In this document: positions 1-64,000 of the stretch, piece by piece
Position numbering within the stretch: position 1 is the stretch's first letter
Layout: each line of letters begins with the position of its first letter
IMG/VR virus record: IMGVR_UViG_3300046171_000252
Span: 62,001 to 126,000 of that record
Direction: 5' to 3' (one strand)
Length of the DNA: 64,000 nucleotides
Notes under the pieces: model-generated
Seen by the model: only the letters and a program-made list of their open reading frames with translations
Told to the model about the DNA's origin: nothing
The model's database searches: none
Program-made: the position numbers and the translations under genes

Positions 1-35
1 ACGCCCGCCACACGCTCTAAACCTCTTCTCTTCTC

Positions 36-362
36 ATGCGTAAAATCGAAACCCAGATGAACGCCGCCATCCAGGCAAACCAAGACTGGAAGTCGGGCAA
101 CACTCAGGTGATCACCATTGAGGGTGTGAGTTTCGTCTATCTCCACGGCAATCAGATCGCGACAGTCGATGAAGACTCCATGACCATCTTCGATGGCGGT
201 TGGCAGTCGGTCACCACCAAATCCCGTCTCAACGCTCTCTGTGATGCGTTCGGTTATTCTGGCGAGAGCGTATTCCAGAAGAACTGGACCTGGTTCGTCC
301 GTCTCTGGACTGGCACCGAATTCCATACCACCGAGTTCCGGAACGGGATGCGCCTCGCCTGA
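36..362 (+). CDS. Conserved phage hypothetical protein (YLHGNxIA...TTKSRLNAL), probably early
   Basis: 108-aa ORF with C-ending codon bias and a pyrimidine-rich leader; motif pattern familiar from marine phage hypotheticals. Confidence 0.75.
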   Translation: MRKIETQMNAAIQANQDWKSGNTQVITIEGVSFVYLHGNQIATVDEDSMTIFDGGWQSVTTKSRLNALCDAFGYSGESVFQKNWTWFVRLWTGTEFHTTEFRNGMRLA

Positions 363-403
363 TACAAACCTCCCTCTAATCCTTCAAAATCCTAATTCAC
401 AAC

Positions 404-1316
404 ATGACAAAAAATCTTCACATCGAACATCCCGAAGACACAATCCTTACCGGAGATACTTCGTTTTTAGTATCTCTCAAACTGAAGGGTGATTTATCAG
501 TGAAGATTGACGGCGCTCCTGCCATCGTATGGGGGACTAATCCTGCATCGGGTGAGTTCTTCGTCGGGACCAAATCCGTATTTAATAAGGTAAAGATCAA
601 AATCAACGAATCGCATCAGGACATTGATGCGAACCACACGGGAGAGGTTGCAACAATTCTGCATAAGTGCTTCGACTATCTACCACGGGTCGGGGGTATT
701 ATTCAGGGGGACTTCATCGGATTCGGTGGTGCTGATGAATACACACCGAACACAATCACGTATAAGTTCGATGACACCGTAAGCGAGGAAATCATCGTCG
801 CGCCGCATACTCTCTACACGGCAGAATCCGACCTACGTGATGCCGTGGCAGAACCGCTAAGGTTCATGATTACCGATACAGTTTATTGTAAGTTCGTGTT
901 CCCTAAGGCATACATCTGGAGCGGTCAGTATGATGACGGATTGGATCAGTTTGAGATTCCTCTCGTCATAGACTTGATTCGTCAGGTATATGATAAGACC
1001 GTGTTCGTAAGTGATAGAGACGCAGCACAGAATCAAGCAAAATGTGAATAAGTCAATTCGCGAAGGTTATCCTATGACGAATGAGGACTTCATGGGCAAT
1101 GAATCACTTATGCACCTCTACGGGTTGATGATAGTTTTGAAAGAAGAGTTGATGAATCAGTGCCGCAATGTAGGTCCTGAGGCATACCTCGGTCAGGACA
1201 GAATCGATGGTGAGGGTTATGTCTACTCCACTGAGTTAGGTACATATAAGTTGGTTAATCGTCAGCAGTTTTCTGTTGCTAACTTCAACAACACTAAGTT
1301 CACAACAGTCGCATAA
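404..1316 (+). CDS. Ligase-like nucleotidyltransferase-fold protein (DUF6267-like); split by one apparent +1 indel near 1030
   Basis: ORFs 404-1051 and 1011-1316 join (AAQ|IKQNV) if one A is removed from cagaatc; motifs SVKIDG, IIQGD, EGYV, YKLVNR. Confidence 0.65.
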
Positions 1317-1338
1317 TCAGTCGTTCGTGAATACAGCA

Positions 1339-1360
1339 GTCCCCCCGTTAAAGGGGGGGC
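1339..1360 (+). other. GC-rich hairpin (gtcccccc-gttaaa-gggggggc); possible terminator or structural element
   Basis: 8-bp stem seen directly; only a weak U-tract follows. Confidence 0.5.
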
Positions 1361-1475
1361 GTTTATAAAAACCCATGACTCCCCTAACCTACAAAGGTTT
1401 CCAAGAGCGCGATAAAATTCCAAGGCACATAAAATTTTTTTTCGCTATATAAAATCAAGTGTAAGGTTCGCGTAT

Positions 1476-1652
1476 ATGCAAAAAAATTCCGAGAAAATTT
1501 TTAGTGAAGTAGAGGTCGATCCTGTGACTGGAGATTATTATGTAACGGTGCCCGAAGTAATTTTGAATGAGATGCAATGGTATGAGGGCACTACTTTAAG
1601 GTGGTTAGTGGATGGAGATGAGATTGTCTTAGCAGAAGAAAAGAGCTCTTGA
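1476..1652 (+). CDS. AbrB/MazE/SpoVT-like small DNA-binding protein (58 aa, not in the ORF track)
   Basis: Hand translation MQKNSEKIFSEVEVDPVTGDYYVTVPEVILNEMQWYEGTTLRWLVDGDEIVLAEEKSS fits the swapped-hairpin pattern VTVP..I...M.W.EG..L.W......IVL. Confidence 0.65.
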   Translation: MQKNSEKIFSEVEVDPVTGDYYVTVPEVILNEMQWYEGTTLRWLVDGDEIVLAEEKSS

Positions 1653-1677
1653 CAATCGCTATATAATGTTGTATGAT
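1649..1677 (+). promoter_or_regulatory. sigma70-type promoter TTGACA-N17-TATGAT
   Basis: Perfect -35 at 1649-1654 and 17-nt spacer, upstream of ATG 1700. Confidence 0.75.
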
Positions 1678-1699
1678 TCGAAAGTAAATTGTTATTCTT

Positions 1700-2452
1700 A
1701 TGGCAAAGGGATTCACAGTAAAGGCAAAAACGCCGGTCAAAAAAACTGCAGAGTGGGATTACGATAAAGCAAAAGAGATGGTAAGAGGAAAGGCAATTGT
1801 CTTTTGTCTTCCTGGGAGAGGATGTTCTTATGCGTATCTAAAGAATTTTGTACAACTTTGTTTTGACTTAGTACAATCGGGAGCAAGCATCCAGATTTCG
1901 CAGGACTACTCGTCCATGGTTAACTTTGCAAGATGCAAGTGTCTTGGAGCAAATGTATTGCGTGGTCCGGACCAATTGCCCTGGGACGGAAAATTAAAGT
2001 ATGATTATCAGTTATGGATTGATAGTGATATTATTTTTAATACCGAAAAGTTTTGGCAATTGGTTCTAATGGATCAAGACATTGCATCTGGATGGTATGC
2101 CACAGAAGATGGTAGAACGACCTCAGTGGCACACTGGATGGAAGAGGATGATTTCCGTAACAACGGCGGTGTGATGAATCATGAAACAGTTGAGAGTATT
2201 TCAAAGCGCAGATCTCCATTCACCGTAGATTATGCCGGATTTGGATGGTTACTCATCAAACACGGAGTTTGGGAGAATAGTGAGATGAAGTATCCATGGT
2301 TTGCTCCGAAGATGCAAGTCTTCGAGAGTGGCGAAGTACAGGATATGTGTGGAGAGGATGTCTCATTCTGCCTTGATGCAAAGGAGGCAGGTTTCGAGAT
2401 TTGGTGTGATCCTCGTGTTCGCGTTGGGCACGAAAAGATGCGAGTAATCTAA
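1700..2452 (+). CDS. GT-A fold glycosyltransferase-like protein, conserved in cyanomyoviruses
   Basis: YQLWIDSD (DxD), GFGWLLIK, GEDVSFC and VRVGHEK motifs typical of GT-A. Confidence 0.7.
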   Translation: MAKGFTVKAKTPVKKTAEWDYDKAKEMVRGKAIVFCLPGRGCSYAYLKNFVQLCFDLVQSGASIQISQDYSSMVNFARCKCLGANVLRGPDQLPWDGKLKYDYQLWIDSDIIFNTEKFWQLVLMDQDIASGWYATEDGRTTSVAHWMEEDDFRNNGGVMNHETVESISKRRSPFTVDYAGFGWLLIKHGVWENSEMKYPWFAPKMQVFESGEVQDMCGEDVSFCLDAKEAGFEIWCDPRVRVGHEKMRVI

Positions 2453-2453
2453 G

Positions 2454-2615
2454 ATGGCACGTCAGGAATTTTATAGAATTCTTGTAGATGATAAAATTCT
2501 TTATGATCAATTGAGCACTGAAGAATTTTTTGATAAGATAGAGGACCTGTCCGTAGAATTTTATGAGACAGGTCAATCAGGTAACATTAGAACTGAAATT
2601 ATTATTGAGGAATAA
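2454..2615 (+). CDS. Small acidic hypothetical protein (53 aa)
   Basis: Hand translation MARQEFYRILVDDKILYDQLSTEEFF...IIIEE; fills the gap, tightly coupled to its neighbours. Confidence 0.6.
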   Translation: MARQEFYRILVDDKILYDQLSTEEFFDKIEDLSVEFYETGQSGNIRTEIIIEE

Positions 2616-2623
2616 GGAGTCTT

Positions 2624-2773
2624 ATGGCAGTACGATCAAAGGTTGGTTTAAATGGTGAAAGAAACATTGAATCAAAACCGAAAAAAACTCGTCAAGGTAA
2701 TGGTAAGAACACGACGTATTCTGCAACATCCAGAAACGCGGCTCGTAAAAAGTATAGAGGTCAGGGAAGATAA
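2624..2773 (+). CDS. Small highly basic peptide ending KKYRGQGR (49 aa)
   Basis: SD aaggag upstream; MAVRSKVGLNGERNIESKPKKTRQGNGKNTTYSATSRNAARKKYRGQGR. Confidence 0.7.
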   Translation: MAVRSKVGLNGERNIESKPKKTRQGNGKNTTYSATSRNAARKKYRGQGR

Positions 2774-2802
2774 TAGATAGTATTAACTATTAAACTTTCT
2801 TC

Positions 2803-3477
2803 ATGTCTTGTTTGATCTCAAATTTACCTGCTTATGAAGTATGGGTAAGAAAAGAATATCTCACTGATCATCAAAGTGGTCATGGTGAATTTGTAAAGGG
2901 CGTCTGGGTATCGGTTAAATCGATGCCTGGGCGTGCTTTTTATTTTGAAACGTACTTACCAGAGTATGCCGCAATGTATGATAAGTTACCTATAAGCGCG
3001 TTTGTCTCGTCTCCGGAAAAACCAACTCCTGATATGACACTTCATAATCTACAATTTTGGAACTGTATGGATTATGGTGTTACAACAATTCAAAAGCAAT
3101 TCATTGGTTCAATGCATTTTGAAGTTTATACTCGTGATTATGGAACTCAAACGGGTACTTATGTTTGCACGATTGATAATTATCACCAAGATGCTGATGC
3201 AATTGATTATTCGACCAGCGAAAATCCATCGGAACATAAGTCTCATAACCTAATTGAACTTGATAATGGACAGTTCTGTCTCTATCCAAATAATAGAACT
3301 CGTATTTTTGATAATAGTCTGACACCAGAGACACCAAAGATTCCAGATTTTAAAGTTTCGACTGTTTATTATCAGGTAGAAAATGGTCATGACCGTGATG
3401 GACTTGGTAATGATGACAATTATTTTTGGAAAACTGCCAAAGAACATAAAAACGAGGATCAAATTCCTAATTATTAA
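2803..3477 (+). CDS. Conserved cyanophage hypothetical protein
   Basis: 224-aa ORF upstream of gp25; VWVRKEYL and YPNNR motifs. Confidence 0.75.
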   Translation: MSCLISNLPAYEVWVRKEYLTDHQSGHGEFVKGVWVSVKSMPGRAFYFETYLPEYAAMYDKLPISAFVSSPEKPTPDMTLHNLQFWNCMDYGVTTIQKQFIGSMHFEVYTRDYGTQTGTYVCTIDNYHQDADAIDYSTSENPSEHKSHNLIELDNGQFCLYPNNRTRIFDNSLTPETPKIPDFKVSTVYYQVENGHDRDGLGNDDNYFWKTAKEHKNEDQIPNY

Positions 3478-3479
3478 GT

Positions 3480-3487
3480 TATAAATA
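3480..3487 (+). promoter_or_regulatory. T4-type late promoter TATAAATA
   Basis: Exact consensus just upstream of gp25. Confidence 0.75.
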
Positions 3488-3505
3488 AAGAAAAACTCCT
3501 TGTCA

Positions 3506-3907
3506 ATGGCCATTCAAAGGATATCAAGAGCATTTAAAGATATTAGTTTGTCTTTTGATGCACATCCTATCACTAAAGATCTACAAATATTGAAAAATGA
3601 GAACGCGATTCGTAGGTCCGTAAGAAATATAGTAGAAACTATCCCCACTGAAAGATTTTTTAATTCCTTATTAGGATCTGAAGTCAGAAGTAGTCTCTTC
3701 GAATTTGTTGATTTTGGTACTGCATCAGTAATTCAAAATCAAATAGAGATTGCGCTTGAAAACTTTGAACCAAGAATTGATAATGTGCAGGTCCAGGTTG
3801 ATCCTTTTCCGGATAGGAATACCTTTAATGCCACAATCATCTTCGATATCATCGGACAAGAGTTTCCAACTCAAGAATTTTCTTTCCTATTAGAGGCAAC
3901 GAGATAA
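3506..3907 (+). CDS. gp25: Baseplate wedge subunit gp25
   Basis: FKDISLSF..HP, NENAIRRSVRNIVET.PTERFF, FEPRI; synteny with gp6. Confidence 0.9.
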   Translation: MAIQRISRAFKDISLSFDAHPITKDLQILKNENAIRRSVRNIVETIPTERFFNSLLGSEVRSSLFEFVDFGTASVIQNQIEIALENFEPRIDNVQVQVDPFPDRNTFNATIIFDIIGQEFPTQEFSFLLEATR

Positions 3908-3908
3908 T

Positions 3909-5819
3909 ATGCCTTTTACTAAGTATACAAATCTAGATTTTGATCAGATAAAAACATCCATCAAGGATTATCTTCGTGCAAATTCAACTTTCACCGATTT
4001 TGATTTTGAGGGATCTAACTTTTCTGTCTTAATAGACACTCTAGCATATAACACATATATCACAGCATTCAACTCAAATATGATTGTGAATGAATCCTTT
4101 TTGGATTCTGCCACTCTCAGAGAGAATGTTGTTTCATTAGCAAGAAATATTGGTTATGTACCCCGCTCTAGAACCTCTGCAAGGGCACAAATATCATTTT
4201 CAATACAAAGACCCGATGGAGATTCATCTGCTCAGGTGACGCTTCAGAGAGGTCTTGTATGCACAGGTACTTCTGCTAATACTTCATACGTATTTTCAAT
4301 ACCTGAGGACCTCACTAGAGGTTTTGTTAATGGAGTTGCGACATTTGATAATATTGAAATTTATGAAGGCACATATTTAACCAAACAATTCTTATATGAT
4401 GGTTCTCTCGATCAAAAATTTATCATTGATAATTCATTTGTCGATACCTCTACTTTAAAAGTTTATATCAAAAAAGAAAATGATATAGGAATTGGGATCG
4501 AATACTCTTTAGTTGATAATATCGTTAATGTAACTCCAAGTTCTCAGATTTATCTTCTTCAAGAGATACAAGATGAAAAATATCAATTGCTTTTTGGTGA
4601 TGGATTAATAGGAAAAAAACTTGGAACCGATCAAAATTCCGATGGTAATATAATTGTTGCCAATTATATCATATCAAATGGGATTGAAGGTAATGGAGTA
4701 TCTAATTTCTCCATGGCTGGAAGTTTTTTGACATCAGAAAATAACAATATCAATCCATCTAATATAACAATCACGTTAAATCGTGCATCTCAGAATGGAT
4801 CTGAAATTGAATCTGTTGATTCAGTTAGATATTACGCTCCAAAGATATATTCTGCACAATCTAGAGCAGTAACGGGTCGTGATTATGAGGCAATTATTAA
4901 GAGCATTTATCCAGATACAGAATCTGTTGCCGTGGTTGGTGGAGAAGAGATGGTTCCTCCACAATTTGGTACTGTAAATATCAGCATTAAACCAAAAAAT
5001 GGAACTTTTGTCTCTGATTTTAATAAATCTAGAATTTTATCACAATTAAAACAATATACTGTCTCTGGAATAAACCAAAAAATAACAGATCTTAAAATTT
5101 TATATGTTGAAATTGATTCTTCAGTTTATTATGACTATTCAAGAATATCAACTGCCGAAACTTTGAAAACAAGAGTGTTGGATACCCTTAAAACATACTC
5201 AAATTCTTTAGAAATTAACAAATTTGGAGGAAGATTTAGATATAGTAAAATTCAACAAATTATTGACAATACTAATACTTCTATAACTTCTAATATTACT
5301 AAGGTTAGGATTAGAAGAGATTTAAAAGCAATTATAAATCAATTTGCACAGTATGAATTGTGTTATGGAAATAGATTTCATATAAATTCAACTGGATATA
5401 ACATTAAATCGACAGGATTTAGAATTGCATCTGATCCTGATGTTGTTTATTTGACAGATATTCCCAATTCTGATGGAATGACAGGAATTTTGTCAATTGT
5501 AAAACCAGTTAGTAATGAATCGACAAGAGTTGTTGTAAAATCAGCAGGAACGGTTGATTATATTAAAGGCGAACTTAATATTAACACTATAAAAATTACT
5601 TCAACAGAAAAACAAAACAATATTATTGAAATTCAGGCATTTCCAGAGTCAAATGATGTGGTTGGATTGAAAGATTTGTATCTTAATTTTAACATCTCAG
5701 CAAGTTCAATAAATATGGTGAAGGATGTTATTTCATCAGGAGACGAAATATCGGGAACGGTATTTAATAGAGACTATTACACATCAAGTTACTTAAACGG
5801 GAATTTAATAAGAGAGTAG
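3909..5819 (+). CDS. gp6: Baseplate wedge subunit gp6
   Basis: LDFDQIK..DFDFEGS..LAYNTY..NESFLDSATLRENVVSLA; RAVTGRDY. Confidence 0.92.
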   Translation: MPFTKYTNLDFDQIKTSIKDYLRANSTFTDFDFEGSNFSVLIDTLAYNTYITAFNSNMIVNESFLDSATLRENVVSLARNIGYVPRSRTSARAQISFSIQRPDGDSSAQVTLQRGLVCTGTSANTSYVFSIPEDLTRGFVNGVATFDNIEIYEGTYLTKQFLYDGSLDQKFIIDNSFVDTSTLKVYIKKENDIGIGIEYSLVDNIVNVTPSSQIYLLQEIQDEKYQLLFGDGLIGKKLGTDQNSDGNIIVANYIISNGIEGNGVSNFSMAGSFLTSENNNINPSNITITLNRASQNGSEIESVDSVRYYAPKIYSAQSRAVTGRDYEAIIKSIYPDTESVAVVGGEEMVPPQFGTVNISIKPKNGTFVSDFNKSRILSQLKQYTVSGINQKITDLKILYVEIDSSVYYDYSRISTAETLKTRVLDTLKTYSNSLEINKFGGRFRYSKIQQIIDNTNTSITSNITKVRIRRDLKAIINQFAQYELCYGNRFHINSTGYNIKSTGFRIASDPDVVYLTDIPNSDGMTGILSIVKPVSNESTRVVVKSAGTVDYIKGELNINTIKITSTEKQNNIIEIQAFPESNDVVGLKDLYLNFNISASSINMVKDVISSGDEISGTVFNRDYYTSSYLNGNLIRE

Positions 5820-5820
5820 T

Positions 5821-8800
5821 ATGATACAGACTGGATTTGAATCTAAAGTCAAGATTCAACAAATTATTGACAATCAACTTCCTGAGTTCATTTTGGATGA
5901 AAATCCAAAAACAGTAGAATTTTTAAAGCAATATTATATTTCTCAGGAATATCAAGGCGGACCAGTTGATATTGTTGATAATTTGGATCAATATCTAAAA
6001 TTAGATAATCTGACTCCAGAAGTTATAGTTGATAGCACCTATGCCACTTCAGGAATCTCTTCTACGGATACTACAATCGCCGTAAATAGCACTAAAGGAT
6101 TCCCAAGTCAATATGGTCTATTTAAGATTAATAACGAGGTCATAACCTATACTGGAATCACTACAAATTCATTCACTGGATGCCAACGTGGATTTAGTGG
6201 GATTACATCATACCATAGTCAATTAGATCAAGAGGAACTTGTATTTTCTGATACCTCAAAAGAAAACCATAATGAAGACGCAACAGTATATAATCTAAGT
6301 TCTTTATTTTTAAGAGATTTTTATAAAAAATTAAAATATACTTTTGCTCCTGGATTAGAAGATGTTGATTTTGCAAAAGAATTAAATGCTGGGAATTTTA
6401 TAAAAGAAGCAAAATCTTTTTATCAATCAAAAGGAACTGACGAATCATTTAGAATTTTATTTAATGTTTTATATGGAGCAACACCAAGAGTAGTAAATTT
6501 AGAAGATTATTTAATTAAACCATCTTCTGCAGAGTATCTCAGAAGAGAAATCGCAATTGCCGAAGTAATTAGTGGAGATCCTTCAAAATTAGTAGGACAA
6601 ACAATAACCAAATCTACAGATTCTGGAACTACAGCAGCAATATCTGAAATAGAACCTTTCACTAGAAATAATAAGCAATATTTTAAATTATCTCTCTTTA
6701 TTGGATATGACGAATCCTCGACAATTCAGGGCAATTTTACTATTACACCTAGCACAAAAAATATTGAAACTGTTGCCATAGGTGCTTCTGTAATTAGCGT
6801 AGACTCTACGATTGGTTTTGCACAGACTGGAATGGTTATTTCTGGTATCAATAGCATAACTTATTCTAATAAAACTGTTAATCAATTTATTGGATGCACT
6901 GGAGTTGCATCGACAATCTCGTCTGCAAGTAATATTAGATCAGATGAGATTTATTTTGGTTATGAAGATGGGGATTCGGATAAAAGAGTAGAAATAAGAT
7001 TAACCGGAGTATTGTCTAATTTTATTCAGGTGTCCGATGATTTAAATATTTCTGAAGGTGATACAATTTCTGTCAATAATGTTGGTGATTTAATTTTAAA
7101 CCCAAGTATTGGCAACAAAACATACAAAGAAATTTTTGCAAATTCGTGGATATACAATACTAGTTCATCTTATGAAATAAAAGATTTTGGTGTTAATTTA
7201 TCATTAACATTAAAAAGTGAAATCGACAAATCCAGTTTAAAAGAGGGAGATAGTGTCGAAATTATAGAAAGTAGTGGTAATAATCTGGGAAAAGTAGTAT
7301 TTCCTACATCATCTTCAAGTATTACTCATGTAGTTGATATTTCTCCTGATAAAAAATCAATTAGTTTAGACAATTTTACTTTTAATCCAAGTCCCAATGT
7401 AGAGTATAGTTTAAGAAGAAAAATTAATAAAGCAAGAAGTACAGGTGCTCCCATAGAATATGGAAATTCTGCCATCTTAGGAGATGTTCAAAACGTATAT
7501 ACTGATAGCACAGAAAATTTTGGATATGTTGCATCTAATTCTCTACCATCTTCAACAACAGGACTTACTACATTCTTTACATATGAAATAACTAAAGAAA
7601 TTAATTCTGCGTTTATAGATTCTGAAGTAAGTTTAGGAAATATTAATGAACTTAACAATTATACGACTATTACTTTTTCGGAAAATGCACCATTTCTTAC
7701 TGGAGATAAAATATTATATAAACCAGATGTTGATCCTCTTGAAGGACTAGTTGAAGGATCATATTTTGTTGAAGTTCTAGCATCTAATAAAAAAACCATT
7801 AAGTTATACAATTCTTCATCTTTTATAGGATCGACGGATTTTGCAACTTTTTCAGTTCCAGGTTCTGGAATGAATAAGCATACCTTTACTTTATTTGAAC
7901 AGAGAGTTGGAGAAATAGGGGCACAAAAACTTCTTAAAAAATTCTCTATTCCTCCAAATAATAAAAATGGAAAAGGAGAGTTGACCATACCGGGAACTAC
8001 TGGTATGTTGATTAATGGTGTTGAAGTTGTAAATTATAAATCAGAAGATAAAATTTATTATGGACCTTTAAATTCTATAACGGTATTAAATGGTGGCAGC
8101 AATTATGATGTGATTAATTTGCCACAATTATCAGTTTCTGCTGGTTTGGGGATAACTGCATTATGTCGTCCGGTAATTCAGGGGTCTATTAAAAGAGTTG
8201 ACATTGATACTCAAGATTTTGATATTGACAATGTTACTTCAATTAAAGTAATTGGTGGAAATGGTACTGGAGCCGATATTAGGGCAGTAGTTGGTAAAAG
8301 AGTTAGAGAAGTAAATTTTGATGGACAGTTAATATCGTCAGATGGTGGAGTAGATAACAATACAAATCAAATAACTTTCTTAACGGATCATAATTTTTCA
8401 GATGGTCAAGAAGTAATTTATGATTCTAACAAAAATATAGGAATTGGAGTTGGAATAGGAACTTCATCTCTAGTTGATGAAGGTTCTTATTTTGTAAAAA
8501 TTGATAATAATACAACAGTTCAATTATTTGAATCATATGATGATTATTCTTCAAATAGTAATGTTGTAGGTCTTAGTACTCTTTATACTACTGGTATTCA
8601 TAAATTTAAAACAAAGGAAAAGACTAAAACAATTTCTTCTGTTGATGTAATTAATGGTGGAAGTGGATACACTAATAGAAAATTAATTGTTTCTCCAACG
8701 GGAATAAGCACATCAAATGGTTTGATTAGTTTTAAAAATCATGGATTTGCTGATGGTGATTTAATTCTTTATTCCGCTGATGAAATATTAGCAAATATTA

Positions 8801-11800
8801 CATACAGTGATGATTTAACAAGTCCTGGGGCACTTAAAACTAAGACGGCCGGTTTTAATGGCACATTATCGGGAAGAAGTGAAGGTGTAGGTGGTCTGAC
8901 GTTTACTCCATCAACTCCTATAGTATTTAATTCTTCTGTTGAAGTTTATGATAGTAATGACATAACTAAAGGTAGAATAAATGGAGAATCTTATGTTCAA
9001 CATGCAACTGATTCTTTTGTAACAATTGCGAGTGGTAGTGGAACCATTACCACTATGGACTTCTTAAGAACTGATAATGCTGCGAATGACGCTGGATTTG
9101 TTGCTATCAGAGTTGATGGTAACATTTTAACAGATGAAGCATTTTCTGATGGACCATCAATTACTGGATTGACAACATCAACAGGAATAACAACGACATC
9201 AGTTCAGTACCAAATCATAAAAGTTGATAATGATTCATTTAAACTTGCTAATGCTGGAGTTGGTGGAACATCTCCTATAAATTATCAAAATAACAATTTT
9301 GTTAAATTATCTTCAAAGGGAGTTGGATATCAGAATTTCGCTTATCCTGATATTTCTGTTTCTATTGAATTTACATCTGTAGGCGTTGGAACAACTGTAT
9401 CCACCAGAACATTATCAGCAACTCCTTTAGTAAAAGGTAGTATTATTGATGCATACATTTATGAAGCAGGAACTGGATATGGATCCAGTGCTATTAATTT
9501 TGAAAAGAAACCTTTAATTACTTTAAAAAGTGGAAAGAAAGCACAACTAAAACCCATCATAGTTGGTGGAATGGTTGATGTAGTAAATGTTCAGTTTGGA
9601 GGAGTAGAATATTTTTCTGTTCCTGACTTAGAAGTTATAGATTCCAGTGGATCTGGATCTGGTGCTTTATTGAGACCGGTCATATCAACATCCGGAAAAA
9701 TAACAGATGTTAAAATTATTAACGCTGGTATAGGATACTCTAGTACTTCCACTTCCATTAAAGTTGTCCCTAGTGGGTCTGGTGCTATTTTTGACACTGA
9801 AGTTAGATCGTTGAGTGTTAATAATATTCATAAGTATGGAAATGAAATATTAAGAGAGACTAAAAATAAATTACAATATACTATTTCTGGATATTATACT
9901 GAATTGAGATCTGCATTTAAAGATGTTCAAAGTAAAGTTTCTGGAATAATTGGTTGGGCATATGATGGAAATCCGATATACGGACCATATGCAAACTCTG
10001 ATGTGTCGGATACAAGTTCTGGTCCAATACGTTTAGAATCTGGATACACTAATAATTCTTCTAGAATTATTGATAGACCTGTCGGATTTGATGATGGATT
10101 TTTCATTGAGGATTATGAATATACAAATTCTGGAAATTTGGACAGACACAATGGTAGATTTACAAAAACAGTAGATTTTCCTAATGGTGTTTATGCGTAT
10201 TTTGCTACCATTGACAGCAATGGAAACCCACAATTCCCATATTTTATCGGAGACAAATATAGGACAAATACTTTAGAAGAAAATAAACTTTTAAATCAAG
10301 AATTTAATTTTACAAATTCCAATTTACTTAGAAATACTTTCCCATATAAAGTATCCGACCCCTTCTGCAAATAATGATTTTTTAATTGAAACTAATGAAA
10401 TTTCAAGACAAAAATCAGTTATTGAATCTGTTACAGAAGGACCAATAGAAAAAATTGATATTCTCAATTCGGGAACAGGTTATAAAGTAAATGATTCTTT
10501 AAATTTTGATAATAATGAAACTAATGGTGATGGGGTTATTGCAAAAATAACTTCAATTTTAGGAAAAAATGTATATGATATACAAACCTCGATAGAAACT
10601 TATGATGATGCCATTTTTACTTGGAATGGAGAAAATGAGATAAAAGTTTCAATTTTACCTCAACATAATCTCAGAGATAAAGAGTATGTAACTATTTCCG
10701 GATTTAGTAGTGATTTATCTCAATTAAATAATAATTTTCAGATTGGAATCAGTTCTTTCTACTCCAATCTTTCCTCACCAATAGTTGGGTCCGATGCATC
10801 TCCTGGAGCAGCAACTACGGAGATATACGTATCTCAAATTCCAAGTTCCGTTTCTGCCGGAAGCAGTGTTGGAATTGGATCCGAAACTTTACAAATATTA
10901 AATATATTTCCCAATCTGAATATTCTCAGAGTTAAGAGAGGTTTAGTCGGAACTTCTCATACTACCACCACAAAAATTGAATATATTCCAGATTCTTTTA
11001 CAATATCAAAGAATGCGAGTTATTTTGAGTCTTCAGTAAATGATAAAGCATACTTCAACCCTAAAGAATCAGTAGGTGTTGGCACGATTGTTGGAATATC
11101 AAGTGTAATGACTTTTGAATTTGGTGATTCTTCTGTGACAAGAGATATTCTAACACAAAGAATTTATATTGAAAATCATCCATTTATAACCAATCAACCT
11201 GTCAATTTGATTGTTCCGGTTGGTGGCGCAATTTCAATTTCCAACACATCTTTAAGCACTCCATATAATTTACCAATATCAGGAGTTACTACCACAGTAT
11301 ATGTTGTAAAAAAGACAATAAATTCTATTGGTATTAAAACAGGAATTGGAAATGAGTTTAAGGAGGTATTTTTCCGCAATAACGGAACTGATAGTGACGA
11401 ATATTTATTTGAAAGTATTAATCCGCAAAAGAAATCAAAAGTTCAAAGAATTAACTCAGTTGTTTCAATTTCAACTGTTGGTCTGAATACAGTAGATCCT
11501 GGACAAACTTATCATAAATTGTCCTCTGGAGATAAAATTACTTTAAATGTTCAACCTAAAATTTTTGGAGGAATAGGAACGGATACATCAGTAATTGTAA
11601 AGAGAGACACTCTTACTGATAGTCTCATTGTAAATCCAATTACCATTGATCCTTCTAATATTGATTCTGTAACTAATCAGATTACAATCAATTCTCACAA
11701 ATTAGAAACAGGTCAAAAAGTAAGTTATGCTGCATCTTTACCTGCTTCCGGACTATCTACCGGGTCTTACTATGTCTATAGAATAAATGACAATATTATT

Positions 11801-14800
11801 CAACTTTCTGAGACATACATTAACTCTACATCAAATCCCCCCAATGTAGTGAGTATTGCAAACACTGGTGGCGGAACACAAACAATTTCTCCAATAAATC
11901 CAAAAATTAAAATAGTCAAAAACAATAGTTTAGTTTTTGATCTGTCAGATTCCTCTTTAGATGGATATCTATTAAAAATTTATTGTGATAATCAATTTAA
12001 TAATGAATTTGTCTCTACTGGTTCAACTAGTGGAATAACTATTGCGGGTGTAGGAACTGTCGGTGTTAGTGCTAATGCCAAGTTGACTCTCAATTATAAC
12101 ACGGATAATTCTACCAATATTTTACCAGAAAAATTATATTATAACTTAGAAAAATCTGGATATATTAGCACTGCAGATGCCGAGGTTAATAATTATTCGG
12201 AAATAGAATATATTAAAAGTTCTTACAATTCCACATATCCTATTTCGGGAATTGGAGAAACGACATTTAATGTTGCACTTTATAAAATTCCAGAAAAACT
12301 ATCTTATGAATCATCTGAATGCTCTACTTTGGAATATTCTACAACTTCATTAAATGCAGATGGACCAATTGAAAAAATTAATATTGTTTCTGGAGGAGCT
12401 GGATATAAAAAATTACCAAATTATGTTGGTTCTTCAAATACCACAGCAAAAGATGCTAATTTGATTGCATCTTCCAAATCTATTGGTAATACAAAAAATG
12501 TGAGAATAATTAATGAAGGATTTGAATATTCTTCTGATAGAACTTTACAGCCAAAAGCAAATATACCAGCAATAGTTACAATTAAAAATTCAAATACTAT
12601 TGGAATAGTTACAGTTATTAATGGAGGAAAAAATTACACAGAATCTCCAAGAGTAGTGATAGTAGACACTGGTACGGGACAATCAATCGATAGAGGAATT
12701 TTATCAGCAAGTATTGTCGGAAACTCTATTAATTCAGTAGATGTTCTTCAGTCACCTAAAGGTCTTCCTGATAAATCAACAGAATTATTTACTGTAGAGA
12801 ATACAAATGGAATTAGTATTCAAAGAGTCATCCAAGAAACAGACACTAGGTTTGTTTGTAGAATAACAACACCGGCTCTCGGATTTAGTACTAGTTCATT
12901 TAGTGTTGGAGAAAAAGTTTTTATTGAGGGAATTCAAAAAGTTGGTGCTGCAGGTTCTGGATTTAACTCTGAAGACTATGGATATAAATTCTTCACTGTC
13001 AGTGAATATAAAAACTCTAAATTTGTTGGAGGTATCACTCAAGATGAGGTTACAATTGATCTGAGTGAATTTACAACTAACACCGGAACTGCCAAGACAA
13101 TTCAAGATTCTCTTGGAAATATGATTAAAAAATCTGATTATCCAACTTTTGATATTGTTCAAGAAATATCTGAATTTACTTTAGGAGAAAAATTATCTGT
13201 CAATGGACAAAATTCTAACTTAATAGTTTCTGGACTCAATCCAGGATCTATAAAAATTTCTGGAGATGATAATGAAGATATAGTTGTTGGTGATATTCTT
13301 ACAGGACAAGTAAGTTCAAATATTGCTACTATAGATCACATTGTTAGAAATAATGGTAGATTTGAAGTTAGTTTCTCTAATAAAAAAAGAATAGGATGGG
13401 ATAATAACATTGGTAAACTAAGTTCGGACGATCAAGTAATTCCTGATAACGATTATTATCAAAATCTTTCCTATACAGTTAAGAGTCCTATTGAGTGGAG
13501 AGAATTTAGAACTCCTGTTAATAGTCTTGTTCATACTAGTGGTCTTAAGAATTTTGGTGATCTTGGAATATCTTCAACAGCAAATGCTGGTATTGGTAGC
13601 ACAACTGCATTTACTATAGTACGTGATCTTTTAGAAGAACTTAGAGTAGATACCATTTATAATTTTGACAATGTTCTTGACATTGATGTTGTTGGATCTC
13701 AATCTAAATTCTTAAAATTACAAAATAAAAAATTAACTGATTTTACTTTATCAAAAAGTAATGTAGTTTTAAAAATTGATGATATCAGTGATACATTTTC
13801 CAATTCAAATAATATTGAAGATACTGATGTTAAAGATCTTTTTACATTTGCTAATTCAGATTCCTTTGATGATGTTTTGGTTAGAGTAACTAATTCTAAT
13901 AATAGCCAAATTCAATTAGCAGATTTTACTATTATTAGTGATAATAGTGGAGGCAATTTCTTATTAGAAAAAGGAAATATTGCTAATATTGGGTCAGCTT
14001 TAACTTCTGTAGTGGGTGAGGATTATGGAAGTTTTTCTGTGACTGATGCAAATACATTAAGGTTTGCACCCAAAGATCCGGATAATATTGATTATGATTT
14101 TAAATTTATTAAAAATACTTTTGGGTCTGCAACTTCTGGTGTTGGAACTACATCCATCGGATTTATAAATCTAACTGGTTTTAGTGGTGTTGTAACTTCT
14201 GGTGGTTCTGGAATAACCAGTTCTATTATTGGAGTTGCTACTGATAAATTTACTTCATTACATGTTAATACTCAAATTATTCAGTCTAATACAAATGAAC
14301 TGAATTTTGTAGAATTGTATATTACCCACAATGGTACAGATACTTTCTTATCTGAGTATTATTTTGATACTAATGAGAATACTTCATCTTTCAATTTTAT
14401 CGGTTCTTTTGGTGCTGATATTAGTTCTGGAGTTTTAAATCTAAGTTATACTAATGATACTGCAAATGATGTTCAACTGAGATCTAAGATTGTTGGATTT
14501 GGAACCACCTCAATGGGAGTTGGAACACATAGATTTATCTTACCATCTCAACCAGAAGGATCTGAAAGAAGTGCAATAATAAAATCTGCATATGAAACTA
14601 CAGTTTCTGCGGCCGCAACAACAGTCATAAGTTTTGATAGAAATCTATTCAACTCAGTTAAATCTTTAGTTGAAGTAAGTATGGGATCTACAAAAGCAGT
14701 TCATAATGTATTGGCTTTACAAGATAATACTTTTGATAATTATGTTCAACAATCATCTTTCCTTTCTGCTGGAGGAATAGGAGTAACTGATGCACAGAGT

Positions 14801-17800
14801 GGAATGGGAACATTTGGTGTGGAATATTCCGGAGAAAACTTTATACTTAAATTCTATCCAGATGCTGCAATGACATCATCTTTACAAGTTTCGTCTCTCA
14901 ACGAAATGTTGTATACGGAATTAGATTTAAATAATACTGCACCCATTCATCAATATGGCGATATAACACAATCTTTAAATACTGAATTCTATAATGCGGC
15001 AAATGGGAGTAGAATTAATAAAACTGATTTCATAGCACAATCTAACGGAATTCCAATTTTTGGAAAAACTTTTAATCCAACCAACCCCTTACAATTAAAT
15101 CTTAGTACTGGCGTATTTACAATTGACAATCACTTCTTCAGAACTGGCGAAGCTCTTTCATATACTCCTCAATCAACTTTTGTTGGAGTTGGGTCAACTG
15201 CAATGACGTATGGTACTGGAACGCCTTTACCATCAGTTGTATATGCAATTAGAGAAAATGATGATGAGTTTAAACTTGCCACAACTAGAGCAAATGCGGA
15301 AGCAGGTGTAAATGTATCTTTCGGATCATCTGGTGAAGGAAATGCTCACGAATTGTCAATGTTATTGGGTAATGAAAAAACATTAATAACCATAGACAGT
15401 ATAGCACAATACCCACTGAAGTTTACTCCAATTGCACATACACTATCAGGAAACCCTGGAGGTCAGATAGGAACCACATCCACATTTTTGAGTTTAAGTG
15501 GAATTTCTTCAATAACCCCGACAGATTTAATAAAAATTAATGATGAATATATGAAGATTATAAGTGTTGGTGTTGGAACTACAGCAGTTGGACCAATAAC
15601 TGGAATAGGTCAGTCATCTTTAGTTGAAGTTGAGAGAGGAGTAGTTGGTTCCACAGCAACATCTCATTCTGCCGGGAATGAAGTTAGAGTATATAAAGGT
15701 TCATATAATATTTCTGGTAGAAATATTCACTTTGTCGATCCTCCAAAAGGAAACACTTCAGTTAAAAAAGATTTAAGTAATCTCGAACCAGCAAAATCAG
15801 ATTTTACTGGCAGAGTTTATCTTAGAGATAATTATGATACAAATCAAATATATGACGATATTTCTAATCAATTTACAGGAATAGGAGCAACATTTACATT
15901 GACTGTTGGTGGAGCAAACACAACCGGAATTGGAAGTACCGGTGGTAATGGTATTCTGTTTATAAATGGCATTTTCCAGACTCCTTCAACAGCAAATAAT
16001 CCGGATAATAATTTTTCGTTAAATGATGAAGGTACTGTAGGTATAACAAGTGTTACTTTCAGCGGAATAACTTCTACGGATGGAACTAAGTATTTGTCAA
16101 ATACTGATTATAATGCAAATCAATTGCCGAGAGGAGGAGTAATTGTTTCCCTAGGATCCTCTGGTGGACTTGGATATGCACCCCTAGTTGGTGCTGCTGT
16201 GAGTGCCGTAGTTGGTGCCGGTGGTTCTATAGCAGGATTTACCACAGCATTAACTGGTGGTTCTTTTGGGTCTGGATATAATGGAATAGTATCAATAGGT
16301 GTGAGTGTTCATGAGAGTGGGCATACTGGTGCCGCTGCAGTAGTATCAGCAACTGCTCTAGTTGGAGCCGGTGGAAGTTTATCTCTTATCGTAGTTGGAA
16401 ATGGAGGATCGGGATATTCGAATCCAGAAGTAATTGTTTCAGAACCAACTTATGAAGGTCTTGAGATAGAAGGAATTTCTAGATTAGGATTTGGTAATAC
16501 TACACTAACTGGTGTTAATTTATTGGTTGATATTGAGGTAGGTGCTGCAACAACAAGTGGAATAGGTTCTGATACATTTGAAGTTTCAAACTTTAAAATT
16601 GCAAGAAATGGATATGGATTCAGGAAAGGAGATATTATTAGACCAGTTGGTTTAGTCACACATAGTACTCTTTCATCAGCAACTTCCGAATTTTTATTGA
16701 CAGTTGATGATGTATACAACGATTCAATTGGAGCATGGCAATTTGGTGAATTTGATTACATAGATTCAATTAAAAATTTCCAAGATTCTAGTAGAACTAG
16801 ATTCCCACTTTTCTATAATGACGAACTTATAAGTTTTGAAGCACAGGAAGGAACACAAGTAAATCTTGCTAATGCATTATTAATTGTAATTAACGGCATT
16901 ATTCAAGATCCTGGAGTTGCATATTTCTTTGAAGGTGGAACTTCATTCAGTTTTATTGAAGCACCTAAACCAGAAGATAATATTGATATTTTCTTCTATA
17001 GAGGAACCAGGAATGGTGATGATCAATTGGTCACAAGTATCAATCAAACCATCAAACGGGGTGATTTGGTACAGGTTTATAAAAATAATGCAATTGATGG
17101 AACAATATCACAAAATAAAAGAACTGTATTTGACTTATCATTCTCTGATAAATTTGAAACAAACTTATATTCTGGCAACGGAATTGATGAGACAAATTAC
17201 AAACCACTTGCATGGACAAAACAAAAAATAGATAAAATTATTAATGGTGAAATTGTTTATAAGTCCAGAGATTCTATAGAAACACAAGTATTCCCGACTG
17301 CTAAAATTATCAATACGGTAGAAAGTAGCGATACTGAAGTATTTGTAGAAAATTTAGAGTTGTTTGATTATGATTCTGCCAGTGATTTTAGTGGTTTGAT
17401 TGTTAGTGGTTCTACAGATCCAGTAGCAGCTGCTATAACGGCCACTGTTTCGACTGCAGGAACTATCACTGGATATACAATTTCATCTGGTGGTAGTGGA
17501 TATACCTCAATTCCGACTATTTCAGTTGTTGCTCCACCAGAAGTTGGAGTTGGAGTAGGAACAACTGCGACTGCGACTGCCACTATTTCTGCCGGTGCAG
17601 TTTCATCAATTTTAGTTAATAATCCAGGACTTGGATATACGATTGCTCCACAGGTTATCGTATCTCTTCCAAATCCGACTTATGAGAATATATCTAGCAT
17701 TGACGTAATTCAAGGTTTTAGTGGTATTGTTACTGGAATTACTACTGTAAATGCTCAGGGAATAGGAACATTAGCAATTCAATTTAACTTACATAGATTA

Positions 17801-18220
17801 GATAGTATATCAAATTACAATAATCTTGTTGTTGGATATCCAATTTACATCTATGATACTTCAGTCGGAAATGGCGTAACTTCAATTGCTAATAATGATT
17901 TATCTGTTGTTGGTGTTGGTACAACTTTCGTAGATAATGTATACTTCATTCAAGAAATATCTAACGTTGGTCTTGCGGGTTCTATTGTTTGTTATGTAAA
18001 TTCCGGAACTTCAGTTGTTGGTATTGCAACAACATCAAATTCGAGCAATCCTGTTGGAAGATTCTCATGGGGAAGATTTGCTGGAATAAGTAGATCCAGT
18101 TCCCCAGTTTCTATAGCAGTAACTGGAAATACTGTTGATGTTGGATTGACAACTTTCCCAACAATTCAGAGAAGAGGCACTGGACTAAGGGATGGAGGAG
18201 CACTTCCAAAAAATATATAA
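5821..18220 (+). CDS. gp7: Giant baseplate wedge initiator gp7-like protein (~4,130 aa); split by one extra C near 10362
   Basis: N-terminus QLPEFI..FLKQYY..YQSKGT..SFRILF; removing one C from gacccctt gives VSDPSANNDFLIE in frame with ORF 11108-18220; located between gp6 and gp8. Confidence 0.8.
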
Positions 18221-18232
18221 TGACAATTCCCT

Positions 18233-18240
18233 TATAAATA
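18233..18240 (+). promoter_or_regulatory. Late promoter TATAAATA
   Basis: Exact consensus upstream of gp8. Confidence 0.75.
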
Positions 18241-18257
18241 TCTAAAAAACTATTAAT

Positions 18258-19805
18258 ATGGCTGCGGTAGTAACAGATCAATTTAGAATATCAAATGCAA
18301 ATAATTTTGTAGACTCTGTAGCAAATACGAGCAATTCTTATTATGTATTTTTAGGATTACCAAATCCAGCTAATCCAGTATCTGGTTTTGGTAGAACTAC
18401 TTCAGATACTGAATGGAATAGTAATACTCCAACTCCAACAGATAATTTGCAGTTTACTTCACAATATAGAGATACTGCTTTATTCGGAAAAAAAGTGACA
18501 ACATCTAATGTTAGAAGACTTATACGAAAAGTTAATTGGGCTTCTAATACTAGATATGACATGTACAGGCATGATTATAGTATTTCAAATCCTGCCCCCA
18601 ATTCCAATCTAAGTAGATTATATGATACGAATTATTATGTGATTAATAGTGACTTTAGAGTTTATATTTGTATCGATAATGGTTCTTCAGGTTCTAATCT
18701 GAAAGGAAATGTATCAAAGGATGAACCAACATTTACTGACTTAGAACCATCAGCAGCTGGAACTAGTGGTGATGGATATATTTGGAAATATCTTTTTTCA
18801 GTAGCTCCTAGCGATATTATAAAATTTGATTCTACCGAGTATGTTGTAGTTCCTAATGACTGGGCAACAACAACAGATACCCAAATTCAAAGTATTAGAG
18901 AAGCAGGTGATTCTGATATAAATTTGAATCAGATTAAGAAAATATACATTGCTAATGGTGGATCTAATTACACCTCCGGAATTGTGGCAATTAACGGTGA
19001 TGGAAGTGGTGCCAAAGCATTAATTGATGTAAATTCTTCCGGAACAATAACTTCTGCCACTGTAACTGCTGGTGGTAGTGGATATACTTATGGAATAGTC
19101 GATTTAGGATCTCTTCAACCTTCCGGGTCATTGGCAGATCCTGCGAATTTAATACCAATTATTCCACCATCAAAGGGTCATGGTTATGACATCTATACAG
19201 AATTAGGTACAGATAAAATATTAATATATGCCAGATTTGATGATTCGAATAGAGATTTTCCAATTGATACTAAATTTACTCAAATTGGAGTATTAAAAAA
19301 TCCTCAACAATATTCATCTTCTACAATATTTACTGCTAACCAATATTCATCTTTATTTGCAGTAAGATTAAACTCAGTTACATCAACTCCAGTTGTGGGT
19401 GCAGCAATGTCACAATCGGTAAGCGGAGGTGCTGCTAAGGGATATGTTGCATCATATGACGATGAAACTAGAGTATTAAAATATTTTCAAGATAGATCTT
19501 TATACTTTGGAAATACAAAAGATCATACTGATATTGATAATGTCAGTAGTAATAGTAAATTATTATCTTTCGAATCTTCAGGAAATAATATTTCCCCATT
19601 CACCGGATCGATTGATACTGGATTTTCTGGAATTAAAACGACAGTAAATTCTAAGGAAATTAATCTAGGTATTAATTTTACAAATGGACTTGCAAATCCG
19701 GAGATAAATAAGAAGACAGGGGAAATCATTTACATTGATAATAGACCTCTAATTCAAAGAGATTCTCGCCAAAAAGAAGACGTTAAAATTATTCTGGAAT
19801 TCTAA
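18258..19805 (+). CDS. gp8: Baseplate wedge subunit gp8
   Basis: YDMYRHDY, YYVINSDFRVYICIDNG, DGYIWKYL, GEIIYIDNR..RQKEDVKIILEF. Confidence 0.9.
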   Translation: MAAVVTDQFRISNANNFVDSVANTSNSYYVFLGLPNPANPVSGFGRTTSDTEWNSNTPTPTDNLQFTSQYRDTALFGKKVTTSNVRRLIRKVNWASNTRYDMYRHDYSISNPAPNSNLSRLYDTNYYVINSDFRVYICIDNGSSGSNLKGNVSKDEPTFTDLEPSAAGTSGDGYIWKYLFSVAPSDIIKFDSTEYVVVPNDWATTTDTQIQSIREAGDSDINLNQIKKIYIANGGSNYTSGIVAINGDGSGAKALIDVNSSGTITSATVTAGGSGYTYGIVDLGSLQPSGSLADPANLIPIIPPSKGHGYDIYTELGTDKILIYARFDDSNRDFPIDTKFTQIGVLKNPQQYSSSTIFTANQYSSLFAVRLNSVTSTPVVGAAMSQSVSGGAAKGYVASYDDETRVLKYFQDRSLYFGNTKDHTDIDNVSSNSKLLSFESSGNNISPFTGSIDTGFSGIKTTVNSKEINLGINFTNGLANPEINKKTGEIIYIDNRPLIQRDSRQKEDVKIILEF

Positions 19806-19811
19806 AAAACA

Positions 19812-22800
19812 ATGTCACAAAAAACAAATTTAAATATCAATCCATACTATGATGACTATGATTCTGAAAAGAATTTTTATAAAGTTTTATTTAAACCAGG
19901 ATTTCCAGTTCAAGCAAGAGAATTAACAACGTTACAGTCTGTTCTGCAGGGACAGGTAGAATCTTTTGGTAGTCATATATTTAAAGAAGGTTCAGTTGTT
20001 GTACCGGGAAATATCTCTTATGATGGTCAGTTTTATGCTGTAAAACTTAATGCTACTAGTGCTGGAATTGATGTTGCACTGTATATTGAAAATTTTATAG
20101 GTAAAAAAATAATTGGTCAAGAATCGGGCACTACTGCCAAAATTCAACAAATTGAATTTGCCGATAATAATAATTTTGAATTTTTGACAATTTACGTAAA
20201 ATATCTAGACTCTGATAATGATTTTGAGTTTACTCCGTTTCAAGATGGAGAATCCTTATCTTGTGTGGATAATGTAACTTATGGAAACACTACTATTCCT
20301 GCAGAAACAGAATTTGCATCTTTAATCGCATCAGATGCAACTGCTATTGGTTCTGCAGCTTCCATTGGTAAGGGGATTTATTTTATTAGGGGATATTTTG
20401 TAAATGTTTCGCAGCAAACTTTACTTTTAGATAATTATACGAATACACCATCATATAGAGTTGGTTTAAAAATTGATGAGTTAATTTTAGGATCTAAAGA
20501 TGATGAGTCTTTATTTGATAATGCAAAAGGATTTACAAATTTTGCCGCACCAGGTGCAGATAGATTTAAAATAAATTTAACTCTTACCAAAAAATTAATA
20601 TCAGACGTTAATGATACAGATTTTGTTGAACTTTTAAGATTAAAAGATGGTAAGATTCAAAAAATTACCACAAAAACACAATATAATCAAATTCGTGATT
20701 ATATGGCTGAAAGAACATATGATGAATCTGGTGATTATGCAGTAAAACCATTTGATCCATCAGTTCACAATTCATTGAATAATAGACTGGGAAATAATGG
20801 TCTTTTCTTCTCTAATGAATTGACACAACAAAGAAATACACCATCTGAAGATTTGATGTGTTTCAAAATATCTCCAGGAAAAGCCTATGTAAGGGGATAT
20901 GATGTAGAAAAAGTTGGAACTACAATAATTGATGTAGAAAAACCTAGAGATACACAAAAAGAATCTAATGTAACTGTCCCATTTGAGATGGGAAATTTAC
21001 TTAGAGTTAATAACGTTACTGGTGTTCCTCAAAACAAAGCAACAATTCAATTATTAAATAGAAAAACAGGTGATACAGAATCAGTAATAGGTGACGCTAG
21101 AGTATATACCTTTAATCTTACAGATGCTGCATATTCTGGAGTAGAAACAAAGTATGATTTAAGATTATATGATATTCAAACATATACTAAATTATCCCTC
21201 AATCAGAGCGTAGATGCCACTGATATGCCAGAGGGATCTTTTATTAAAGGTAAGAGTAGTGGTGCAAGTGGATTTCTTGTTGGTGCTGGTGCAGGAGCGT
21301 CTGTAGGTATTTTATTGAGACAAACTTCTGGTTCTTTTGCTAAAGGAGAGCAAATAACTGTCAATGGAGTTGATTTCTCAAGAACAATTTCAGATTTTAT
21401 TGAATATGGAACTCAAAATATTAAATCAGTAAAACAGGCAGCGGGTGGTGGTTTTCCTGCATTTACGGCAGATTCAGTTCTTGAAAAATTTAATATGCCT
21501 AATGGAATTTCACAAATATCAATTCCATTAGTTGGCAATTTGGGAAATACTGGTGTTTCAACAGTAACAGTAACAGGAAACGTATTCAGTGGAATAAGAA
21601 CCGATACTCTTATTTCATACCAAAGACCAGGATTTAGTACTGAAACTGTTAATAGAGTTTCTTCTATCTCTGCGGATAAACTTTCTATAGAACTCAGTCC
21701 AGTCAGTGCTGGTGCCGGAATCACTGGTGTTTATGATGGCAAGTTACCTTCTGGAAGTGGAAATCTTTTAGTTACACCACTTGCTCGTGGACCAATTATT
21801 GATAGTGAAAATGCACAATTATTTTCACGATTACCAGATATTAATATTTCTTCTGTAGATTTACTTAATTCAACATTTACAGTTGTTGATCAAATAACTG
21901 GAGAATCTACCGATTCCTCTGGTACATTGACATTTGATCTTTCAAGTATTTCTGGAATAACCAGTGCTTCTTTTGCAACTTTTGATCAGGAGAGATATGG
22001 CGTTCATTATTCTACCGGGATAGCAGGAACAATTACAAGTGATACTTTTGATTTGACAAGTAATGTTGTAACAATTAAAGGATTAAGGGCAAGTCAATCA
22101 AATGTTATTGTAAATACAACTCTTACTAAATTTGGAGTTCAAAGTAAGATTAAACAATATAATAGAAGTCAAACATTAAATATAACAAGATCAAAATATT
22201 CCGATTCTGGAGTTGGTATTAATACTTCCAACAATGATGGACTCAATTTTAACACTCAATATGGATTAAGAGTTCAGGATGAAGAAATTTCTCTAAACTA
22301 TCCAGATGTTGCAAAAGTTATAGTAATTTATGAATCTTTGGGAACAGGAAATCCCACTTTAGATAAATTTCAGTTTACTTCAACTGCTAATGTCCAAACG
22401 AATGCAATAATTGGAGAAAATATAGTAGGAAATTCTAGTAATGCGATTGCTAGAGTTGTTTCATCTCCATCTGCAAATAATTTAGAGTTAGTGTATTTGT
22501 CCGACGATGTATTTAATGTTGGCGAAACAGTAACTTTCCAAGAATCGAATATAATCACAGAAATAGAAACTATTACATCAGGAAGTTATAAAGATGTAAC
22601 TCAATTATTTAAATTAAATAAGGGGCAAAAGGATGAATATTATGATTATTCTAGAATTGTTAGAAATAAAAATGTTCCAGAACCAACTCGTAAATTATTA
22701 GTCATCTTCGATTATTATTCTGTACCATCCGATGATACTGGAGATGCATTCACTGTATTGAGTTATGATGAAGAAAGATTTGCACAAGATATACCAACCA

Positions 22801-25800
22801 TAGGTCGTTTTAGAACAAGAGCAACAGATACACTCGATTTCCGTCCAAGAGTATCCGTATTTGATCCAACTACTGCAACAATTTCTCCGTTTGATTTTAG
22901 TTCTAGAAGTTTTGATTCCGTTCCAAAACTTTTAATGGCACCTGGAGAAGGGTCTATTATAGGGTATGAGTATTATCTTCCCAGAATTGATAAATTATAT
23001 ATTGATAAATATGGAACTTTTATTGTTGAAAAAGGAATATCATCAAAGTATCCTAAAGCACCCACTAAAAATGATGCATTGTTAGAAATTGCTAGCATCA
23101 ATCTTCCACCTTACTTATATGTTCCACAAAATGCTTCTATAACTCTGATTGATAATAGAAGATTTACCATGAGAGACATTGGTGATATTGAAGATCGGGT
23201 TGAAAATTTGGAAAGAATAACTTCATTATCGTTATTAGAGTTAAATACACAGGCATTACAAATTAGAGATGCTGACGGAAAAAATAGATTTAAAAGTGGA
23301 TTCTTTGTTGACGATTTTAAAAATTATTCTTTAATTGATAGACCATTATCTTCCATACAAATTAATCCAACAGCAGAAGAATTAATACCAATTATTAGTA
23401 GAAATTCTCTTAAATCACAAATTGCACAAATTGATGATATTATCCCCCAAAGTTTAGATTTTACCAGTAATTTTGATTTATTAGATCCAAATGTTCAAAA
23501 AACTGGAGATTCGGTAACTTTAAAGTATGACGAAATAGATTGGATTGAACAACCAATAGCAACTACAGTAGAAAATGTTAATCCATTTCATGTTGTTGTA
23601 TATACTGGAGATATTGAATTGAATCCAGCAGTTGATACTTGGGTTAGAACTATTCAACTTCCAGATAGAAGTATTAGAACCTCCACCAATAGATCTAGAA
23701 CTCTTACACAAAATCTTACCAGCAGTATAAATTTAAATCTAGGCACAGCATCGATTGATGGTCAAACCACTACTAACACCAATCTGGACCGTTTAGGAAC
23801 CCGAGATCTTCGTTTAGTTCACAGAACTGGAGTAAGAACTAATGTAAGAAACCAAAATCTTAGTGCCAGTAGTTCAAGTTTCGATTCTAGCACAACTGTT
23901 GATACTATTAGTTTTGATGATATTAGTATTAGGAATGAACATATTTCATCTTCGGATGAAGCATTCATGAGATCTAGAAATACTGAATTCAAAGTTAGTA
24001 ATATTAAACCATCTACGAGATTCTATCAATTTCTTGATGGAAACAGTAGCGTTGATTTTATTCCAAAATTAATTGAAATTGCAAATAATCCATCTCTGGC
24101 AACTTATGGAACTTCCAATGGTTCTTTCGTAATTGGAGAAACAGTAGTTGGATCTGCTCTTGGCATAGGTGGAATTGGTCCATCTATTTCATTCAGAGTT
24201 GCTACACCAAATCATAAATATGGAGAATTTAATAATCCATCATCAGTATTTAATGTAAATCCATATGTAACCTCAGAGTCTATACCCTCAACATATAGCC
24301 AATCCTCCAAAATTCTTAATGTTGATACTTCTTCTTTATCTGAAGAAGCGCAGGGATTATATTCTGGTTATATTATACAGGGAATGAAATTAGTTGGTCA
24401 AACTAGTGGCGCAATTGCATATGTAAAAGATATTAGATTGATTTCAGATAATTATGGAGATTTAATAGGATCTTTCTTTATAAGAGATCCAAATGCAATC
24501 CCAGTCCCTTCAGTTAGACTCCAGACTGGAACAAAGACATTTAAAGTTACTTCTAGTGCTTCAAATGATTTGGGTCTTCCAGGAAGCAATTCAGTTTCTT
24601 TTGCAGAAACAAATTATAGTTCTACAGGTTCTTTAGAGCAGTGGCAAAATGAAGTTACTACTCGCACTGATAACCTTACAACTACATCTGTAATAAATCT
24701 TAGAACTCAAGCATCCGCATCTCTAGCAATTTCGCAATCAGACACTGTAATTACTGAAACATATACTGATCCATTAGCTCAAACATTTATTGTTGGAGGA
24801 AATGTAGAGGCACCATCAGATATTGATACTAGTGATGATATAAATGGAGCATTCTTAACTGCTGTTGATATTTTCTTTGCCAGAATAGACGAAGGAAACG
24901 CTCCGGTTAAAATTCAAATCAGAACTACAGAATTAGGATTCCCAACTAGAATTGTTTTGGGAAAAACAGTCACTTTAAGACCTACAACTGTCGATGCTAG
25001 TGGCAATATTGTAAAAAATATTCAAACATCAGATACTGGAGATATTGCAACAAAAGTTATTTTCCCAGAACCAATTTTCTTGCCACCCGGAAGAGAATAT
25101 GCTGTTGTTCTCTTGGCACCAACTAGTGATGAATATGAAGTATGGACGGCCACAATGGGCGAAACTTCTGTAGCATCTGTTAATCTTCCACCAAATTCGA
25201 ATGCACAAAGTGCTGTTTATTCAAGACAATTTGCGCTTGGAAGTTTATTCAAATCTCAAAATGGATCTATTTGGACTCCTAATCAGTATCAAGATCTCAA
25301 ATTTAAACTTTATAAAGCACAATTTACTTCTCAAACAGGAACAGCATTCTTCTATAATCCAGTATTAGATAAGAGTAATGATTATGTTTCTAAATTATCT
25401 ATCGATCCGGTAAGAACTTTACCAAAAACTGGAACAATTGGTATTACCACCATCAGCGGATCTTCTGCCAATATTGGAATACTGACCACAGGAAGAAAAC
25501 TTGCAGGTGGCAACAATACTAATGGATCCGCAATTGTTGTCGGTAGAGGAAGTTCTATAACAACATTAGGTGTGACTGAAGGTGGTTCTGGTTATGTGGT
25601 AGATTCTACTGTAAATACTTTTAATGTAGTCGGTGGTGGTTCTGGATTAAAATTAAATATTAGTGGTATTAATGCTGATACCGGTGCAATTACTGGTATT
25701 GCTGCAGCATCCGCAAAAGAAGATCGTGGTAATGGATATAAAATAGGTGATGTTGTTGGTATTGTTACCTCAACTGTTTCTAGTTCAACTGGAAAAGATG

Positions 25801-27344
25801 CGAGAATTACAATTACCGGAATTTCAACAGATGTTGATACACTTTATGTTTCTAATGTCCAGGGAGAATTTGGTTCTAGTGGCACTGGAAAAGCATTTAC
25901 AGTGGGTGCTGGAATAAGTTACTTTGCCAATGATGGAACATTAACTTCTATAGGAACTAATGATATATTAACTGTTACTGGAACAGGTGGTGTATATTCT
26001 GGAAACTATATGAGGGTAAATCATTTCAATCATGGAATGTACTCCAATACAAATAAGGTGATATTGAGTGATGTTCAGTCTAATATTGAACCAACAACTT
26101 TATCTGCGACATTATCAGTTAGTGATATTACTAGTGTCAGCGTAGCAAACACTAGCAACTTTACCACGTTTGAAGGTGTGGATGTAAGTGCATCAAATCC
26201 GGGATACATTAAAATAAATAATGAAATTATTACTTATGATGGTATCGGTTCTGGATCACTTTCAATTGCTAGTAATGGAAGAGCAACAGATTCTACTATT
26301 GCAGAATTGCATGATATTAATAACATCGTTTATAAGTATGAACTTAATGGAATCTCTTTGAGAAGAATAAATAAAACTCACACTATTGCGGAACCAATTG
26401 AAATTGATAATTATAGTATTGTTGTTGATGTATCCGCAAATGGGGTTGATAGAAGTGTTGATGGAACTCCTACAGGAATGCCACAACTTAATTTCTCTAA
26501 TGAAGCATCTACTGGCGGAAATGCTGTTAGAGCAACAGAAAATATTCTGTATGATTCTATAGTTCCAACTTATGACATAATTACTCCAGGTTCTTCTACT
26601 TCCATAAATGGGACAATAAGAACTATTAGTGGAACTAGTGTTGATGGAAATGAATCTTCATTCAATGATAATGGATTTGAACCAATTGGGATAAATGTAT
26701 TAAATACTTTGAATTCTCCGAGAATTGTTTGTTCTGAAGTGAATGAAAAACAATTCTTACCAAATCTCCCAAGAAACAAATCTTTTACAACAGGAATAAC
26801 TTTAAATTCTAATGATTCTAATTTATCTCCACAAATAAATTTAGATACTGCATTTACAGAGTTTAGATTTAGTCGTTTTGATAAACCAGTTGCTGATTAT
26901 GCGTCTGATGGTAGAGTCAAATCAATTTTCAATGATCCACACTCTGCAATATATGTTTCTAACACTGTATTCTTATCAAATCCTGCTACATCACTCAAAG
27001 TAATTTTAAATGCATATAGGCATCAATCTGCAGACTTTAGAGTTCTTTATAATTTAATAAGATCAGATTCTGGGGAAGTCGATCAAACATTTGAATTATT
27101 CCCTGGATATGATAATTTAACTTTTACCGATGATCTTGGGTATACCATTGTAGATGCATCTAAGAATAGTGGACTACCGGATAAGTTTGTTCCAGCAAGT
27201 TTGTCTAATCAATTTTTAGAATATGATTTTACTGCAAATGAATTGCCATTGTTCATCGGATACACAATTAAAATTGTAATGTCTGGTACTAATCAGGCAT
27301 ATCCCCCAAGAATTAGTGAATTGAGGACTATAGCAGTAAGATGA
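19812..27344 (+). CDS. Large virion structural protein, VrlC/DUF4815-like (2,510 aa)
   Basis: NLNINPYYDD..FYKVLFKPG.PVQARELTTLQ, APGADRFK, RTYDESGDY, RFKSGFFVDDF, DPLAQTF. Confidence 0.8.
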   Translation: MSQKTNLNINPYYDDYDSEKNFYKVLFKPGFPVQARELTTLQSVLQGQVESFGSHIFKEGSVVVPGNISYDGQFYAVKLNATSAGIDVALYIENFIGKKIIGQESGTTAKIQQIEFADNNNFEFLTIYVKYLDSDNDFEFTPFQDGESLSCVDNVTYGNTTIPAETEFASLIASDATAIGSAASIGKGIYFIRGYFVNVSQQTLLLDNYTNTPSYRVGLKIDELILGSKDDESLFDNAKGFTNFAAPGADRFKINLTLTKKLISDVNDTDFVELLRLKDGKIQKITTKTQYNQIRDYMAERTYDESGDYAVKPFDPSVHNSLNNRLGNNGLFFSNELTQQRNTPSEDLMCFKISPGKAYVRGYDVEKVGTTIIDVEKPRDTQKESNVTVPFEMGNLLRVNNVTGVPQNKATIQLLNRKTGDTESVIGDARVYTFNLTDAAYSGVETKYDLRLYDIQTYTKLSLNQSVDATDMPEGSFIKGKSSGASGFLVGAGAGASVGILLRQTSGSFAKGEQITVNGVDFSRTISDFIEYGTQNIKSVKQAAGGGFPAFTADSVLEKFNMPNGISQISIPLVGNLGNTGVSTVTVTGNVFSGIRTDTLISYQRPGFSTETVNRVSSISADKLSIELSPVSAGAGITGVYDGKLPSGSGNLLVTPLARGPIIDSENAQLFSRLPDINISSVDLLNSTFTVVDQITGESTDSSGTLTFDLSSISGITSASFATFDQERYGVHYSTGIAGTITSDTFDLTSNVVTIKGLRASQSNVIVNTTLTKFGVQSKIKQYNRSQTLNITRSKYSDSGVGINTSNNDGLNFNTQYGLRVQDEEISLNYPDVAKVIVIYESLGTGNPTLDKFQFTSTANVQTNAIIGENIVGNSSNAIARVVSSPSANNLELVYLSDDVFNVGETVTFQESNIITEIETITSGSYKDVTQLFKLNKGQKDEYYDYSRIVRNKNVPEPTRKLLVIFDYYSVPSDDTGDAFTVLSYDEERFAQDIPTIGRFRTRATDTLDFRPRVSVFDPTTATISPFDFSSRSFDSVPKLLMAPGEGSIIGYEYYLPRIDKLYIDKYGTFIVEKGISSKYPKAPTKNDALLEIASINLPPYLYVPQNASITLIDNRRFTMRDIGDIEDRVENLERITSLSLLELNTQALQIRDADGKNRFKSGFFVDDFKNYSLIDRPLSSIQINPTAEELIPIISRNSLKSQIAQIDDIIPQSLDFTSNFDLLDPNVQKTGDSVTLKYDEIDWIEQPIATTVENVNPFHVVVYTGDIELNPAVDTWVRTIQLPDRSIRTSTNRSRTLTQNLTSSINLNLGTASIDGQTTTNTNLDRLGTRDLRLVHRTGVRTNVRNQNLSASSSSFDSSTTVDTISFDDISIRNEHISSSDEAFMRSRNTEFKVSNIKPSTRFYQFLDGNSSVDFIPKLIEIANNPSLATYGTSNGSFVIGETVVGSALGIGGIGPSISFRVATPNHKYGEFNNPSSVFNVNPYVTSESIPSTYSQSSKILNVDTSSLSEEAQGLYSGYIIQGMKLVGQTSGAIAYVKDIRLISDNYGDLIGSFFIRDPNAIPVPSVRLQTGTKTFKVTSSASNDLGLPGSNSVSFAETNYSSTGSLEQWQNEVTTRTDNLTTTSVINLRTQASASLAISQSDTVITETYTDPLAQTFIVGGNVEAPSDIDTSDDINGAFLTAVDIFFARIDEGNAPVKIQIRTTELGFPTRIVLGKTVTLRPTTVDASGNIVKNIQTSDTGDIATKVIFPEPIFLPPGREYAVVLLAPTSDEYEVWTATMGETSVASVNLPPNSNAQSAVYSRQFALGSLFKSQNGSIWTPNQYQDLKFKLYKAQFTSQTGTAFFYNPVLDKSNDYVSKLSIDPVRTLPKTGTIGITTISGSSANIGILTTGRKLAGGNNTNGSAIVVGRGSSITTLGVTEGGSGYVVDSTVNTFNVVGGGSGLKLNISGINADTGAITGIAAASAKEDRGNGYKIGDVVGIVTSTVSSSTGKDARITITGISTDVDTLYVSNVQGEFGSSGTGKAFTVGAGISYFANDGTLTSIGTNDILTVTGTGGVYSGNYMRVNHFNHGMYSNTNKVILSDVQSNIEPTTLSATLSVSDITSVSVANTSNFTTFEGVDVSASNPGYIKINNEIITYDGIGSGSLSIASNGRATDSTIAELHDINNIVYKYELNGISLRRINKTHTIAEPIEIDNYSIVVDVSANGVDRSVDGTPTGMPQLNFSNEASTGGNAVRATENILYDSIVPTYDIITPGSSTSINGTIRTISGTSVDGNESSFNDNGFEPIGINVLNTLNSPRIVCSEVNEKQFLPNLPRNKSFTTGITLNSNDSNLSPQINLDTAFTEFRFSRFDKPVADYASDGRVKSIFNDPHSAIYVSNTVFLSNPATSLKVILNAYRHQSADFRVLYNLIRSDSGEVDQTFELFPGYDNLTFTDDLGYTIVDASKNSGLPDKFVPASLSNQFLEYDFTANELPLFIGYTIKIVMSGTNQAYPPRISELRTIAVR

Positions 27345-27553
27345 TTAAAGTTAAAGGTTATCAAAATTTATATCGTGATGAAACAAGTGGAGCTATAATT
27401 AATACTGATTCTATGGCATATAATCAGTATGTAAGTTCTTTGGAACAAAGAAATCTCCAAAAAAGAGAAATCTCTGAAATGAAAAATGATATTAACGAGA
27501 TAAAATCTCTTCTCAGAAATTTATTGATGAATTCTGAGAATATAAATATCTAA
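27341..27553 (+). CDS. Small conserved hypothetical protein with a coiled-coil C-terminus
   Basis: LYRDETSGAIINTD motif; overlaps the upstream stop. Confidence 0.7.
   Translation: MIKVKGYQNLYRDETSGAIINTDSMAYNQYVSSLEQRNLQKREISEMKNDINEIKSLLRNLLMNSENINI
27541..27548 (+). promoter_or_regulatory. Late promoter TATAAATA
   Basis: Exact consensus upstream of ORF 27581. Confidence 0.65.
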
Positions 27554-27580
27554 AGATAAGATAGCATAATTTTTTGAATA

Positions 27581-27916
27581 ATGGCAGTATTTGTATCTAA
27601 CATCACGATTGAACAAGGTTTCGACTTTGATACTTCTTTTCAGTTAGAAGATACCAGAACAAACACCCCATTGGTTTTAACCGGTGCTGCGACAGAAGGC
27701 ATGTTGAGAAAAAGTTATACTAGTGCAAGTGCCGTTTCCTTTGCTTCTACAGTCTCTGACGATGTTAATGGGATTATTTCAATATCTCTAACATCTTCGC
27801 AAACAGTGGCATTAAAGGCAGGAAGATACGTATATGATGTAAAAATAACTAGTGCCGGAAAAGAATATAAAGCTGTTGAAGGGTCAGCATTAGTAAGAGC
27901 CGGAGTCACTAGGTAA
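27581..27916 (+). CDS. Small virion protein, probably an Ig-like fibre-attachment domain
   Basis: ITIEQG.DF...GRYVYDV...VEG.A.V..GVT; precedes the fibre gene. Confidence 0.65.
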   Translation: MAVFVSNITIEQGFDFDTSFQLEDTRTNTPLVLTGAATEGMLRKSYTSASAVSFASTVSDDVNGIISISLTSSQTVALKAGRYVYDVKITSAGKEYKAVEGSALVRAGVTR

Positions 27917-29778
27917 TGCCAAGCATAAACGATAGAATTGGATCACAAAACGTAATTCGCGTATTATCCAATGCTTCTGCGCCACCATCAAGATTACTCA
28001 ATCTAACTGACGTTGATTCAACATCTCAGACAGATGGTAATTTATTAATCTGGGATGCTACAGATAATAAATTCTTCATGAGTCGTACTCTCGATTCAAC
28101 AGAGGGATACGAATTTACTGGCGGAACAAATTCAGTAGGAATAGTATCATTTTCTGGAAGTACTCAATCAGAATCAACTGTAACTGGTGCAGTAATTGTC
28201 AGTGGTGGTTTTGCAGTAGGAAAAAATGCAAATTTTGCTGAGCAATTAAATGTTGTTGGCATTGCAACTTTTTCAAATGAAATTGATATTAATGCTGCCG
28301 TTGATATTTTAAGAGGATTAAATGTCTCCGGTATTACGAGTGTAGCATCCCTCAATGTAGGTGCCACACAGGTAATTAGTAGTGGAAGAGAACTTCAAAA
28401 TATTGTTTCTTTAGATGCTACCACCACAGCAACCATTGAAGCAGCAATTGAAGTTGCTCCAAACACATTTACCGATTTAAAGATTAGTGGTGTATCAACC
28501 TTCATTGGTATTGCAACATATGCCGCAGGACTTCAAGTCGTTTCCGGCGTATCAACATTTAATGCTGCTGTTGACATTGATGCAGGACTAGATGTAGATG
28601 GACAGACTGACCTAGATGAACTTGTAGTTGCTGGTGTATCTACATTTAGTGCTGCTGTTGATATAAATGCTGGCGGTCAGGCAAATACATTCAAAGTAGA
28701 GGATCTTACAGATAATCGTGTAGTAATTGCCGGAACTGGTGGAGAACTTGAGGATGATTCAAATTTCACCTTTGACGGTGCTACATTATCAGTTGGTGTA
28801 AAATTAGATGTAGATGGCGATACTCAAGTAGATGATCTAAATGTTGCAGGTGTTGCGACTTTTAGTTCTCTCGTTGATGCTAATAATCGTCTTGATGTAG
28901 TCGGTGGTGCCAATCTAGACCAACTAAATGTATCTGGCATTACTACACTTGGTGCTGTTGATATTAATGGCATAATAGACATTGATGGTCAATTAGATGT
29001 AGATGAGTTAATAGTTGCCGGTGTTTCTACTTTCAATTCTGCTGTTGATATTAATGCCGGATTGGACGTAGACGGTCAATTAGATGCAGATGAACTGGTT
29101 GTTGCTGGTGTATCTACATTTAGTTCTGCTGTTGATATTAATGCAGGACTTGATGTTGATGGTCAATCAGATTTAGATGAGTTAGTTGTTGCTGGCGTAT
29201 CTACCTTTAGTGCTGCTGTTGATATTAATAGCACATTAGATGTAGATGGAGATACTCAAGTAGATGACCTCAATGTTGCTGGTGTTGCAACATTCTCATC
29301 GCTCGTTGATGCAAATAATCGTCTTGATGTTGTTGGTGGTGCAAATCTAGACCAACTCAACGTTGCCGGTATTGCCACATTTACTACTATTGATGCCAAT
29401 GGTGGTTTAGATATTGATGGACAATTGGATGTTGATGAACTGGTTGTTGCTGGCGTATCTACCTTTAGTGCTGCTGTTGATATTAATAGCACATTAGATG
29501 TAGATGGAGACACCCAGTTAGATGATCTAAATGTTGCCGGTGTTGCGACCTTCAGTTCTTTAATAGATGCCAATAATAGATTAGATGTTGTTGGTGGTGC
29601 AAATCTAGACCAACTCAACATTGTCGGAGTATCAACCTTTGGTAATGTTTCTATTTTTAATGATGATGTAAGAATTGCTGCCGGGGGATTGGATGTTGTT
29701 GGTGTTGCAACATTCTCTACTAATGTAAATGTTACAGGAACACTTGATGCCGGACTCATCGATGGAGGTACATACTGA
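27916..29778 (+). CDS. Repeat-rich fibre protein at the wac/fibritin position
   Basis: 29-aa repeats AGVSTFSAAVDINAGLDVDGQSDLDELVV; C-terminal IDGGTY; directly before gp13. Confidence 0.7.
   Translation: MPSINDRIGSQNVIRVLSNASAPPSRLLNLTDVDSTSQTDGNLLIWDATDNKFFMSRTLDSTEGYEFTGGTNSVGIVSFSGSTQSESTVTGAVIVSGGFAVGKNANFAEQLNVVGIATFSNEIDINAAVDILRGLNVSGITSVASLNVGATQVISSGRELQNIVSLDATTTATIEAAIEVAPNTFTDLKISGVSTFIGIATYAAGLQVVSGVSTFNAAVDIDAGLDVDGQTDLDELVVAGVSTFSAAVDINAGGQANTFKVEDLTDNRVVIAGTGGELEDDSNFTFDGATLSVGVKLDVDGDTQVDDLNVAGVATFSSLVDANNRLDVVGGANLDQLNVSGITTLGAVDINGIIDIDGQLDVDELIVAGVSTFNSAVDINAGLDVDGQLDADELVVAGVSTFSSAVDINAGLDVDGQSDLDELVVAGVSTFSAAVDINSTLDVDGDTQVDDLNVAGVATFSSLVDANNRLDVVGGANLDQLNVAGIATFTTIDANGGLDIDGQLDVDELVVAGVSTFSAAVDINSTLDVDGDTQLDDLNVAGVATFSSLIDANNRLDVVGGANLDQLNIVGVSTFGNVSIFNDDVRIAAGGLDVVGVATFSTNVNVTGTLDAGLIDGGTY
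28540..29640 (+). repeat. Degenerate ~87-bp coding tandem repeat, including an exact 68-bp duplication (29185-29252 = 29443-29510)
   Basis: Repeats read directly in DNA and protein. Confidence 0.85.
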
Positions 29779-30629
29779 TGGCAAAACCAGCAAGCAGACA
29801 GGAATTAGTTGATTACTCACTGAGGCAGTTGGGAGCTCCAGTATTGGAAATCAATATAGATGATGATCAACTAGATGACTTAGTTGATGATGCTCTTCAA
29901 TATTTTCAGGAACGTCATTTTGATGGCGTTGAGAGAATGTATCTCAAATACAAACTTACCGAGGATGATATTAATAGAGGAACTGCTCAAGTTGGCGGGA
30001 CTAATACAGTAGGTATTGTAACAACATCTGGAATCACTACCACAGTAAGTGGTATGACTACAACAACTAATTATTTTTACGAAAATTCTAATTTCCTTCA
30101 AGTTCCAGATTCGGTTATTGGAATTGAAAAAGTGTTTAGATTTGATAGTAGCACTATATCAAACGGAATGTTTAATATTAAATATCAGTTATTTCTGAAT
30201 GATATATATCAGTTCAATTCAATAGAACTCCTTCAATATTCAATGGTAAAAACTTATTTGGAAGATATTGAATTTTTACTGAGCACCGATAAGCAGATTA
30301 GATTTAATAAAAGACAAAATAGATTGTATTTGGATATTGATTGGAAATCAGAAAAGAAAGATACTTTTCTGATTCTTGATTGTTATAGAATTTTAGATCC
30401 CAACACATTTACTAATGTGTATAATGATAGTTTTTTAAAGAAATATTTAACTGCTCTTATAAAAAAACAATGGGGACAAAATTTATTGAAATTTAGAGGT
30501 GCAAAACTTCCAGGTGGATTAGAACTTAATGGAAGAGAATTGTATGATGATGCTTTGAGAGAATTAGATGACATAAAGCAAAGAATGTCTTCAGAATATG
30601 AACTACCACCTCTTGATTTAATCGGATAG
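29778..30629 (+). CDS. gp13: Neck protein gp13
   Basis: LRQLGAPVLEINIDDDQ..FQERHFDG; KQWGQNL.KF.G.KLPGG. Confidence 0.92.
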   Translation: MAKPASRQELVDYSLRQLGAPVLEINIDDDQLDDLVDDALQYFQERHFDGVERMYLKYKLTEDDINRGTAQVGGTNTVGIVTTSGITTTVSGMTTTTNYFYENSNFLQVPDSVIGIEKVFRFDSSTISNGMFNIKYQLFLNDIYQFNSIELLQYSMVKTYLEDIEFLLSTDKQIRFNKRQNRLYLDIDWKSEKKDTFLILDCYRILDPNTFTNVYNDSFLKKYLTALIKKQWGQNLLKFRGAKLPGGLELNGRELYDDALRELDDIKQRMSSEYELPPLDLIG

Positions 30630-30634
30630 TTATT

Positions 30635-32083
30635 ATGGTATTAAATTCTTATTTTTTACAAGGTAGTACTGGTGAGCAAACGCTCATGCAGGATTTGGTT
30701 AATGAACACATACAAATTCATGGCATAGAAGTATACTATCTACCAAGAAAAATATTTAAAACTGATAATATTATAAAAGAAATTCAATCATCAAAGTTTG
30801 ATGATAATTTTCTTATAGAAGCATATTTAAATAATGTTGATGGTTATACGCCAGACAGCGACATAATGACAAAGTTTGGTTTAAGATTAAAAAATGAAGT
30901 AAATTTGACAATATCAAGAGAAAGATTTGAGGATTTTATTTCTCCCTTTCTTGAAGGAATTTCTTCTGGTATTAGAGAGGGTCAAATTACAGGATATACT
31001 TTTGGAGATTTAATTACAAGACCAAAAGAAGGGGATTTGATTTATTTTCCTCTTGGAGAAAGGTTGTTTGAAATAAAAAGAGTAGAACATGAAAAACCAT
31101 TTTATCAACTTGGCAAACTTTATACTTATGATTTAAGTTGTGAACTGTTTGAATATGAAAATGAGTTTATTGATACTAGCATTGCCGAAGTTGATAATCA
31201 ACTGAAAGATGAAGGTTATATTACAACAATTGACCTTGTTGGAATTGGCAAAACTGCACAGGCAACTGTTGGAGTATCAAGTGGTCGTGTCACTGAGATA
31301 TTCTTAAATAACGATGGATCAGGTTTTACATCTGCACCTACCATTACTTTCTCGGATCCACAAAATGGTGGATTTACTGCTTCTGCAGTTGCTATTACAA
31401 CTCAGAGAGCTAACGTCACTTCAATCTTTAGACTTGAAATGACAAATGCTGGTGCAGGATATACAGTGGCACCAACTATTACAATTTCTGGTGGTGGTGG
31501 TTCTGGTGCTGCTGCAACATGCTCTATCTCTACTACTTTTGGTGTTCAGCAAGTTGTTGTTGGTGTTGCCGGAACTGGATACTCATTTGCTCCAAATGTT
31601 AGTGTTGCTACTCCTCCATCAGGAATCAACACTGCTGTTCTCAATCCAGTATTCTCATCTTCTGTTGGTGCCGGAATTAATACAGTAAGAATTCTGAATT
31701 CTGGTATTGGTTATACATCCGGTCCAATAAGTCTTGAGTTCTCTGGACCTACTTCTGGAATTGGAACTTTCTACTATAACGAAACGATCACGGGTCAAAG
31801 TTCTGGAGTTACTGCTGTTGTTAAGGACTTTGATTCTGGTATTCAAGTTTCTGCTGCAGGAACAGTAACGGTTATTGAAGAAACTAAACTGAGAGTATCA
31901 CTCAATACAGGTCAATTCTTTGAAGGAGAAACTATTGTTGGAAGTGCATCCACTGCTACATATATTGTAAAGACTCATGATCTTGATAGTCATGATCAAC
32001 CATCAGACTCAAATGAAGAAATTGAATTAGAAGCAGATTCTCTTTTAGATTTTAGTGAAAGTAATCCCTTCGGAGAATATTAA
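30635..32083 (+). CDS. gp14: Neck protein gp14 with inserted Gly/Thr-rich repeats
   Basis: GIEVYYLPR, RPKEGDLIYFP, VEHEKPFYQLG, DFSESNPFG. Confidence 0.9.
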   Translation: MVLNSYFLQGSTGEQTLMQDLVNEHIQIHGIEVYYLPRKIFKTDNIIKEIQSSKFDDNFLIEAYLNNVDGYTPDSDIMTKFGLRLKNEVNLTISRERFEDFISPFLEGISSGIREGQITGYTFGDLITRPKEGDLIYFPLGERLFEIKRVEHEKPFYQLGKLYTYDLSCELFEYENEFIDTSIAEVDNQLKDEGYITTIDLVGIGKTAQATVGVSSGRVTEIFLNNDGSGFTSAPTITFSDPQNGGFTASAVAITTQRANVTSIFRLEMTNAGAGYTVAPTITISGGGGSGAAATCSISTTFGVQQVVVGVAGTGYSFAPNVSVATPPSGINTAVLNPVFSSSVGAGINTVRILNSGIGYTSGPISLEFSGPTSGIGTFYYNETITGQSSGVTAVVKDFDSGIQVSAAGTVTVIEETKLRVSLNTGQFFEGETIVGSASTATYIVKTHDLDSHDQPSDSNEEIELEADSLLDFSESNPFGEY

Positions 32084-32880
32084 TGTTAGGAACTTATTAC
32101 TACCACGAAATAATACGAAAGACAATTATTTCTTTCGGAACTTTGTTTAATAACATTAATATTAAGCATAAAAAATCAGATGGAACGATTCTTGATGATA
32201 TCAAAGTTGGTTTGGCATATGGACCACAACAAAAGTATTTGGCAAAAATTCAAGAACAAGCAGAGTTATCAAAATCAATTGCCATAACTTTGCCAAGGAT
32301 GTCATTTGAGATGACAAATATTCAATATGATCCTACAAGAAAATCGGGAATAACACAAACATTCAAGGCATCAGATGGGACAAATTTGAAAAAAGTTTTT
32401 ATGCCTGTTCCTTATAATATTGGATTTGAGTTAAGTATTTTTAGTAAGTTGAATGATGATGCATTACAAATTATTGAACAAATACTTCCATTTTTTCAAC
32501 CATCATTTAATTTAACAGTAGATCTAGTAAGTTCTATTGGAGAAAAAAGAGACATACCCATAGTACTAGAAAATATTTCTTTCCAAGATGATTATGAAGG
32601 ATCTTTTGAAACTAGAAGAGCACTAATATACACTTTAAGTTTCACTGCAAAAACTTATTTGTTTGGTCCGGTTGCCGAAAGTACAGAAGGACTTATCAAA
32701 AAAGTTATTGTCGATCAACATTCTGGCACAAATACTCAAACTGCAAAACGAGAGGTCAGATATACCGTTACTCCAGATCCATTGGATGCAGGACCAAATG
32801 ATGATTTTGGGTTCTCTGAAACTTGGACAGATTATGGTGATTCAAAAGACCTCAGTCCTACAAGACAAATAGATTTGTAA
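32083..32880 (+). CDS. gp15: Tail sheath stabiliser/terminator gp15
   Basis: YYHEIIRKTIISFGTLFN, TLPRMSFE, VPYNI, QIIEQILPFFQP. Confidence 0.92.
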   Translation: MLGTYYYHEIIRKTIISFGTLFNNINIKHKKSDGTILDDIKVGLAYGPQQKYLAKIQEQAELSKSIAITLPRMSFEMTNIQYDPTRKSGITQTFKASDGTNLKKVFMPVPYNIGFELSIFSKLNDDALQIIEQILPFFQPSFNLTVDLVSSIGEKRDIPIVLENISFQDDYEGSFETRRALIYTLSFTAKTYLFGPVAESTEGLIKKVIVDQHSGTNTQTAKREVRYTVTPDPLDAGPNDDFGFSETWTDYGDSKDLSPTRQIDL

Positions 32881-32886
32881 TTTGAT

Positions 32887-33327
32887 ATGAAAAATAACTA
32901 TGATAATTTGGATGAAGCACTTAATGTTGAGAGCAGCATTGTTGAGGTTGATAAAACACCTAAATCTATTGATGTTGCTGCTCCAAAATCTGCATCAAAA
33001 CCAGAGGATATTAAAAAGGATTATGATTATACCAGAGCAAATTTATATTCTTTGATTGAAAAAGGTCAGGAAACTTTAAATGGTATAATGGAACTTGCCA
33101 GCGAAGGTGGAAGTCCCAGAGCATACGAAGTTGCAGGTCAACTCATTAAATCAGTTGCTGATACGACTGATAAATTAATGGACCTTCAGAAAAAGGTAAA
33201 AGAGGTAGATGAAGAATCAACAAGTAAAACTAGCAGTGTCACAAACAATGCAGTGTTTATTGGTTCTACCTCAGACTTATCAAAAATGTTAAAGAAAGGA
33301 TTTTTAGATAGCAATTCCGAAAAATAG
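32887..33327 (+). CDS. gp16: Terminase small subunit gp16
   Basis: DYDYTRANLY..PRAYEVAGQLIK..VTNNAVFIGST. Confidence 0.9.
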   Translation: MKNNYDNLDEALNVESSIVEVDKTPKSIDVAAPKSASKPEDIKKDYDYTRANLYSLIEKGQETLNGIMELASEGGSPRAYEVAGQLIKSVADTTDKLMDLQKKVKEVDEESTSKTSSVTNNAVFIGSTSDLSKMLKKGFLDSNSEK

Positions 33328-33342
33328 TTTCGTATTTAAATT

Positions 33343-34992
33343 ATGACTGATAGTGTATACCTAGGTAATCCCAACCTAAAAAAAGCAAATACGCCGATTG
33401 AATTTAGTGAAGAACAAATCATTGAATTCCTCAAGTGTAAAGAAGATCCTGTATATTTTGCAAATAATTATATAAAAATTATTTCTCTGGATGAAGGATT
33501 GACACAGTTCCATCCATATCATTTTCAGAAAAAATTAATTAATAATTTTCATAACAACAGATTTAATATCTGTAAGATGCCACGACAGACTGGTAAATCT
33601 ACAACTGTTATTTCATATCTTCTTCATTATCTTATTTTTAATGATAGTGTCAATATTGGTATTCTTGCAAACAAAGCAGCAACTGCCAGAGAACTTTTAG
33701 CAAGACTTGCAACAGCATATGAGAATCTTCCTAAGTGGATGCAACAGGGCGTATTAGTTTGGAATAAAGGTAATATTGAATTAGAAAACGGAAGTAAAAT
33801 TTTAGCAGCATCTACATCTGCAAGTGCTGTCCGAGGAATGTCATTTAATATTCTATTTCTTGACGAATTTGCATTCGTTCCAAATCATGTTGCAGATTCT
33901 TTCTTTGCATCTGTTTATCCTACTATTACTTCCGGTAAAAACACCAAGGTAATTATCGTATCTACACCACATGGTATGAATCACTTCTACCGTATGTGGC
34001 ACGATGCTGAGAGGGGCAAGAACGAATATATCCCGACTGATGTCCATTGGAGTGAAGTTCCCGGCAGGGATGCCGAATGGAAGGATACTACGATTGCAAA
34101 CACATCTGAACAACAGTTTAAGGTTGAGTTTGAATGCGAATTCTTAGGTTCTGTTAATACACTAATCAATCCATCAAAACTTAGAAACCTTGTATATGAA
34201 GATCCGATAAAAAGAAATGCCGGTCTTGATATCTATGAGAATCCAATAAAGGAACATAATTATATAATGACTGTTGATGTCGCAAGGGGACTTGGAAATG
34301 ATTACTCTGCATTCATAGTCTTTGATACAACAGAATTTCCATATAAAGCTATTGCCAAATACAGAAACAACGAAATAAAACCGATGTTGTTTCCAAATAT
34401 TATTCTTGATGTTGCTAAAGCATATAATCAAGCATACTTAATGATAGAAGTAAATGACATTGGAGATCAGGTTGCAAGTATTCTTCAATACGATTTAGAA
34501 TATCAAAATATTTTAATGGCTTCTATGAGAGGAAGAAATGGTCAGATTGTCGGACAGGGATTTTCTGGAAAGAAAACTCAACTTGGTGTAAGAATGACTG
34601 CCGCAGTTAAAAAATTGGGGTGCTCTAATTTAAAGACACTTTTAGAGGATGATAAGTTACTTACAGTAGATTATGATATTATTTCAGAACTAACTACATT
34701 CTCTCAAAAACATAATTCTTTTGAGGCAGAGGAAGGATGTAATGATGACCTTGCAATGTGTCTTGTTATTTTTTCTTGGTTAGTACAACAAGAATATTTC
34801 AAAGAAATGACTGATCAGGATGTAAGAAAAAGATTGTACGAAGATCAAAGAGACCAGATAGAACAGGACATGGCTCCATTTGGATTTATATCTGATGGAT
34901 TTGAGGATAGTGGTAGTTTTGTAGATAATAATGGAGATCGTTGGCACACTGATGAATATGGCGATAAATCATATATGTGGGATTATATGTGA
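33343..34992 (+). CDS. gp17: Terminase large subunit gp17
   Basis: Walker A PRQTGKST, Walker B LDEFAF, VSTPHG, nuclease DVARG..DYS, NDDL. Confidence 0.96.
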   Translation: MTDSVYLGNPNLKKANTPIEFSEEQIIEFLKCKEDPVYFANNYIKIISLDEGLTQFHPYHFQKKLINNFHNNRFNICKMPRQTGKSTTVISYLLHYLIFNDSVNIGILANKAATARELLARLATAYENLPKWMQQGVLVWNKGNIELENGSKILAASTSASAVRGMSFNILFLDEFAFVPNHVADSFFASVYPTITSGKNTKVIIVSTPHGMNHFYRMWHDAERGKNEYIPTDVHWSEVPGRDAEWKDTTIANTSEQQFKVEFECEFLGSVNTLINPSKLRNLVYEDPIKRNAGLDIYENPIKEHNYIMTVDVARGLGNDYSAFIVFDTTEFPYKAIAKYRNNEIKPMLFPNIILDVAKAYNQAYLMIEVNDIGDQVASILQYDLEYQNILMASMRGRNGQIVGQGFSGKKTQLGVRMTAAVKKLGCSNLKTLLEDDKLLTVDYDIISELTTFSQKHNSFEAEEGCNDDLAMCLVIFSWLVQQEYFKEMTDQDVRKRLYEDQRDQIEQDMAPFGFISDGFEDSGSFVDNNGDRWHTDEYGDKSYMWDYM

Positions 34993-35222
34993 TGGACTTT
35001 GATGATCAACTAGAACTTGAACATCTTCTTTTTTATGAAAGGAAGTGTAGAGTTTGTGGTCAGAAAAAAGATTTAATGGATGGATTTTACTTGATAAGGA
35101 AGGGTAGAGGAACTTTGCCATCGGCATATTCTTATGAATGTAAGGAATGTACGAAAAATAGAATATTGAAAAAAAGAAAAGATAAAGGTTTAAAAAGTGT
35201 GTGGGAATATCCAGATTGGTAA
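34992..35222 (+). CDS. Small Zn-finger protein (CxxC...CxxC)
   Basis: CRVC and CKEC; TGATG coupling to gp17. Confidence 0.65.
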   Translation: MDFDDQLELEHLLFYERKCRVCGQKKDLMDGFYLIRKGRGTLPSAYSYECKECTKNRILKKRKDKGLKSVWEYPDW

Positions 35223-35305
35223 TGTTCATGCATTGTTTCCCCAATGAAAATACCCGTTTTAATAAATATTTTTAGAATAAACTAGGACTGAGAGAGGAAC
35301 TTAAG

Positions 35306-37486
35306 ATGCCGCTAAATTTAGCATCTCCCGGTATTGTCGTAAGAGAAGTAGACCTTACTCAAGGAAGAATTGACTCTTCAACTAATAAGACAGGCGGAAT
35401 GGTTGGTGCCTTTGCACAGGGACCAGTAGAATTGCCAACCCTTGTTGGAAATGAAAATGATTTACTGAATAATTTTGGTCAACCATATGGTTCTGATAAG
35501 CAATATGAGACTTGGATGGTTGCCTCATCATTCTTGGCATATGGTGGGTCATTAAGAATTGTAAGAGCAGATGATGACGATCTGAAGAATGCTGTAGATA
35601 GCAGCAATAGTACTACAAGTATTAAAATTAAGAGTACAGATCATTATGAAGAATTGGGTTATGATGAGAATGTCGTTCCTAATGTAATTGTCACTGGCAA
35701 AAACCCCGGTTCTTGGGCAAATGGAATTAGAGTTGCTATTCTTGATTGTAAGGCAGACCAAATTCTAGAACTTCCTTCTACAGGAATTGCCACGGTAGGA
35801 TTGGGTGTAACTCAGGCAATCAGTAGTGTTCTTCCTGGTGTTGGTGCAGGAACAACTCTTGACGGAGTTCTGAAAGGAATCATTACTCAAGTTGAGGGAG
35901 CACAAGCATACATCAAAGTCGTATCTCATGTTTCTGCTGCAGGAACAGAGACTGCTGTTGATTATCAACAGAACGGAATTTATCAGTTTGGTACATCCAA
36001 TAATATTACAGTTGTTACTAACGCTGGAGTTGCTGCTGCACATACAAGTGTCAATGCAACAGCAGATTGGTTTGATCAACAGACTCTTGCAACTTCAACA
36101 AATAATGTTGGTGTTGGAACCAGTGTAGCAACTATTCAATGGAATATTCTTGCTGATAGACCAGGAACTTCTGATTATGCTTCGGCAAGAGGATCAAGAT
36201 TTGATGAACTTCATGTTGTAGTTCTTGATGGAGACGGAAAAATTACCGGAAATGCCGGAACTGTTCTCGAAAAACATCTAAATCTTTCCAAAGCAAAGGA
36301 TGCAGAGTTCTCCGTTGGTTCTCCTGCTTATTGGAGAAAATATCTAAAAACTAATTCAAACTTCATTTTTGGTGGTGGTGCTCCTACTGGATTAACAACC
36401 ACCGGATTTAGTGCTGCATTCACCGAACAGGGTGATTTTGGTTGGGATCAGAATGCCAAAGGAATTATATTTGGTGCAACTGGAAAACAAGACCTGACTT
36501 TGGTAAACGGTAAAGATTATAATGGTGCTTCCGGAATCGGAACAGTTGATAGTTTGAAAGCAACTGTTTCTAAGTTATCAACAGGATACCAGTTATTCCA
36601 AAATAATGATGCTTATGCAGTAGATTTTCTATTGATGGGTTCGGGAAATCATGGTAAGACAGAAACGCAAAATCTTGCTCAACAAGTTATTGCAGTTGCT
36701 GACATCAGAAAGGATGCAGTCGCATTTATTTCACCTTATAGAGGTGCATTCATAAATGACTCTTCTGCCGGTTCTGTAACCGTTAATAATGATGTTGAGA
36801 TTACTAGCAATGTTCTGAGTTTCTATTCTCCATTAACATCATCATCCTATGCTGTATTTGATAGTGGATACAAGTACATGTATGATAGATTTGCAGATAC
36901 TTTCCGATATGTGCCTCTGAACGGAGATATTGCCGGAACATGTGTCAGAACAGACATTAATAGTTTCCCCTGGTTCTCTCCAGCAGGAACTGCTAGAGGT
37001 GCCATTCTTAATGCAGTTAAACTTACATACAACCCATCAAAAGAACAAAGAGACGTTCTGTATTCCAACAGAATTAACCCAGTCGTATTCCAGGCTGGTT
37101 CAGGAATCGTTCTTTTCGGAGACAAAACAGCACTTGCCAAGTCTTCGGCATTTGATCGCATCAATGTTCGTCGCTTATTCATCTATCTGGAGAATGCCAT
37201 CGAGGCTGCTGCCAGAGATCAATTGTTTGAATTCAATGATGAAATCACGAGAACTAATTTCGTGAATATTGTTGAACCTTTCCTCCGTGATGTAACGGCA
37301 AAGAGAGGTATTCAAGATTACGTTGTTGTCTGCGATGAGACAAACAACACTGCTGCTATTATAGATAATAATGAGTTTGTAGCAGACATTTACGTCAAAC
37401 CAGCAAGATCGATTAACTTCATTGGTCTGACATTTGTTGCCACACGCACAGGTGTCTCATTCGAAGAAGTTATTGGTTCTGTTTAA
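35306..37486 (+). CDS. gp18: Tail sheath protein gp18
   Basis: SPGIVVREVDLT, PWFSPAG, FDRINVRRLF, KPARSINFIGLTF. Confidence 0.96.
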   Translation: MPLNLASPGIVVREVDLTQGRIDSSTNKTGGMVGAFAQGPVELPTLVGNENDLLNNFGQPYGSDKQYETWMVASSFLAYGGSLRIVRADDDDLKNAVDSSNSTTSIKIKSTDHYEELGYDENVVPNVIVTGKNPGSWANGIRVAILDCKADQILELPSTGIATVGLGVTQAISSVLPGVGAGTTLDGVLKGIITQVEGAQAYIKVVSHVSAAGTETAVDYQQNGIYQFGTSNNITVVTNAGVAAAHTSVNATADWFDQQTLATSTNNVGVGTSVATIQWNILADRPGTSDYASARGSRFDELHVVVLDGDGKITGNAGTVLEKHLNLSKAKDAEFSVGSPAYWRKYLKTNSNFIFGGGAPTGLTTTGFSAAFTEQGDFGWDQNAKGIIFGATGKQDLTLVNGKDYNGASGIGTVDSLKATVSKLSTGYQLFQNNDAYAVDFLLMGSGNHGKTETQNLAQQVIAVADIRKDAVAFISPYRGAFINDSSAGSVTVNNDVEITSNVLSFYSPLTSSSYAVFDSGYKYMYDRFADTFRYVPLNGDIAGTCVRTDINSFPWFSPAGTARGAILNAVKLTYNPSKEQRDVLYSNRINPVVFQAGSGIVLFGDKTALAKSSAFDRINVRRLFIYLENAIEAAARDQLFEFNDEITRTNFVNIVEPFLRDVTAKRGIQDYVVVCDETNNTAAIIDNNEFVADIYVKPARSINFIGLTFVATRTGVSFEEVIGSV

Positions 37487-37519
37487 TTCTACTTAATTAC
37501 AAACGAGGTTTAAAGAAAA

Positions 37520-38113
37520 ATGCCTACTCGCCAGCAACTAAACACCACTCCACTAAGAACAATTAGTGATTTCAAAAGTAGATTATCGGGTGGTGGAGCA
37601 AGACCAAATCTATTTGAAGTAGAATTAGCATTCCCGGATGCTGTTGCAATTAATAATGATGTTTTGCAGAAAGCAAGATTCCTTGTGAAAGCAGCTGCTC
37701 TTCCAGCATCTACCATTGCTCCTATCGATGTTCCATTCAGAGGGCGTATCTTAAAGATTGCCGGAGACAGAACTTTCGAAACTTGGACAATTACCGTCAT
37801 CAACGACACTGATTTCTCCATTCGCTCTGCCTTTGAGAAATGGATGAATACAATTAACAAAATGTCGGATGCAACAGGTGTTGTGGATCCAGAAGCATAT
37901 CAAAAAGATGCTACTGTGAAACAATTAGATCGTGATGGTTCTGTTCTTAGATCCTATAAGTTCTGGGATATTTTCCCAACTAATATTTCTACAATTGACT
38001 TAAGTTACGAAACAACTGATACTCTTGAAGAGTTTACAGTTGAACTTCAAGTTCAGTGGTGGGAAGCATATAGAGGAACTTCACCAGCAGCAGGTGGTGA
38101 AAATATCAGCTAA
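37520..38113 (+). CDS. gp19: Tail tube protein gp19
   Basis: GGARPNLFEV, FRGRILKIAGDRTFETWT. Confidence 0.95.
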   Translation: MPTRQQLNTTPLRTISDFKSRLSGGGARPNLFEVELAFPDAVAINNDVLQKARFLVKAAALPASTIAPIDVPFRGRILKIAGDRTFETWTITVINDTDFSIRSAFEKWMNTINKMSDATGVVDPEAYQKDATVKQLDRDGSVLRSYKFWDIFPTNISTIDLSYETTDTLEEFTVELQVQWWEAYRGTSPAAGGENIS

Positions 38114-38142
38114 ATAGTCAAACAGAGTAAAACTACTATAAT

Positions 38143-39816
38143 ATGGCCAAACTTTTTGGTTTTTCTATTGGGGACAAAGAAAAAAAATCTGCTTCCATAG
38201 TTTCCCCCGTTCCCGCTAATAACGAGGACGGGGTTGATAACTTTGTTGCAAGTAGTTTTTATGGTTCCTATGTAGATATTGAAGGTGCATACAGAAATGA
38301 GTCGGAACTAATAAAAAGATATCGTGAAATGGCACTTCATCCAGAAGCGGATGGTGCCATTGAAGATGTTATTAGTGAAGCAATTGTAAGTGATTTGTAT
38401 GACTCACCGATTGAAATTGAACTCAGCAATCTAAATGCTAGTGATAAATTAAAAAAAGCAATTAGAGAAGAATTTAAAACAATTAAAGAAATAATGGACT
38501 TTGATTCAAAGTCTCATGAAATTTTTAGGAATTGGTATGTTGATGGAAGACTTTATTACTTAAAAGTAATTGATGTCAAAAAACCAGAAGAAGGAATCAA
38601 AGATTTAAGATATATTGATCCAATGAAGATGAAGTTTGTTCGTCAGGAGAAAAAACCTGATAAGAACACTGCCATAACTTTAAGATCAAATAGAGATGAA
38701 GATGCATCAAATGCATTGTCTCCAGAAATTGAAGAATATTTTGTCTATACACCAAAACCAAGTTATCCATCAAATTCTCTATCTGGAGGAGGTGGTGGTA
38801 AAGGAGTCAAAATTGCAAAAGATTCTGTCACTTATGTTACATCAGGACTTGTAGATCGTAACAAAGGAACAGTTCTTTCTTATCTTCACAAAGCAATCAA
38901 GGCACTCAATCAACTGAGAATGATTGAAGATTCTTTGGTCATCTATAGATTATCAAGAGCACCAGAGCGTCGTATTTTCTATATCGATGTTGGCAATCTT
39001 CCCAAAGTAAAAGCAGAGCAATACCTCAAAGAGGTCATGTCTCGCTATAGAAATAAACTCGTCTATGATGCGAACACCGGAGAAATCCGTGATGATCGTA
39101 AATTTATGAGCATGATGGAAGACTTCTGGTTGCCTCGTAGAGAAGGTGGTCGTGGAACTGAAATCACAACTCTTCCTGGTGGACAAAACTTAGGAGAACT
39201 TGCTGATATTGAATATTTCCAAAAGAAACTTTATAGAGCACTTGGAGTTCCAGAATCAAGAATTGCTGCCGATGGTGGATTTAATCTTGGTCGTTCTTCA
39301 GAAATTCTTCGTGATGAACTTAAGTTTTCTAAGTTTGTTGGAAGACTGAGAAAGCGTTTTGCAAACATGTTTAATGACATGTTGAGAACTCAATTGATTC
39401 TAAAAAATATTTGTACTCCAGAAGATTGGAATCAAATTAGTGATCATATTCAATATGATTTTCTTTATGATAATCAGTTTGCAGAATTAAAAGAAACTGA
39501 AATGATGAATGAGCGTTTAGGAACGCTTGCAACAATTGAACCTTACATCGGCAAATTCTACTCAAATGAATATGTTCGTAAAAAGATTCTTCGCCAAACT
39601 GATGCTGAAATTATTGAAATTGATGAGCAAATTCAAAAAGAAATTGAAGATGGAATTATTCCAGACCCCAATGCTATTGATCCTATAACAGGAGAACCAT
39701 TACCTGCAGAAGGTGGGGATATTGGAGCAATGGGCGATGTCCCAATGGAACCAGAAATTGATGGTGGTATCACTGATGCAGAGATGCAAAAAGATACTAA
39801 AAAAGCAGAGATATAA
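38143..39816 (+). CDS. gp20: Portal protein gp20
   Basis: YRLSRAPERRIFYIDVGNLP, EDFWLPRREGGRGTEITTLPGG. Confidence 0.97.
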   Translation: MAKLFGFSIGDKEKKSASIVSPVPANNEDGVDNFVASSFYGSYVDIEGAYRNESELIKRYREMALHPEADGAIEDVISEAIVSDLYDSPIEIELSNLNASDKLKKAIREEFKTIKEIMDFDSKSHEIFRNWYVDGRLYYLKVIDVKKPEEGIKDLRYIDPMKMKFVRQEKKPDKNTAITLRSNRDEDASNALSPEIEEYFVYTPKPSYPSNSLSGGGGGKGVKIAKDSVTYVTSGLVDRNKGTVLSYLHKAIKALNQLRMIEDSLVIYRLSRAPERRIFYIDVGNLPKVKAEQYLKEVMSRYRNKLVYDANTGEIRDDRKFMSMMEDFWLPRREGGRGTEITTLPGGQNLGELADIEYFQKKLYRALGVPESRIAADGGFNLGRSSEILRDELKFSKFVGRLRKRFANMFNDMLRTQLILKNICTPEDWNQISDHIQYDFLYDNQFAELKETEMMNERLGTLATIEPYIGKFYSNEYVRKKILRQTDAEIIEIDEQIQKEIEDGIIPDPNAIDPITGEPLPAEGGDIGAMGDVPMEPEIDGGITDAEMQKDTKKAEI

Positions 39817-39819
39817 ATA
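39812..39819 (+). promoter_or_regulatory. Late promoter TATAAATA
   Basis: Exact consensus overlapping the gp20 stop. Confidence 0.7.
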
Positions 39820-39845
39820 ACTGAATAGGACTTATATTAATTTTT

Positions 39846-40028
39846 ATGGAAGAAATTGTAGATTTGATTGCTGTCGATTCGTCGGCAGCAGAAGTCAGTG
39901 ATAAAATTAAAGATCTTTTATACACAAAAGCAACTGAAAGGATTGATAATCTCAAACCAGAAGTTGCATCTTCTATGTTCGGTGAAGTAGAACCTGAGGA
40001 CCAATCATCATCTGAGGATCAAGAATAA
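39846..40028 (+). CDS. Small acidic prohead core protein (gp67-like by position)
   Basis: Between gp20 and gp21, acidic, VASSMF motif. Confidence 0.6.
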   Translation: MEEIVDLIAVDSSAAEVSDKIKDLLYTKATERIDNLKPEVASSMFGEVEPEDQSSSEDQE

Positions 40029-40603
40029 TGGCACATAAACCGGTAGGAAGCGGAGTATCCTTTGCTGCTTCTGCAGCAACAGCGACATCTGGTATCATGA
40101 CTCATTTTACCGATACTGTTAGGATAACTGCTTTTGGTGGAGATGCACATGTTGTAACTGGGATTGATCCTACTGCTTCACGTTTTAACTATTATATTCC
40201 AACAGGTACTTCGGCAACACTGAGTATTGGAAGACCAAAATCGCAAAAAGTTGTTGGTGTCACAACTGGTGCTACTACAACTATTGATTTTCCTGCAGGA
40301 AGTGGAAGTCCATTCGAAGTTGGAGATAAAGTTCAACTGACTGGAATTGTTCCTGCCGGTGCTAATGGTGGTACTTCGGGAATAGGACTTACAGTTCTTT
40401 CAGTTCTCAATGGATCTTTCAGTAGAAATTCCAACGGAGATCCCGGATTTTTCAGCACAAGACTTACTCTTGCTCACAACACTACTAGTGTAGGACCAAT
40501 CACTGATGGTGAAGGCGAACTGAGAGATGTTTTCCAAGTAGCAGCAGTTGGAACTGCTTCGGGTATATATGTCCAACAAGTTCAAATTACCGGAGTAGCC
40601 TGA
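40028..40603 (+). CDS. Hypothetical virion protein
   Basis: 191 aa, beta-rich, translationally coupled within the head operon. Confidence 0.65.
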   Translation: MAHKPVGSGVSFAASAATATSGIMTHFTDTVRITAFGGDAHVVTGIDPTASRFNYYIPTGTSATLSIGRPKSQKVVGVTTGATTTIDFPAGSGSPFEVGDKVQLTGIVPAGANGGTSGIGLTVLSVLNGSFSRNSNGDPGFFSTRLTLAHNTTSVGPITDGEGELRDVFQVAAVGTASGIYVQQVQITGVA

Positions 40604-41253
40604 TGAAACTAATCACGGAAGAAATTTCTAGCGTCAAATTTGTCACCGAAGGCAAAGGTTCTAGTAAAAAGATGTATATTGAGGGGACTTTCCTTCAGGG
40701 CGAAATTAAGAATCGCAATGGAAGAATGTATCCTGTTTCAACTCTTGCAAAAGAGGTTGGAAGATATAACGAATCATTCGTCAATAAAGGACGTGCTCTT
40801 GGAGAACTTGGACACCCCGATGGTCCTACTGTCAATTTAGATCGTGTTTCCCATAAGATTGTTTCTCTCCGTCAGGAAGGAAATAATTTTGTAGGTAAAG
40901 CACAACTGCTTGATACTCCGATGGGTAAGATTGCAAAATCACTTCTTGATGAAGGTGTGATGCTTGGCGTCTCTTCTCGTGGTATTGGTTCCATTAAAGA
41001 AGATACTAATGGTGTCAAAGTTGTAGGCGAAGATTTCATGTTGGCAACTGCTGCTGATATCGTTGCCGATCCTTCTGCACCTGATGCATTTGTATCAGGA
41101 ATTATGGAAGGAAAAGAGTGGATTTGGGAAGGAGGAATCCTTCGCGAACAACTTGCAGAAAGAACACAACAGAGAATTAATACTCTCGTTTCTCAAAAAA
41201 GACTTGAGGAACATAAGCTGGAGTTATTTAATAATTTCCTCTCAAATCTTTAA
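40603..41253 (+). CDS. gp21: Prohead protease gp21
   Basis: NRNGRMYP, ALGELGHP, GVSSRG, DIVADPSAPDAFV. Confidence 0.96.
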   Translation: MKLITEEISSVKFVTEGKGSSKKMYIEGTFLQGEIKNRNGRMYPVSTLAKEVGRYNESFVNKGRALGELGHPDGPTVNLDRVSHKIVSLRQEGNNFVGKAQLLDTPMGKIAKSLLDEGVMLGVSSRGIGSIKEDTNGVKVVGEDFMLATAADIVADPSAPDAFVSGIMEGKEWIWEGGILREQLAERTQQRINTLVSQKRLEEHKLELFNNFLSNL

Positions 41254-41255
41254 AT

Positions 41256-41263
41256 TATAAATA
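41256..41263 (+). promoter_or_regulatory. Late promoter TATAAATA
   Basis: Exact consensus upstream of gp22. Confidence 0.75.
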
Positions 41264-41282
41264 AATATAGATTAATACAATC

Positions 41283-42434
41283 ATGTCTAATCAAATGTCC
41301 GTTGGTAGCAATTTACAAGAAATGGAAAACGTAGTAACTAAAAACGCTGCGCCTGGAGAACCAATGCAGAAGTTAACCACAGGTGGTACTCCTGCTACGT
41401 ATGAGGATCTAGGTGGGCCGACCCCAGAAAACTCTAGACCCGATGACGATTCTAACAAACTCGCCACTCCTGGTGCATCTCTTAAACAAGTTAGAGATGT
41501 TGTAAACAAAGGTGCCAAACCTGCGGAAACTGCAAAAGGCATGAAGGAAGAGGAAACTGAAGTAGAAGTAGAAGAGGATCAAGAAATTGTATCCGAAGAG
41601 GAAACAACCGAAGAAGAAGTAGTCTCCGAAGAAGAGACCACTGAAGAAGAAGTTGTTGCCGAAACTACTGAAGATTCAGAAGAAGCAATTGTCGAGGAAG
41701 AAGTAATTGATGTTGAAGAAGACATCAATGCTCTTATTTCTGGAGAAGAACTTTCCGAAGAATTCCAAGAAAAGGCACGCACCATCTTTGAAGCAGCAAT
41801 TAGAACTAAGATTGCAGAAATCAAAGAAGAGATGAAGTCTGAGTATGAGAATTCTCTTGTAGAGGAAGTTGCTGCTGTTAAGGCAGAACTCTCCGAGCGT
41901 ACCGACGCTTATCTTGAGTATGTTGCTGATGAGTGGATTTCTGAAAATCAACTCGCAGTTGAGCACGGTCTTAAGACCGAAATGACCGAATCATTCCTTA
42001 CTGGAATGAGAGGACTTTTTGAAGATCATTATGTAACTATCCCTGAAGAAAAATATGATGTAATTCATAGTATGGTAGAAAAACTTGATGAAATGGAAGA
42101 TAAACTCAATGAGCAAATCAATAAGAACGTTGCTCTAAACAAAAGATTATCAGAATCGGTTGCCGATGTAATCCTTGCGGATGTATCAGAGGGTCTTGCT
42201 CTCTCCCAAAAGGAAAAACTCGCTTCTCTTGCTGAAAATGTTGAGTTTGAAAGTGAATCTAACTATCGTGAAAAACTGGCAACGCTGAGAGATTCTTATT
42301 TCTCTGCTAATTCCAGCGCACAGAGAAACCATTCAGAAAATATTTCTGAAGGTACAGAAGGAGGACATCAACCAGAAGTGTCTGGATTGATGGAATCATA
42401 TCTTCAGACTCTGAATAGAGTTTCGAAAAAGTGA
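41283..42434 (+). CDS. gp22: Prohead scaffold protein gp22
   Basis: LSEEFQEKARTIFEAA, YLEYVADEW, Glu-rich repeats. Confidence 0.93.
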   Translation: MSNQMSVGSNLQEMENVVTKNAAPGEPMQKLTTGGTPATYEDLGGPTPENSRPDDDSNKLATPGASLKQVRDVVNKGAKPAETAKGMKEEETEVEVEEDQEIVSEEETTEEEVVSEEETTEEEVVAETTEDSEEAIVEEEVIDVEEDINALISGEELSEEFQEKARTIFEAAIRTKIAEIKEEMKSEYENSLVEEVAAVKAELSERTDAYLEYVADEWISENQLAVEHGLKTEMTESFLTGMRGLFEDHYVTIPEEKYDVIHSMVEKLDEMEDKLNEQINKNVALNKRLSESVADVILADVSEGLALSQKEKLASLAENVEFESESNYREKLATLRDSYFSANSSAQRNHSENISEGTEGGHQPEVSGLMESYLQTLNRVSKK

Positions 42435-42489
42435 TTTTTTAAATTATTAACAACAAACAAAACAAAAAAATTTAAGAGGCAAAATTCAA

Positions 42490-43863
42490 ATGCAAATGTT
42501 CAACGCCGAACAACTGCAGGAGAAGTGGGCACCAATCCTTAATCATGACGGTCTCGGAGAAATCCAAGATCCTCATAAGAGAATGGTTACCTCAGTTCTT
42601 CTGGAGAACCAAGAAAAAATGCTTAGAGAGGAATCTGAATTCCTCGGAGAAGCAGCTCCTGCTAACTCCACCACTGGTGGTACTGGAGCAATCAGTAATT
42701 TCGACCCCGTTCTGATCTCCCTGATCAGACGCTCCATGCCTAACCTGGTCGCTTATGACCTGGCTGGCGTTCAACCGATGAACGGTCCTACTGGACTGAT
42801 CTTCGCAATGCGCTCTCGCTATGCCGGACAAGGCGGTGAAGAGGCATTCTACAACGAAGCAGATACCGCATTCTCTGGTCAGAATAACAACTTCGACCTG
42901 ACCGGTGGAATGACTCAGGCTGCTGTTGGTTTGGGTACTACCAACCAGCAAGGAACCAACCCTGGTGCTCTTGACGGCACTTTCCCTGCTACTGCTGATG
43001 GCACTACCTACAACGTAGGCAACGGCATGACCACCCAGAATGCGGAAGCATTGGGTGATGGCACGAGCAATGAGTTCAACGAGATGGCTTTCTCGATTGA
43101 GAAAGTTACCGTTACTGCCAAGTCACGCGCTCTGAAAGCTGAGTATTCACTCGAACTCGCTCAGGACTTGAAAGCAATTCATGGTCTGAATGCTGAAGCG
43201 GAACTCGCAAACATTCTCTCCACTGAGATTCTTGCTGAGATCAACCGCGAAGTCATCAGAACCATCTATAACGTTGCTGTTCCTGGTGCTCAGGCTAATG
43301 TTGCAACCGGTGGTACTTTCGACCTTGACATCGACTCTAACGGACGTTGGTCTGTTGAGAAGTTCAAGGGTCTCATCTTCCAGATGGAAAGAGATGCTAA
43401 CGCTATCGCGCAGCAAACTCGTAGAGGAAAGGGTAATATGATCCTCTGCTCTGCTGACGTTGCTTCTGCACTCACCATGGCAGGTGTTCTTGATTACACC
43501 CCTGCACTCAACGCTAATCTTAACGTTGACGACTCCGGTAACACCTTCGCTGGTGTTCTTCAAGGCAAGTATCGCGTCTACATCGATCCTTATGCCGCTA
43601 ACGTTTCTGCTAACCAGTACTACGTTGTTGGTTATAAAGGTTCTTCACCTTATGACGCAGGTCTGTTCTACTGCCCTTACGTTCCTCTTCAGATGGTTCG
43701 TGCAGTTGGAGAGAACACCTTCCAGCCTAAAATCGGATTCAAGACTCGCTACGGCATGGTCGCAAACCCATTCGCCCGTGGCGCTTCAATGGATAACCCT
43801 GGTGTTATCGCTCGTAACTCTAACCGCTACTATCGTCGCGTTAAAGTCACCAACCTTATGTGA
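42490..43863 (+). CDS. gp23: Major capsid protein gp23
   Basis: GVQPMNGPTGLIFAMRSRY, AEYSLELAQDLKAIHG, FQPKIGFKTRYG. Confidence 0.98.
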   Translation: MQMFNAEQLQEKWAPILNHDGLGEIQDPHKRMVTSVLLENQEKMLREESEFLGEAAPANSTTGGTGAISNFDPVLISLIRRSMPNLVAYDLAGVQPMNGPTGLIFAMRSRYAGQGGEEAFYNEADTAFSGQNNNFDLTGGMTQAAVGLGTTNQQGTNPGALDGTFPATADGTTYNVGNGMTTQNAEALGDGTSNEFNEMAFSIEKVTVTAKSRALKAEYSLELAQDLKAIHGLNAEAELANILSTEILAEINREVIRTIYNVAVPGAQANVATGGTFDLDIDSNGRWSVEKFKGLIFQMERDANAIAQQTRRGKGNMILCSADVASALTMAGVLDYTPALNANLNVDDSGNTFAGVLQGKYRVYIDPYAANVSANQYYVVGYKGSSPYDAGLFYCPYVPLQMVRAVGENTFQPKIGFKTRYGMVANPFARGASMDNPGVIARNSNRYYRRVKVTNLM

Positions 43864-43887
43864 TCCATCGGATACACAAAGTTCATC

Positions 43888-43913
43888 AGACCTCCGCAAG
43901 GGGGTCTTTTTTT
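43888..43913 (+). terminator. Intrinsic terminator after gp23
   Basis: agacctcc-gcaa-gggggtct (GNRA loop) followed by a T run. Confidence 0.9.
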
Positions 43914-43942
43914 GTCTAAATACAGATAAAAGCATTCTTGAA

Positions 43943-44098
43943 ATGAAACCGACACCTAGAGAGCATAAAGAAGCACTAAACCGTCATGCTACACTTGTTC
44001 AGCATTTGATTGATGAAGGTTATGCTCAAGATGAAGAGTCTGCAAATAATATTATCATGGGTATGAGTGAACAGTGGTATTCCTTGATTATTGACTGA
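43943..44098 (+). CDS. Small head-associated hypothetical protein (LIDEGYA...MSEQW module), 51 aa
   Basis: ATG at 43943 after a CTAAATA late-promoter variant (43916-43922); the real part of track ORF 43460-44098. Confidence 0.6.
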   Translation: MKPTPREHKEALNRHATLVQHLIDEGYAQDEESANNIIMGMSEQWYSLIID

Positions 44099-44388
44099 TG
44101 AAAGACTTTAATAAATTTATTGAGGAGGCAGCATCAAAGAGATGTCCCTTAGGTCAATACTATTGTTATACAGATAAAAAATGTAAGCAAATCCCCAAAG
44201 GATATAAGATGGTGGGTCCTGCCGGATATCTACGTAAAGAAAACGGACATTCGGTAGATGATGGTAGTGATAGTGAAAGTAATAAAAATGGCAATGGCGG
44301 AAATGGAAATGGTGGCAATGGTAATGGTGGCAATGGTAATGGTGGAGGCAACGGTGGTGGAAATGGTGGCGGTGGTAATGGAGGATAA
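44098..44388 (+). CDS. Putative internal head protein with a Gly/Asn repeat tail
   Basis: N-terminus MKDFNKFIEE, three Cys, (GNG)n C-terminus. Confidence 0.6.
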   Translation: MKDFNKFIEEAASKRCPLGQYYCYTDKKCKQIPKGYKMVGPAGYLRKENGHSVDDGSDSESNKNGNGGNGNGGNGNGGNGNGGGNGGGNGGGGNGG

Positions 44389-44390
44389 TA

Positions 44391-44942
44391 ATGGCCAGAG
44401 CATTTGACAATCAAATACAAAACAGGAACTTTTTAGCACCTGTTGGATTTAAATTTACCTTAGCAAAAGAACCCAAGATTTCTTTTTTCTGCAACTCAGC
44501 AAGAATACCTGAAATAACACTAGGAAATTCTGTTCAACCGACATATCTCAAGGACATTGACATCCCTGGAGAAAAATTAACTTATGGTGATTTTTCTTTA
44601 AGATTTTTAGTTGATGAAAATCTTGAAAATTATATGAAGATGCACAACTGGTTGACTGGACTTGGATTTCCAGAAACCCCCCAACAGTTTAAAACTTTAA
44701 CAACTGATGAAATTTCAGGTGAAGGAGCACTCGATCAGCAGTTTAGTGATGCAAGTCTCCATATTTTGAATAGTAATTATAGAGATGTTGCTATTGTAAA
44801 ATTTAGAGATTTGTTTCCAGTTTCTCTTTCGTCCTTGGAATTTGATGCATCAGAAGCAGATATTCAATATTTTACGGCAGATGTCACATTTAAATATACA
44901 ATATATGATATACTAGGAGCAGACGGAAGAACACCTTTATAA
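44391..44942 (+). CDS. gp3: Tail completion protein gp3
   Basis: NFLAPVGFKF, FLVDENLENY, FRDLFPVSLS; position before uvsY. Confidence 0.85.
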   Translation: MARAFDNQIQNRNFLAPVGFKFTLAKEPKISFFCNSARIPEITLGNSVQPTYLKDIDIPGEKLTYGDFSLRFLVDENLENYMKMHNWLTGLGFPETPQQFKTLTTDEISGEGALDQQFSDASLHILNSNYRDVAIVKFRDLFPVSLSSLEFDASEADIQYFTADVTFKYTIYDILGADGRTPL

Positions 44943-44959
44943 CCATTTGATTTTTTATT

Positions 44960-45391
44960 ATGGACCTTGATAAAATTCAATTAATGTGGGAAAATGATTC
45001 AGTCATTGATCCAGACAATCTTCATGACGAAAGTTTAAAGATTCCCCAATTACATTGTAAATATTATACCATCTACAATACAATCACTCTGTTGAGAGAA
45101 AGAGCAAGAGACTCTTATAACAAAGTAAAGTTAGAAAGATACAATTACTATACCGGGAAAGCACCAGCAGAGGTGTATGCCGAAGAACCATTCCCTTATA
45201 AAGTAAGAGAGAAAGATGCCATTCAAAGATATATTGAAGCAGATGAAAAATTAACTAAGTTTGACCTTAAGATTAGATATTATGATACAACACTTAAGTT
45301 TTTAGAAGAAATTATTAAAACAGTTTCTAATAGAACCTTTCAAATTAAAAACGCAATTGAATGGCATAAGTTTCAATCTGGATTCAATTAA
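44960..45391 (+). CDS. uvsY: Recombination mediator UvsY
   Basis: ESLKIPQLHCKY, YYTGKA, RTFQIKNAIEW. Confidence 0.9.
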   Translation: MDLDKIQLMWENDSVIDPDNLHDESLKIPQLHCKYYTIYNTITLLRERARDSYNKVKLERYNYYTGKAPAEVYAEEPFPYKVREKDAIQRYIEADEKLTKFDLKIRYYDTTLKFLEEIIKTVSNRTFQIKNAIEWHKFQSGFN

Positions 45392-45395
45392 GGTC

Positions 45396-45403
45396 TATAA
45401 ATA
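45396..45403 (+). promoter_or_regulatory. Late promoter TATAAATA
   Basis: Exact consensus upstream of uvsW. Confidence 0.7.
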
Positions 45404-45424
45404 TTTTTATATTGATCTAGATGA

Positions 45425-46891
45425 ATGTCACATTTGATTATATCAAAGAAGAATGAAGTATATCTTCATGTCGATTCTGAGGTTCATATTCATTACGAAT
45501 TAGCAGATCAATTTACATTTGAAGTACCTGGCGCTCAATTTTCTCCATCTTATAAGAAGAAATATTGGGATGGAAAAATTCGTTTATTTAACATTCAAAC
45601 TAAGGAAATATATATTGGTCTTTAGATCGCATCGTTCAATTTTGTAAGGATCACGGATACACTTACGAATTTAAAGATAATAAGTATTACGGATTGCCAT
45701 TTGAAATTAATGATGGCATATCCAAAGAAGGTGTTAAAGATTACGTAACTGCAATATCAAAATACAAACCTAGAGACTACCAGATAGAGGGTGTATATGA
45801 CGCCTTAAGACATAATCGTAAGTTGCTGATATCTCCAACTGCTTCTGGAAAGTCTTTGATGATATATTCTCTCGTGAGATACTATGTTGAGAAGCGACAA
45901 AATATCTTGATAGTTGTTCCTACGACTTCGCTAGTAGAGCAGATGTATAAAGATTTTGAAGATTATGGGTGGAATGTGGGTTCATATTGCCACAAAATCT
46001 ATGCCGGAAAGGAAAGAGAAACTGACTCTCAGGTGATTATAACAACTTGGCAGTCTATCTATAAATTGCCAAGACAGTATTTTCTCTAGATTTAATGTGG
46101 TTATTGGAGATGAAGCACATCAATTCAAAAGTAAATCATTAATATCCATAATGACAAAACTTGCTGATGCCAAATATAGATTTGGATTTACCGGAACTCT
46201 TGATGGATCTCAAACTCATAAGTGGGTGTTAGAAGGATTGTTTGGTCCTTCATATAAAATTATTAAAACTGATGAATTAATGAGTAAGGGGCATTTGGCT
46301 AAACTGGATATTAATGTAATTCTACTGAAGCACTTACCGAATAAATTTGAAACTTATGAGGATGAAGTCCAGTATATCATAGGTCATGAACGAAGGAATA
46401 GGTTCATTAAAAATCTAGCACTTGATCTAAAAGGAAATACTCTAATACTTTTTGCAAGAGTTGAAGGTCATGGTCAACCGCTATATGAATTAATAAATAA
46501 TAGTAACTTGATTGAAAATCGTCATGTCTTTTTTGTTCATGGTGGTGTTGCCACTGAGGACAGAGAAAAAGTGAGAGAGATTACCGAAAAAGAAACTGGT
46601 GCAATTATTGTAGCATCTTATGGAACTTTCTCCACAGGAATTAATATTAAAAACCTTCATAACGTCATTTTTGCTTCTCCATCTAAGTCAAGAATTAGAA
46701 ATTTACAGTCAATAGGAAGAGTCCTCAGAAAGGGGGATAAAAAAACAAAAGCAACTCTATATGATATTGCCGATGATATCAGTTACAAGTCCAGAAAAAA
46801 TTATACATTAAATCACTTGATTGAAAGAATTAAAATTTATAACGAAGAAAATTTTAATTATGATATTGTAAACATACCGCTTAAAAACTAA
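45425..46891 (+). CDS. uvsW: SF2 helicase UvsW; two compensating T-run indels (~45621 -1, ~46082 +1)
   Basis: WDGKIRL, SPTASGKS, GDEAH, TGT, QSIGRVLR across three track ORFs that join after correction. Confidence 0.9.
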
Positions 46892-47319
46892 TGGGTGAAG
46901 AATTCTATTCAATAATAAAACTAGTATCAGGAGAAGAAATATTTTCTCTCATCTCAATTGAAGATGAAGAGGATCCAGCAATCATTCTTCAAAATCCTGT
47001 AATTATGAAATTAATTCATCATAAATCAGGAATGCATGTCAAAATAAAACAATGGATTGATTTGTCTGATGAAGATATTTTTATTATTAAATCCGATAAA
47101 ATTATTACAATGACAGAGAGTAATGATGAGAAATTAATTGGAATCTATAATGACTTTGTTGAAGAATCTGATGATGAAAATATTGATTTTGGGAATCCGG
47201 ATAGTTTCTACACTAGACCATCTACTAAAATGGGATATATATCTTCTGTTGAAAAAGCAAGAAAAGAATTAGAAGATATATTCAATAGAGAAATTCAAGA
47301 GAATCAATCTCCTGAATAA
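46891..47319 (+). CDS. Conserved hypothetical protein, Sm-like fold
   Basis: IKLVSGEEI...LQNPV pattern; position between uvsW and gp55. Confidence 0.7.
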   Translation: MGEEFYSIIKLVSGEEIFSLISIEDEEDPAIILQNPVIMKLIHHKSGMHVKIKQWIDLSDEDIFIIKSDKIITMTESNDEKLIGIYNDFVEESDDENIDFGNPDSFYTRPSTKMGYISSVEKARKELEDIFNREIQENQSPE

Positions 47320-47356
47320 TAGCTAGCTAGAACTTATCTTTAACGGGGACAAACCT

Positions 47357-47385
47357 AGTCTATATGTGATTACCAATCTTGTCAA
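47357..47385 (-). promoter_or_regulatory. Candidate antisense sigma70 promoter TTGACA-N17-TAGACT
   Basis: Plus-strand tgtcaa (47380-47385) and agtcta (47357-47362), 17-nt spacer. Confidence 0.5.
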
Positions 47386-47406
47386 GCCTTAAAAGTGTGC
47401 TATAAT
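47379..47406 (+). promoter_or_regulatory. sigma70 promoter for gp55: TTGTCA-N16-TATAAT with extended TG
   Basis: Read directly upstream of ATG 47445. Confidence 0.7.
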
Positions 47407-47444
47407 GTTATCAACATATTAATAAGGCGAGGAAACTCAATGCT

Positions 47445-47960
47445 ATGCCTAAGAAAAAACCAGAACATTACGTAAATAACAAAGAGTTGCTAGAGGCAAT
47501 GATTGTCTATCGCACCAAAGTTGGTATTGCGAGAGAAAAATTTATTGAGAAATATGATAAAGATCCACCAAAGTCCGGAGCATGGGAAGGCAAACCCAGA
47601 ATTCCTAATTATCTTGGTGAATGTTTTTTAAAGATTGCAACTCATCTTTCATATAAACCAAACTTTGTAAATTACATGTTCCGTGAGGATATGATTTCTG
47701 ATGGTATTGAAAACTGCGTTCAATACATTCATAATTTTAATCCAGAGAAATCTCAAAATCCCTTTGCCTATTTTACTCAAATTATTCACTATGCTTTCCT
47801 GAGAAGAATTCAAAAAGAGAAAAAGCAATTAGAAATCAAAACAAAGATTATTGAACGCACAGGATTTGATGAAGTCATGGTTATTGACAACAATGAACTT
47901 TCAGGTAATAATGCTGAGTATAATTCCATAAAAGATAACATTCAATATCGTAACCGATAA
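47445..47960 (+). CDS. gp55: Late transcription sigma factor gp55
   Basis: HYVNNKE, NFVNYMFREDMISDGIENC, NPFAYFTQI. Confidence 0.95.
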   Translation: MPKKKPEHYVNNKELLEAMIVYRTKVGIAREKFIEKYDKDPPKSGAWEGKPRIPNYLGECFLKIATHLSYKPNFVNYMFREDMISDGIENCVQYIHNFNPEKSQNPFAYFTQIIHYAFLRRIQKEKKQLEIKTKIIERTGFDEVMVIDNNELSGNNAEYNSIKDNIQYRNR

Positions 47961-47966
47961 AAAATT

Positions 47967-48251
47967 ATGAAAGATTATTCACGATATCTTGAGTTATATC
48001 AAATTGATGAACTCAAAGATCTCTTTGACAAATACGGATGGGAAGAATCTGACGATGTTGTCATTGAAATGGCAGGAACTCAGGTTTCTGGTATTGATGT
48101 GGGTGAGGAGTATAATAAGAAGTGGCAGTCTCCTATTGGCACTCGTAAATATAACAAAGATGCATTCATTGTTATCAAAAACCTTTCTCGTGATCCCGTT
48201 GTATCTTCTAAACCAATGGACAGGGATCACAAACCTCATCATTCCAAATGA
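47967..48251 (+). CDS. Hypothetical protein
   Basis: 94-aa ORF coupled (ATGA) to gp47. Confidence 0.65.
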   Translation: MKDYSRYLELYQIDELKDLFDKYGWEESDDVVIEMAGTQVSGIDVGEEYNKKWQSPIGTRKYNKDAFIVIKNLSRDPVVSSKPMDRDHKPHHSK

Positions 48252-49282
48252 AAATAGCAATCATTACAGATACTCATTATGGTGCTAGAAAAGGTTCTAA
48301 GCACCTTCATGACTACTTTGAGAAGTTCTATGATGATGTGTTCTTTCCGACCTTAGAGGAGCAAGGAATCACTACTGTGGTTCATATGGGAGATGCTTTT
48401 GATAGTCGTAAGTCAATTGATTATCAAAGTCTTGAGTGGTCAAAGAGAGTTGTATTTGAGAGACTCAAAAAATACGATGTTCACATGATTGTAGGAAATC
48501 ATGATTGTTATTATAAGAATACCAATAATGTAAACTCTCCAGAACTTCTTCTACAAACTTATAATAATATTAAAACTTATAATAAAATTACTGAAGTATT
48601 TCTAGATAAAACTAAAGTATTGTTTATTCCTTGGATCAATGCAGAAAACTTTGAGGATACTGTCAAGGTTGTCAAAACTACTGATAGCATATGTGCGATG
48701 GGGCACCTTGAGCTCAACGGATTCAGAGCGCATCGTGGACACGTCATGGAAGATGGTATGGCGTGCGACTTATTTGATAAGTTCGACAAAGTGTTTTCAG
48801 GACACTACCATACACGGTCAGACAACGGAAAAATCTTCTACTTAGGAAATCCTTATGAGATGTTCTGGAATGATGTGAATGATACAAGAGGATTTCATAT
48901 CTTTGATACGGATACCCTCACTCATACCCCAGTTAATAATCCTTATAAATTATTTTATAACATCTATTACGAAGATACTAATCACAAACTCTTCAATGCA
49001 ACTGAATATGAGAACAAGATTGTAAAGGTTATTGTTCGTAAAAAAACAAAACCCAAAGATTTTGAAAAGTTTATTGATAAGTTGTATTCTATTGGCGTCC
49101 AAGATCTAAAAATCATTGAAAACTTTGATATTCAAGAAAATGAGGATTTTGAAATAGGGGAGGAAGAAAATACTCTTTCAATTCTAAGTCGTTATATTGA
49201 TGAATCTGAAACACAGTATGATAAGAATATTATTAAAAATATTTTTCAAGAACTCTATAAACAAGCTTGCGAGGTAGAATAA
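48248..49282 (+). CDS. gp47: Recombination endonuclease gp47 (Mre11/SbcD-like)
   Basis: DTH, GDAFD, GNHD, SGHYH metallophosphoesterase motifs. Confidence 0.95.
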   Translation: MKIAIITDTHYGARKGSKHLHDYFEKFYDDVFFPTLEEQGITTVVHMGDAFDSRKSIDYQSLEWSKRVVFERLKKYDVHMIVGNHDCYYKNTNNVNSPELLLQTYNNIKTYNKITEVFLDKTKVLFIPWINAENFEDTVKVVKTTDSICAMGHLELNGFRAHRGHVMEDGMACDLFDKFDKVFSGHYHTRSDNGKIFYLGNPYEMFWNDVNDTRGFHIFDTDTLTHTPVNNPYKLFYNIYYEDTNHKLFNATEYENKIVKVIVRKKTKPKDFEKFIDKLYSIGVQDLKIIENFDIQENEDFEIGEEENTLSILSRYIDESETQYDKNIIKNIFQELYKQACEVE

Positions 49283-49283
49283 A

Positions 49284-49550
49284 ATGTATCTCCTCACTCT
49301 CAAAGAAAGTAAAGATGAGGGTGCTTATGCCGTGCAGGATAAGTATGGAGATAAGGTTCTTTTTCTTTTTGAGGAGGAAGATGATGCCGTTCGTTATGCT
49401 ATGATGCTTGAAGAGCAAGAAGAACAAACTATGGACGTTGTTGAGGTTGACGATGAACTTGCTATAAAAACTTGTAAAATACACAGTTACAAATATACTG
49501 TAATTACTTCTGATGACATTGTGATTCCCCCCAAGAATGATAACTTTTAA
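49284..49550 (+). CDS. Hypothetical protein (DUF3110-like)
   Basis: EGAYAV..LFEEEDDAVRYA.ML..DIVIPP. Confidence 0.6.
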   Translation: MYLLTLKESKDEGAYAVQDKYGDKVLFLFEEEDDAVRYAMMLEEQEEQTMDVVEVDDELAIKTCKIHSYKYTVITSDDIVIPPKNDNF

Positions 49551-51251
49551 AAATATTAAGTACAAGAATTTTTTAAGTACTGGAAATAATTGGACTGAGA
49601 TTGATTTTCAACAATATAATACGAACCTGATCATTGGAACGAATGGTGCGGGAAAAAGTTCTATGTTGGATGCACTTACTTTTGTATTGTTTAATAAACC
49701 ATTTCGCAAAATTAATAAACCACAACTAATCAATACCACAAACGAAAGAGAATGTTTAGTTGAGATTGAGTTCTCTGTGAATAGTCGTGATTATTTGGTT
49801 CGTCGTGGAATCAAACCAAATGTATTTGATATTGAGGTGAATGGTAATCCACTTCATAAGGAAGCAGATGATCGTGCCAATCAACGCATTCTTGAGGAAA
49901 GTATTCTTAAGGTAAATTATAAATCATTCACGCAAATTGTAATCTTAGGTAGCAGCACCTTTGTGCCTTTCATGCAACTTACAACTTCTAATCGTCGTGA
50001 AGTGATTGAAGATTTGTTAGATATTCGCATCTTCTCTGCGATGAATAATTTGGTCAAAGAAAAACTAAGGATAATGAGGGATCAATCCTAAATCCTTAGA
50101 TCTGAAAAAAGGATAATGTCAGAGATAAGATTGGGATGCAGGAAAACTTTATTAGCGAACTTGAAGAAAGGGGTAATGCCAATATAAATGCAAACCAAGA
50201 AAAAATTAATTCTTTGGATGCAGAAGTTCTTGCCTATATGAAAGAGAATTCTATCCTTGAAGAAGATGTATTTAAGTTCATTAAGGAACAGGAAAGTGTC
50301 ATTGGAGCAGGAGAAAAATTAGTAAAACTAAACAATCTTAAAGGAAAACTCTCTCAAAAAGTAGGCACAATTACCAAAGAACATAAGTTTTTCACCGAAA
50401 ATACGGTTTGTCCTACTTGCACTCAGGACATAGAAGAGGAGTTTAGGTTAAATAAGATTGTAGACGTTCAAAATAGAGCAAAAGAACTTCAGAGTGGTTA
50501 CCAAGAACTGGAAACCACCATTAAGTTTGAACAAGAAAAAGAACGTCAATTCAACTCACTATCTAAGGAGATTACTAAACTCAATAATGGCATTTCTCAA
50601 AACAATACTAGGGTATCTGGATGTCAACGACAAATCCGAGATTTGGAATCGGAAATTCAGAGACTTACCCAGCAAGTTGCAAACAGAAATACTGAACATG
50701 AGAAGTTAGCAGAGTTTAAAGTAACCCTCCAAAATACAATTGAAGACCTGTCCGATAAACGGATTGAAATGTCAAATTATGACTTTGCATATTCACTGCT
50801 CAAAGATGACGGTGTAAAAACGAAGATCATTAAAAAATATATTCCTTTCATTAATCAACAGGTTAATCGTTATCTGCAGATGATGGACTTCTATATCAAC
50901 TTCAATTTGGATGGTGAATTTAATGAGACCGTAAAATCGCCAATTCATGAAGATTTTTCTTATGCTTCTTTCAGTGAAGGTGAGAAAATGAGAATTGACC
51001 TAGCACTTCTTTTTACATGGAGAGAAGTTGCCCGTGTTAAGAATTCTGTCAATACAAATCTTTTAATTATGGATGAAGTATTTGACTCTTCACTTGATGG
51101 ATTTGGCACAGAAGAATTTCTTAAAATTATTAAATATGTCATTAAGGGTGCTAACATTTTTGTAATATCTCATAAATCAGATTTACATGACAAGTTTGAC
51201 AACGTGATAAAATTTGATAAGATAAAGGGATTCAGTAAAAAGGTATCATGA
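49537..51251 (+). CDS. gp46: Recombination ATPase gp46 (Rad50/SbcC-like); two +1 indels (~50087, ~50108)
   Basis: GTNGAGKS, Zn-hook CPTC, FSEGEK, IMDEVFD, ISH; junction reads DQSKSLDLKKDNV after correction. Confidence 0.92.
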
Positions 51252-51412
51252 CTGAAATTAATTGGAGAGAAGAGTACAAAAAGTACACCAACGACCCAAG
51301 AGATCTTAAAAGATTAGATGAGGGTGCCAGAAGTCTGGCACAGTCATGGCACTTACAATCCATGTACAATAAGTGGAAACGTATCAAAGGTATTTCCGAT
51401 GACAACACCTAA
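51248..51412 (+). CDS. Small hypothetical protein (54 aa)
   Basis: Hand translation MTEFNWREEYKKYTNDPRDLKRLDEGARSLAQSWHLQSMYNKWKRIKG...; ATGA overlap with gp46. Confidence 0.6.
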   Translation: MTEINWREEYKKYTNDPRDLKRLDEGARSLAQSWHLQSMYNKWKRIKGISDDNT

Positions 51413-51590
51413 TTGGCAACATCACTCCAAGAAGGAGCAGAAACGCACTCTCAAACCTCAGGCATTGAGGTCTAGTAAAGAAGCACTCAAACAATTTAAG
51501 AAGTGTCACATGAACCCGTTCAAAAAGCGGGTTTCGTCGTATTATGAGTCCATACGAACGAACTTCAATGACCGTTTCCCACGAGATTAA
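51399..51590 (+). CDS. Small basic hypothetical protein (MTTPNWQHHSKK...)
   Basis: ATG at 51399 within track ORF 51318-51590; the C-terminus runs over the next promoter. Confidence 0.5.
   Translation: MTTPNWQHHSKKEQKRTLKPQALRSSKEALKQFKKCHMNPFKKRVSSYYESIRTNFNDRFPRD
51490..51545 (+). promoter_or_regulatory. Early-type promoter: ACA.TT-N4-AAGTGTC box plus TATTAT -10
   Basis: Same architecture as 53687-53741; hairpin aacccg/cgggtt in between. Confidence 0.5.
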
Positions 51591-53682
51591 ATCTCAACTG
51601 GCCAAACTACTGGCAACCGAGGATTTAATTGTAGAGCACAAGAATGTTGAAACTGCTTGCTTCAACGTCCATACTCGGGTTCTGACGCTTCCAATGTGGG
51701 AAAAGGCAAGTAATAGTGTTTATGATATGTTAGTGGGTCATGAGGTGGGACATGCACTTTATACGCCTGATAGAGATTGGTTTTTGGAACTAAAGATTCC
51801 TCCACAGTTTGTGAATGTGGTTGAAGATGTCCGCATTGAAAAACTTATAAAACGTAGGTATGCGGGTATCGGCAAAACATTCTATCGTGGTTATCAGGAA
51901 CTTGCCGATCAAGATTTTTTTCAGATTGCTAATGAAAATGTTAATCTTATGAATCTTGCTGACAAAGCAAACTTATATTTTAAGATTGGAAATTTCACAA
52001 ACATTTCTTTTACTGAAGAGGAGATGGCAATCATTCGTATAATTGATGGTTGTGAGGATTTTGATGACACCTTATTTGCAGCAGAGGTTCTGTATAAATT
52101 TTGTAAAAAAGAGCAAGAAAAAGAACAAGATAGTAATATTGATAATCAAAATAGTCAACAATCCGATGAAGGAGATTCTACTGAAGAATCTGAATCTGGA
52201 GATTCTGAAGAGGGAGATTCGGCAGACTTAGAAACTCCTTCATATGAGCAGAAGGGAGGAGATGTTGGTAATGAAACTTTAGGTGATGAACTAAAAGTCT
52301 CTACTGCAGCTAATCTAGAAGATGCACTTAAACAACTTATAGATCATAGTGGATTTGAAAATGTCTATTTGGAGTTTCCTAAACTTGACTTAAAAAAAGT
52401 TGTCGTTCCTAATTCTAAGATTCATGAACTTTGTGCAGAAAACTGGAAATCTTATGCGGAAAACGAAAATGAATATGGAAAATCATTTCCATTAAGTTTC
52501 AGTATTTCTAAAGTCGATCAACAATATTCTAAATTCAAACGTTCTGCTCAGAAAGAAGTTAGTTATTTGGTAAAGGAGTTTGAATGTAAGAAAGCAGCAG
52601 ATGCTTATTCTCGTGCTTCTACATCTCGCACTGGCATTTTAGATTGCTCTAAACTTCATACCTACAAATATAACGAAGACCTCTTTAAAAAAATTACTAC
52701 CATTCCCGATGGTAAAAATCATGGTCTGGTATTTGTTTTGGATTGGAGTGGTTCTATGGGTAGTGTTTTACTTGATACTATGAAACAACTTTTCAATCTG
52801 GTTTGGTTTTGTAAGAAAGTAAATATTCCATTTGAAGTGTATGCATTCACCAATGATTATCCCTTAATTGATGAGAGAACAGGTTGTAGGGAAATTTCTT
52901 ATGAGAAAAAATCTGGTCTTGTATATGTTCCTGAATGGTTTTCTATGATGAATTTCCTTACCAGTAAGGTAAATGGAAAAGTTCTAGATGAGCAAATGAA
53001 AAATATTTTCAGAATTGCATATAGTCATGATTATCATTGTTCTTTTAGAGCTCCTGTTGGTTTAGGACTCTCTGGAACTCCCTTGAATGAGGCAATGATT
53101 TCTCTCCATCAAATCCTACCAAAATTTAAAGAAGAACATAAACTTCAAAAAGTTCAGTGTGTTGTTTTGACTGATGGAGAGGGATGTTCCTTAAGATATC
53201 ATCGTCAGATTGATCGCGGATATGTTGATGGTCCTTTTCTTGGAACTGGTAATATCGGGCATAGGTGCGTTTTGAGAGATAGGGGAACTGGAAACACATA
53301 TACCTTTAGTGATGAATGGGACGAAATGACTGATGTTCTTCTTCGCAACCTGAGGGATAATTTTGTTGATATAAATTTCATCGGTATTCGTATTCTTCAA
53401 TCCCGTGATGCCAAATCGTTTATGCGTAAGTACTATAAATTTTATTCTGAGGAATTTCGTAGACTAGAAAGTGTATGGAAAAAAAGAAAATCTTTTACAA
53501 TTAAAACTTCTGGATATCACAGTTATTTTGGTTTATCATCCTCTGCCTTAAATAGTGATGATGAATTTGAAGTGAATGAAGACGCAACTAAAACTCAGAT
53601 TAAGAGTGCGTTTGCAAAATCTCTCAACTCCAAAAAAATGAATAAGAAAATTCTTGGTGAGTTTATTTCTTTGGTGGCATAA
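51568..53682 (+). CDS. CobT-like protein: HExxH metallopeptidase-like domain, acidic linker and vWA domain
   Basis: GHEVGHALY, VEDVRIE, DWSGSM (MIDAS), GTPL, LTDGE; adjacent to a MoxR ATPase. Confidence 0.85.
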   Translation: MTVSHEIKSQLAKLLATEDLIVEHKNVETACFNVHTRVLTLPMWEKASNSVYDMLVGHEVGHALYTPDRDWFLELKIPPQFVNVVEDVRIEKLIKRRYAGIGKTFYRGYQELADQDFFQIANENVNLMNLADKANLYFKIGNFTNISFTEEEMAIIRIIDGCEDFDDTLFAAEVLYKFCKKEQEKEQDSNIDNQNSQQSDEGDSTEESESGDSEEGDSADLETPSYEQKGGDVGNETLGDELKVSTAANLEDALKQLIDHSGFENVYLEFPKLDLKKVVVPNSKIHELCAENWKSYAENENEYGKSFPLSFSISKVDQQYSKFKRSAQKEVSYLVKEFECKKAADAYSRASTSRTGILDCSKLHTYKYNEDLFKKITTIPDGKNHGLVFVLDWSGSMGSVLLDTMKQLFNLVWFCKKVNIPFEVYAFTNDYPLIDERTGCREISYEKKSGLVYVPEWFSMMNFLTSKVNGKVLDEQMKNIFRIAYSHDYHCSFRAPVGLGLSGTPLNEAMISLHQILPKFKEEHKLQKVQCVVLTDGEGCSLRYHRQIDRGYVDGPFLGTGNIGHRCVLRDRGTGNTYTFSDEWDEMTDVLLRNLRDNFVDINFIGIRILQSRDAKSFMRKYYKFYSEEFRRLESVWKKRKSFTIKTSGYHSYFGLSSSALNSDDEFEVNEDATKTQIKSAFAKSLNSKKMNKKILGEFISLVA

Positions 53683-53686
53683 CCAT

Positions 53687-53741
53687 AGACACTTAATTAA
53701 GTGTCTGACAAATGAAATTCAAAGCAATTTTCGACTATAAT
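53687..53741 (+). promoter_or_regulatory. Perfect 20-bp palindrome AGACACTTAATTAAGTGTCT plus TATAAT -10
   Basis: Palindrome 53687-53706; TATAAT at 53736-53741; no canonical -35. Confidence 0.65.
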
Positions 53742-53765
53742 AACTTCAGTCAAACAAAACAACCA

Positions 53766-54857
53766 ATGTCTCTGACCACCGACTACATTCGTACTTCTCT
53801 TCAAAATTTGTATGGTGAGTCTGTAACCTCTGCCGACATTCGTGCATGGTGTATGATGAATGATTCTAATTATCAAACTGTAACCAAAAAACTTTCTGAG
53901 TGTAAAGTTGGTCGTGGTAAATGGAATCTTGAATTGACAAAAGAAACCGTGGATGAATTGGAAGTATCTTACAGTTCTCCTGCAGCATTGCCTGCCATTG
54001 AACAAAACCTTATTCCTCGGAAAGATGATACTTTCGTCCAGTTTGGTAACTTTAGTGATATTAAAAAAATTATTCAGTCCAATCTTTTTTATCCGACATT
54101 TATTACTGGACTCTCCGGTAATGGTAAAACTCTTTCGGTGGAGCAAGCATGTGCCCAAACAAAACGAGAACTTATCCGCGTAAACATTACTATTGAAACA
54201 GATGAAGATGATCTTATTGGCGGTTTCCGCCTTGTTAATGGTGCAACCGTCTGGCACAATGGCCCGGTCATTGAAGCACTCCAGCGAGGAGCTATCCTGC
54301 TCCTTGACGAGATCGACCTTGCCTCTAATAAAATTCTCTGTCTCCAGTCTATCCTTGAAGGAAATGGAGTCTTTCTCAAGAAAATTGGGCAGTTTGTCCG
54401 TCCCAATGCAGGTTTCAACGTCATCGCAACCGCAAACACTAAAGGTAAAGGTTCAGACGATGGACGATTCATTGGAACTAACGTGCTCAATGAAGCCTTC
54501 CTTGAGCGATTCCCTGTGACTTTTGAGCAGGAGTATCCTACTCCTTCTAATGAGGTAAAGATTCTTTTGGGTGTTGCTGCCTCTGTTGGTAAACACGATG
54601 AAGACTTCTGTAGGAGACTCGTAGATTGGGCTGACATTATCCGCAAGACCTTCTATGATGGTGGTATTGAAGAAATTATCAGCACTCGTAGATTGGTTCA
54701 CATTATCCATGCATATTCAATCTTCGGTAAGAAGGAAAAAGCAATTCAAGTTTGTGTAAATCGTTTTGATGATGAAACCAAACAGGCATTCCTAGAATTG
54801 TATGATAAAGTGGATGCGGATTTCCAAATGCCAATTGACGATCAGGAGATTACCTGA
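53766..54857 (+). CDS. cobS: CobS-like MoxR AAA+ ATPase
   Basis: GLSGNGKT, LLLDEID, TANTKGKG, NEAFLERF, ISTRRL. Confidence 0.88.
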   Translation: MSLTTDYIRTSLQNLYGESVTSADIRAWCMMNDSNYQTVTKKLSECKVGRGKWNLELTKETVDELEVSYSSPAALPAIEQNLIPRKDDTFVQFGNFSDIKKIIQSNLFYPTFITGLSGNGKTLSVEQACAQTKRELIRVNITIETDEDDLIGGFRLVNGATVWHNGPVIEALQRGAILLLDEIDLASNKILCLQSILEGNGVFLKKIGQFVRPNAGFNVIATANTKGKGSDDGRFIGTNVLNEAFLERFPVTFEQEYPTPSNEVKILLGVAASVGKHDEDFCRRLVDWADIIRKTFYDGGIEEIISTRRLVHIIHAYSIFGKKEKAIQVCVNRFDDETKQAFLELYDKVDADFQMPIDDQEIT

Positions 54858-54863
54858 TATAAT
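54835..54863 (+). promoter_or_regulatory. sigma70 promoter TTGACG-N17-TATAAT
   Basis: Near-consensus; heads the clamp operon. Confidence 0.75.
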
Positions 54864-54868
54864 AAATT

Positions 54869-55288
54869 ATGACTAATTCTTGGTCCATGCTCTATGATGA
54901 AATTTTGAAAATGGATGAAAACACTTTGAACATAGGTACTCACCTTCGAGGTGCCGAAGGTAATGACCACATTTCTTTAAATATGTCTAAAAATAGTAAT
55001 AGTCGATATAAGTATAGTGAAGAAAAAATTCTTAAGGAACTAACTGACTATATTATTAGGACATATGATCAGCATTATTCTGCTGGTGATGACAGGATTC
55101 AAACACTTGATCTGATTGAAGCATGTGGTGATGGTGAAGCATTTTGCCGATCTAATATTCTCAAGTATGCTTCTCGTTATGATAGGAAAGGCACCGCCCG
55201 ACGTGACATTATGAAGATTCTGCATTATGCTGTTCTTCTGATGCACTTCAATGATAAGAATGCTGAGAAAGAGAATTACAATCAATGA
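54869..55288 (+). CDS. DUF3310-like hypothetical protein
   Basis: QHYS..IQTLDLI..FCRSNILKYASRY.RKG...D..K..HY. Confidence 0.7.
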   Translation: MTNSWSMLYDEILKMDENTLNIGTHLRGAEGNDHISLNMSKNSNSRYKYSEEKILKELTDYIIRTYDQHYSAGDDRIQTLDLIEACGDGEAFCRSNILKYASRYDRKGTARRDIMKILHYAVLLMHFNDKNAEKENYNQ

Positions 55289-55980
55289 CCATGAAATTAC
55301 GCGAACGCACTATGAAACTAAGTGATTCAACTCTGTCCATCCTGAGAAACTTTGCAGGAATTAACAACTCAATTCTTGTAAAGAGAGGTAATCGTCTTCG
55401 CACAATTTCTGTTGCCAAGAACATTTTGGCAGAAGCAAATCTTGATGAAGATTTTCCTTCAGACTTTGCACTCTATGACCTCAATCAATTTCTCAATGTA
55501 AATAACAGTCTTTTCAGAAATCCTGAATTGGATTTTACTGATAATGGTTATGTTGTTATTAGTGAAGGAAAGTCCAAACAAACTTTTTTCTTTGCTGATC
55601 CAAATGTAATTGTTACTCCTCCCGATAAGGAAATTACTCTTCCCACTGAAGATGTTTGTTTTGAATTGAGTACAGAACAACTAGACAAACTGCTTAAAGC
55701 AGCTGCCATCAATCAACTACCTGATTTTTCTGCGATTGGTAGGAATGGTAAAGTGACTTTGGTTGTCCGTGATAAAAAGAACGATACTTCTAACAACTTT
55801 AATATTGTTGTCGGAGAAACTAGTTCTGAATTCTCATTCAACTTTAAAGTGGAGAACATTAAGATTCTTCCAGGAACCTATGATGTGGTTGTCTCGCAAA
55901 AACTTTTGTCACGATTCACCTCTAAAAATCATGATCTGACTTATTATATTGCTCTGGAACCTGATTCTACTTTCGAGTGA
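55285..55980 (+). CDS. gp45: Sliding clamp gp45 (start may be 55312)
   Basis: MKLSDSTLSILRNFAGINNSI, FALYDLNQFL, YYIALE. Confidence 0.93.
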   Translation: MTMKLRERTMKLSDSTLSILRNFAGINNSILVKRGNRLRTISVAKNILAEANLDEDFPSDFALYDLNQFLNVNNSLFRNPELDFTDNGYVVISEGKSKQTFFFADPNVIVTPPDKEITLPTEDVCFELSTEQLDKLLKAAAINQLPDFSAIGRNGKVTLVVRDKKNDTSNNFNIVVGETSSEFSFNFKVENIKILPGTYDVVVSQKLLSRFTSKNHDLTYYIALEPDSTFE

Positions 55981-55981
55981 T

Positions 55982-56509
55982 ATGAACATCTTTGTGACCT
56001 CTCCCAGTCCTTGGGAATCTGCCAGGGTTCTCCCTGACAAGCACATCGTTAAGATGCCTTTGGAGACCTGTCAGATGCTTGCTATTGTATGCTCTGACAA
56101 ATGGGGTCATAACTTTGGCACTCTTCCTAGAGCAGATGGCAGTGCCTATGCTACTGAGAAGGGTGCCTTTCGTAATCACCCCTGCACTAAATGGGCAAAT
56201 CAATTCGTAACCAATTGGCAGTGGTTGCTTGCTCATGGACTTGCTATGTGTGATGAATATACTGCTCGCTATGGTAAGGTTCACACCTGTCAGAAGACGC
56301 TTCTAGCAGCAAAGGAGATACTTCCTACCGCAGATCCGCAAGGTCGTAGTGGAAAGGATACAACACCCTTTGTATTTGCTGGACCTGATGAGTTCAAGTA
56401 TGATACGAGCATTGACATTTTCACTGCTTACAAGATGTATATTGCATCTAAACCATGGGTAAAAGATAATTATCTTCGTATCCCATCCAGAAAACCTGAT
56501 TGGATATAA
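55982..56509 (+). CDS. Pyrimidine-dimer glycosylase/DenV-related protein
   Basis: MNIF..DKHIVKMPLETCQML, NHPCTKW, EYTARYGKVH. Confidence 0.65.
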   Translation: MNIFVTSPSPWESARVLPDKHIVKMPLETCQMLAIVCSDKWGHNFGTLPRADGSAYATEKGAFRNHPCTKWANQFVTNWQWLLAHGLAMCDEYTARYGKVHTCQKTLLAAKEILPTADPQGRSGKDTTPFVFAGPDEFKYDTSIDIFTAYKMYIASKPWVKDNYLRIPSRKPDWI

Positions 56510-56845
56510 ATGAGACACATTCTCTTCACCCTCAAAGGATGTCCATATGGATTGCTAGATGATGAATCGCACATTCGCAATGTGCTGGCAAATGCATCAA
56601 CTCTTGCAGAAAGTACATTGCTGAATATTTCATCTCATAAGTTTGATCCTCATGGAGTAACTGCCATAGCACTTCTTGCCGAGTCTCATATTAGTATTCA
56701 TACATGGCCAGAGAATGGTATGGCAGTATGTGATGTGTTTACCTGTGGTGATCATACAAATCCACGATCCGGTGCCACATACATGTATGAGGCAATGGGT
56801 GCAACAGACATTGTATCCGAAATCTTTACTCGACCTTTGAAATGA
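56510..56845 (+). CDS. speD: Pyruvoyl-dependent S-adenosylmethionine decarboxylase proenzyme homologue
   Basis: HKFDPHGVT..LAE|SHISIHTWPE..DVFTCG. Confidence 0.88.
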   Translation: MRHILFTLKGCPYGLLDDESHIRNVLANASTLAESTLLNISSHKFDPHGVTAIALLAESHISIHTWPENGMAVCDVFTCGDHTNPRSGATYMYEAMGATDIVSEIFTRPLK

Positions 56846-57057
56846 CTAAAGTTGATGTCCCAATGAGAATAACTGGTAGTATCCTGGTGATTACTGCTTA
56901 TTTTGTTGTTCTTCACATTAATATAACTCTCGGAGTTTTTTTGCACTTTGTTGCTGATATGATTTCAGTTCCTTACTTTATAAGGACAAAATCTTGGGAT
57001 GTTGTTATTATGCTAGGATTCCTTCTAGCGATTAGTTTTAGTAAATTACTTTTTTGA
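56842..57057 (+). CDS. Small membrane protein
   Basis: 71 aa, mostly hydrophobic; overlaps both neighbours. Confidence 0.6.
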   Translation: MTKVDVPMRITGSILVITAYFVVLHINITLGVFLHFVADMISVPYFIRTKSWDVVIMLGFLLAISFSKLLF

Positions 57058-57059
57058 TT

Positions 57060-58004
57060 ATGCGTAATGAATTCCTTTGGGTTGAAAAATACCGACCCAA
57101 AACAATTGAAGAATGTATTCTACCTGAGAATACCAAAGAAACATTTCAAAAGTTCCTAGATAAAGGTGAGATACCTAATATGCTTCTCGCAGGTCCTGCG
57201 GGGTGTGGCAAAACAACGGTAGCAAAGGCACTGTGCAATCAACTGGGAGTAGACTATTATGTCATCAATGGATCGGATGAGGGACGCTTCCTTGATACTG
57301 TCAGAAACAATGCGAAAAACTTTGCTTCGACCGTATCACTTCAAGCAACTGCAAAACACAAAGTCATCATCATTGATGAGGCAGATAACACAACGAACGA
57401 CGTACAACTCCTCTTACGGGCGTTTATTGAGGAGTTTAGTAGTAATTGCAGGTTCATCTTTACATGTAACTTTAAAAACCGAATTGTCGAACCACTCCAC
57501 TCAAGATGTGCCGTCGTTGAATTTGGAATCAAAGGAAAAGATAGACAAACAATTGCTGCTCAGTTCTTCAAAAGAATCCAAGAAATCTTGGGTGCAGAAG
57601 GTGTTGAATATGATAACAAGGTCCTGGTAGAATTAATCAACAAGCACTTCCCTGATTGGCGTCGTGTCTTGAATGAGTGCCAGCGTTACTCTGTAAGTGG
57701 AAAGATTGATGCTGGTATCCTTGCTACTTTTTCTGATGTTGCCGTAAATGATCTCCTCAAAAATCTCAAAGAAAAAAACTTCCCGGAAGTTCGGAAGTGG
57801 GTGGTATCTAACATGGATAATGATACTACTGTACTTTTGCGTCGTATTTACGATGCTCTTTATGTTTCCCTTGAAAACAATAGCGTTCCTGCTGCTGTGC
57901 TCGTTCTTGCTAAGTATCAGTATCAGTCGGCATTCGTCGCGGACCAGGAGATAAACATGTTGGCATGTCTAACTGAGATTATGGTGGAGTGTGAATTCAA
58001 ATGA
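57060..58004 (+). CDS. gp44: Clamp loader large subunit gp44
   Basis: LWVEKYRP, GPAGCGKTT, IIDEAD, SRC, FPDWRR. Confidence 0.96.
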   Translation: MRNEFLWVEKYRPKTIEECILPENTKETFQKFLDKGEIPNMLLAGPAGCGKTTVAKALCNQLGVDYYVINGSDEGRFLDTVRNNAKNFASTVSLQATAKHKVIIIDEADNTTNDVQLLLRAFIEEFSSNCRFIFTCNFKNRIVEPLHSRCAVVEFGIKGKDRQTIAAQFFKRIQEILGAEGVEYDNKVLVELINKHFPDWRRVLNECQRYSVSGKIDAGILATFSDVAVNDLLKNLKEKNFPEVRKWVVSNMDNDTTVLLRRIYDALYVSLENNSVPAAVLVLAKYQYQSAFVADQEINMLACLTEIMVECEFK

Positions 58005-58125
58005 CAAGTATTCCAACTAAAATTGGTATGTCCCTTATCATGGTCTATTGGTTGTCTATGGCTGGTATGGTTGTCAATGCATATTTTCATTATAACTATA
58101 ATGTATGGAGTGTGAATTTAAATGA
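57985..58125 (+). repeat. 20-bp direct repeat (19/20 identical) flanking a small ORF
   Basis: tggagtgtgaattcaaatga (57985-58004) versus tggagtgtgaatttaaatga (58106-58125). Confidence 0.8.
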
Positions 58126-58129
58126 TTGA
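58001..58129 (+). CDS. Hydrophobic micropeptide (42 aa)
   Basis: MTSIPTKIGMSLIMVYWLSMAGMVVNAYFHYNYNVWSVNLND; ATGA overlap with gp44. Confidence 0.5.
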   Translation: MTSIPTKIGMSLIMVYWLSMAGMVVNAYFHYNYNVWSVNLND

Positions 58130-58415
58130 TGTAAAACTGCTACGAATTGTGACCGGAGAAGAAGTTATTGTAGAACTTCTATCCGAAACAGAAGACACTA
58201 TCACAGTCCAAAATGGTCTTGCAGTTCTTCCAACAAATAATGGCGTTGGATTTGCTCCATGGGCAACTGTGATTAGTAAAGAAAATCCAGAGATTACGAT
58301 CTCTAAAACTCATCTTGTATATGTTGCAGAAGTTCAAGAGGATGTCTGTAAGAAGTACAATGAAATGTTTGGTAGTAAATTGATTACTCCAGATTCTAAA
58401 AAACTAATTGTGTAA
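58122..58415 (+). CDS. Hypothetical protein, Sm-like fold
   Basis: VKLLRIVTGEEVI..FAPW..YNEMFG. Confidence 0.7.
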   Translation: MIDVKLLRIVTGEEVIVELLSETEDTITVQNGLAVLPTNNGVGFAPWATVISKENPEITISKTHLVYVAEVQEDVCKKYNEMFGSKLITPDSKKLIV

Positions 58416-58417
58416 TT

Positions 58418-58609
58418 ATGAAACAAAAGAAAAGGTGTCAGATTAAGTCCAAGTTCTACTATATCTTTTGGGGAACCGCTACAGTAGCAGTTGTTCTGGG
58501 ACAACTATATGTTGGAACTGGATATCGTGTCTTGCATGATGATATGCAACAATTACTGAATAAGGTTGATGGAGTTCTTCTTCGTGCGGATGAACCGAAC
58601 TACCTATGA
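58418..58609 (+). CDS. Small single-TM hypothetical protein
   Basis: Basic N-terminus, hydrophobic segment FYYIFWGTATVAVVLGQLYV. Confidence 0.6.
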   Translation: MKQKKRCQIKSKFYYIFWGTATVAVVLGQLYVGTGYRVLHDDMQQLLNKVDGVLLRADEPNYL

Positions 58610-58842
58610 GTTTTTTAAAAACTGACAAGAGTAATTTAGTTGAACCAAAGGTAAAAACTACTCCTCAAAATGTGGCAGAATCAAACGATAGTTTATTTCG
58701 TGCTACAATGAATTTACCTAATGCCGCAAAGCATTGTGGTATGACCGAGAAGGAAATGAAACTAACCTTCTGGGAATATTTGAAATATAACAAACCTGAT
58801 TATGAAATCTCTCAAGACTCCCCTCAGGTATCCAGGGGGTAA
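58606..58842 (+). CDS. Hypothetical protein, possible HTH
   Basis: MNLPNAAKHCGMTEKEMK resembles an HTH. Confidence 0.55.
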   Translation: MSFLKTDKSNLVEPKVKTTPQNVAESNDSLFRATMNLPNAAKHCGMTEKEMKLTFWEYLKYNKPDYEISQDSPQVSRG

Positions 58843-59698
58843 ATCCCGTGCCTGTGTTAAGATGGATGAGTTTATTCCCGATCTAAGGGAGTATAATAAT
58901 TACCATGAACCATTTCTTGGTGGTGGTAGTGTTGCCATTCATATTACAAAAAAATATCCACACTTAGATATCTGGGTAAATGATTTATACGAACCTCTCT
59001 ATAACTTTTGGAGAGTTCTACAGGATGATGGATATGAACTTTATAAGAGACTTCAAGAATTAAAGTCTAGATATCCGGATCGTGGATCTGCCAAAGGTTT
59101 ATTTCTTGAGGCAAAAACTGTTGTAAATGATTATGATCAAACCAATCTATTTCGTGCTTGTGCTTTTTACGTTGTTAACAAGTGCTCTTTTTCTGGTCTC
59201 ACTGAGTCCTCATCCTTTAGTGCCCAAGCATCTGATTCAAACTTCTCAATGCGAGGCATAGAAAAACTACAAGGATATACAAAAATAATTAAAGATTGGA
59301 AAATTACTAATCTTAGTTATGAACAACTCCTCACTGATGATAAGGAGTGCTTTACTTATCTTGATCCTCCATACGATATTAAAAGTAATCTTTATGGAAA
59401 AAAGGGAAGTATGCATAACAAATTCAATCACGATGATTTTGCCACTGATTGTGATAGATTTATTGGACCTCAACTCATATCTTATAATTCATCTCAATTA
59501 GTCAAAGATCGTTTTCAAGGATGGGAAGTGGGAGAGTTTGATCTCACCTATACGATGAGGTCTGTGGGTGAGTATATGCGTGAGCAAAAAGATAGAAAAG
59601 AACTTCTTCTCATGAACTATGATAAGAGGTCAAAAATAAAACCTGTATTTGAAGAGTGTTATAATTTCTCCAAGTTGAAGAAAGAGGGGTTGGTATGA
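58802..59698 (+). CDS. dam: N6-adenine DNA methyltransferase (D12/Dam class)
   Basis: RYPGGKS, EPFLGGGSV, VND, YLDPPY. Confidence 0.9.
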   Translation: MKSLKTPLRYPGGKSRACVKMDEFIPDLREYNNYHEPFLGGGSVAIHITKKYPHLDIWVNDLYEPLYNFWRVLQDDGYELYKRLQELKSRYPDRGSAKGLFLEAKTVVNDYDQTNLFRACAFYVVNKCSFSGLTESSSFSAQASDSNFSMRGIEKLQGYTKIIKDWKITNLSYEQLLTDDKECFTYLDPPYDIKSNLYGKKGSMHNKFNHDDFATDCDRFIGPQLISYNSSQLVKDRFQGWEVGEFDLTYTMRSVGEYMREQKDRKELLLMNYDKRSKIKPVFEECYNFSKLKKEGLV

Positions 59699-60621
59699 GT
59701 AAATCAATACGGGAAAAATTAGATAATCTTCGCCAAAGAAAAAATAAAGACTATCAAAATATTGTTTATTACTCATACAAAATGAGTGTTCATAAACACA
59801 TCAATGATCATGAATTAAAACGTTTGAAACATAGCATTAAATCATTGAGAGAATTTAACAATGAGATATGTGTTTATTTGTTCTGTGATGATAATAATTT
59901 TATCTCACCAGATTTTTGCTCAAACTATGATGTAAATTTTAGATCTTTTGTGGATGGATTTGACCATGATATGTTGAGTGCCTGGTCAATTCACAGATGG
60001 TATAATCTTAAATACTTTGAAGGTAGATCCTGCAATATTCTTTATCTTGATTCTGATACTATTTTTTATGATGACCCTCAGTATCTTTTTGACACCTATT
60101 GTCATCGTGATGTCTATGGTAGAGAAGAGTTTGGATTCCGACATGACCCCAATACAGGTGGCGGCAGGGGCATCAGAGAGTCCTTAGATAAGGTAGATGC
60201 TGCCATTTATGATCTAGGGGGTAAGCGTGAGGTTTATAAGTATTGCCTAGGTGTGATATTGATGAATAATAATTTTCACGATCAAATCATTGACCGCCTT
60301 GATGAACTGACTAAACTGATGCAACTCTTTAAATTTAGTGAAGAGTTGATGCCAATTCCAAATCCACGAATTGTTGATCAGTATGCTGTATGGATTATCT
60401 TTAGTCGCCTTGAATTGGTTGGTGATATGTTTGCCACTCAAGATGTGACTATGGGATTCAAGGAACAAAAGCACGAAGAATTTTTTAATCCTGTCGTTCT
60501 TCATTACACAACAAAAGGTGAGCAGGGACTTGCCGAGTCTGACGAGAAGTATGCTAATCTTATTAGAGATACTGACGAGTTAGGCGCAGAAATAGACCCT
60601 TATAGTATGATGTTATCATGA
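59695..60621 (+). CDS. GT8-like GT-A glycosyltransferase
   Basis: SIKSL, ILYLDSDT (DxD), GVILMN, VDQ and LHY motifs in GT8 order. Confidence 0.65.
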   Translation: MSKSIREKLDNLRQRKNKDYQNIVYYSYKMSVHKHINDHELKRLKHSIKSLREFNNEICVYLFCDDNNFISPDFCSNYDVNFRSFVDGFDHDMLSAWSIHRWYNLKYFEGRSCNILYLDSDTIFYDDPQYLFDTYCHRDVYGREEFGFRHDPNTGGGRGIRESLDKVDAAIYDLGGKREVYKYCLGVILMNNNFHDQIIDRLDELTKLMQLFKFSEELMPIPNPRIVDQYAVWIIFSRLELVGDMFATQDVTMGFKEQKHEEFFNPVVLHYTTKGEQGLAESDEKYANLIRDTDELGAEIDPYSMMLS

Positions 60622-61001
60622 CCGAATTAAAAGACTGGCTCAACTCTATCAATCAAACAAAGAAGCATTTGATTGATGAAGACCCCTTGGTTGAAAAAGA
60701 ATATCCTCCTTATATTATCAACCGTTGTTTCTCCGGACATCTTGATGCAATTATGTTTGCAAACGAGATGAACAAGTATCATTTTCTTCCAAAGAAGATG
60801 CAGTATGATTTTATGCTAAATAGTCTGAGGAAAAAGAAGAGATTTTCTCCCTGGCTCCGAAAAGATAAAATCAAAGATCTTGATTATGTCAAACGTTATT
60901 ATGACTATAGTAATGAAAAGGCACAACATGCTTTGAAGATCCTAACAACAGAACAACTTAATTTTATTAAATCAAAATTTGATACTGGAGGAACAAGATG
61001 A
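60618..61001 (+). CDS. gp62: Clamp loader small subunit gp62
   Basis: YPPYIINRCFS, ANEMN, RKKKRFSPW. Confidence 0.92.
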   Translation: MTELKDWLNSINQTKKHLIDEDPLVEKEYPPYIINRCFSGHLDAIMFANEMNKYHFLPKKMQYDFMLNSLRKKKRFSPWLRKDKIKDLDYVKRYYDYSNEKAQHALKILTTEQLNFIKSKFDTGGTR

Positions 61002-61438
61002 GTGTGGTTCAAGAACCTATTGTGAAATGGTCGCCGGAGCAGATGGTTGAAGTGGTTCTTGGAGAACCTGATGACTTTCTCAAAGTAAGAGAAACACTAA
61101 CAAGAATTGGTGTTGCATCAAGAAAAGAAAAGAAGATTTATCAATCTTGTCATATTCTTCATAAACAAGGTCGTTATTATCTTGTGCATTTTAAAGAACT
61201 CTTTGCACTAGATGGTAAACATGCCAATATCACAGTTAATGATGTCCAACGACGTAATCGCATTGCTCAATTACTTGCTGATTGGGGTCTTATTAGCATC
61301 GTTAGTGCTGATAAAATACAAGATATTGCTCCATTGAATCAGATTAAGGTTCTTTCTTATAAAGATAAGCAAGACTGGATTCTTGAAACTAAGTATAATA
61401 TTGGGTCCAAAAAGAAAAAGGTTGAAGAAACCGAATAA
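60998..61438 (+). CDS. regA: Translational repressor RegA
   Basis: DDFLKVRETLTRIG, YQSCHILHKQGRYYLVHFKELF. Confidence 0.96.
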   Translation: MSVVQEPIVKWSPEQMVEVVLGEPDDFLKVRETLTRIGVASRKEKKIYQSCHILHKQGRYYLVHFKELFALDGKHANITVNDVQRRNRIAQLLADWGLISIVSADKIQDIAPLNQIKVLSYKDKQDWILETKYNIGSKKKKVEETE

Positions 61439-61445
61439 AAATCTA

Positions 61446-61468
61446 CGGGGTTCCTACCCCGCTTTTTT
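61446..61468 (+). terminator. Intrinsic terminator after regA
   Basis: cggggt-tcct-accccg followed by ctttttt. Confidence 0.8.
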
Positions 61469-61477
61469 ATGCTTTGT

Positions 61478-61485
61478 TATAAATA
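61478..61485 (+). promoter_or_regulatory. Late promoter TATAAATA for hsp20
   Basis: Exact consensus. Confidence 0.75.
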
Positions 61486-61489
61486 ATCA

Positions 61490-61543
61490 TGGATGCCTTC
61501 GGGGTCCACAAAACACAAACTCGCTTTTAAAGGAGCTACAATC
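61490..61543 (+). promoter_or_regulatory. ROSE-like RNA thermometer in the hsp20 5' UTR
   Basis: cUUCGg hairpin 61490-61508; UCGCU (61521-61525) pairs with SD AAGGAG (61530-61535), leaving a bulged G. Confidence 0.6.
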
Positions 61544-61978
61544 ATGGGAAACCTTGCACGGTATACTGCTGCGGACCTACCTGCGTTGATGGAACGCATA
61601 AATAGGAATAGCATAGGAATGGATGAATACTTCGATAGGTTGTTTAATCTCCACGAAACAACGAAGAATTATCCACCATTTAATCTAGTCACGGTCAGCG
61701 CAGTAGAATCACGACTAGAACTTGCACTTGCAGGATTTAGAAAAGCAGAAGTAAATGTCTACACACAAGACGGAAAACTCTTTGTCGAAGGACAAAAAGA
61801 GGACACCGAATCAGAAACGACTTATGTCCACAGAGGAATGGCTCAACGATCTTTCACCAGATCTTGGACACTGGCAGAGGATACGGAAGTTAGATCAGTT
61901 GAATTTGAGGATGGGTTGTTAAGTATTGTTCTGGGAAGAATTGTGCCCGAACATCATCAAAAGAAGGTCTGGTTTTGA
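61544..61978 (+). CDS. hsp20: Small heat-shock protein Hsp20
   Basis: YPPFNL, LELALAGF, YVHRGMAQRSF, DGLLSI; SD-supported ATG at 61544. Confidence 0.93.
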   Translation: MGNLARYTAADLPALMERINRNSIGMDEYFDRLFNLHETTKNYPPFNLVTVSAVESRLELALAGFRKAEVNVYTQDGKLFVEGQKEDTESETTYVHRGMAQRSFTRSWTLAEDTEVRSVEFEDGLLSIVLGRIVPEHHQKKVWF

Positions 61979-62001
61979 TACCCTAACTGATTTTTGCTGC
62001 G

Positions 62002-62047
62002 GTTGATACAGAAGTGTATCAACATGATACACTATACTCTATATAAT
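62002..62047 (+). promoter_or_regulatory. Overlapping inverted repeats of TGATACA plus TATAAT box
   Basis: gttgataca-gaag-tgtatcaac and agtgtatca-aca-tgatacact share the middle arm; TATAAT at 62042-62047. Confidence 0.55.
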
Positions 62048-62071
62048 TATGTAATCGATTAGGAGGTATTA

Positions 62072-62155
62072 ATGAACTTCACCACCACTGCCTTAGCAGC
62101 TGGAACTCTAATGACTATTTTTATTGGAGTTCCCATTACTACATTTGTTTCTTAG
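62072..62155 (+). CDS. Hydrophobic micropeptide, 27 aa (MNFTTTALAAGTLMTIFIGVPITTFVS)
   Basis: Perfect SD AGGAGG at 62061-62066; single TM-like segment. Confidence 0.6.
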   Translation: MNFTTTALAAGTLMTIFIGVPITTFVS

Positions 62156-62158
62156 CAC

Positions 62159-62233
62159 ATGGAAATCTTAGCAACCTTTGTCATTTTTGGCGCAGTAATG
62201 AGTGGAGCATTTGCACTCACCCCTAAAAAATAA
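62159..62233 (+). CDS. Hydrophobic micropeptide, 24 aa (MEILATFVIFGAVMSGAFALTPKK)
   Basis: Starts 3 nt after the previous stop; TM segment plus basic tail. Confidence 0.5.
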   Translation: MEILATFVIFGAVMSGAFALTPKK

Positions 62234-62268
62234 ATACTAAATAAAACTGAATATCGTCGTCGCAGATG

Positions 62269-62310
62269 GAGGGGTAACTGGCAAAATCCAGTTAATGCCC
62301 CTCTTTTTTT
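62269..62310 (+). terminator. Long bulged hairpin plus T7; terminator and possible sRNA 3' end
   Basis: gagggg/cccctc outer stem, taactgg/ccagtta inner stem, T run 62304-62310. Confidence 0.7.
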
Positions 62311-62341
62311 GTATCTAAATATCAACGTTAGTGAGAGGAGT

Positions 62342-62656
62342 ATGCTATCTACTCAGTATAGATTGAGATTAGAGTTCATCTGTAAATGTATTGCTAATGG
62401 TGAGGAAGTAAAATTAGATGACATGATTTGGGCAGAGAAACTAGCAAAGAGTCATACTACTGCTAGAGATTGGTTGCAAAAAGCACGGAGACAATCTGCT
62501 CAACAGATTGAAGAAGGTAGTGCAGATGATTTTCTGAATAGGATGGGATTAGGTGATCCCGACCCATCCAATCATAAAACGGGATTTACTGATGCTGATG
62601 ATATTAAAGATTGGTTTCATACTGACAAACCTGATGATTGGAGGCAACGTGATTAA
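62342..62656 (+). CDS. Conserved cyanophage hypothetical protein
   Basis: SD gaggag; MLSTQYRLRLEFICKCIANGEEV...DDWRQRD. Confidence 0.75.
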   Translation: MLSTQYRLRLEFICKCIANGEEVKLDDMIWAEKLAKSHTTARDWLQKARRQSAQQIEEGSADDFLNRMGLGDPDPSNHKTGFTDADDIKDWFHTDKPDDWRQRD

Positions 62657-62832
62657 TGGCAAGTGAATTTGATTACGTTGAAGCACCTACTGAAGGTGAA
62701 GTTGATAGGTGGGGATTTACAATTAAACCTTCTATTAGTGATAATGAATTGATTATTATATGTTTAAAAAACGCCCCTTGTGGATCAGACAAGAAACAAG
62801 TTGAACGATTGATAAAACATTATGAAGAATAA
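62656..62832 (+). CDS. Small hypothetical protein (58 aa)
   Basis: Hand translation MASEFDYVEAPTEGEVDRWGFTIKP...; TAATG coupling. Confidence 0.6.
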   Translation: MASEFDYVEAPTEGEVDRWGFTIKPSISDNELIIICLKNAPCGSDKKQVERLIKHYEE

Positions 62833-62965
62833 AGAATCAGATTATGTTTGTGTCACGACATGGAATGCCATGTTTGAATGTATGCGGTATCATTGGGTAC
62901 ATAAATCTGAAAAGGATCCTGTGCAATTCGTAAAAAATCTCAACCCAGATGAGGTAATTCTTTGA
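62822..62965 (+). CDS. Small hypothetical protein (47 aa)
   Basis: MKNKESDYVCVTTWNAMFECMRYHWVHK...; overlaps both neighbours. Confidence 0.5.
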   Translation: MKNKESDYVCVTTWNAMFECMRYHWVHKSEKDPVQFVKNLNPDEVIL

Positions 62966-63255
62966 AGAAACTATTCATAGTTAGTATTGGTGAGAATGAA
63001 TGTGTCACTCACGATGGTTATATTCAAATTGGTATCTTTAATCATTCTGTAGAAAAGCATCTAGAGTTAAATCCTACTATTGATTGGCAAGTAACTTATT
63101 GGATGCCAGATATCTGGGCAAATAGATATAAGAGAGTATCATTTCAACTTACTGAAAAGAAAAACGAAGGTTCACCTAGAACCGATAACGCAACAGACAG
63201 TCGTCCCAGAGATTTTCCAGATCAAGCGACTAATAGATTGGAAAGAACATTATGA
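62962..63255 (+). CDS. Hypothetical protein
   Basis: 97-aa ORF, TTG start overlapping the previous stop. Confidence 0.6.
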   Translation: MKKLFIVSIGENECVTHDGYIQIGIFNHSVEKHLELNPTIDWQVTYWMPDIWANRYKRVSFQLTEKKNEGSPRTDNATDSRPRDFPDQATNRLERTL

Positions 63256-63395
63256 AAATGTGGGAGACAAAATGCGTCGAGTGTGGTAAAATGGTTCCAG
63301 CGAATCAAGCACCTCAGATAGGGCACCAAGCACCTGATGGTAGTTGGACAAATTCGCTATGTAAACCTTGCTGGATAAAGAAGAACAATGGATAA
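63252..63395 (+). CDS. Small Zn-ribbon peptide (47 aa)
   Basis: CVEC...CKPC; ATGA coupling. Confidence 0.55.
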   Translation: MKMWETKCVECGKMVPANQAPQIGHQAPDGSWTNSLCKPCWIKKNNG

Positions 63396-63561
63396 AATTG
63401 ATACACAAGGCATGAGTCTTCCTGGTAAATCAAAAAAACCAAGTAGTTATGATCCTATGCCAGTAAAGAACCGTACAATCTTCACGCCAGAAGAACGTAT
63501 TGAGTTGAAGCAGATTATCAACGAAGCACTTGATGAGAGAGAAAAAAATGAAGCATTATAA
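63388..63561 (+). CDS. Small hypothetical protein (57 aa)
   Basis: MDKIDTQGMSLPG...ERIELKQIINEALDER; fills the gap. Confidence 0.55.
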   Translation: MDKIDTQGMSLPGKSKKPSSYDPMPVKNRTIFTPEERIELKQIINEALDEREKNEAL

Positions 63562-63721
63562 TAACTATTACGTCAAGTTTGACGATGATGAATTGCGACA
63601 GATCTTGAAAGAGATTAGTAACGAAGAAGTTAAAGTAAGAATAAGGAGTGCATTGGGAGAGACTGTTGATCCCATAGATAAGTTCCATGCAACTATCGCA
63701 TATTATAATAATGAAGTTTAA
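63548..63721 (+). CDS. Small hypothetical protein
   Basis: MKHYNNYYVKFDDDELRQIL... Confidence 0.55.
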   Translation: MKHYNNYYVKFDDDELRQILKEISNEEVKVRIRSALGETVDPIDKFHATIAYYNNEV

Positions 63722-63992
63722 AGCACTTGTATTTGTTCGTTTGAGGTCACAGGTTGATGACTCTCCTGGTAATGCTGTGAGAGATGCCTGTAAGCGATTG
63801 TCTGAGTTAGATATTAAAAAACTTAGATTGGGTAAAGTGATTGATGTTTGGTTGGAATCAGAGAGTAGAGAGTATGCTGAGAAGGAACTTGAAATGCTTT
63901 CTGATAGATTCCTTGCTAACACAGTTATGGAAGACTGGGACTATGAACTGACCGAGATTGAAAACTTTCCCAAAGGTATTGACAATGGATGA
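63711..63992 (+). CDS. purS: Phosphoribosylformylglycinamidine synthase subunit PurS
   Basis: V.LR..V.D..G.AV..A...L......LR.GK.I........A......LAN.VMED matches the PurS pattern. Confidence 0.8.
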   Translation: MKFKALVFVRLRSQVDDSPGNAVRDACKRLSELDIKKLRLGKVIDVWLESESREYAEKELEMLSDRFLANTVMEDWDYELTEIENFPKGIDNG

Positions 63993-64000
63993 TTTTAACG

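What the first reader, a model, noticed from the sequence alone, without database searches (positions are those of the whole stretch)
58802..60621. Dam translationally coupled to a GT8-like glycosyltransferase inside the replisome operon: candidate DNA hypermodification pair
Seen: dam/GT and GT/gp62 both overlap by ATGA, and Dam has about 25 extra residues after the usual ELL..NY end. Established: phages glycosylate DNA bases to evade restriction, usually on 5-hydroxymethyl-pyrimidines made by a hydroxymethylase or a TET/JBP enzyme. No such enzyme is in this window and the methylase is adenine-specific. Inference: an unusual DNA-modifying GT or a surface-glycan enzyme that landed here by chance.
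Basis: inference. Interest (0 to 1): 0.6.

Follow-up and report, generated by a model that had tools for sequence, protein, structure and literature searches.

The report
Cyanophage GT8-like sugar transferase beside Dam
A marine cyanophage carries a divergent GT8-type sugar-transferring enzyme between its Dam DNA methylase and a clamp-loader gene, but the pairing is best explained by both genes sharing a known insertion hot spot, not by a joint DNA-modification pathway.

Summary
Dam (58802-59698), a 308-aa ORF (59695-60621) and gp62 (60618-61001) overlap by ATGA, and Dam has 25 residues after its ...LLLMNY end.

The 308-aa ORF is a retaining GT-A, GT8-like glycosyltransferase with a DxD motif at D119/D121. 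Its fold matches LgtC, LARGE1, UGGT and glycogenin at Z 15-16. It belongs to a family seen only in uncultured marine phages.

The "hypermodification pair" reading is not supported:
- ATGA overlaps are the norm in this operon (8 of 14 junctions).
- Dam normally sits directly against gp62 in cultured cyanophages, which lack the GT.
- The Dam-gp62 junction is a hot spot that holds unrelated cargo in other contigs.
- The GT persists in lineages where Dam is replaced by a DruA-like gene or by nothing.
- The Dam tail occurs just as often without the GT.
- The genome has no ThyA-type hydroxymethylase.
- Known DNA glycosyltransferases are reported as GT-B-like, and this family is acidic (pI 4.6-6.4).

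Most likely this is a long-resident flexible gene that glycosylates a non-DNA acceptor, which remains unknown. The finding is a new member of a known kind and of modest interest. One side observation is that the Dam tail is a modular peptide motif shared with many small phage ORFs.

The parts
54835..54863 (+). Sigma-70-like promoter consensus (TTGACG-17-TATAAT with TG) ahead of the gp45...regA gene block
   Evidence: 11 of 12 matches. This is a consensus scan only.
57054..58004 (+). gp44, the clamp-loader large subunit and left border of the variable slot
   Evidence: PF21328, PF00004, phrog_168 E 1e-137.
58606..58842 (+). Small conserved ORF (phrog_1920) that overlaps the Dam start by 41 nt
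58802..59698 (+). Dam, a D12-class N6-adenine DNA methyltransferase of 298 aa
   Evidence: PF02086 E 7e-30, phrog_56, TIGR00571. DPPY at residue 188 and FLGGG at residue 38. AF2 model has mean pLDDT 81.
59621..59695 (+). Dam C-terminal tail (residues 274-298) carrying the motif PK[IV]KxxF[DE]GCYN[YF]x[KR]LKKEGL
   Evidence: The motif is conserved at the peptide level, predicted disordered, and found with and without the GT and in free-standing small ORFs.
59695..59698 (+). ATGA overlap of the Dam stop with the GT start; the SD-like GAGGGG lies a few bases upstream
59695..60621 (+). GT8-like retaining GT-A glycosyltransferase of 308 aa from a phage-only family
60049..60057 (+). Codons of the DxD motif (D119-S-D121, in LYLDSDT), the predicted binding site for metal and UDP-sugar
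   Evidence: Invariant in 20 of 20 family members. Aligns with the DxD of the GT8 enzyme Gat1, 6mw5, and of GlyE.
60502..60504 (+). Codon of invariant H270 (in VLHYTT), a candidate third metal ligand as in GT8 enzymes
   Evidence: One search shows invariance. Its role is inferred and was not checked in the model.
60618..60621 (+). ATGA overlap of the GT stop with the gp62 start
60618..61001 (+). gp62, the clamp-loader small subunit and right border of the slot
   Evidence: PF16790, phrog_225 E 2e-48.
60998..61438 (+). regA translational repressor, the last gene of the block
   Evidence: PF01818 E 2e-45.
61446..61461 (.). Terminator-like GC hairpin with T runs on both strands
   Evidence: This is a consensus scan only.

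Best explanation
The window comes from a T4-like marine cyanomyovirus whose nearest cultured relative is S-SKS1. ORF 59695-60621 encodes a divergent GT8-like glycosyltransferase restricted to phages. It has the GT-A fold and a DxD motif, so it is most likely a metal-dependent, UDP-sugar-using, retaining enzyme. It is a long-resident flexible gene at the gp62 end of the hypervariable gp44-gp62 slot. It is read with the replisome genes because every gene in that block is packed end to end.

Dam is an ordinary orphan adenine methylase (Dam-family; GATC specificity not tested), and its usual position in cyanomyoviruses is exactly here, against gp62. The GT therefore sits next to Dam through shared synteny, not shared chemistry.

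Shown: the fold, the motifs, the family's distribution, the gene orders, and the lack of a hydroxymethylase. Inferred: the donor and the acceptor.

My committed guess is that the enzyme transfers a hexose to a soluble, non-DNA acceptor in the infected cell. My rough split is protein about 0.35, envelope or polysaccharide precursor about 0.25, small molecule or glucan about 0.15, DNA about 0.07, and other for the rest.
For: Fold and homology:
- The AF2 model has pLDDT 77 and pTM 0.80.
- Foldseek gives E about 1e-8 to UGGT, alpha-1,3-GalT, LgtC and GlyE.
- VIA-align gives Z 15-16 to LARGE1, UGGT, LgtC, WbbM and glycogenin.
- 30 of the 40 nearest distant relatives hit PF01501, and their profile hits GlyE and glycogenin structures at E 1e-7 to 5e-3.

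Distribution:
- More than 400 metagenomic clusters.
- None in 50,697 phage records.
- One small MAG contig among GTDB genomes.
- The ESM Atlas neighbours are viral.

Synteny:
- In S-SKS1 and Bellamy, Dam abuts gp62 with no GT.
- 421 cyanophage records carry Dam; in many of the listed rows a clamp-loader gene lies under the match.
- Of 72 distinct GTs, Dam lies directly upstream in 41 and one small gene further up in 10. A DruA-like gene is upstream in 11, and other genes or none in 10.
- The GT tree needs at least 4 losses of Dam adjacency.

Hot spot: the same junction holds GcvP, 2OG oxygenases, an HhH-GPD-like gene, DenV, heme oxygenase, or PNP with a PRTase and a JmjC gene.

Against DNA as the acceptor:
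- No PF00303 homologue in the complete genome.
- DNA glycosyltransferases in the two papers read are described as resembling T-even 5hmC-GTs or GT-B enzymes (sucrose-phosphate synthase, BshA). They sit with a ThyA homologue plus kinase, or with a C5-methylase plus TET (PMC13326640, PMC8256090).
- The family pI is 4.6-6.4.
- GGCC, AGCT, TCGA, ACGT and GTAC are 3- to 5-fold depleted, which fits unshielded DNA.
Against: Dam lies upstream of 71% of distinct GT homologues, counting 10 with one small gene between. That is more than the 36% of cyanophages reported to carry Dam (PMC12801897). These contigs are phylogenetically related, so the enrichment cannot be tested properly. Most non-Dam contigs are 5-28% complete, so Dam could lie elsewhere in them. 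The TET/JBP search is uninformative because its control matched nothing, and the genome has four P4H-type 2OG oxygenases. The gene sits in an early/middle replication block, away from the phage's sugar island at 161-180 kb. That timing would also suit a DNA-directed enzyme. No acceptor has been shown. The pI and palindrome arguments are indirect.
Confidence: 0.62

Rival explanations
1. Dam and the GT form a post-replicative DNA hypermodification pathway. Dam makes N6-methyladenine, a phage 2OG-Fe(II) oxygenase or another step creates a hydroxyl handle such as N6-hydroxymethyladenine, and the GT glycosylates it to block restriction.
For: Dam lies directly upstream of the GT, or one small gene away, in 51 of 72 distinct homologues, and this order looks ancestral on the GT tree. 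Both genes lie in the replication gene block. The genome has four PF13640 oxygenases and its own sugar-nucleotide enzymes. A methylase + oxygenase + GT logic has precedent in phage C5-MT/TET/GT clusters (PMC8256090).
Against: The GT persists with a DruA-like gene, gp44, a cytidylyltransferase-like gene or small ORFs upstream, and no Dam in view. Tail-bearing Dam abuts gp62 without the GT in about 36 contigs, and all 421 cultured-phage Dams come without the GT. No oxygenase lies near the GT here, and the window's genome has no orthologue of the oxygenases that sit next to the GT elsewhere. The fold is GT-A, whereas phage DNA GTs in the papers read are described as GT-B-like. The protein is acidic. 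To my knowledge glycosylated adenine has not been reported in DNA.
Confidence: 0.07
2. The GT is a protein O-glycosyltransferase that works downstream of a P4H-like 2OG-Fe(II) hydroxylase, by analogy with Skp1 hydroxyproline glycosylation or collagen hydroxylysine glycosylation. It would modify a phage or host protein.
For: In the sister clade (46% identity), the GT sits beside PF13640 oxygenases in three different arrangements: L209, L218 and L222. In the cyanophage clade, L192 and L150 have an oxygenase between the GT and gp62, and L080 has a JmjC_2 gene there. Several top structural matches act on proteins or protein-linked glycans: glycogenin, GlyE, UGGT and LARGE1. The best direct PDB sequence match is the Skp1 galactosyltransferase Gat1, though it is weak at E 0.17. 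The protein is soluble and acidic, and no membrane-anchoring segment was noted in its sequence or model; no dedicated transmembrane prediction was run.
Against: 2OG oxygenases are common in these phages. In the slot they occur in 7 of 56 GT loci, from only about 3 lineages, against 1 of 26 GT-less loci, which is not convincing. None lies near the GT in this window. No target protein has been identified.
Confidence: 0.2
3. The GT remodels a host envelope glycan, such as LPS core, O-antigen or a glycolipid precursor, like other cyanophage cell-wall modification genes, to alter receptors or exclude superinfecting phages.
For: GT8 includes the LPS enzymes LgtC and WbbM, which are among the best structural matches. 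Cyanophage GTs are usually read this way (PMC12801897). The genome carries a sugar island that could supply donors.
Against: The gene lies outside that island, in the replication block. The protein is acidic with a disordered acidic C-terminus, rather than the basic membrane-binding end I recall (from memory, not checked here) for LPS-core GT8 enzymes. The family is absent from bacterial genomes.
Confidence: 0.2

Closest known systems
CAZy family GT8 / Pfam PF01501 (LgtC, glycogenin, GlyE, LARGE1 xylosyltransferase domain) and the related GT24 UGGT catalytic domain
   Same: Same retaining GT-A fold (Z 15-16). DxD motif in the same place. Invariant late His. Transitive sequence homology through intermediate relatives.
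   Different: Identity to solved structures is at most about 15-18%. The window protein scores below every Pfam threshold. The family is phage-only. It has its own conserved blocks (YGREE, QDVT, C-terminal IDPY) and an optional N-terminal helix. The acceptor is unknown.
Phage DNA glycosyltransferases (T4 alpha/beta-glucosyltransferases; RB69/DLP3 arabinosyltransferases)
   Same: Encoded by T4-like phages and likely to use UDP-sugars.
   Different: The RB69/DLP3 enzymes match GT-B structures (sucrose-phosphate synthase, BshA) and work on 5hmC or 5hoC made by a ThyA homologue, with a kinase and dCTPase nearby (PMC13326640). T4's own enzymes are GT-B from my knowledge. Here the fold is GT-A and the genome has no ThyA homologue.
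Phage C5-methyltransferase / TET / glycosyltransferase clusters
   Same: A DNA methylase gene next to a glycosyltransferase gene in a phage.
   Different: Those clusters use a cytosine-C5 methylase and a TET dioxygenase between the two steps, and GTs described as resembling T-even 5hmC-GTs (PMC8256090). Here the methylase is N6-adenine and no TET was found, although that search was uninformative.
Cyanophage cell-wall synthesis and modification glycosyltransferases (P-SSM2, S-SCSM1, S-SCSM2R)
   Same: Glycosyltransferases carried as flexible genes by marine cyanomyoviruses (PMC12801897). This genome also has such an island.
   Different: This gene lies outside the island, in the gp44-gp62 slot, and has no homologue in any cultured phage.
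Hypervariable gp44-gp62 slot of T4-like cyanophages
   Same: Variable cargo sits between conserved clamp-loader genes. S-SKS1 has PurN/PurS-like genes there and Bellamy has only Dam.
   Different: In this uncultured clade the GT is a stable, vertically inherited occupant rather than sporadic cargo.

Membership tests
GT8 glycosyltransferases (PF01501 / CAZy GT8) | GT-A nucleotide-sugar-binding fold with GT8-type topology | tested here: met
   Foldseek E 1e-8 and VIA-align Z 15-16 over 196-245 residues to LgtC, glycogenin, LARGE1, WbbM and GlyE. ESM Atlas neighbours include GT8 clusters.
GT8 glycosyltransferases (PF01501 / CAZy GT8) | DxD metal and UDP-sugar binding motif after the fourth beta-strand | tested here: met
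   D119-S-D121 is invariant in 20 family members and aligns to the DxD of Gat1. The relatives' DxD aligns to that of GlyE.
GT8 glycosyltransferases (PF01501 / CAZy GT8) | Late conserved His as third metal ligand | tested here: inconclusive
   H270 is invariant, but its position relative to the DxD was not checked in the model. The neighbouring loop has low pLDDT.
GT8 glycosyltransferases (PF01501 / CAZy GT8) | Score above the Pfam gathering threshold | tested here: not met
   The window protein has no PF01501 hit, only Mannosyl_trans3 at E 0.016. The sister-clade representative P0123 passes (26.6 against 24.3 bits), and 30 of 40 distant relatives match.
GT8 glycosyltransferases (PF01501 / CAZy GT8) | Retaining transfer from a UDP-sugar | not testable with these tools
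   Needs an enzyme assay.
T-even-type DNA glycosylation systems | ThyA-family dCMP/dUMP hydroxymethylase or 5hoC synthase in the genome | tested here: not met
   No PF00303 match in the 207.6-kb genome, which CheckV rates 100% complete. The control matched in 10 genomes.
T-even-type DNA glycosylation systems | GT-B fold DNA glycosyltransferase | tested here: not met
   The fold is GT-A. The RB69/DLP3 enzymes match GT-B structures (PMC13326640).
C5-MT / TET / GT hypermodification clusters | TET/JBP dioxygenase | tested here: inconclusive
   No PF12851 match, but the control matched nowhere either. Four PF13640 oxygenases exist, all far from the GT.
C5-MT / TET / GT hypermodification clusters | Cytosine-C5 methyltransferase as partner | tested here: not met
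   The neighbour is a D12-class N6-adenine methylase.
Dam-family (D12, alpha group) DNA adenine methyltransferases | PF02086 above threshold, with motif I FxGxG and motif IV DPPY | tested here: met
   104.9 bits against a cut-off of 22. FLGGG at residue 38 and DPPY at residue 188.
Dam-family (D12, alpha group) DNA adenine methyltransferases | GATC specificity | not testable with these tools
   GATC is at 0.92 of the mononucleotide expectation while other 4-mer palindromes are depleted. This is suggestive only.

The most novel reading that the evidence does not exclude
The GT8-like enzyme glycosylates phage DNA on an adenine-derived handle. For example, Dam-made m6A would be oxidised to N6-hydroxymethyladenine by one of the phage's 2OG-Fe(II) oxygenases and then glycosylated. 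To my knowledge that would be the first glycosylated purine hypermodification and the first GT8-type DNA glycosyltransferase in a phage.
Probability: 0.05. Interest if true: 0.9.

Novelty: new member of a known kind. Interest (0 to 1): 0.3.

Why it matters
If the ordinary reading holds, the result is mainly a caution. In T4-like phages, 4-nt overlaps and adjacency inside the gp44-gp62 slot say little about shared function. It also defines a sizeable glycosyltransferase family, restricted to phages, that no Pfam model covers and no cultured phage carries. Its acceptor is an open question about how marine cyanophages use glycosylation during early or middle infection. The small remaining chance of an adenine-based DNA glycosylation would be a new kind of DNA chemistry, and it is cheap to test by co-expression and LC-MS. 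The modular Dam-tail peptide shared with many small ORFs is a separate lead for a docking motif.

Tried and rejected
1. Dam tail as a GT-specific feature: rejected. A degenerate-pattern scan found the tail on Dams that abut gp62 directly about as often as on Dams followed by the GT. It also found the tail in small ORFs and in orf78 fusions.

2. Tail conserved as an embedded extended -10 promoter (TGTTATAAT) plus RBS: rejected. Third codon positions vary freely (TGT/TGC 80/20, TAT/TAC 83/17, and Leu and Lys codons are mixed), so the selection acts on the peptide.

3. Tail as part of a mobile GT cassette: rejected. Upstream ORFs in contexts without Dam do not end with it.

4. Complex prediction of the Dam tail (residues 255-298) with the gp45 clamp: no answer, score 0.00. 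This is evidence neither for nor against binding. Dam-GT binding was not tested because I do not claim it.

5. Conserved oxygenase partner: the window's genome has no close orthologue of the oxygenases that neighbour the GT elsewhere. Slot enrichment is weak.

6. Context of the distant representatives P0123 and P0128 by exact look-up: the contigs are too short. IMG/VR loci were used instead.

7. TET/JBP search: uninformative, because the control matched nothing.

8. Dam elsewhere in GT contigs without Dam: none was found, but those records are only 5-28% complete.

No read-mapping tools were used.
Full report
**What is there.** The window belongs to a 207,616-bp virus record rated 100% complete. 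It is a T4-like marine cyanomyovirus. The best cultured match is Synechococcus phage S-SKS1, at 86% identity over 48% of a 5-kb query. The gene order on the + strand is gp45, SpeD, gp44 (57054-58004), four small ORFs, Dam (58802-59698), a 308-aa ORF (59695-60621), gp62 (60618-61001), regA (60998-61438) and hsp20. A strong promoter-like site at 54835-54863 and a terminator-like hairpin at 61446-61461 bracket the block.

**Checking the observation.** Both ATGA overlaps are in the sequence. Dam has 25 residues after ...LLLMNY, which ends at residue 273. Dam is a standard D12-class adenine methylase: PF02086 at 105 bits, with DPPY and FLGGG motifs. The overlaps carry little information. Eight of the 14 junctions in this block overlap by exactly 4 nt. 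In related contigs the GT overlaps whatever gene lies upstream, whether Dam, a DruA-like gene, gp44 or small ORFs.

**What the 308-aa ORF is.** Pfam, NCBIfam and PHROGs give nothing above threshold. The word search found more than 400 metagenomic clusters at 59-89% identity. An alignment of 20 members shows an invariant LYxDxDT block (D119, D121), YGREE, QDVT, HYTT (H270) and a C-terminal IDPY.

An AF2 model (pLDDT 77, pTM 0.80) matches retaining GT-A enzymes. Foldseek gives E about 1e-8 to UGGT, alpha-1,3-GalT, LgtC and GlyE. VIA-align gives Z 15-16 to LARGE1, UGGT, LgtC, WbbM and glycogenin.

The exhaustive profile search found 294 representative proteins. Thirty of the 40 nearest full-length distant relatives hit PF01501. 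Their profile hits GlyE and glycogenin structures at E 1e-7 to 5e-3.

The family is essentially viral. There is no tblastn hit in 50,697 phage records. Among 185,579 GTDB genomes there is only one 5.7-kb MAG contig. The ESM Atlas neighbours are viral.

**Is Dam-GT a functional pair?**

- *Dam without the GT.* In S-SKS1 and Bellamy, Dam abuts gp62 with no GT. In all, 421 cyanophage records carry a Dam homologue. In many of the listed rows a clamp-loader gene lies under the match, and none has the GT.
- *What lies upstream of the GT.* Across IMG/VR and assembly contigs there are 72 distinct GT homologues:

| Upstream of the GT | Distinct GTs |
|---|---|
| Dam directly | 41 |
| Dam, with DUF7191 or heme oxygenase between | 10 |
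| DruA-like gene (PF14236, phrog_19197) | 11 |
| Other genes or none | 10 |

- *What lies downstream.* gp62 is directly downstream in 45 of the 72.
- *History.* On a GT tree rooted with the sister clade, Dam adjacency is spread across the basal branches. At least 4 losses are needed. Dam-GT-gp62 is therefore an old arrangement, from which Dam has dropped out several times while the GT stayed.
- *The junction is a hot spot.* A scan for the Dam tail, which is unbiased with respect to the GT, found about 36 contigs where Dam directly abuts gp62. About 22 have the GT between, and about 12 have other inserts. The other cargo includes a 916-aa glycine-cleavage P protein, 2OG oxygenases, an HhH-GPD-like protein, endonuclease V, heme oxygenase, and PNP with a PRTase and a JmjC gene.

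Adjacency thus follows from two genes sharing one slot.

**The Dam tail.** The tail carries the motif PK[IV]KxxF[DE]GCYN[YF]x[KR]LKKEGL, which is conserved across Dams only 61-88% identical to this one. None of the best-matching cultured-phage Dams listed aligns past residue 281, so they appear to lack it. It is not tied to the GT. It also occurs fused to the orf78 homologue where the Dam core is gone (L109, L120, L146). It appears as well in many free-standing ORFs of 43-84 aa with varied acidic ends.

Third codon positions vary, so the peptide rather than the DNA is under selection. AF2 predicts the tail to be disordered, with a short helix at 289-294. It looks like a short linear docking motif, and its partner is unknown.

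**DNA as the acceptor?** The complete genome has no ThyA-family hydroxymethylase. The TET/JBP search was uninformative. Four P4H-type 2OG oxygenases exist but lie 60 kb or more from the GT. None is an orthologue of the oxygenases found beside the GT elsewhere.

Phage DNA glycosyltransferases in the two papers read resemble GT-B enzymes or the T-even 5hmC-GTs. They sit with a ThyA homologue, kinase and dCTPase (PMC13326640), or with a C5-methylase and TET (PMC8256090). This enzyme is GT-A.

The whole family is acidic (pI 4.6-6.4). The genome also strongly avoids GGCC, AGCT, TCGA, ACGT and GTAC, at 0.18-0.33 of expectation. That fits DNA that is not broadly shielded. None of this is proof, so I leave about 0.07 on a DNA acceptor.

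**What it more likely does.** The enzyme is soluble and made with the replication genes. It lies about 40 kb from the phage's own sugar island, which holds epimerases/dehydratases and GT2 genes at 161-180 kb and GT1/GT2 genes at 205-206 kb.

In the 46%-identical sister clade the GT sits beside P4H-like oxygenases in three different layouts, together with radical-SAM, ClpP and FkbM genes. A few cyanophage contigs show the same pairing. The enrichment in the slot is weak, however: 7 of 56 GT loci against 1 of 26 GT-less loci, and the 7 come from about 3 lineages.

Several best structural matches act on proteins or protein-linked glycans. I therefore favour a non-DNA, soluble acceptor, with protein slightly ahead of envelope glycan. 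This is an inference.

**Verdict.** The fold call is confirmed. The "hypermodification pair" reading is not supported. The gene is a new, phage-only member of the GT8-like group and occupies a known variable slot. Interest is modest, at 0.3.

Noticed in passing
window 59621-59695; L202, L205, L103, L138, L118, L126, L109, L120, L146 (positions): The Dam tail motif (E)PK[IV]KLxF[DE][GS]CYN[YF]x[KR]LKKEGL is a modular peptide. It also heads many free-standing 43-84 aa ORFs with varied acidic C-ends, such as ...TQHPICDI...TPENDPYGGR...AYDKIPHRY and ...HTDLNNDAC. It is fused to the orf78 homologue where the Dam core is missing. Selection acts on the peptide, and the tail is predicted disordered. 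It could be a docking motif or a shared leader.
   Followed up: partly
L015:4946-6004, L076:3883-5004 and relatives (L087-L096): A 352-373 aa DruA-like protein (PF14236 E 1e-9; phrog_19197 E 1e-157 or lower) takes Dam's place directly upstream of the GT in two GT subclades, again with a 4-nt overlap. Finding the Druantia DruA domain in a phage replication block is unexplained.
   Followed up: partly
L203:2226-4976, L112:3015-5762 (-), L084:1994-4747, L088:3139-5901: A full-length glycine-cleavage P protein (GcvP, about 916 aa; PF02347 E 5e-170) is carried between Dam, or the GT, and gp62 in several uncultured cyanophage contigs. It may be an auxiliary metabolic gene.
   Followed up: no
L019:7728-10115, L021:2760-5147, L117:3516-5933, L192:6016-8406: An ORF of about 800 aa lies directly after regA in several related contigs. 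In L019 and L021 it is called as alpha-glucan phosphorylase (PF00343). The equal-sized ORFs in L117 and L192 were not scanned. It occurs with and without the GT.
   Followed up: no
L209:421-3036, L218:476-5577, L222:7004-11195: The sister clade of the GT (about 46% identity, 360-380 aa) sits next to one to three P4H-like 2OG-Fe(II) oxygenases plus radical-SAM, ClpP and FkbM-methyltransferase genes in other marine phage contigs. This could be a hydroxylation-glycosylation module.
   Followed up: partly
whole genome G000 (window = 62001-126000): The 4-mer palindromes GGCC (0.18), AGCT (0.18), TCGA (0.26), ACGT (0.30) and GTAC (0.33) are strongly depleted against the mononucleotide expectation, while GATC is at 0.92. 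This fits restriction avoidance plus Dam protection.
   Followed up: partly
genome G000:C1 about 161-180 kb and 205-206 kb (outside the window): A sugar island holds five epimerase/dehydratase hits, two or three GT2-like ORFs and a cytidylyltransferase-like ORF. A GT1 and a GT2-like ORF lie near the genome end.
   Followed up: no
L001 (S-SKS1) 4112-5132: In the nearest cultured relative, the same gp44-gp62 slot carries PurN-like and PurS-like genes instead. Its Dam belongs to a different subtype with an unrelated tail.
   Followed up: no
L051:5025-5576; L169:4688-5107 (-); L058:877-1569: Other cargo in the slot includes an endonuclease V (DenV, phrog_274), an HhH-GPD-like protein and a heme oxygenase.
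   Followed up: no

What the first reader, a model, noticed from the sequence alone, without database searches (positions are those of the whole stretch)
61478..61546. ROSE-like RNA thermometer gating a late-promoter phage hsp20
Seen: terminator, TATAAATA, a stable cUUCGg hairpin, an unstructured A/C linker, then CUCGCUU-uua-AAGGAG, where the SD is paired with a single bulged G. Established: ROSE thermometers on bacterial small-HSP mRNAs use U(U/C)GCU opposite the SD with a bulged G. Inference: the phage senses temperature at the translation level to dose its chaperone during assembly. The stem is short, consistent with melting at seawater temperatures. It may match an existing Rfam ROSE-type family.
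Basis: partly seen in the sequence, partly recalled or inferred. Interest (0 to 1): 0.7.

Follow-up and report, generated by a model that had tools for sequence, protein, structure and literature searches.

The report
ROSE-like thermometer on phage hsp20
The short leader in front of this cyanophage's small heat-shock gene has the same two-hairpin design as the bacterial ROSE RNA thermometers that hide the ribosome-binding site in the cold. Hundreds of marine phages keep it almost letter for letter, so these viruses probably tune a chaperone to temperature, though nobody has measured this.

Summary

A single-sequence fold is not significant. The comparative evidence is strong:
- 265 of 269 distinct cyanomyovirus hsp20 leaders keep CUCGCU opposite the SD. 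This holds even where Hsp20 is only about 36% identical and where the promoter type differs.
- Hairpin I shows clear compensatory changes. Hairpin II is nearly invariant, with variable loops and a few compensatory changes.
- Rfam ROSE_3 gives its best hit in the whole 207.6 kb phage genome exactly here (22.2 bits, E 0.0025), but this is below the gathering score of 43.
- The sensor hairpin differs from that of E. coli ibpA by one stem pair.
- The protein is IbpA-like (class A).
- Versions also occur in pelagimyophage-like contigs and in a Pseudomonas jumbo phage.

Best reading: this is a minimal member of the short ROSE-like thermometer class, inherited with an ibpA-type gene. Its predicted sensor hairpin is about 3 kcal/mol weaker than the E. 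coli one and about 2 kcal/mol weaker than the P. aeruginosa one, so any switch should lie at lower temperatures.

Temperature control itself is untested. The upper G-C clamp of the Pseudomonas elements is missing. Autoregulation by Hsp20 is a live additional possibility. I found no paper reporting this element.

The parts
60998..61438 (+). regA (translational repressor), the upstream neighbour; context only
   Evidence: Pfam Translat_reg, E 2.2e-45
61446..61468 (+). Intrinsic terminator after regA, which isolates the hsp20 transcription unit
   Evidence: Terminator scan: 6-pair stem with 5 G-C pairs, then a T-run. Its sequence varies among relatives.
61478..61485 (+). TATAAATA, the T4-type late promoter consensus; predicted +1 at 61491
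   Evidence: Read directly. Relatives carry TATAAATA, nTAAATA or TATAAT at the same distance from hairpin I. The TSS is not mapped.
61491..61507 (+). Hairpin I: GGAU-G-CC[UUCG]GG-GUCC, 6 pairs with a bulged G at 61495, at the predicted 5' end of the mRNA
   Evidence: 100% paired in 53 sequences, with 17 double-change cells. Covariation also. Loops alternate between UUCG and GNRA. Same design as hairpin I of ROSE_3.
61508..61519 (+). Single-stranded A/C-rich linker
   Evidence: Across relatives: A 61%, C 26%, U 11%, G 2%; length mostly 9-12 nt
61520..61526 (+). Anti-SD CUCGCUU, containing the ROSE motif UCGCU; bulged G at 61523
   Evidence: CTCGCT is present in 265 of 269 distinct leaders. Same register as E. 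coli ibpA.
61527..61529 (+). Loop UUA of hairpin II
   Evidence: Loop sequence and length vary among relatives while both arms stay fixed
61530..61535 (+). Shine-Dalgarno AAGGAG, paired with 61520-61526 except G61523
   Evidence: 98.5-98.8% of cells paired. RNAalifold predicts this helix de novo.
61536..61543 (+). 8-nt spacer; variable among relatives and not part of the helix
   Evidence: Spacer length is 4-9 nt and its sequence varies
61544..61978 (+). hsp20, an IbpA-like (class A) small heat-shock protein of 144 aa
   Evidence: Pfam HSP20. 36% identical to E. coli IbpA. It keeps Y34, R93 and R97.

Best explanation
The roughly 53-nt 5' UTR of hsp20 (61491-61543) is a minimal two-hairpin ROSE-like RNA thermometer. 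It is related to the leaders of proteobacterial ibpA genes and was probably inherited together with the class A sHSP gene.

Hairpin I is a stable, temperature-insensitive stem-loop at the very 5' end. It likely protects the mRNA and helps the weak sensor hairpin to fold.

Hairpin II pairs CUC-G-CUU with AAG-GAG, leaving G61523 bulged, so the SD is hidden from the 30S subunit in the cold. As temperature rises the short helix opens and Hsp20 is translated.

The upper stem is U-A where enteric and pseudomonad elements have G-C. The predicted switch therefore lies about 20 C lower, within ocean temperatures.

Shown here: the anatomy, the conservation, the covariation in hairpin I, and the likeness to validated ROSE elements. 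Inferred: the TSS, the melting behaviour, and the effect on translation.
For: 1. Conservation beyond the protein. 265 of 269 distinct leaders from 376 cyanomyovirus loci keep CTCGCT near the ATG, and the SD core is AGGAG in 260 of 264 parsed leaders. The Syn19/S-RIM2/S-ShM2 clade has Hsp20 only about 36-38% identical, yet scores 63-70 bits with the window-clade model. Terminator, promoter type, loop and spacer all vary.

2. Structure.
- Hairpin I is 100% paired with compensatory changes. Its frequent U-G pairs fit only the sense-strand RNA.
- Hairpin II is 98.5-98.8% paired and is predicted de novo by RNAalifold.
- The P-HM2 clade changes the top pair U-A to A-U.
- The L099-L101 clade rebuilds 3 bp - bulged G - 3 bp - triloop from other letters in a shifted register, and L100 turns a U-G pair into C-G.
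- The rival MFE register is broken in 70 of 128 sequences.

3. Likeness to validated thermometers.
- ROSE_3 gives a full-length hit with the AUG aligned: 22.2 bits, E 0.0025 for the whole genome, next hit E 2.95.
- Other leaders hit ROSE_3 at 28.6 bits and ROSE_2 at 24.3 bits.
- The E. coli ibpA sensor is CUC-G-CUG[AUUU]CAG-GAG, against CUC-G-CUU[UUA]AAG-GAG in the phage.
- A P. aeruginosa-type ibpA leader (ROSE_3, 69.2 bits) has the same overall plan.
- A broad phage model gives only three hits in 13 kb of E. coli and Pseudomonas DNA, and all three lie on sHSP leaders.

4. The gene. It is IbpA-like. Cyanophage sHSPs group with bacterial class A, not with host sHSPs (PMC3827213).

5. Energetics. 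Hairpin II at 37 C is -1.1 kcal/mol, against -4.1 for E. coli and -3.3 for P. aeruginosa. The phage hairpin at 20 C is -3.1.
Against: - No experiment exists. The TSS is not mapped, and the RNA contigs were uninformative.
- The Rfam score is well below gathering (22.2 against 43).
- The narrow phage model does not find the Pseudomonas element at all, and the broad one finds it only weakly (12.3 bits).
- Hairpin II is almost invariant. Support from covariation rests on a few events, and some of it comes from an alignment fitted to the model.
- The upper G-C pair flanking the ROSE/SD core is replaced by U-A, or missing, in the phages. PMC3669281 found that opening this pair in P. putida abolished temperature-dependent repression.
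- The sensor is very weak, so it could be largely open at host growth temperatures.
- A partition-function model of the full leader showed no temperature-dependent exposure of the SD. P(unpaired) stayed between 0.14 and 0.21 from 4 to 50 C.
- The single-sequence z-scores are unremarkable.
Confidence: 0.65

Rival explanations
1. The leader is an operator for autoregulation. Free phage Hsp20 binds its own 5' UTR and blocks translation, and clients (unfolded or aggregating proteins) titrate it away, as shown for E. coli, Cedecea and Vibrio IbpA. Temperature would then be secondary. This can coexist with the thermometer.
For: - IbpA represses its own translation through the ibpA 5' UTR, and this needs R93, an aromatic residue at position 34, and a positive charge at 97 (PMC10474464).
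- The window Hsp20 and all marine phage Hsp20s aligned keep R93, Y/F34 and R/K97.
- The top of hairpin I (bulged G next to CC/GG) is conserved from Pseudomonas ibpA to cyano- and pelagiphage leaders while the lower stem covaries. That is more conservation than a simple stabiliser needs.
Against: No binding data exist for any phage Hsp20. R93 may be kept for other reasons. The RNA determinants of IbpA binding are not defined, so no site could be tested here.
Confidence: 0.3
2. The leader is a constitutive expression cassette: a 5' stem-loop against RNase attack, a CA-rich enhancer and a strong SD. The CUCGCU/SD pairing is too weak to regulate and is a relic of the ibpA ancestor.
For: - Hairpin II is only -1.1 kcal/mol at 37 C and -3.1 at 20 C.
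- The upper G-C clamp is missing.
- Modelling shows no opening with temperature.
- The z-scores are not significant.
Against: A relic would decay. CUCGCU is kept in 265 of 269 distinct leaders, while the neighbouring linker, loop and spacer vary and the protein falls to about 36% identity. The pairing register is also rebuilt from other letters in the L099-L101 and pelagiphage-like clades.
Confidence: 0.2
3. The conserved letters are a DNA-level protein site. The same sequence in S-PM2d was predicted to be a Pho box for host PhoB.
For: PMC10976474 lists a putative Pho box upstream of S-PM2d hsp20 that overlaps AAACTCGCTT.
Against: - The same paper reports that this fragment did not bind PhoB and that the gene was not regulated by phosphate.
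- The site lies downstream of the promoter.
- The U-G pairs and compensatory changes point to sense-strand RNA.
- The leader is the same behind different promoter types.
Confidence: 0.02
4. The leader is an operator for the neighbouring RegA translational repressor.
For: regA lies directly upstream here and in many relatives.
Against: - The AUG-proximal region, where T4 RegA sites lie (my own knowledge), is the most variable part of the leader.
- In Syn19, S-ShM2 and S-RIM2, hsp20 is not next to regA, yet the leader is the same.
- The conserved letters are G/C-containing, not AU-rich.
Confidence: 0.05

Closest known systems
Short ROSE-like thermometers of Pseudomonas ibpA (Rfam ROSE_3, RF02523; Krajewski et al. 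2013, PMC3669281)
   Same: - Two hairpins in a 5' UTR of about 60 nt in front of an IbpA-type gene.
- Hairpin I is G/C-rich, with a bulged G below a CC/GG top.
- A single-stranded linker follows.
- Hairpin II has U(U/C)GCU opposite the SD with a bulged G.
- The AUG is unpaired.
   Different: - Hairpin I is shorter: 6 pairs, against 11 in the L460 alignment (the consensus shows 10).
- Hairpin II has 6 pairs with a U-A upper stem, against 7 with G-C, so there is no upper G-C clamp. It is about 2 kcal/mol weaker.
- The score is below the gathering threshold.
- It is carried by viruses, behind late-type or sigma-70-type phage promoters rather than a sigma-32 promoter.
E. coli ibpA ROSE-like thermometer (Rfam ROSE_2, RF01832)
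   Same: The sensor hairpin is nearly the same letter for letter: CUC-G-CUG[AUUU]CAG-GAG-CUA in E. coli against CUC-G-CUU[UUA]AAG-GAG-CUA in the phage. The downstream protein is 36% identical.
   Different: E. coli has more and different upstream hairpins. Its sensor is about 3 kcal/mol more stable, with a nearest-neighbour two-state Tm of 68 C against 47 C.
Cyanobacterial sHSP thermometers (Synechocystis hsp17; Anabaena avashort and avalong; PMC4152365, PMC4477652)
   Same: They control an sHSP gene by SD occlusion, and they occur in the host phylum.
   Different: hsp17 is a single hairpin of its own class. avalong is ROSE-like but has a bulged U. The phage element has the canonical bulged-G ROSE motif, and its gene groups with proteobacterial class A rather than cyanobacterial sHSPs (PMC3827213).
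Phage lambda cIII RNA thermometer (my own knowledge)
   Same: It is a precedent for a phage mRNA whose translation depends on temperature-sensitive RNA structure.
   Different: It is unrelated in sequence, fold and logic. It switches between two alternative structures and favours translation at lower temperature. It does not control a chaperone gene.

Membership tests
ROSE-like RNA thermometers | Located in the 5' UTR of a small heat-shock gene (class A / IbpA type) | tested here: met
   Pfam HSP20. 36% identity to E. coli IbpA. The literature places cyanophage sHSPs with class A (PMC3827213).
ROSE-like RNA thermometers | Conserved U(U/C)GCU anti-SD motif paired with the SD in the 3'-proximal hairpin | tested here: met
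   UCGCU at 61521-61525 lies opposite AGGA. It is kept in 265 of 269 leaders. Pairing is 98.5-98.8% and is predicted by RNAalifold.
ROSE-like RNA thermometers | A single bulged G opposite the SD | tested here: met
   G61523 is the unpaired base in the only conserved register. The same position is bulged in the E. coli and P. aeruginosa elements. The non-canonical geometry of the bulge cannot be tested here.
ROSE-like RNA thermometers | One or more stable 5' hairpins upstream of the sensor hairpin | tested here: met
   Hairpin I is 100% paired with compensatory changes.
ROSE-like RNA thermometers | Reaches the gathering score of an Rfam ROSE model | tested here: not met
   ROSE_3 scores 22.2 bits against 43. 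The best relatives score 28.6 (ROSE_3) and 24.3 (ROSE_2). The whole-window gathering scan found nothing.
ROSE-like RNA thermometers | Temperature-dependent melting of the sensor hairpin and temperature-dependent translation | not testable with these tools
   Only nearest-neighbour energies are available. They fit a lower switching range but do not demonstrate a switch.
Short pseudomonad ROSE-like subtype (ROSE_3) | G-C pairs flanking the ROSE-motif/SD core on both sides, with the upper pair acting as a clamp (PMC3669281) | tested here: not met
   The lower C61520-G61535 pair is present. The upper position is U-A (61525-61531, 61526-61530). The topmost pair is mismatched in some relatives.
Short pseudomonad ROSE-like subtype (ROSE_3) | Two-hairpin 5' UTR of about 60 nt, with the AUG unpaired | tested here: met
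   The predicted UTR is 53 nt, with two hairpins, an 8-nt spacer and a free AUG. The TSS is inferred from promoter spacing only.
fourU thermometers | Four consecutive U paired with the SD | tested here: not met
   The register that uses the U-run (GCUUU/GGAGC) is the single-sequence MFE. It is broken in 70 of 128 relatives.

The most novel reading that the evidence does not exclude
The leader is a two-input sensor that lets the phage read the folding state of the infected cell. Temperature opens hairpin II. In addition, free phage Hsp20 binds its own leader and shuts translation off until unfolded host or capsid proteins titrate it away. The conserved bulged-G/CC-GG top of hairpin I might be the binding site. 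If so, a virus would carry a complete, self-contained chaperone feedback loop taken from proteobacteria and retuned for cold ocean water.
Probability: 0.22. Interest if true: 0.75.

Novelty: new member of a known kind. Interest (0 to 1): 0.6.

Why it matters
- RNA thermometers are known almost only from cellular genomes. A 2024 review still describes temperature-responsive viral RNA structure in phages as speculation (PMC10884466). No paper in the searched library links an RNA thermometer to cyanophages.
- hsp20 is present throughout the T4-like cyanophages sampled here (507 phage records match it), and these are among the most abundant viruses in the sea. A leader conserved better than the protein marks post-transcriptional control of this chaperone as important for infection.
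- It also gives a simple, testable handle on how temperature, a main variable of a warming ocean, could feed directly into phage gene expression.
- For thermometer research it offers a natural series of very short ROSE sensors without the G-C clamp. These may define the lower limit of the design.
- Practically, Rfam models miss the family, and annotated hsp20 start codons in some phage genomes run through the leader.

Tried and rejected
- Single-sequence folding gave unremarkable z-scores and an MFE in a register that relatives do not keep. It is not usable as evidence.
- The full-leader partition function from 4 to 50 C showed no temperature-dependent SD exposure, because the model invents long-range pairings with the coding region. 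I used isolated-hairpin energies instead and say so.
- I laid RNA-seq to map the TSS. Only metatranscriptome contigs of related phages were available. They run across the terminator and promoter and carry no direction, so they are uninformative.
- The search for close bacterial relatives of the gene returned only 5 loci. All are short contigs in MAGs of unrelated taxa that carry the phage gene and leader, so they are probably misbinned phage DNA.
- Sampling 151 Gammaproteobacteria for ROSE_3 gave nothing above the cut-off. A true member was instead found in a 'phage' record holding Pseudomonas-type ibpA DNA.
- Reciprocal search: the narrow phage model finds nothing on the Pseudomonas element and is weak on E. 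coli. The broader model gives weak but specific hits.
- The Pho-box reading is rejected on published EMSA and expression data.
- The RegA-operator reading is judged unlikely (see the rival explanations).
- Codon-position identity against leader identity is distorted by indels in the ungapped comparison, so I do not rely on it.
- My first regex for hairpin I failed for technical reasons and was replaced by model-based alignments.

Full report
WHAT IS THERE

The window belongs to a 207,616-bp virus record. Its nearest named relative is Synechococcus phage S-SKS1, with Hsp20 98.6% identical and the region about 87.5% identical in DNA.

Downstream of gp62 and regA the order is as follows:
- an intrinsic terminator (stem 61446-61461, T-run to 61468);
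- TATAAATA (61478-61485);
- five bases;
- hairpin I (61491-61507: GGAU-G-CC[UUCG]GG-GUCC);
- a 12-nt A/C linker (61508-61519);
- CUCGCUU (61520-61526);
- UUA (61527-61529);
- AAGGAG (61530-61535);
- an 8-nt spacer;
- ATG at 61544.

The ORF 61544-61978 is an HSP20/alpha-crystallin protein (Pfam, E 2e-13).

With the usual T4 late-promoter geometry (my own knowledge), +1 falls on G61491, the first paired base of hairpin I. The 5' UTR would then be 53 nt.

IS IT MORE THAN CHANCE?

Folding the single sequence says nothing. The leader's MFE has z = -0.69 and the SD region z = -0.30. The MFE also uses a different register, GCUUU/GGAGC.

Other measures are clear:
- CTCGCT-N2-10-AGGAG occurs once in 64 kb, against 0.03 expected.
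- Of seven TATAAATA sites in the window, only this one is followed by a stable 5' hairpin (-8.1 kcal/mol against -2.5 or weaker).

COMPARATIVE EVIDENCE

I collected hsp20 loci from IMG/VR with five different cyanophage Hsp20 queries, and from GenBank phages.

Of 376 loci with enough upstream sequence there are 269 distinct 70-nt leaders. 265 of these carry CTCGCT within 45 nt of the ATG. The SD core is AGGAG in 260 of 264 parsed leaders.

The element is kept where little else is:
- The Syn19/S-RIM2/S-ShM2 clade has Hsp20 only about 36-38% identical to the window protein. Its leaders still score 63-70 bits with a model built from the window clade alone.
- The terminator, the promoter element, the hairpin II loop (2-5 nt beyond the arms) and the SD-ATG spacer (4-9 nt) all vary.
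- The linker stays A/C-rich and nearly G-free: A 61%, C 26%, U 11%, G 2%.

Hairpin I is a proven structure.
- In 53 distinct window-clade leaders every cell is paired, with 17 double-sided changes. None of 500 shuffles reached this.
- In a broader model-fitted set, three of six pairs show compensatory changes and all cells are paired.
- Loops switch between UUCG and GNRA tetraloops.
- The frequent U-G pair is meaningful only on the sense-strand RNA.
- The bulged G and the CC/GG top are essentially fixed.

Hairpin II is supported mainly by invariance.
- 98.8% of cells are paired in a MAFFT alignment of 128 sequences, but three of the six pairs never vary.
- RNAalifold on that unfitted alignment predicts exactly this helix.

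The few informative changes fit the helix:
- The P-HM2 clade changes the top pair from U-A to A-U in six distinct leaders, although three others have A-C.
- Clade L099-L101 lacks CUCGCUU. It has GAC-G-CUU[AAG]GAG-GUC, the same 3 bp - bulged G - 3 bp - triloop plan in a shifted register. L100 converts its U-G pair to C-G.
- One leader with SD AAGGGG keeps a U-G pair.

The rival MFE register loses its closing pair in 70 of 128 sequences.

The topmost U-A pair is dispensable in some clades. The conserved core is therefore five pairs, CUC-G-CU with AG-GAG.

RELATION TO KNOWN THERMOMETERS

An Rfam scan of 501 nt puts ROSE_3 (RF02523) on 61487-61549. The match is full length with the AUG aligned, at 22.2 bits (gathering score 43) and E 0.025 over all families. 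Searched over the whole phage genome, this is the best ROSE_3 hit at E 0.0025, and the next has E 2.95. Other leaders reach 28.6 bits (ROSE_3) and 24.3 bits (ROSE_2). None passes threshold, and the gathering scan of the window is empty.

Two positive controls show what the real thing looks like.
- The E. coli ibpA leader scores 100.4 bits on ROSE_2. Its sensor is CUC-G-CUG[AUUU]CAG-GAG-CUA, against CUC-G-CUU[UUA]AAG-GAG-CUA in the phage.
- A P. aeruginosa-type ibpA leader, found in an unverified 'phage' record, scores 69.2 bits on ROSE_3. It has the same plan: a long hairpin I with a bulged G under a CCG/CGG top, an 8-nt linker, then CUU-G-CUGA[UAAU]UCAG-GAG.

Krajewski et al. validated these two-hairpin elements by reporter assays, toeprinting and structure probing. 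They showed that hairpin II alone senses temperature while hairpin I stays closed (PMC3669281).

The reciprocal searches are weak. The narrow phage model misses the Pseudomonas element. A broader phage model gives only three hits in 13 kb of E. coli and Pseudomonas DNA: the ibpB leader (18.6 bits), the P. aeruginosa ibpA leader (12.3 bits, full length) and the E. coli ibpA sensor hairpin (11.7 bits). All three are sHSP leaders.

The protein agrees with this. It is 36% identical to E. coli IbpA. Maaroufi and Tanguay found cyanophage sHSPs to be a clade next to bacterial class A sHSPs rather than next to host sHSPs, and proposed lateral transfer (PMC3827213). Gene and leader most likely travelled together.

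Related leaders also precede hsp20 elsewhere:
- in pelagimyophage HTVC008M-like contigs, with UUGCU in CUUUGCUU(U) opposite AAGGAGG and a hairpin I with the same bulged-G top but quite different lower stems;
- in the Pseudomonas jumbo phage Cassandra.

HOW IT PROBABLY WORKS

At low temperature hairpin II occludes the SD. Warming opens it and allows 30S binding. Hairpin I sits at the 5' end, stays folded, protects the transcript and may help the weak sensor fold. These are the roles discussed for the pseudomonad elements (PMC3669281).

Nearest-neighbour energies for the isolated sensor hairpins are as follows.

| Sensor hairpin | 37 C | 20 C | 10 C |
|---|---|---|---|
| Phage (window) | -1.1 | -3.1 | -4.3 |
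| E. coli ibpA | -4.1 | -6.4 | -7.7 |
| P. aeruginosa-type ibpA | -3.3 | -6.0 | -7.6 |

All values are in kcal/mol. The two-state Tm is about 47 C for the phage and 68 C for E. coli.

This is model-based. The model ignores the non-canonical interactions known for the ROSE bulge. A partition-function run on the whole leader gave no clean opening.

WEAK POINTS

- There is no experiment and no mapped TSS. The laid RNA contigs came from related phages, crossed the promoter and had no direction.
- Hairpin II offers little covariation.
- The match is below the Rfam threshold.
- The upper G-C clamp is absent. In P. putida, opening that pair abolished temperature-dependent repression (PMC3669281). The element could therefore be leaky at host growth temperatures.

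RIVALS

A Pho box was predicted over the same letters in S-PM2d. The fragment did not bind PhoB and the gene did not respond to phosphate (PMC10976474).

A RegA operator is unlikely. The AUG-proximal part is the most variable, and the leader is unchanged where regA is not adjacent.

A purely constitutive stabiliser/enhancer cassette does not explain the fixation of CUCGCU.

The serious additional possibility is IbpA-type autoregulation. E. coli, Cedecea and Vibrio IbpA bind their own 5' UTR and repress translation. This needs R93, an aromatic residue at position 34 and a positive charge at position 97 (PMC10474464). All marine phage Hsp20s aligned keep these residues. Cassandra has K at the R93 position. 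This could act together with the thermometer.

VERDICT

The ROSE-like interpretation is supported as to kind and probable ancestry. Temperature control is the most likely function but is unproven.

The element is a new, virus-borne, minimal member of the short ROSE-like class. It is widespread in marine T4-like phages, unrecognised by Rfam, and as far as the searchable literature shows, unreported.

Noticed in passing
window 61478-61485; loci L001-L427, upstream of hairpin I: The promoter element in front of the invariant leader changes type among relatives. Of 291 distinct upstream regions, 41 have TATAAATA, 105 nTAAATA, 100 TATAAT (often TGTATAAT) and 18 a TATATA type, always at the same distance from hairpin I. 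The timing class of hsp20 may therefore differ between phages while the leader stays fixed.
   Followed up: partly
L018, L037, L039-L042, L052, L055, L056, L111 (about 50 nt upstream of hairpin I): About ten contigs carry an extra long G/C-rich hairpin between a TATAAT element and hairpin I. Its 5' arm contains an SD-like AGGAGG paired with CCUUCU. It could be a third ROSE-type hairpin, a decoy or an attenuator.
   Followed up: no
L081:998-1495 (P-HM2); window 61493: The annotated P-HM2 hsp20 CDS starts 72 nt upstream of the SD-supported ATG (L081:1070) and reads through the leader. In the window the longest ORF likewise starts at 61493, inside hairpin I. These are probably mis-called starts.
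   Followed up: partly
L344, L428-L450 (pelagimyophage HTVC008M and relatives); L345 (Pseudomonas phage Cassandra): hsp20 genes of non-cyanobacterial phages also have ROSE-like leaders. In the HTVC008M and L439 types UUGCU lies opposite the SD (the L443 type has CUGUCU instead), and hairpin I has the same bulged-G/CC-GG top but a different, covarying lower stem.
   Followed up: partly
L337:6899-6981 (-), E. coli ibpA-ibpB intergenic region: Both phage-derived models give their best E. coli hit on the ibpB leader, which has a hairpin (GCUC-G-CC..GG-GAGC) built like phage hairpin I.
   Followed up: no
L084:1175-1372 (P-SSM2, between regA and purL): There is a manA RNA motif (RF01745, 181.6 bits) in the regA-hsp20 interval of P-SSM2, where purL is also inserted. 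The window has no Rfam family above threshold.
   Followed up: no
window 62072-62155 and 62159-62233 (+): Two tiny hydrophobic ORFs (27 and 24 aa) lie directly after hsp20, behind a TATAAT-like promoter (62019-62047) and a strong SD. Neither matches any PHROG family.
   Followed up: partly
L324-L328 (MAGs labelled Formosa, Acidibacter, Thermoplasmata, Psychromonas, Actinomycetota): The only 'bacterial/archaeal' genomes with a close hsp20 relative (67-84% aa) are MAGs. The two checked (L325, L327) carry the phage leader as well (R1 83.6 and 44.5 bits). Four of the five matches lie on short contigs; the Thermoplasmata one lies on a 5.16 Mb record labelled chromosome. These are probably misbinned cyanophage DNA.
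   Followed up: partly
L460 (OQ572409.1), L346 (MG065686.1): Two 'UNVERIFIED' phage records hold bacterial ibpA-type DNA: a P. aeruginosa-type ibpA with a bona fide ROSE_3 leader, and a stretch whose R1-matched segment reads the same as the E. coli ibpB leader. They are likely host DNA or contamination.
   Followed up: partly

What the first reader, a model, noticed from the sequence alone, without database searches (positions are those of the whole stretch)
61976..62054. Interlocked TGATAC inverted repeats: dual operator or bistable hairpin
Seen: four TGATAC half-sites (61976, 62004, reverse 62016-62021, 62025). Two perfect 9-bp inverted repeats share the middle arm and are mutually exclusive as hairpins. 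If TATAAT (62042-62047) is a -10, the first palindrome is centred at -41.5 (class II activator position) and the second, TGTA-N9-TACA, covers the -35 region. Established: NtcA binds GTA-N8-TAC, one base shorter than seen here. Inference: a host-signal-responsive (possibly nitrogen-linked) activator/repressor switch, or an RNA switch in the hsp20 3' UTR.
Basis: partly seen in the sequence, partly recalled or inferred. Interest (0 to 1): 0.65.

Follow-up and report, generated by a model that had tools for sequence, protein, structure and literature searches.

The report
Cyanophage micro-gene promoter palindrome
A 17-base perfect palindrome beside a promoter-like TATAAT box is kept almost letter for letter in more than a hundred marine cyanophages, in front of two unannotated tiny membrane-peptide genes. 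It is most likely a protein-binding control site, not the nitrogen (NtcA) switch or RNA switch first proposed.

Summary
Four TGATAC words, two perfect 9-bp inverted repeats sharing the middle arm, and TATAAT all lie where stated.

Comparison with relatives changes the picture. The conserved unit is only the downstream palindrome, TGTATCA-N3-TGATACA (62015-62031). In 127 distinct loci chosen solely by the downstream micro-ORF, the arms are 99% invariant and no base pair ever changes compensatorily. The centre and flanks vary freely (majority-base frequency about 0.56-0.62). A real terminator stem in the same loci does covary.

The palindrome lies 1-10 bp upstream of a TATAAT box. Behind it come a 27-aa and a 24-aa hydrophobic ORF, both unannotated.

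- The cassette is a single-copy, moron/PeSL-like insert behind hsp20.
- It is absent from the closest isolate, S-SKS1, and sits elsewhere in S-RIM8.
- The exact palindrome was not found in 305 host-family genomes.

The upstream arm that makes the hairpins "interlocked" is exact in only 35% of loci, with 4- or 6-nt spacing. The first TGATAC is just the hsp20 stop region. Spacing is always GTA-N9-TAC, never NtcA's N8, and the site would centre at -22 to -31.

Best reading: an operator, probably a repressor site, on a -10-only promoter, possibly also attenuating hsp20 read-through. The binding factor and the transcription start are unknown.

The parts
61544..61978 (+). hsp20 (small heat-shock protein). 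This is the upstream neighbour. Its TGA stop (61976-61978) forms the first, non-conserved 'TGATAC'.
   Evidence: Pfam HSP20, E = 2e-13. Annotated Hsp20 in S-SKS1, S-SM2 and RN05-S. The stop-region word varies in relatives.
62002..62010 (+). Upstream auxiliary arm GTTGATACA. It acts as a third half-site in the same orientation as the right arm. Together with the middle arm it forms the window's first 9-bp hairpin.
   Evidence: Among 127 unbiased loci, TGATACA is exact in 45 (spacer 4 in 35, spacer 6 in 10), has 1 mismatch in 37 and 2 mismatches in 44. Only the terminal ACA, within a conserved ACAGA block upstream of the palindrome, is near-invariant.
62015..62031 (.). Core conserved palindrome TGTATCA-ACA-TGATACA, the functional unit. 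In this lineage only, it extends to 9-bp arms (62013-62033).
   Evidence: Majority-base frequency is 0.99 and 0.998 in the arms, 0.56 in the centre and 0.56-0.62 in the flanks. No alternative Watson-Crick pair appears at any of the 7 pairs in 127 loci. There is one copy per phage genome.
62033..62038 (+). TATACT, a possible second -10 box directly behind the palindrome. In a sub-lineage it is the only TATAAT.
   Evidence: 32 of 127 loci have an exact TATAAT 1 nt after the palindrome. Many loci have both boxes, as gTATAATcTATATAAT.
62040..62053 (+). TATATAATTATGTA block containing the sigma-70-type -10 hexamer TATAAT (62042-62047). It is itself a near-palindrome around AATT.
   Evidence: An exact TATAAT lies 8-10 nt after the palindrome in 77 of 127 loci. 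There is no conserved -35.
62062..62066 (+). Shine-Dalgarno GGAGG of micro-ORF1.
   Evidence: Read directly from the sequence. Conserved as GGAGG or GGAGGA before the ATG in relatives.
62072..62155 (+). Micro-ORF1, 27 aa: MNFTTTALAAGTLMTIFIGVPITTFVS. It is hydrophobic and unannotated.
   Evidence: 84 distinct 27-aa variants were collected. The consensus of the 32 aligned is MNFTxATLxxGTxMTLF...LP, with M1, T4, G11 and F17 invariant. No PHROG hit and no host homologue.
62159..62233 (+). Micro-ORF2, 24 aa: MEILATFVIFGAVMSGAFALTPKK. It has a hydrophobic helix and a basic tail.
   Evidence: Homologues (MEILAVIAIVGAAFGGAAALTKK) occur in two marine Synechococcus genomes at E of about 3e-8, without the palindrome.
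62236..62310 (+). Conserved structured terminator that closes the cassette. Outer stem 62268-62274/62298-62303, inner hairpin ACTGG-CAAAAT-CCAG, then a T-run.
   Evidence: Fold of -23.7 kcal/mol, z = -3.2. The outer stem covaries while the inner hairpin and ATATCGTCG are invariant. Present within 450 nt of ORF1 in 104 of 122 loci.

Best explanation
The functional element is the 17-bp dyad TGTATCA-N3-TGATACA. It forms the upstream half of a small portable promoter module (dyad, -10 box TATAAT, Shine-Dalgarno) that drives a mobile cassette of one or two micro-ORFs encoding about 25-aa hydrophobic peptides.

The dyad is read sequence-specifically. Most likely it is double-stranded DNA bound by a symmetric dimeric protein. 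It covers the -35/spacer region of a -10-only promoter, centred at about -22 to -31, with a spacing to the -10 box that is not fixed. The most likely action is therefore repression by occlusion, which would set the time or condition at which host RNA polymerase can fire this promoter.

The degenerate third half-site upstream (a perfect GTTGATACA in this window) would add cooperative binding in some lineages. On hsp20 read-through RNA from the late promoter, the same dyad can form a hairpin that may attenuate or end that transcript. This is a PeSL-like double use.

**Shown:** the anatomy, the extreme sequence conservation without covariation, the link to the -10 box and micro-ORFs, single copy and mobility, and that no exact copy was found in the host-family genomes searched.

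**Inferred:** that the TATAAT is an active promoter, the position of the start, that a protein binds, and that it represses. The binding factor is unidentified.
For: 1. Loci were selected only by ORF1 codons. All 127 distinct upstream regions (72 distinct peptides, about 71% ORF1 nucleotide identity) carry the dyad. 121 of 130 are exact, the arms are 99% invariant, and the centre and flanks sit at about 0.56-0.62 majority-base frequency.
2. Internal control: in the same loci, the terminator's outer stem shows compensatory changes (AU 19, GC 11, GU 5; GC 26, AU 9). The dyad shows none. Structure alone therefore does not explain the invariance.
3. The centre triplets occur as reverse-complement pairs (CTA 68 and TAG 25; TGT 7 and ACA 6; CAG 4 and CTG 4). 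The element works in either orientation of its centre, as expected for a symmetric reader.
4. The dyad is always 1-10 bp upstream of a TATAAT and 34-41 nt from the ATG. The same module precedes other small hydrophobic ORFs (L014/L115, L084/L122).
5. In S-RIM8 the module sits in the hli-psbA region.
6. A second near-dyad in S-RIM8 and S-H35 lies 3 nt after another TATAAT, just before a hydrophobic ORF.
7. There is one copy per genome. There is none in S-SKS1, which lacks the cassette.
8. No exact copy occurs in 4 + 301 host-family genomes. The recurrent 1-mismatch hits are coding.
9. In an unrelated viral contig, the same AGTGTATCA-N3-TGATACACTAT dyad with TATAAT precedes a ribbon-helix-helix repressor gene. 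This shows that such a dyad can plausibly serve as an operator.
Against: - No transcription start, binding protein or expression data exist for the element. Metatranscriptome contigs cover the cassette only thinly and cannot show RNA ends.
- No candidate regulator was found. There is no RHH family hit in the phage, nothing DNA-binding among the neighbouring genes, and phyletic profiling gave only widespread genes of unknown function.
- If the factor is host-encoded, the lack of host sites is odd.
- The few arm variants seen (A>G at the innermost pair 6 times, C>T once) would keep G-U pairs in + strand RNA. An RNA reader is therefore not excluded.
- In some lineages the dyad is extended to a 12-bp stem with a following T-run. 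That looks like a plain intrinsic terminator.
Confidence: 0.5

Rival explanations
1. RNA-level element. The dyad works as a hairpin in the hsp20 read-through transcript, acting as a 3'-end, terminator, attenuator or processing site. Alternatively it works in an antisense RNA. Its sequence invariance comes from a sequence-specific RNA-binding protein or nuclease, not from a DNA-binding protein.
For: - It lies directly behind the hsp20 stop in most loci.
- The hairpins have -9 to -10 kcal/mol.
- 23 of 136 variants extend the stem to 11-13 bp (AAAAG...CTTTT), followed by T-runs, which makes them terminator-like.
- The observed arm substitutions keep G-U pairing on the + strand.
- One RNA-library contig ends at 62029 and two begin at 62037.
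- PeSL stem-loops of T4-type phages are proven terminators (PMC2839356).
Against: - There are no compensatory changes in 127 loci, while a true terminator stem in the same loci covaries.
- 96 of 136 variants have only a 7-bp A/T-rich stem with a 3-nt loop and no U-tract, this window included.
- The loop flips orientation freely.
- The element travels with the -10 box and micro-ORF rather than with hsp20, as in S-RIM8. Cassette-less phages end hsp20 at the other terminator.
- Contig ends are not RNA ends.
Confidence: 0.2
2. PeSL-type recombination module. The dyad plus promoter is mainly a conserved recombination substrate that lets the micro-ORF cassette move between genomes and positions. Transcription control would be secondary.
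For: - The architecture is stop codon, stem-loop, -10 box, SD and ATG of an ORFan (against PMC2839356).
- The cassette is present or absent between genomes that are 94.6% identical, and in natural populations (joint 61974>62257).
- It sits at a different locus in S-RIM8.
- The gene order ORF1/ORF2 is permuted.
- The neighbouring terminator carries a perfect TTGACA-N17-TATAAT, making it a true PeSL-like composite.
Against: - PeSLs act through several similar copies per genome. This dyad is single-copy in every genome checked.
- Recombination needs homology, not a 14-of-14 invariant dyad with variable flanks.
- There is no -35 box.
Confidence: 0.12
3. A host NtcA (or Crp-family) class II activator site makes the cassette nitrogen-responsive.
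For: - The TGTA...TACA ends resemble NtcA half-sites.
- Cyanomyovirus genomes do carry predicted NtcA sites (PMC3037559).
- The promoter lacks a -35 box.
Against: - The spacing is N9 in all loci and never N8. The marine consensus is GTA-N8-TAC (PMC3037559).
- The inner bases are invariant.
- The conserved dyad centres at about -22 to -31, with a variable gap to the -10 box. This is incompatible with the fixed -41.5 geometry.
- No exact copy occurs in 305 host-family genomes.
Confidence: 0.03
4. Bistable RNA switch. The two mutually exclusive 9-bp hairpins toggle to control the downstream ORFs or hsp20.
For: In this window the two hairpins are perfect, exclusive and nearly isoenergetic.
Against: - The upstream arm is exact in only 35% of loci. 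It is spaced 4 or 6 nt away and is reduced to ..ACA in most.
- The 9-bp extension is lineage-specific: 17 of 136 variants extend the 7-bp core by the window's 2 bp, 23 by more and 96 not at all.
- There is no Rfam match and no covariation.
Confidence: 0.04

Closest known systems
PeSL (promoter-early stem-loop) cassettes of T4-type phages (Arbiol et al. 2010, PMC2839356; Comeau et al. 2014, PMC4122927)
   Same: [quoted passage not shown]
- A stem-loop sits where the -35/spacer of a host-type promoter lies.
- Both are associated with insertion and deletion between close relatives and with relocation.
- Both occur in T4-like myoviruses.
   Different: - This element is single-copy per genome rather than many copies.
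- Its arms are A/T-rich and invariant in sequence, rather than G/C-rich stems conserved only as structure.
- It has no -35 box.
- It is conserved across many divergent cyanophages rather than within a phage pair.
Classical phage or plasmid repressor operators overlapping a promoter (for example ribbon-helix-helix operators such as Arc, Mnt, CopG)
   Same: - It is a perfect dyad of 7-bp half-sites about one helical turn apart (10 bp centre to centre).
- It has an extra half-site about 11 bp further upstream.
- It is placed over the core promoter.
- An identical dyad precedes an RHH_5 gene in the unrelated contig L076.
   Different: - No repressor gene is adjacent, and no RHH gene was found in this phage.
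- Binding is not shown.
NtcA-activated (class II) cyanobacterial promoters, GTA-N8-TAC at -41.5
   Same: - The outer TGTA/TACA letters match.
- The -10-only promoter is similar.
- The host and phage setting is the same.
   Different: - The spacer is N9 throughout.
- The inner bases are invariant.
- The position is about one helical turn too close to the -10 box and is variable.
- No copy was found in the host genomes searched.
Morons of tailed phages
   Same: It is a small accessory gene unit with its own promoter, closed by a terminator, inserted between two conserved genes and patchily distributed.
   Different: - It is carried in the same orientation inside a T4-type replication gene block.
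- It has an unusually conserved dyad.
- Its cargo is two micro-peptides shorter than 30 aa.

Membership tests
NtcA binding site / NtcA-activated promoter | Dyad GTA-N8-TAC | tested here: not met
   GTA-N9-TAC in the window and in all 127 unbiased loci. The consensus comes from PMC3037559.
NtcA binding site / NtcA-activated promoter | Site centred near -41.5 relative to the start, at a fixed distance (about 22 nt) from the -10 box | tested here: not met
   The gap from dyad to TATAAT is 1, 8, 9 or 10 nt. This implies a centre of about -22 to -31 if the start is 7 nt after the -10 box. The start itself is not mapped.
NtcA binding site / NtcA-activated promoter | NtcA binds, stimulated by 2-oxoglutarate | not testable with these tools
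   Needs EMSA or footprinting.
PeSL (promoter-early stem-loop) | Stem-loop embedded in or abutting a host-type promoter, between an upstream stop codon and the SD and ATG of a small ORF | tested here: met
   Definition from PMC2839356.
PeSL (promoter-early stem-loop) | Near-consensus sigma-70 promoter with both -35 and -10 boxes | tested here: not met
   TATAAT is conserved, but the -35 position falls in the variable centre or arm of the dyad: TCAACA here, ATCACT or TCACTA elsewhere.
PeSL (promoter-early stem-loop) | Many similar copies per genome, concentrated in plastic regions | tested here: not met
   One exact copy in G000, S-RIM8, S-H35, RN05-S and S-SCSM2R, and none in S-SKS1.
PeSL (promoter-early stem-loop) | Associated with insertion, deletion or relocation of ORFans between close relatives | tested here: met
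   The cassette is absent from S-SKS1, which is 94.6% identical over hsp20. It is relocated in S-RIM8. A cassette-less joint appears in environmental contigs.
Intrinsic (Rho-independent) terminator | Stable G+C-rich stem followed by a U-tract | tested here: not met
   The window has A/T-rich 9-bp stems with no T-run and is not listed by the terminator scan. The feature is met only in the AAAAG...CTTTTTT lineages.
Structured regulatory RNA / riboswitch-like bistable element | Conserved alternative pairings supported by covariation, or a match to a known family | tested here: not met
   No Rfam match at E up to 5. No alternative pair types in 127 loci. The upstream arm is not conserved.
Repressor operator overlapping a promoter | Dyad symmetry with sequence-specific conservation of both half-sites, and overlap with core promoter elements | tested here: met
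   The overlap is inferred from the position relative to TATAAT.
Repressor operator overlapping a promoter | A cognate DNA-binding protein that binds and represses | not testable with these tools
   No candidate was found by family scans or phyletic profiling.

The most novel reading that the evidence does not exclude
The dyad is the operator of a still unidentified sequence-specific regulator. The regulator would be phage-encoded, or a host protein whose best site exists only on phages. It would gate a mobile micro-peptide cassette in marine T4-like cyanophages. These phages lack MotA/AsiA (PMC5780444), and I know of no dedicated promoter-specific regulator described for them. With the weaker sites seen at other -10 boxes (S-RIM8 95833), it would define a small phage regulon for membrane micro-proteins.
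Probability: 0.3. Interest if true: 0.65.

Novelty: new variant of a known kind. Interest (0 to 1): 0.45.

Why it matters
Gene control in marine T4-like cyanophages is described only in terms of early sigma-70-type promoters, late TATAAATA promoters and a few borrowed host sites (Pho box, NtcA).

This element is a 14-of-14 invariant dyad. It is single-copy, was not found in the host genomes searched, and is tied to unannotated micro-genes of 24-27 codons. That makes it a concrete handle for finding a sequence-specific regulator in these abundant ocean viruses.

It also flags two families of tiny membrane peptides that annotation pipelines miss. One of them is shared with some marine Synechococcus.

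The work further shows that the 'interlocked' design seen in one genome is a lineage-specific elaboration and not the conserved mechanism.

Tried and rejected
- **Dispersed motif in the phage.** Rejected. There are no other copies in the window or the genome with fewer than 2 mismatches.
- **Rfam families over 60900-62900.** Only a weak ROSE_3-like hit in the hsp20 leader, and nothing on the dyad.
- **Host regulon.** There is no exact site in 305 host-family genomes. The recurrent 1-mismatch hits lie inside a conserved ORF of about 211 aa. Sites with up to 2 mismatches number 18 against 4 for the control in five genomes, with no pattern.
- **Expression evidence.** Four RNA libraries were laid on 1,301 bases. 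All are assembled contigs, so no RNA ends can be read. The cassette is thinly covered and many strains lack it.
- **tblastn of the 27-aa ORF1 against the phage collection.** No hits, because the query is too short.
- One viral scan was wasted on a pattern one N too short.
- **ORF1 host homologues.** None.
- **RHH lead from contig L076.** No RHH_5, RHH_1 or similar protein in this phage.
- **Phyletic profiling** of three dyad-positive against three dyad-negative whole genomes.
  - It gave phrog_527, a DUF7212 protein and a probably spurious ORF. None is DNA-binding by family scan.
  - phrog_527 occurs in 347 phage records, so the lead was dropped.
  - S-SM2, used as a negative, has a degenerate module elsewhere, which further weakens that test.
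- **Doron et al. 2016** (Syn9 start-site map) is not held in the library.
- **Literature search for the motif words.** It returned only unrelated primer lists.
- **RegA idea.** The conserved UUAUGUAA after the -10 box resembles, from memory, the 3' part of the T4 RegA SELEX consensus. This was not pursued, because the block is replaced by TTTAGACC in the largest lineage and would lie upstream of the predicted start.
- **Not used.** The large representative protein search, structure prediction and complex prediction. Nothing in the claim rests on them.

Full report
**Setting**

The window is part of a complete 207.6-kb T4-like cyanomyovirus record. Its nearest isolate is Synechococcus phage S-SKS1, at 94.6% identity over hsp20.

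The local gene order runs as follows:
- gp44 clamp loader
- small ORFs
- Dam-like methylase
- gp62
- regA (60998-61438)
- hsp20 (61544-61978)
- the finding
- two micro-ORFs
- a structured terminator

**Observation**

- four TGATAC words
- two perfect 9-bp inverted repeats that share the middle arm
- TATAAT at 62042-62047

As RNA, the two hairpins have -9.8 and -9.1 kcal/mol and exclude each other. The arrangement is not chance. The dyad patterns have no other match with fewer than 2 mismatches in the window, and there is one exact copy in the whole genome.

**What is conserved**

S-SKS1 and S-SM2 go straight from the hsp20 stop to the structured terminator. They lack about 280 bp that this window has: the repeats, the TATAAT, and two tiny ORFs of 27 and 24 codons. 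RN05-S, S-B43 and S-SCSM2R are only 67-71% identical overall, yet they carry the same insert.

A pattern scan of viral contigs returned at least 119 loci. Nearly all were the same cassette.

To avoid circularity, I then selected loci only by codons of the downstream peptide. This gave 127 distinct upstream regions with 72 different peptides and about 71% ORF1 nucleotide identity.
- All of them carry TGTATCA-N3-TGATACA. In one search, 121 of 130 were exact.
- Majority-base frequency is 0.99 and 0.998 in the arms, against 0.56 in the centre and 0.56-0.62 in the flanks.
- None of the seven pairs ever shows another Watson-Crick type.

In the same loci, the outer stem of the terminator does covary: AU 19, GC 11, GU 5 at one pair, and GC 26, AU 9 at another. 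Structure-only constraint is therefore visible at this evolutionary depth. It is not what holds the dyad constant, so the sequence itself is being read.

The centre triplets come as reverse-complement pairs: CTA/TAG, TGT/ACA and CAG/CTG. This suggests small inversions between the arms and an orientation-blind reader.

**What is not conserved**

- The first TGATAC is the hsp20 stop region and varies.
- The upstream arm that creates the "interlock" is exact in 45 of 127 loci. It sits 4 or 6 nt away and otherwise decays to ..ACA.
- The 9-bp arm length is lineage-specific. 96 of 136 variants have just the 7-bp core, and 23 have an AAAAG...CTTTT extension.

**Relation to the promoter**

An exact TATAAT follows the dyad after 9 nt (58 loci), 1 nt (32), 10 nt (15) or 8 nt (4). 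The dyad-to-ATG distance stays at 34-41 nt. There is no conserved -35 box.

With a start about 7 nt after the -10 box, the dyad would centre at -22 to -31. That places it over the -35/spacer region, a position for occlusion rather than for class I or class II activation. From my own knowledge, -10-only promoters are the rule in marine picocyanobacteria, so no activator needs to be assumed.

The module is portable:
- It precedes other small hydrophobic ORFs in some contigs.
- In S-RIM8, S-H35 and S-B64 the whole cassette lies in the hli-psbA region, with the two micro-ORFs in the other order.
- S-RIM8 and S-H35 have a second near-dyad 3 nt after another TATAAT, just before a hydrophobic ORF. 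S-SM2 has a degenerate copy after a tRNA gene.
- Across seven whole phage genomes, sites with up to 2 mismatches number 20, against 3 for the reversed control.

**Who reads it**

This is unknown.
- Host genomes: there is no exact site in 4 marine Synechococcus genomes plus 301 genomes of the host family. The recurrent near-hits are coding. Relaxed matches show no regulon.
- Phage: no ribbon-helix-helix family hit. Nothing is informative among the neighbouring genes. Phyletic profiling gave only widespread genes of unknown function.
- A lead only: an unrelated viral contig has AGTGTATCA-N3-TGATACACTAT plus TATAAT, and an extra half-site, in front of an RHH_5 (CopG-like) gene. Half-sites one helical turn apart are typical of such operators.

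**RNA evidence**

Four marine RNA libraries hold parts of the stretch, but only as assembled contigs.
- hsp20 is well covered. In two studies its contigs begin at 61490, 5 nt after a T4-type late promoter TATAAATA (61478-61485).
- The cassette is covered thinly. One contig bridges hsp20 into ORF1, one ends at 62029 and two begin at 62037.
- Many strains lack the cassette (joint 61974>62257).
- None of this fixes a transcription start.

- NtcA is not supported. The spacing is N9 everywhere, against GTA-N8-TAC (PMC3037559). The inner bases are invariant, the position is wrong and variable, and no host sites were found.
- The bistable RNA switch is a property of this lineage only.
- The general idea of an operator at a promoter is supported.

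**Comparison with known systems**

The closest described kind is the PeSL of T4-type phages (PMC2839356, PMC4122927). The layout and the link to gene shuffling are the same. The differences are single copy, invariant A/T-rich arms and no -35 box.

The neighbouring terminator is a better PeSL. In most relatives its descending arm lies between a perfect TTGACA and TATAAT.

I therefore file the finding as a new variant of a known kind: a promoter/operator/stem-loop moron. The binding factor and the peptide function remain open.

**Housekeeping**

The reads tool was given 1,301 letters. No alternative genetic code was needed.

Noticed in passing
window 61478-61543: hsp20 is preceded by a terminator (61446-61461 plus a T-run) and a T4-type late promoter TATAAATA (61478-61485). 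Metatranscriptome contigs from two studies begin at 61490. The leader gives a weak, sub-threshold ROSE_3 thermometer-like hit at 61487-61549 (E = 0.1).
   Followed up: partly
window 62236-62323; alignment A3: The structured terminator behind the cassette is single-copy and highly conserved across cyanomyoviruses.
- ATATCGTCG and ACTGG-CAAAAT-CCAG are invariant, and the outer stem covaries.
- In most relatives it carries a perfect TTGACA-N17-TATAAT across its descending arm, making it a PeSL-like terminator plus early promoter for the genes towards gp43.
- This window instead has TTAATG...TAAATA.
- A preceding conserved CTAAATA could make it a small RNA.
   Followed up: partly
window 62072-62155 and 62159-62233: Two conserved micro-ORFs of 27 and 24 aa, both hydrophobic.
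- They are unannotated in every isolate record checked and absent from PHROGs.
- The second family, with a GAYxLTPK tail, has homologues in a few marine Synechococcus genomes (L333, L334). There it sits behind a conserved leader of about 130 nt with no Rfam match.
   Followed up: partly
S-RIM8 NC_020486.1 95833-95849 (also S-H35 135909-135925): A second near-dyad, TGTATCAGCGTGATACT, lies 3 nt after a TATAAT and 3 nt before the ATG of a hydrophobic ORF. It is a possible second target of the same reader.
   Followed up: partly
L076 1716-1961: An unrelated viral contig beside a TnpB-like gene has the same extended dyad with TATAAT, plus a further TGATACACTATTA half-site. All of this lies upstream of a 49-aa RHH_5/CopG-like gene.
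   Followed up: partly
G000:C1:183904-186166 (outside the window): The psbA and psbD matches each come in two pieces in separate frames or segments. This suggests an intron, an inserted element or a frameshift in these photosystem genes.
   Followed up: no
whole window: The hexamer TGATAC is over-represented: 71 occurrences against 40.5 +/- 6 expected, mostly on the + strand. This probably reflects codon or dipeptide usage rather than regulation.
   Followed up: no
window 62310-64000 versus L001 (S-SKS1): After the terminator this phage has a run of small ORFs (phrog_507, 1201, 1093, 1134, 4923, 1286). S-SKS1 instead has two hypothetical genes and the DNA polymerase, so the region is hyperplastic.
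   Followed up: no
window 62040-62053: TATATAATTATGTA is itself a near-palindrome around AATT. A CATAAT -10-like box therefore faces the opposite way and could start an antisense RNA through the dyad into hsp20.
   Followed up: no

Follow-up and report, generated by a model that had tools for sequence, protein, structure and literature searches.

A candidate mobile cassette of two micropeptide genes in T4-like cyanomyophages

Described small-protein systems and the layout of the locus

Phage small proteins and small membrane proteins have each been reviewed (PMC11323111 and PMC12648545, respectively). In T4-type phages, small non-essential ORFs of the hyperplastic region are framed by promoter-early stem-loop (PeSL) cassettes, which pair a sigma70-like promoter with a stem-loop terminator, occur in many copies per genome and recombine among themselves (PMC2839356, PMC4122927). 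Cyanophages carry auxiliary genes of host origin (AMGs), including psbA, hli, petE, petF and ndhD (PMC12801897).

Here we describe a cassette that resembles each of these systems in part. It lies in a 64,000-nucleotide stretch of IMG/VR virus record IMGVR_UViG_3300046171_000252 (positions 62,001 to 126,000), hereafter the window, to which all coordinates refer. A preliminary description of the window had pointed out an AGGAGG Shine-Dalgarno (SD) sequence followed by a 27-aa uncharged peptide and a 24-aa peptide, and these elements are all present, base-exact. The palindromic operator-like element upstream and the strong terminator downstream are likewise both there (62003–62031 and 62268–62310). 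The features of the locus are as follows.

61544–61978, plus strand: hsp20 (small heat-shock protein) coding sequence, the usual but non-obligatory upstream neighbour; its DNA is 94.6% identical to the annotated hsp20 of phage S-SKS1
61979–62233, plus strand: insertion/deletion relative to S-SKS1, from an alignment of the window, S-B43, RN05-S, S-SKS1 and Sf-FS3
62003–62022, no strand: palindrome 1, TTGATACA (62003–62010)-GAAG-TGTATCAA (62015–62022)
62015–62031, no strand: palindrome 2 (7-3-7), TGTATCA-ACA-TGATACA, at the −35 position
62042–62047, plus strand: −10 box TATAAT; consensus scan TCAACA-17-TATAAT, 10/12 matches
62061–62066, plus strand: SD AGGAGG, 5 nt upstream of the ORF1 ATG (62072)
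62072–62155, plus strand: ORF1, 27 aa, MNFTTTALAAGTLMTIFIGVPITTFVS, an uncharged single-helix peptide without D, E, K or R
62159–62233, plus strand: ORF2, 24 aa, MEILATFVIFGAVMSGAFALTPKK, a single-helix peptide with a basic C-terminus, starting 3 nt past the ORF1 stop
62234–62267, plus strand: conserved spacer (..CTAAATAAAACTGAATATCGTCGTCGCAG..) leading into the terminator, from the alignments; partly common to phages without the cassette
62268–62310, plus strand: intrinsic terminator GGAGGGG..AACTGGCAAAATCCAGTT..CCCCTC followed by T7; fold dG −23.1 kcal/mol, z −3.6

A third half-site, TGATACA at 62025–62031, lies beside the arms of palindrome 1. In S-SKS1, the hsp20 stop codon leads directly into the shared terminator module, with TAA-ATACT at both junctions of the indel, and the cassette-type terminator is there the terminator of hsp20. 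The terminator shows compensatory changes at 5 of its 11 pairs and is the sole consensus structure that RNAalifold recovered from the transcript alignment. Rfam returned only a sub-threshold ROSE_3 match for the region, located in the hsp20 leader. Neighbouring genes here show terminator T-runs followed by TGnTATAAT.

The cassette shares with PeSLs a promoter-like site and a terminator that frame non-essential ORFs within a hyperplastic region, and its presence or absence differs between near-identical phages. In contrast to the multi-locus repeats of PeSLs, both palindromes and the inner hairpin of the terminator are each single-copy in the 207.6-kb phage genome, where further palindrome or hairpin matches need two mismatches and resemble the control. 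The cassette palindrome is AT-rich, is located at −35 and accompanies one cargo family, unlike a G/C-rich terminator stem. The peptides are also similar to bacterial single-pass membrane proteins of the AcrZ, KdpF, MgrB and CydX type, which modulate larger complexes, in that they are below 50 aa, have one hydrophobic helix with small or polar faces, were overlooked by annotation and appear to be accessory rather than essential. They differ from this group in showing no sequence relation to it, in not being encoded beside an identifiable target, in the wholly uncharged ORF1 with its fixed 27 residues, and in being carried by a mobile cassette of phages.

Two short ORFs under purifying selection

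As the 4 kb surrounding the cassette contain 71 ORFs of at least 20 aa, the short ORFs alone are not beyond chance. Sequence comparison is what lifts ORF1 and ORF2 above this background, as their frames are open, their length is constant and their substitutions show a synonymous bias. ORF1 was found in at least 194 loci and is exactly 27 codons long in 191 of 194 among the matches listed, including loci from searches whose only seed was the palindrome or the peptide motif. These come from approximately 190 contigs or more, namely viral-metagenome contigs and a few cultured phages. The 27 codons are kept over 130 distinct nucleotide sequences despite indels, and in-frame indels between lineages leave the peptide at 27 aa. 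There are at least 98 protein variants, of which 94 of 98 have no charged residue at all; M1, N2, T4 and G11 are invariant and F17 is nearly so. The dN/dS of ORF1 is 0.14 in the window's clade and 0.40 family-wide, where dS is near saturation. Variable columns number 5/1/10 at codon positions 1, 2 and 3, with column entropies of 1.05, 0.47 and 1.20 bits.

An ORF2-like peptide follows ORF1 in 118 of 188 complete loci (~63%) among the matches listed. As ORF2 is missing from the other 37% of complete cassettes among these matches, the two ORFs are not obligate partners. A search seeded on the first 17 nt of ORF2 found it at 24 codons in 38 contigs, and the family has the core M[EAG][IL][LF]A...GA[FY].[LM]TPK. 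Its dN/dS is 0.15 within the clade, 0.08–0.21 between lineages and 0.36 family-wide (codons 7–24), with 5/5/12 variable columns per codon position. Homologues with preserved reading frames, for which the preliminary description had suggested a search combined with a dN/dS analysis, were therefore found, with ORF1 at 27 codons almost throughout and dN/dS at about 0.15 in the window's clade. No relation between the two peptides was detected by hhalign, and we rejected the idea that they are paralogues.

Substitutions in both ORFs are mostly synonymous and concentrated at third codon positions, and the other frames over them are all or mostly closed. The SD (a GGAGG-like block) and the ATG are conserved across the family, and RNAalifold identified no conserved RNA structure over ORF1 or ORF2 in the transcript alignment. 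Judging from these patterns, ORF1 and ORF2 are very probably real coding genes. Contigs covering 62001–62266 were present in four marine metatranscriptomes; these contigs carry no strand information and may reflect DNA carry-over. The contig ends near 62000–62012 are probably assembly breaks at the diverging flanks and not a transcription start.

At E ≤ 10, neither ORF1 nor ORF2 matched any Pfam-A family (HMMER filters can drop very weak matches), and no family model in NCBIfam or PHROGs matches either peptide. The ESM Atlas look-up provided no lead, and a full-text literature search with the peptide strings found no paper. As there is neither a family match nor a host homologue of ORF1, a function could not be transferred by homology. 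Both peptides are hydrophobic enough for one membrane span, with a GRAVY of 1.31 (best 19-residue window 1.86) for ORF1 and of 1.19 (best window 2.08) for ORF2. On this basis, they are probably inserted into a membrane.

Control elements and mobility of the cassette, and host relatives of ORF2

Palindrome 2 (TGTATCA-N3-TGATACA) is present in 180 of the 188 ORF1 loci listed from a peptide-motif seed, and the remainder are mostly truncated contigs. The full palindrome 1 is found in 108 of the 188 ORF1 loci listed, in a search that was not seeded on the palindrome, and its left arm is degenerate in many relatives. Column conservation in 87 distinct upstream sequences revealed a family-wide −10 box, [T/G/A]ATA[A/G/T]T. 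From its position we infer a transcription start near 62054. Palindrome 2 takes the place of a −35 box and could serve as the operator of a dimeric DNA-binding protein. To our knowledge, T4-like cyanophages lack a MotA/AsiA system. Compared with the NtcA, FNR, Fur and LexA boxes, the palindromes have mismatching half-sites or spacings, and we make no claim for any of these regulators. We rejected the possibility that the palindromes represent a host operator, with the triple arrangement occurring in 0 of 301 host-family genomes. Palindrome 1 with one mismatch occurred in 14 of these genomes versus 7 for the control. Recurrent matches to palindrome 2 in Prochlorococcus proved to be a coding coincidence inside a conserved 205-aa coding sequence (..CINMIH..).

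The cassette is carried by five cultured phages among 50,697 phage records, including S-SCSM2R (host Synechococcus WH7803) and S-B43 (host MW02), and none of the five has an annotated feature over it, in line with its earlier characterisation as unannotated. The preliminary description had placed the cassette after hsp20. This holds for 88 of 107 loci, whereas another gene is located upstream in the remaining 19; altogether, the upstream genes are of at least five kinds (hsp20, purM, purC, a DNA methyltransferase and a small TM ORF). Downstream genes vary between loci and have their own promoters. One flank of the cassette holds hsp20, regA and clamp-loader genes and the other flank DNA polymerase-proximal genes, and in other contigs the same hot spot holds ndhD, petF, SHMT and purM/purC. 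As the cassette is absent from the near-identical S-SKS1 and follows at least five different upstream genes, it is, as far as genome comparison can tell, a mobile accessory module that has been gained or lost between close relatives.

Of 301 Cyanobiaceae genomes, 26 have complete small ORFs that match the profile of ORF2. In Synechococcus, these are complete 23-aa ORFs with a best E of 3.8e-7 per genome (32 bits), and one such relative from marine Synechococcus is identical to the window's ORF2 at 14 of 23 residues. The host relatives are unannotated or "hypothetical", the latter being the only name that an exact look-up returned, and the genes around them have either no Pfam domain or an uninformative one. 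A two-micropeptide operon that was found on more than 100 contigs is among these relatives. Rfam identified nothing meaningful at the host loci. In one phage contig (L131), the cassette promoter drives a host-type peptide in place of ORF1. The host type-B partner peptide was rejected as a relative of ORF2 (probability 4%). The ORF2 profile matches host type B at 96%, a value that is inflated, since the type-B-like phage sequence L131 forms part of this profile.

No homologue of ORF1 was found in the 301 host-family genomes, where the best matches were ATG-less alternative frames inside other sequence. Like cyanophage AMGs, the cassette appears to be non-essential, is patchily distributed and shares a hot spot with ndhD, petF, SHMT and purM/purC, and ORF2 has host relatives. 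It differs from them in that the relatives of ORF2 are known only as hypothetical proteins and ORF1 has no host counterpart. By the homology searches, ORF2 thus has the host homologues that are typical of AMG-like genes and ORF1 does not. In six contigs ndhD lies downstream of the cassette, which had raised the idea that ORF1 is NdhP. This was rejected because ndhP is a separate annotated gene in S-SCSM2R (PMC12801897), where ndhD has its own promoter and its own terminator.

Possible roles of the two peptides

We tentatively propose that the locus is a two-gene micropeptide operon in an autonomous mobile cassette of T4-like cyanomyophages, the peptides of which modulate a host membrane complex, a reading that may hold. 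Transcription would start near 62054 from a −10-only promoter, with the 7-3-7 palindrome at the −35 position bound by a dimeric regulator. Read-through from hsp20 would also be possible, because no terminator lies between the hsp20 stop codon and the cassette. ORF1 would be translated from its strong SD, and ORF2, which has no SD of its own and starts 3 nt past the ORF1 stop, by a suggested coupling to ORF1 termination. Both peptides would become inserted in the thylakoid or cytoplasmic membrane of the host, where their small or polar faces (T4/G11/T12/T15 in ORF1 and G11/S15/G16/A19 in ORF2) could pack on other TM helices. In this role they would modulate a host membrane complex as accessory factors, like bacterial small membrane proteins, and the cassette would be a non-essential, AMG-like fitness factor with neither a structural role nor one in lysis. 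Co-folding of ORF1 with ORF2 (the window peptides, as single sequences) gave a score of 0.03, which argues in neither direction. That the peptides are modulators of a host complex rather than toxins is possible, and we hold this part a little more loosely than the proposal as a whole; the uncharged 27-mer and the stripe of glycine and small residues would be just as compatible with a peptide that forms pores or perturbs membranes.

Such peptides could oligomerise and depolarise or permeabilise the host membrane, similar to type I toxins of the TisB, Ibs and Hok type, with the palindrome keeping expression tight; their role could then lie in host shut-off, in superinfection exclusion or in hindering a competing phage. 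We consider this unlikely, though it is the rival with the most in its favour to be weighed. Both peptides are very short and highly hydrophobic single helices, within the range of type I toxins (19–50 aa) and below 60 aa with the GRAVY values given above. Small-residue stripes are found in ORF2 (G11/S15/A19) and in its host type-A relative (GAAFGGAAA), both with a basic C-terminus, a dedicated operator-like element overlaps the promoter, and the cassette is dispensable, as genes for exclusion or competition often are. The lack of informative Pfam domains around the host relatives is also compatible with this reading. However, a consensus scan of 62050–62310 found no promoter-like site on the minus strand (an unconventional promoter could escape it), which leaves an antisense antitoxin RNA without an apparent origin, and the terminator is the only conserved RNA structure. 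The strong SD and the consensus −10 box argue for robust expression, and the cassette encodes two different peptides in tandem. Type I toxins typically have a charged or polar tail, which ORF1 lacks. The preliminary description had suggested that the pair may modulate cytochrome b6f, photosystems or a transporter or act like type I toxins, and it had loosely likened ORF2 to PetM, subunit 7 of cytochrome b6f (PF08041). On this reading, ORF2 would be a phage copy or mimic of PetM that enters the b6f complex. ORF2 and PetM agree in length class, in having one helix and in an N-terminal E-I, and the sole support is the likeness seen by eye at the N-terminus (EI..T/A..F), which hhalign reproduced over 9 columns. 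ORF2 is not recovered as PetM by any sequence test: hhalign of the ORF2 family against host PetM gave a probability of 3.7% over these 9 N-terminal columns, a Pfam scan of ORF2 was empty at E ≤ 10, and the PetM model (cut-off 25.1 bits) has no match at E ≤ 10 in the whole phage genome, whereas it scores host PetM at 41–50 bits in 5 of 5 Synechococcus genomes. The invariant C-terminal block GGALLLKLQGD has no counterpart in ORF2, which ends in ..GAFALTPKK, and a normal PetM is present as well in host genomes that have the type-A peptide resembling ORF2. The sequence comparisons thus largely refute the PetM reading, which we regard as scarcely credible. PetN, PetL, PetG, PsbI/J/K/L/M/T/X/Y, Ycf12 and PsaI/J/M gave no Pfam (E ≤ 10) or NCBIfam match either, which does not strictly exclude a remote relation.

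If the ORFs were incidental, the conserved unit would be a non-coding RNA or DNA element, such as an element in the hsp20 3'-UTR or a recombination module. Nucleotide conservation of the cassette is indeed very high, also in its non-coding parts, and is higher than at the neighbouring 3' end of hsp20, and the cassette lies within the hsp20 transcription unit. Nevertheless, the periodic and mostly synonymous substitutions in both ORFs, the 27 codons that ORF1 retains across its many nucleotide sequences despite indels, the conserved SD and ATG, and the lack of both an RNAalifold structure over the ORFs and an Rfam match make this very improbable. It is slightly less probable still that the ORFs are regulatory leader peptides (uORFs), where the act of translation and not its product controls the neighbouring gene. 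They are tiny, lie immediately upstream of a terminator and have a spacing that suits translational coupling, but phages without the cassette use this terminator as the regular one of hsp20, it has no visible alternative structure, the genes downstream differ between loci and have their own promoters, and the amino-acid sequence itself is under purifying selection. A miniature holin/antiholin pair or another lysis-timing device would account for two co-transcribed small membrane peptides in a phage, and we give it as little credence as the leader peptides. Almost all cultured cyanomyophages, the near-identical S-SKS1 among them, lack the cassette, which is located in the replication-gene region with no endolysin nearby, and ORF1 has no hydrophilic C-terminal domain or charged residue. 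Moreover, 24–27 aa is far below known holin sizes.

As the preliminary description had suspected, the comparative evidence and the missing annotation support two real and undescribed micropeptide genes, which share a dedicated cassette equipped with a control element and a terminator of its own. New beyond that description are the breadth of the family, the invariant 27-codon length, the mobility, the universal 7-3-7 palindrome and the host relatives of ORF2. Cyanomyophages are among the best-annotated environmental viruses, yet no deposited annotation contains the gene pair, as ORFs below 30 codons are discarded by gene callers. The cassette is nonetheless common in marine viromes, is under purifying selection and moves as a unit. 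It offers phage small-protein biology a concrete example that can be tested in an ecologically dominant host–virus system, with the window-type phage and S-SKS1 as a natural plus/minus pair. The host relatives suggest that marine Synechococcus has an unexplored repertoire of micropeptides. The invariant palindrome at −35 could be used to look for a transcription regulator in phages where the control of non-early promoters is poorly understood. A further step, which on present sequence comparisons we consider doubtful, would be to see here a new class of cyanophage auxiliary genes: micropeptides shared by phage and host, with ORF1 confined to the phages and ORF2 common to them and marine Synechococcus, that dock within the membrane on a photosynthetic or bioenergetic complex during infection and are switched on by a palindromic operator. 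If true, this would add a layer of host take-over and a mode of promoter control that are both new in T4-like cyanophages.

Two micropeptide genes behind hsp20

The window derives from a T4-like cyanomyophage with a genome of 207.6 kb; among cultured phages, Synechococcus phage S-SKS1 is closest to it (hsp20 DNA 94.6% identical). Behind hsp20 lies a cassette that encodes two micropeptides, ORF1 and ORF2. Its preliminary description as a Shine-Dalgarno sequence, two ORFs, an operator and a terminator was accurate, and these features were found at the following window coordinates.

Features of the cassette
61976-61978: hsp20 stop codon
after 61978: short conserved leader
62003-62010: half-site 1, TTGATACA
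62015-62022: half-site 2, TGTATCAA
62025-62031: half-site 3, TGATACA
62042-62047: -10 box, TATAAT
62061-62066: Shine-Dalgarno sequence, AGGAGG
62072-62155: ORF1, 27 aa, zero charged residues
62159-62233: ORF2, 24 aa, C-terminal KK
62234-62267: conserved spacer
62268-62310: terminator, strong hairpin and T7, dG -23.1 kcal/mol, z -3.6

Half-sites 1-3 build two overlapping palindromes, the second of which (palindrome 2) reads TGTATCA-N3-TGATACA. Further upstream, the hsp20 5' leader (61487-61549) weakly resembles the ROSE_3 RNA thermometer, scoring 22 bits (E 0.2) where the gathering cut-off is 43, and a late-promoter-like motif, TATAAATA, lies just 5' of this leader (~61469-61476).

As ORFs this small are common by chance (71 of at least 20 aa within the 4 kb examined), the coding case rests on relatives. 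Among GenBank phages, only S-B43, S-B05, RB11-B, RN05-S and S-SCSM2R carry the cassette, which is unannotated in all five of these cultured phages. S-B43 retains ORFs of 27 and 24 aa at ~70% nucleotide identity, the length of ORF1 being preserved through in-frame indels. Viral-metagenome contigs were searched with three seeds independent of one another: the opening 17 nt of ORF2, the palindrome and a back-translated, degenerate form of the ORF1 motif. Every family count derives from these pattern-seeded scans and is a lower bound; as the source contigs are from uncultured viruses and sample-level redundancy among them may occur, distinct sequences were counted. The pooled seeds gave at least 194 loci in which palindrome 2 is followed by an ORF1 homologue, with at least 130 distinct nucleotide and 98 distinct protein sequences of ORF1. 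Among the matches listed, ORF1 has exactly 27 codons in 191 of 194 loci, 94 of 98 protein variants lack any charged residue, and 118 of 188 untruncated loci have a hydrophobic peptide of the ORF2 family behind ORF1, most often at a distance of 3 or 13 nt from the stop codon of ORF1. The ORF2 family comprises at least 60 variants (motif [TA]P[K/N/I/T] in 57 of 60).

In the clade to which the window belongs, 5, 1 and 10 columns vary at codon positions 1, 2 and 3 of ORF1 and 5, 5 and 12 at those of ORF2, and Nei-Gojobori dN/dS, calculated here and below as pairwise averages rather than on a tree, is 0.14 and 0.15, respectively. Between the three main lineages it is 0.08-0.21 for ORF2 (ORF1 has indels there). 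The family-wide values of 0.40 for ORF1 and 0.36 for ORF2 (codons 7-24, leaving out the seeded start) are upper bounds because pS, at ~0.5-0.57, is near saturation. Column entropy in ORF1 is 0.47 bits at codon position 2, compared with 1.05 at position 1 and 1.20 at position 3, the pattern expected if selection keeps hydrophobic character. RNAalifold on 15 diverse transcripts predicted the terminator hairpin as the sole structure, with compensatory changes in 5 of 11 pairs and nothing over ORF1 or ORF2, and an Rfam search gave zero matches over the cassette. Judged on these sequence patterns, ORF1 and ORF2 are very probably both protein-coding; the earlier proposal of two genuine micropeptide genes is borne out by constant length, open frames and mostly synonymous change in relatives.

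The outer stem of the terminator covaries, unlike its inner hairpin, AACTGGCAAAATCCAGTT (window 62276-62293; ~L003:2085-2102 in a related locus; L318:2838-2855 in S-SCSM2R), which is sequence-conserved in cassette-bearing phages and in cassette-less S-SKS1. This conservation exceeds the needs of termination alone.

Contigs from four marine metatranscriptome runs cover the cassette (e.g., 62001-62266 and 62012-62237). They show presence in RNA libraries, are strandless and may include DNA carry-over, which makes them weak support for expression.

Promoter element and mobility of the cassette

When the search was seeded on the ORF1 peptide motif alone, palindrome 2 lay upstream in 180 of 188 family members and the full left arm in 108 of 188, among the matches listed; the eight members without palindrome 2 are mostly truncated contigs. 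The family -10 box is [T/G/A]ATA[A/G/T]T, with A2 and T6 invariant. The hexamer 17 nt 5' of it is TTGACA-like only in TCA, itself palindrome sequence, which suggests a -10-dependent promoter with a putative start site, whose -35 region would be the candidate operator for a dimeric protein. The palindromic element was not found as a host operator in the host genomes searched. One-mismatch copies of palindrome 2 in Prochlorococcus (loci L402-L406) fall inside a conserved 205-aa coding sequence (..IVCINMIHISPW..) and were rejected as a coding coincidence.

In S-SKS1, everything that follows the hsp20 stop, up to and including the ORF2 stop, is missing, and hsp20 leads directly into the shared terminator; in this comparison both junctions are TAA-ATACT. 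This makes the cassette an insertion between hsp20 and the hsp20 terminator, so that hsp20 transcripts can read through it. The upstream neighbour is hsp20 in 88 of 107 loci (protein 53-100% identical to that of the window), and otherwise purM (14), purC (2), a small TM ORF (2) or a DNA methyltransferase (1); downstream genes differ among loci. The cargo varies as well: ORF1 alone, ORF1 with ORF2, or both with a third peptide. This third hydrophobic micropeptide (40-41 aa, MI[N/S/E]DIKSSALAFVYAW..) lies directly 3' of ORF2 in some lineages (L074:3773-3895, L085:7301-7423, L149:5968-6087). Rarely, the palindromic promoter drives only one long ORF2-type peptide (L118:1307-1420). In L131 (10644-10739) ORF1 is replaced behind it by a peptide that shares 78% identity with a 32-aa peptide of host Synechococcus (..EDDFDFL).

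On one side hsp20 and on the other the genes that precede DNA polymerase flank a hot spot, whose occupants beside the cassette include genes for an ndhD-like protein (L071, L091, L120, L122), petF ferredoxin (L154) and serine hydroxymethyltransferase (SHMT; L118), each with its own promoter and terminator; S-SCSM2R (L318) has ORF156 and ndhD there. The cassette is a mobile accessory module. Its architecture resembles that of PeSL (PMC2839356, PMC4122927), but strictly it is no PeSL, as neither its palindrome nor its terminator hairpin occurs more than once in the phage genome. Neighbouring genes in this region begin at a terminator T-run, followed immediately by TGnTATAAT, an extended -10 box (L003:2110-2125; L001:2330-2345; L318:3195-3215), a composite terminator-promoter layout that is also PeSL-like.

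Relatives in host genomes

Host relatives were sought in 301 genomes of the Synechococcus family, reached through phage psbA. ORF1 had zero credible homologues among them, and the ORF2 profile matched 26, with two peptide types, all named 'hypothetical protein' in databases. The type-A ORF is complete, encodes 23 aa (MEILAVIAIVGAAFGGAAALTKK) and has a terminator behind it; it matches ORF2 at E 4e-7 per genome (32 bits), with 14 of 23 residues identical to the window peptide. The type-A loci (L300-L303, peptide at 1501-1569) have a conserved leader and their own terminator, and the next gene product is secreted and carries an MliC (lysozyme-inhibitor) domain. Type B is a 30-32-aa peptide ending in EDDFDFL, followed by a second one of 31-40 aa (ME[ST]KLLALMAFGA..WAW..); the ORFs abut or overlap at stop/start as TGATG or TAAATG (L304-L310; e.g., L304:1349-1572, minus strand). 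Conserved, with synonymous variation, this two-micropeptide operon adjoins a 165-186-aa protein that is likewise conserved and lacks a Pfam domain. Public data contain 104 contigs bearing one variant of the first peptide. The link of type B to the window's ORF2 is weaker and rests partly on phage contig L131, where a type-B-like peptide stands behind the cassette promoter.

Phage psbA and psbD (G000:C1:183904-186166 of the whole genome, outside the window) each match the Photo_RC model in two separate pieces and frames (psbA: 183904-184512 and 184535-184729), which could reflect a frameshift, a misassembly or a short intervening sequence.

Candidate functions of the peptides

Each peptide is hydrophobic enough for one transmembrane helix (GRAVY 1.31 for ORF1 and 1.19 for ORF2; best 19-residue window 1.86 and 2.08). 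In ORF1, M1, N2, T4 and G11 are invariant and F17 nearly so, and the C-terminal third varies freely; the ORF2 core is M[E/A/G][I/L][L/F]A...GA[F/Y]x[L/M]TPK. Comparison of the two families revealed no relationship. Longer ORF2 variants of 33-39 aa (L098:1184-1282, L115:8037-8153, L110:4116-4220, L143:494-598) bear an acidic tail beyond the TPK motif that ends in LPY or IPW (e.g., ..EEELFLPY, ..DKPDELIPW) and is missing from the window's ORF2. The tail resembles the C-terminal tip of bacterial SSB (DDDIPF), a likeness that would point to a motif for docking, or a decoy, anchored in the membrane.

Homology searches of ORF1 and ORF2 in Pfam, NCBIfam, PHROG and the ESM Atlas gave zero functional leads, and the loose likeness of ORF2 to PetM noted earlier was rejected by a Pfam scan and PetM sequence tests. 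We prefer to read the peptides as accessory in-membrane modulators of a host complex, because the cassette is dispensable, patchy and located in an AMG hot spot, one peptide (ORF2) is shared with hosts, and both have helix-packing faces. The main rival, which the physico-chemistry matches about as well as modulation, is that the peptides perturb the membrane, in toxin-like action, exclusion or host shut-off. A role in lysis is argued against by the absence of the cassette from S-SKS1 and most cyanomyophages. Were the ORFs leader peptides, purifying selection on their amino-acid sequence would be at odds with that role, as would a terminator that functions without the cassette.

As a general kind, small membrane proteins that phages carry in moron or PeSL-like cassettes are known (PMC11323111). 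The peptide strings were not found in any paper of the library searched. The micropeptide family appears to be undescribed, as do its charge-free 27-residue member of invariant length, the palindromic promoter element dedicated to it and the relatives in hosts.
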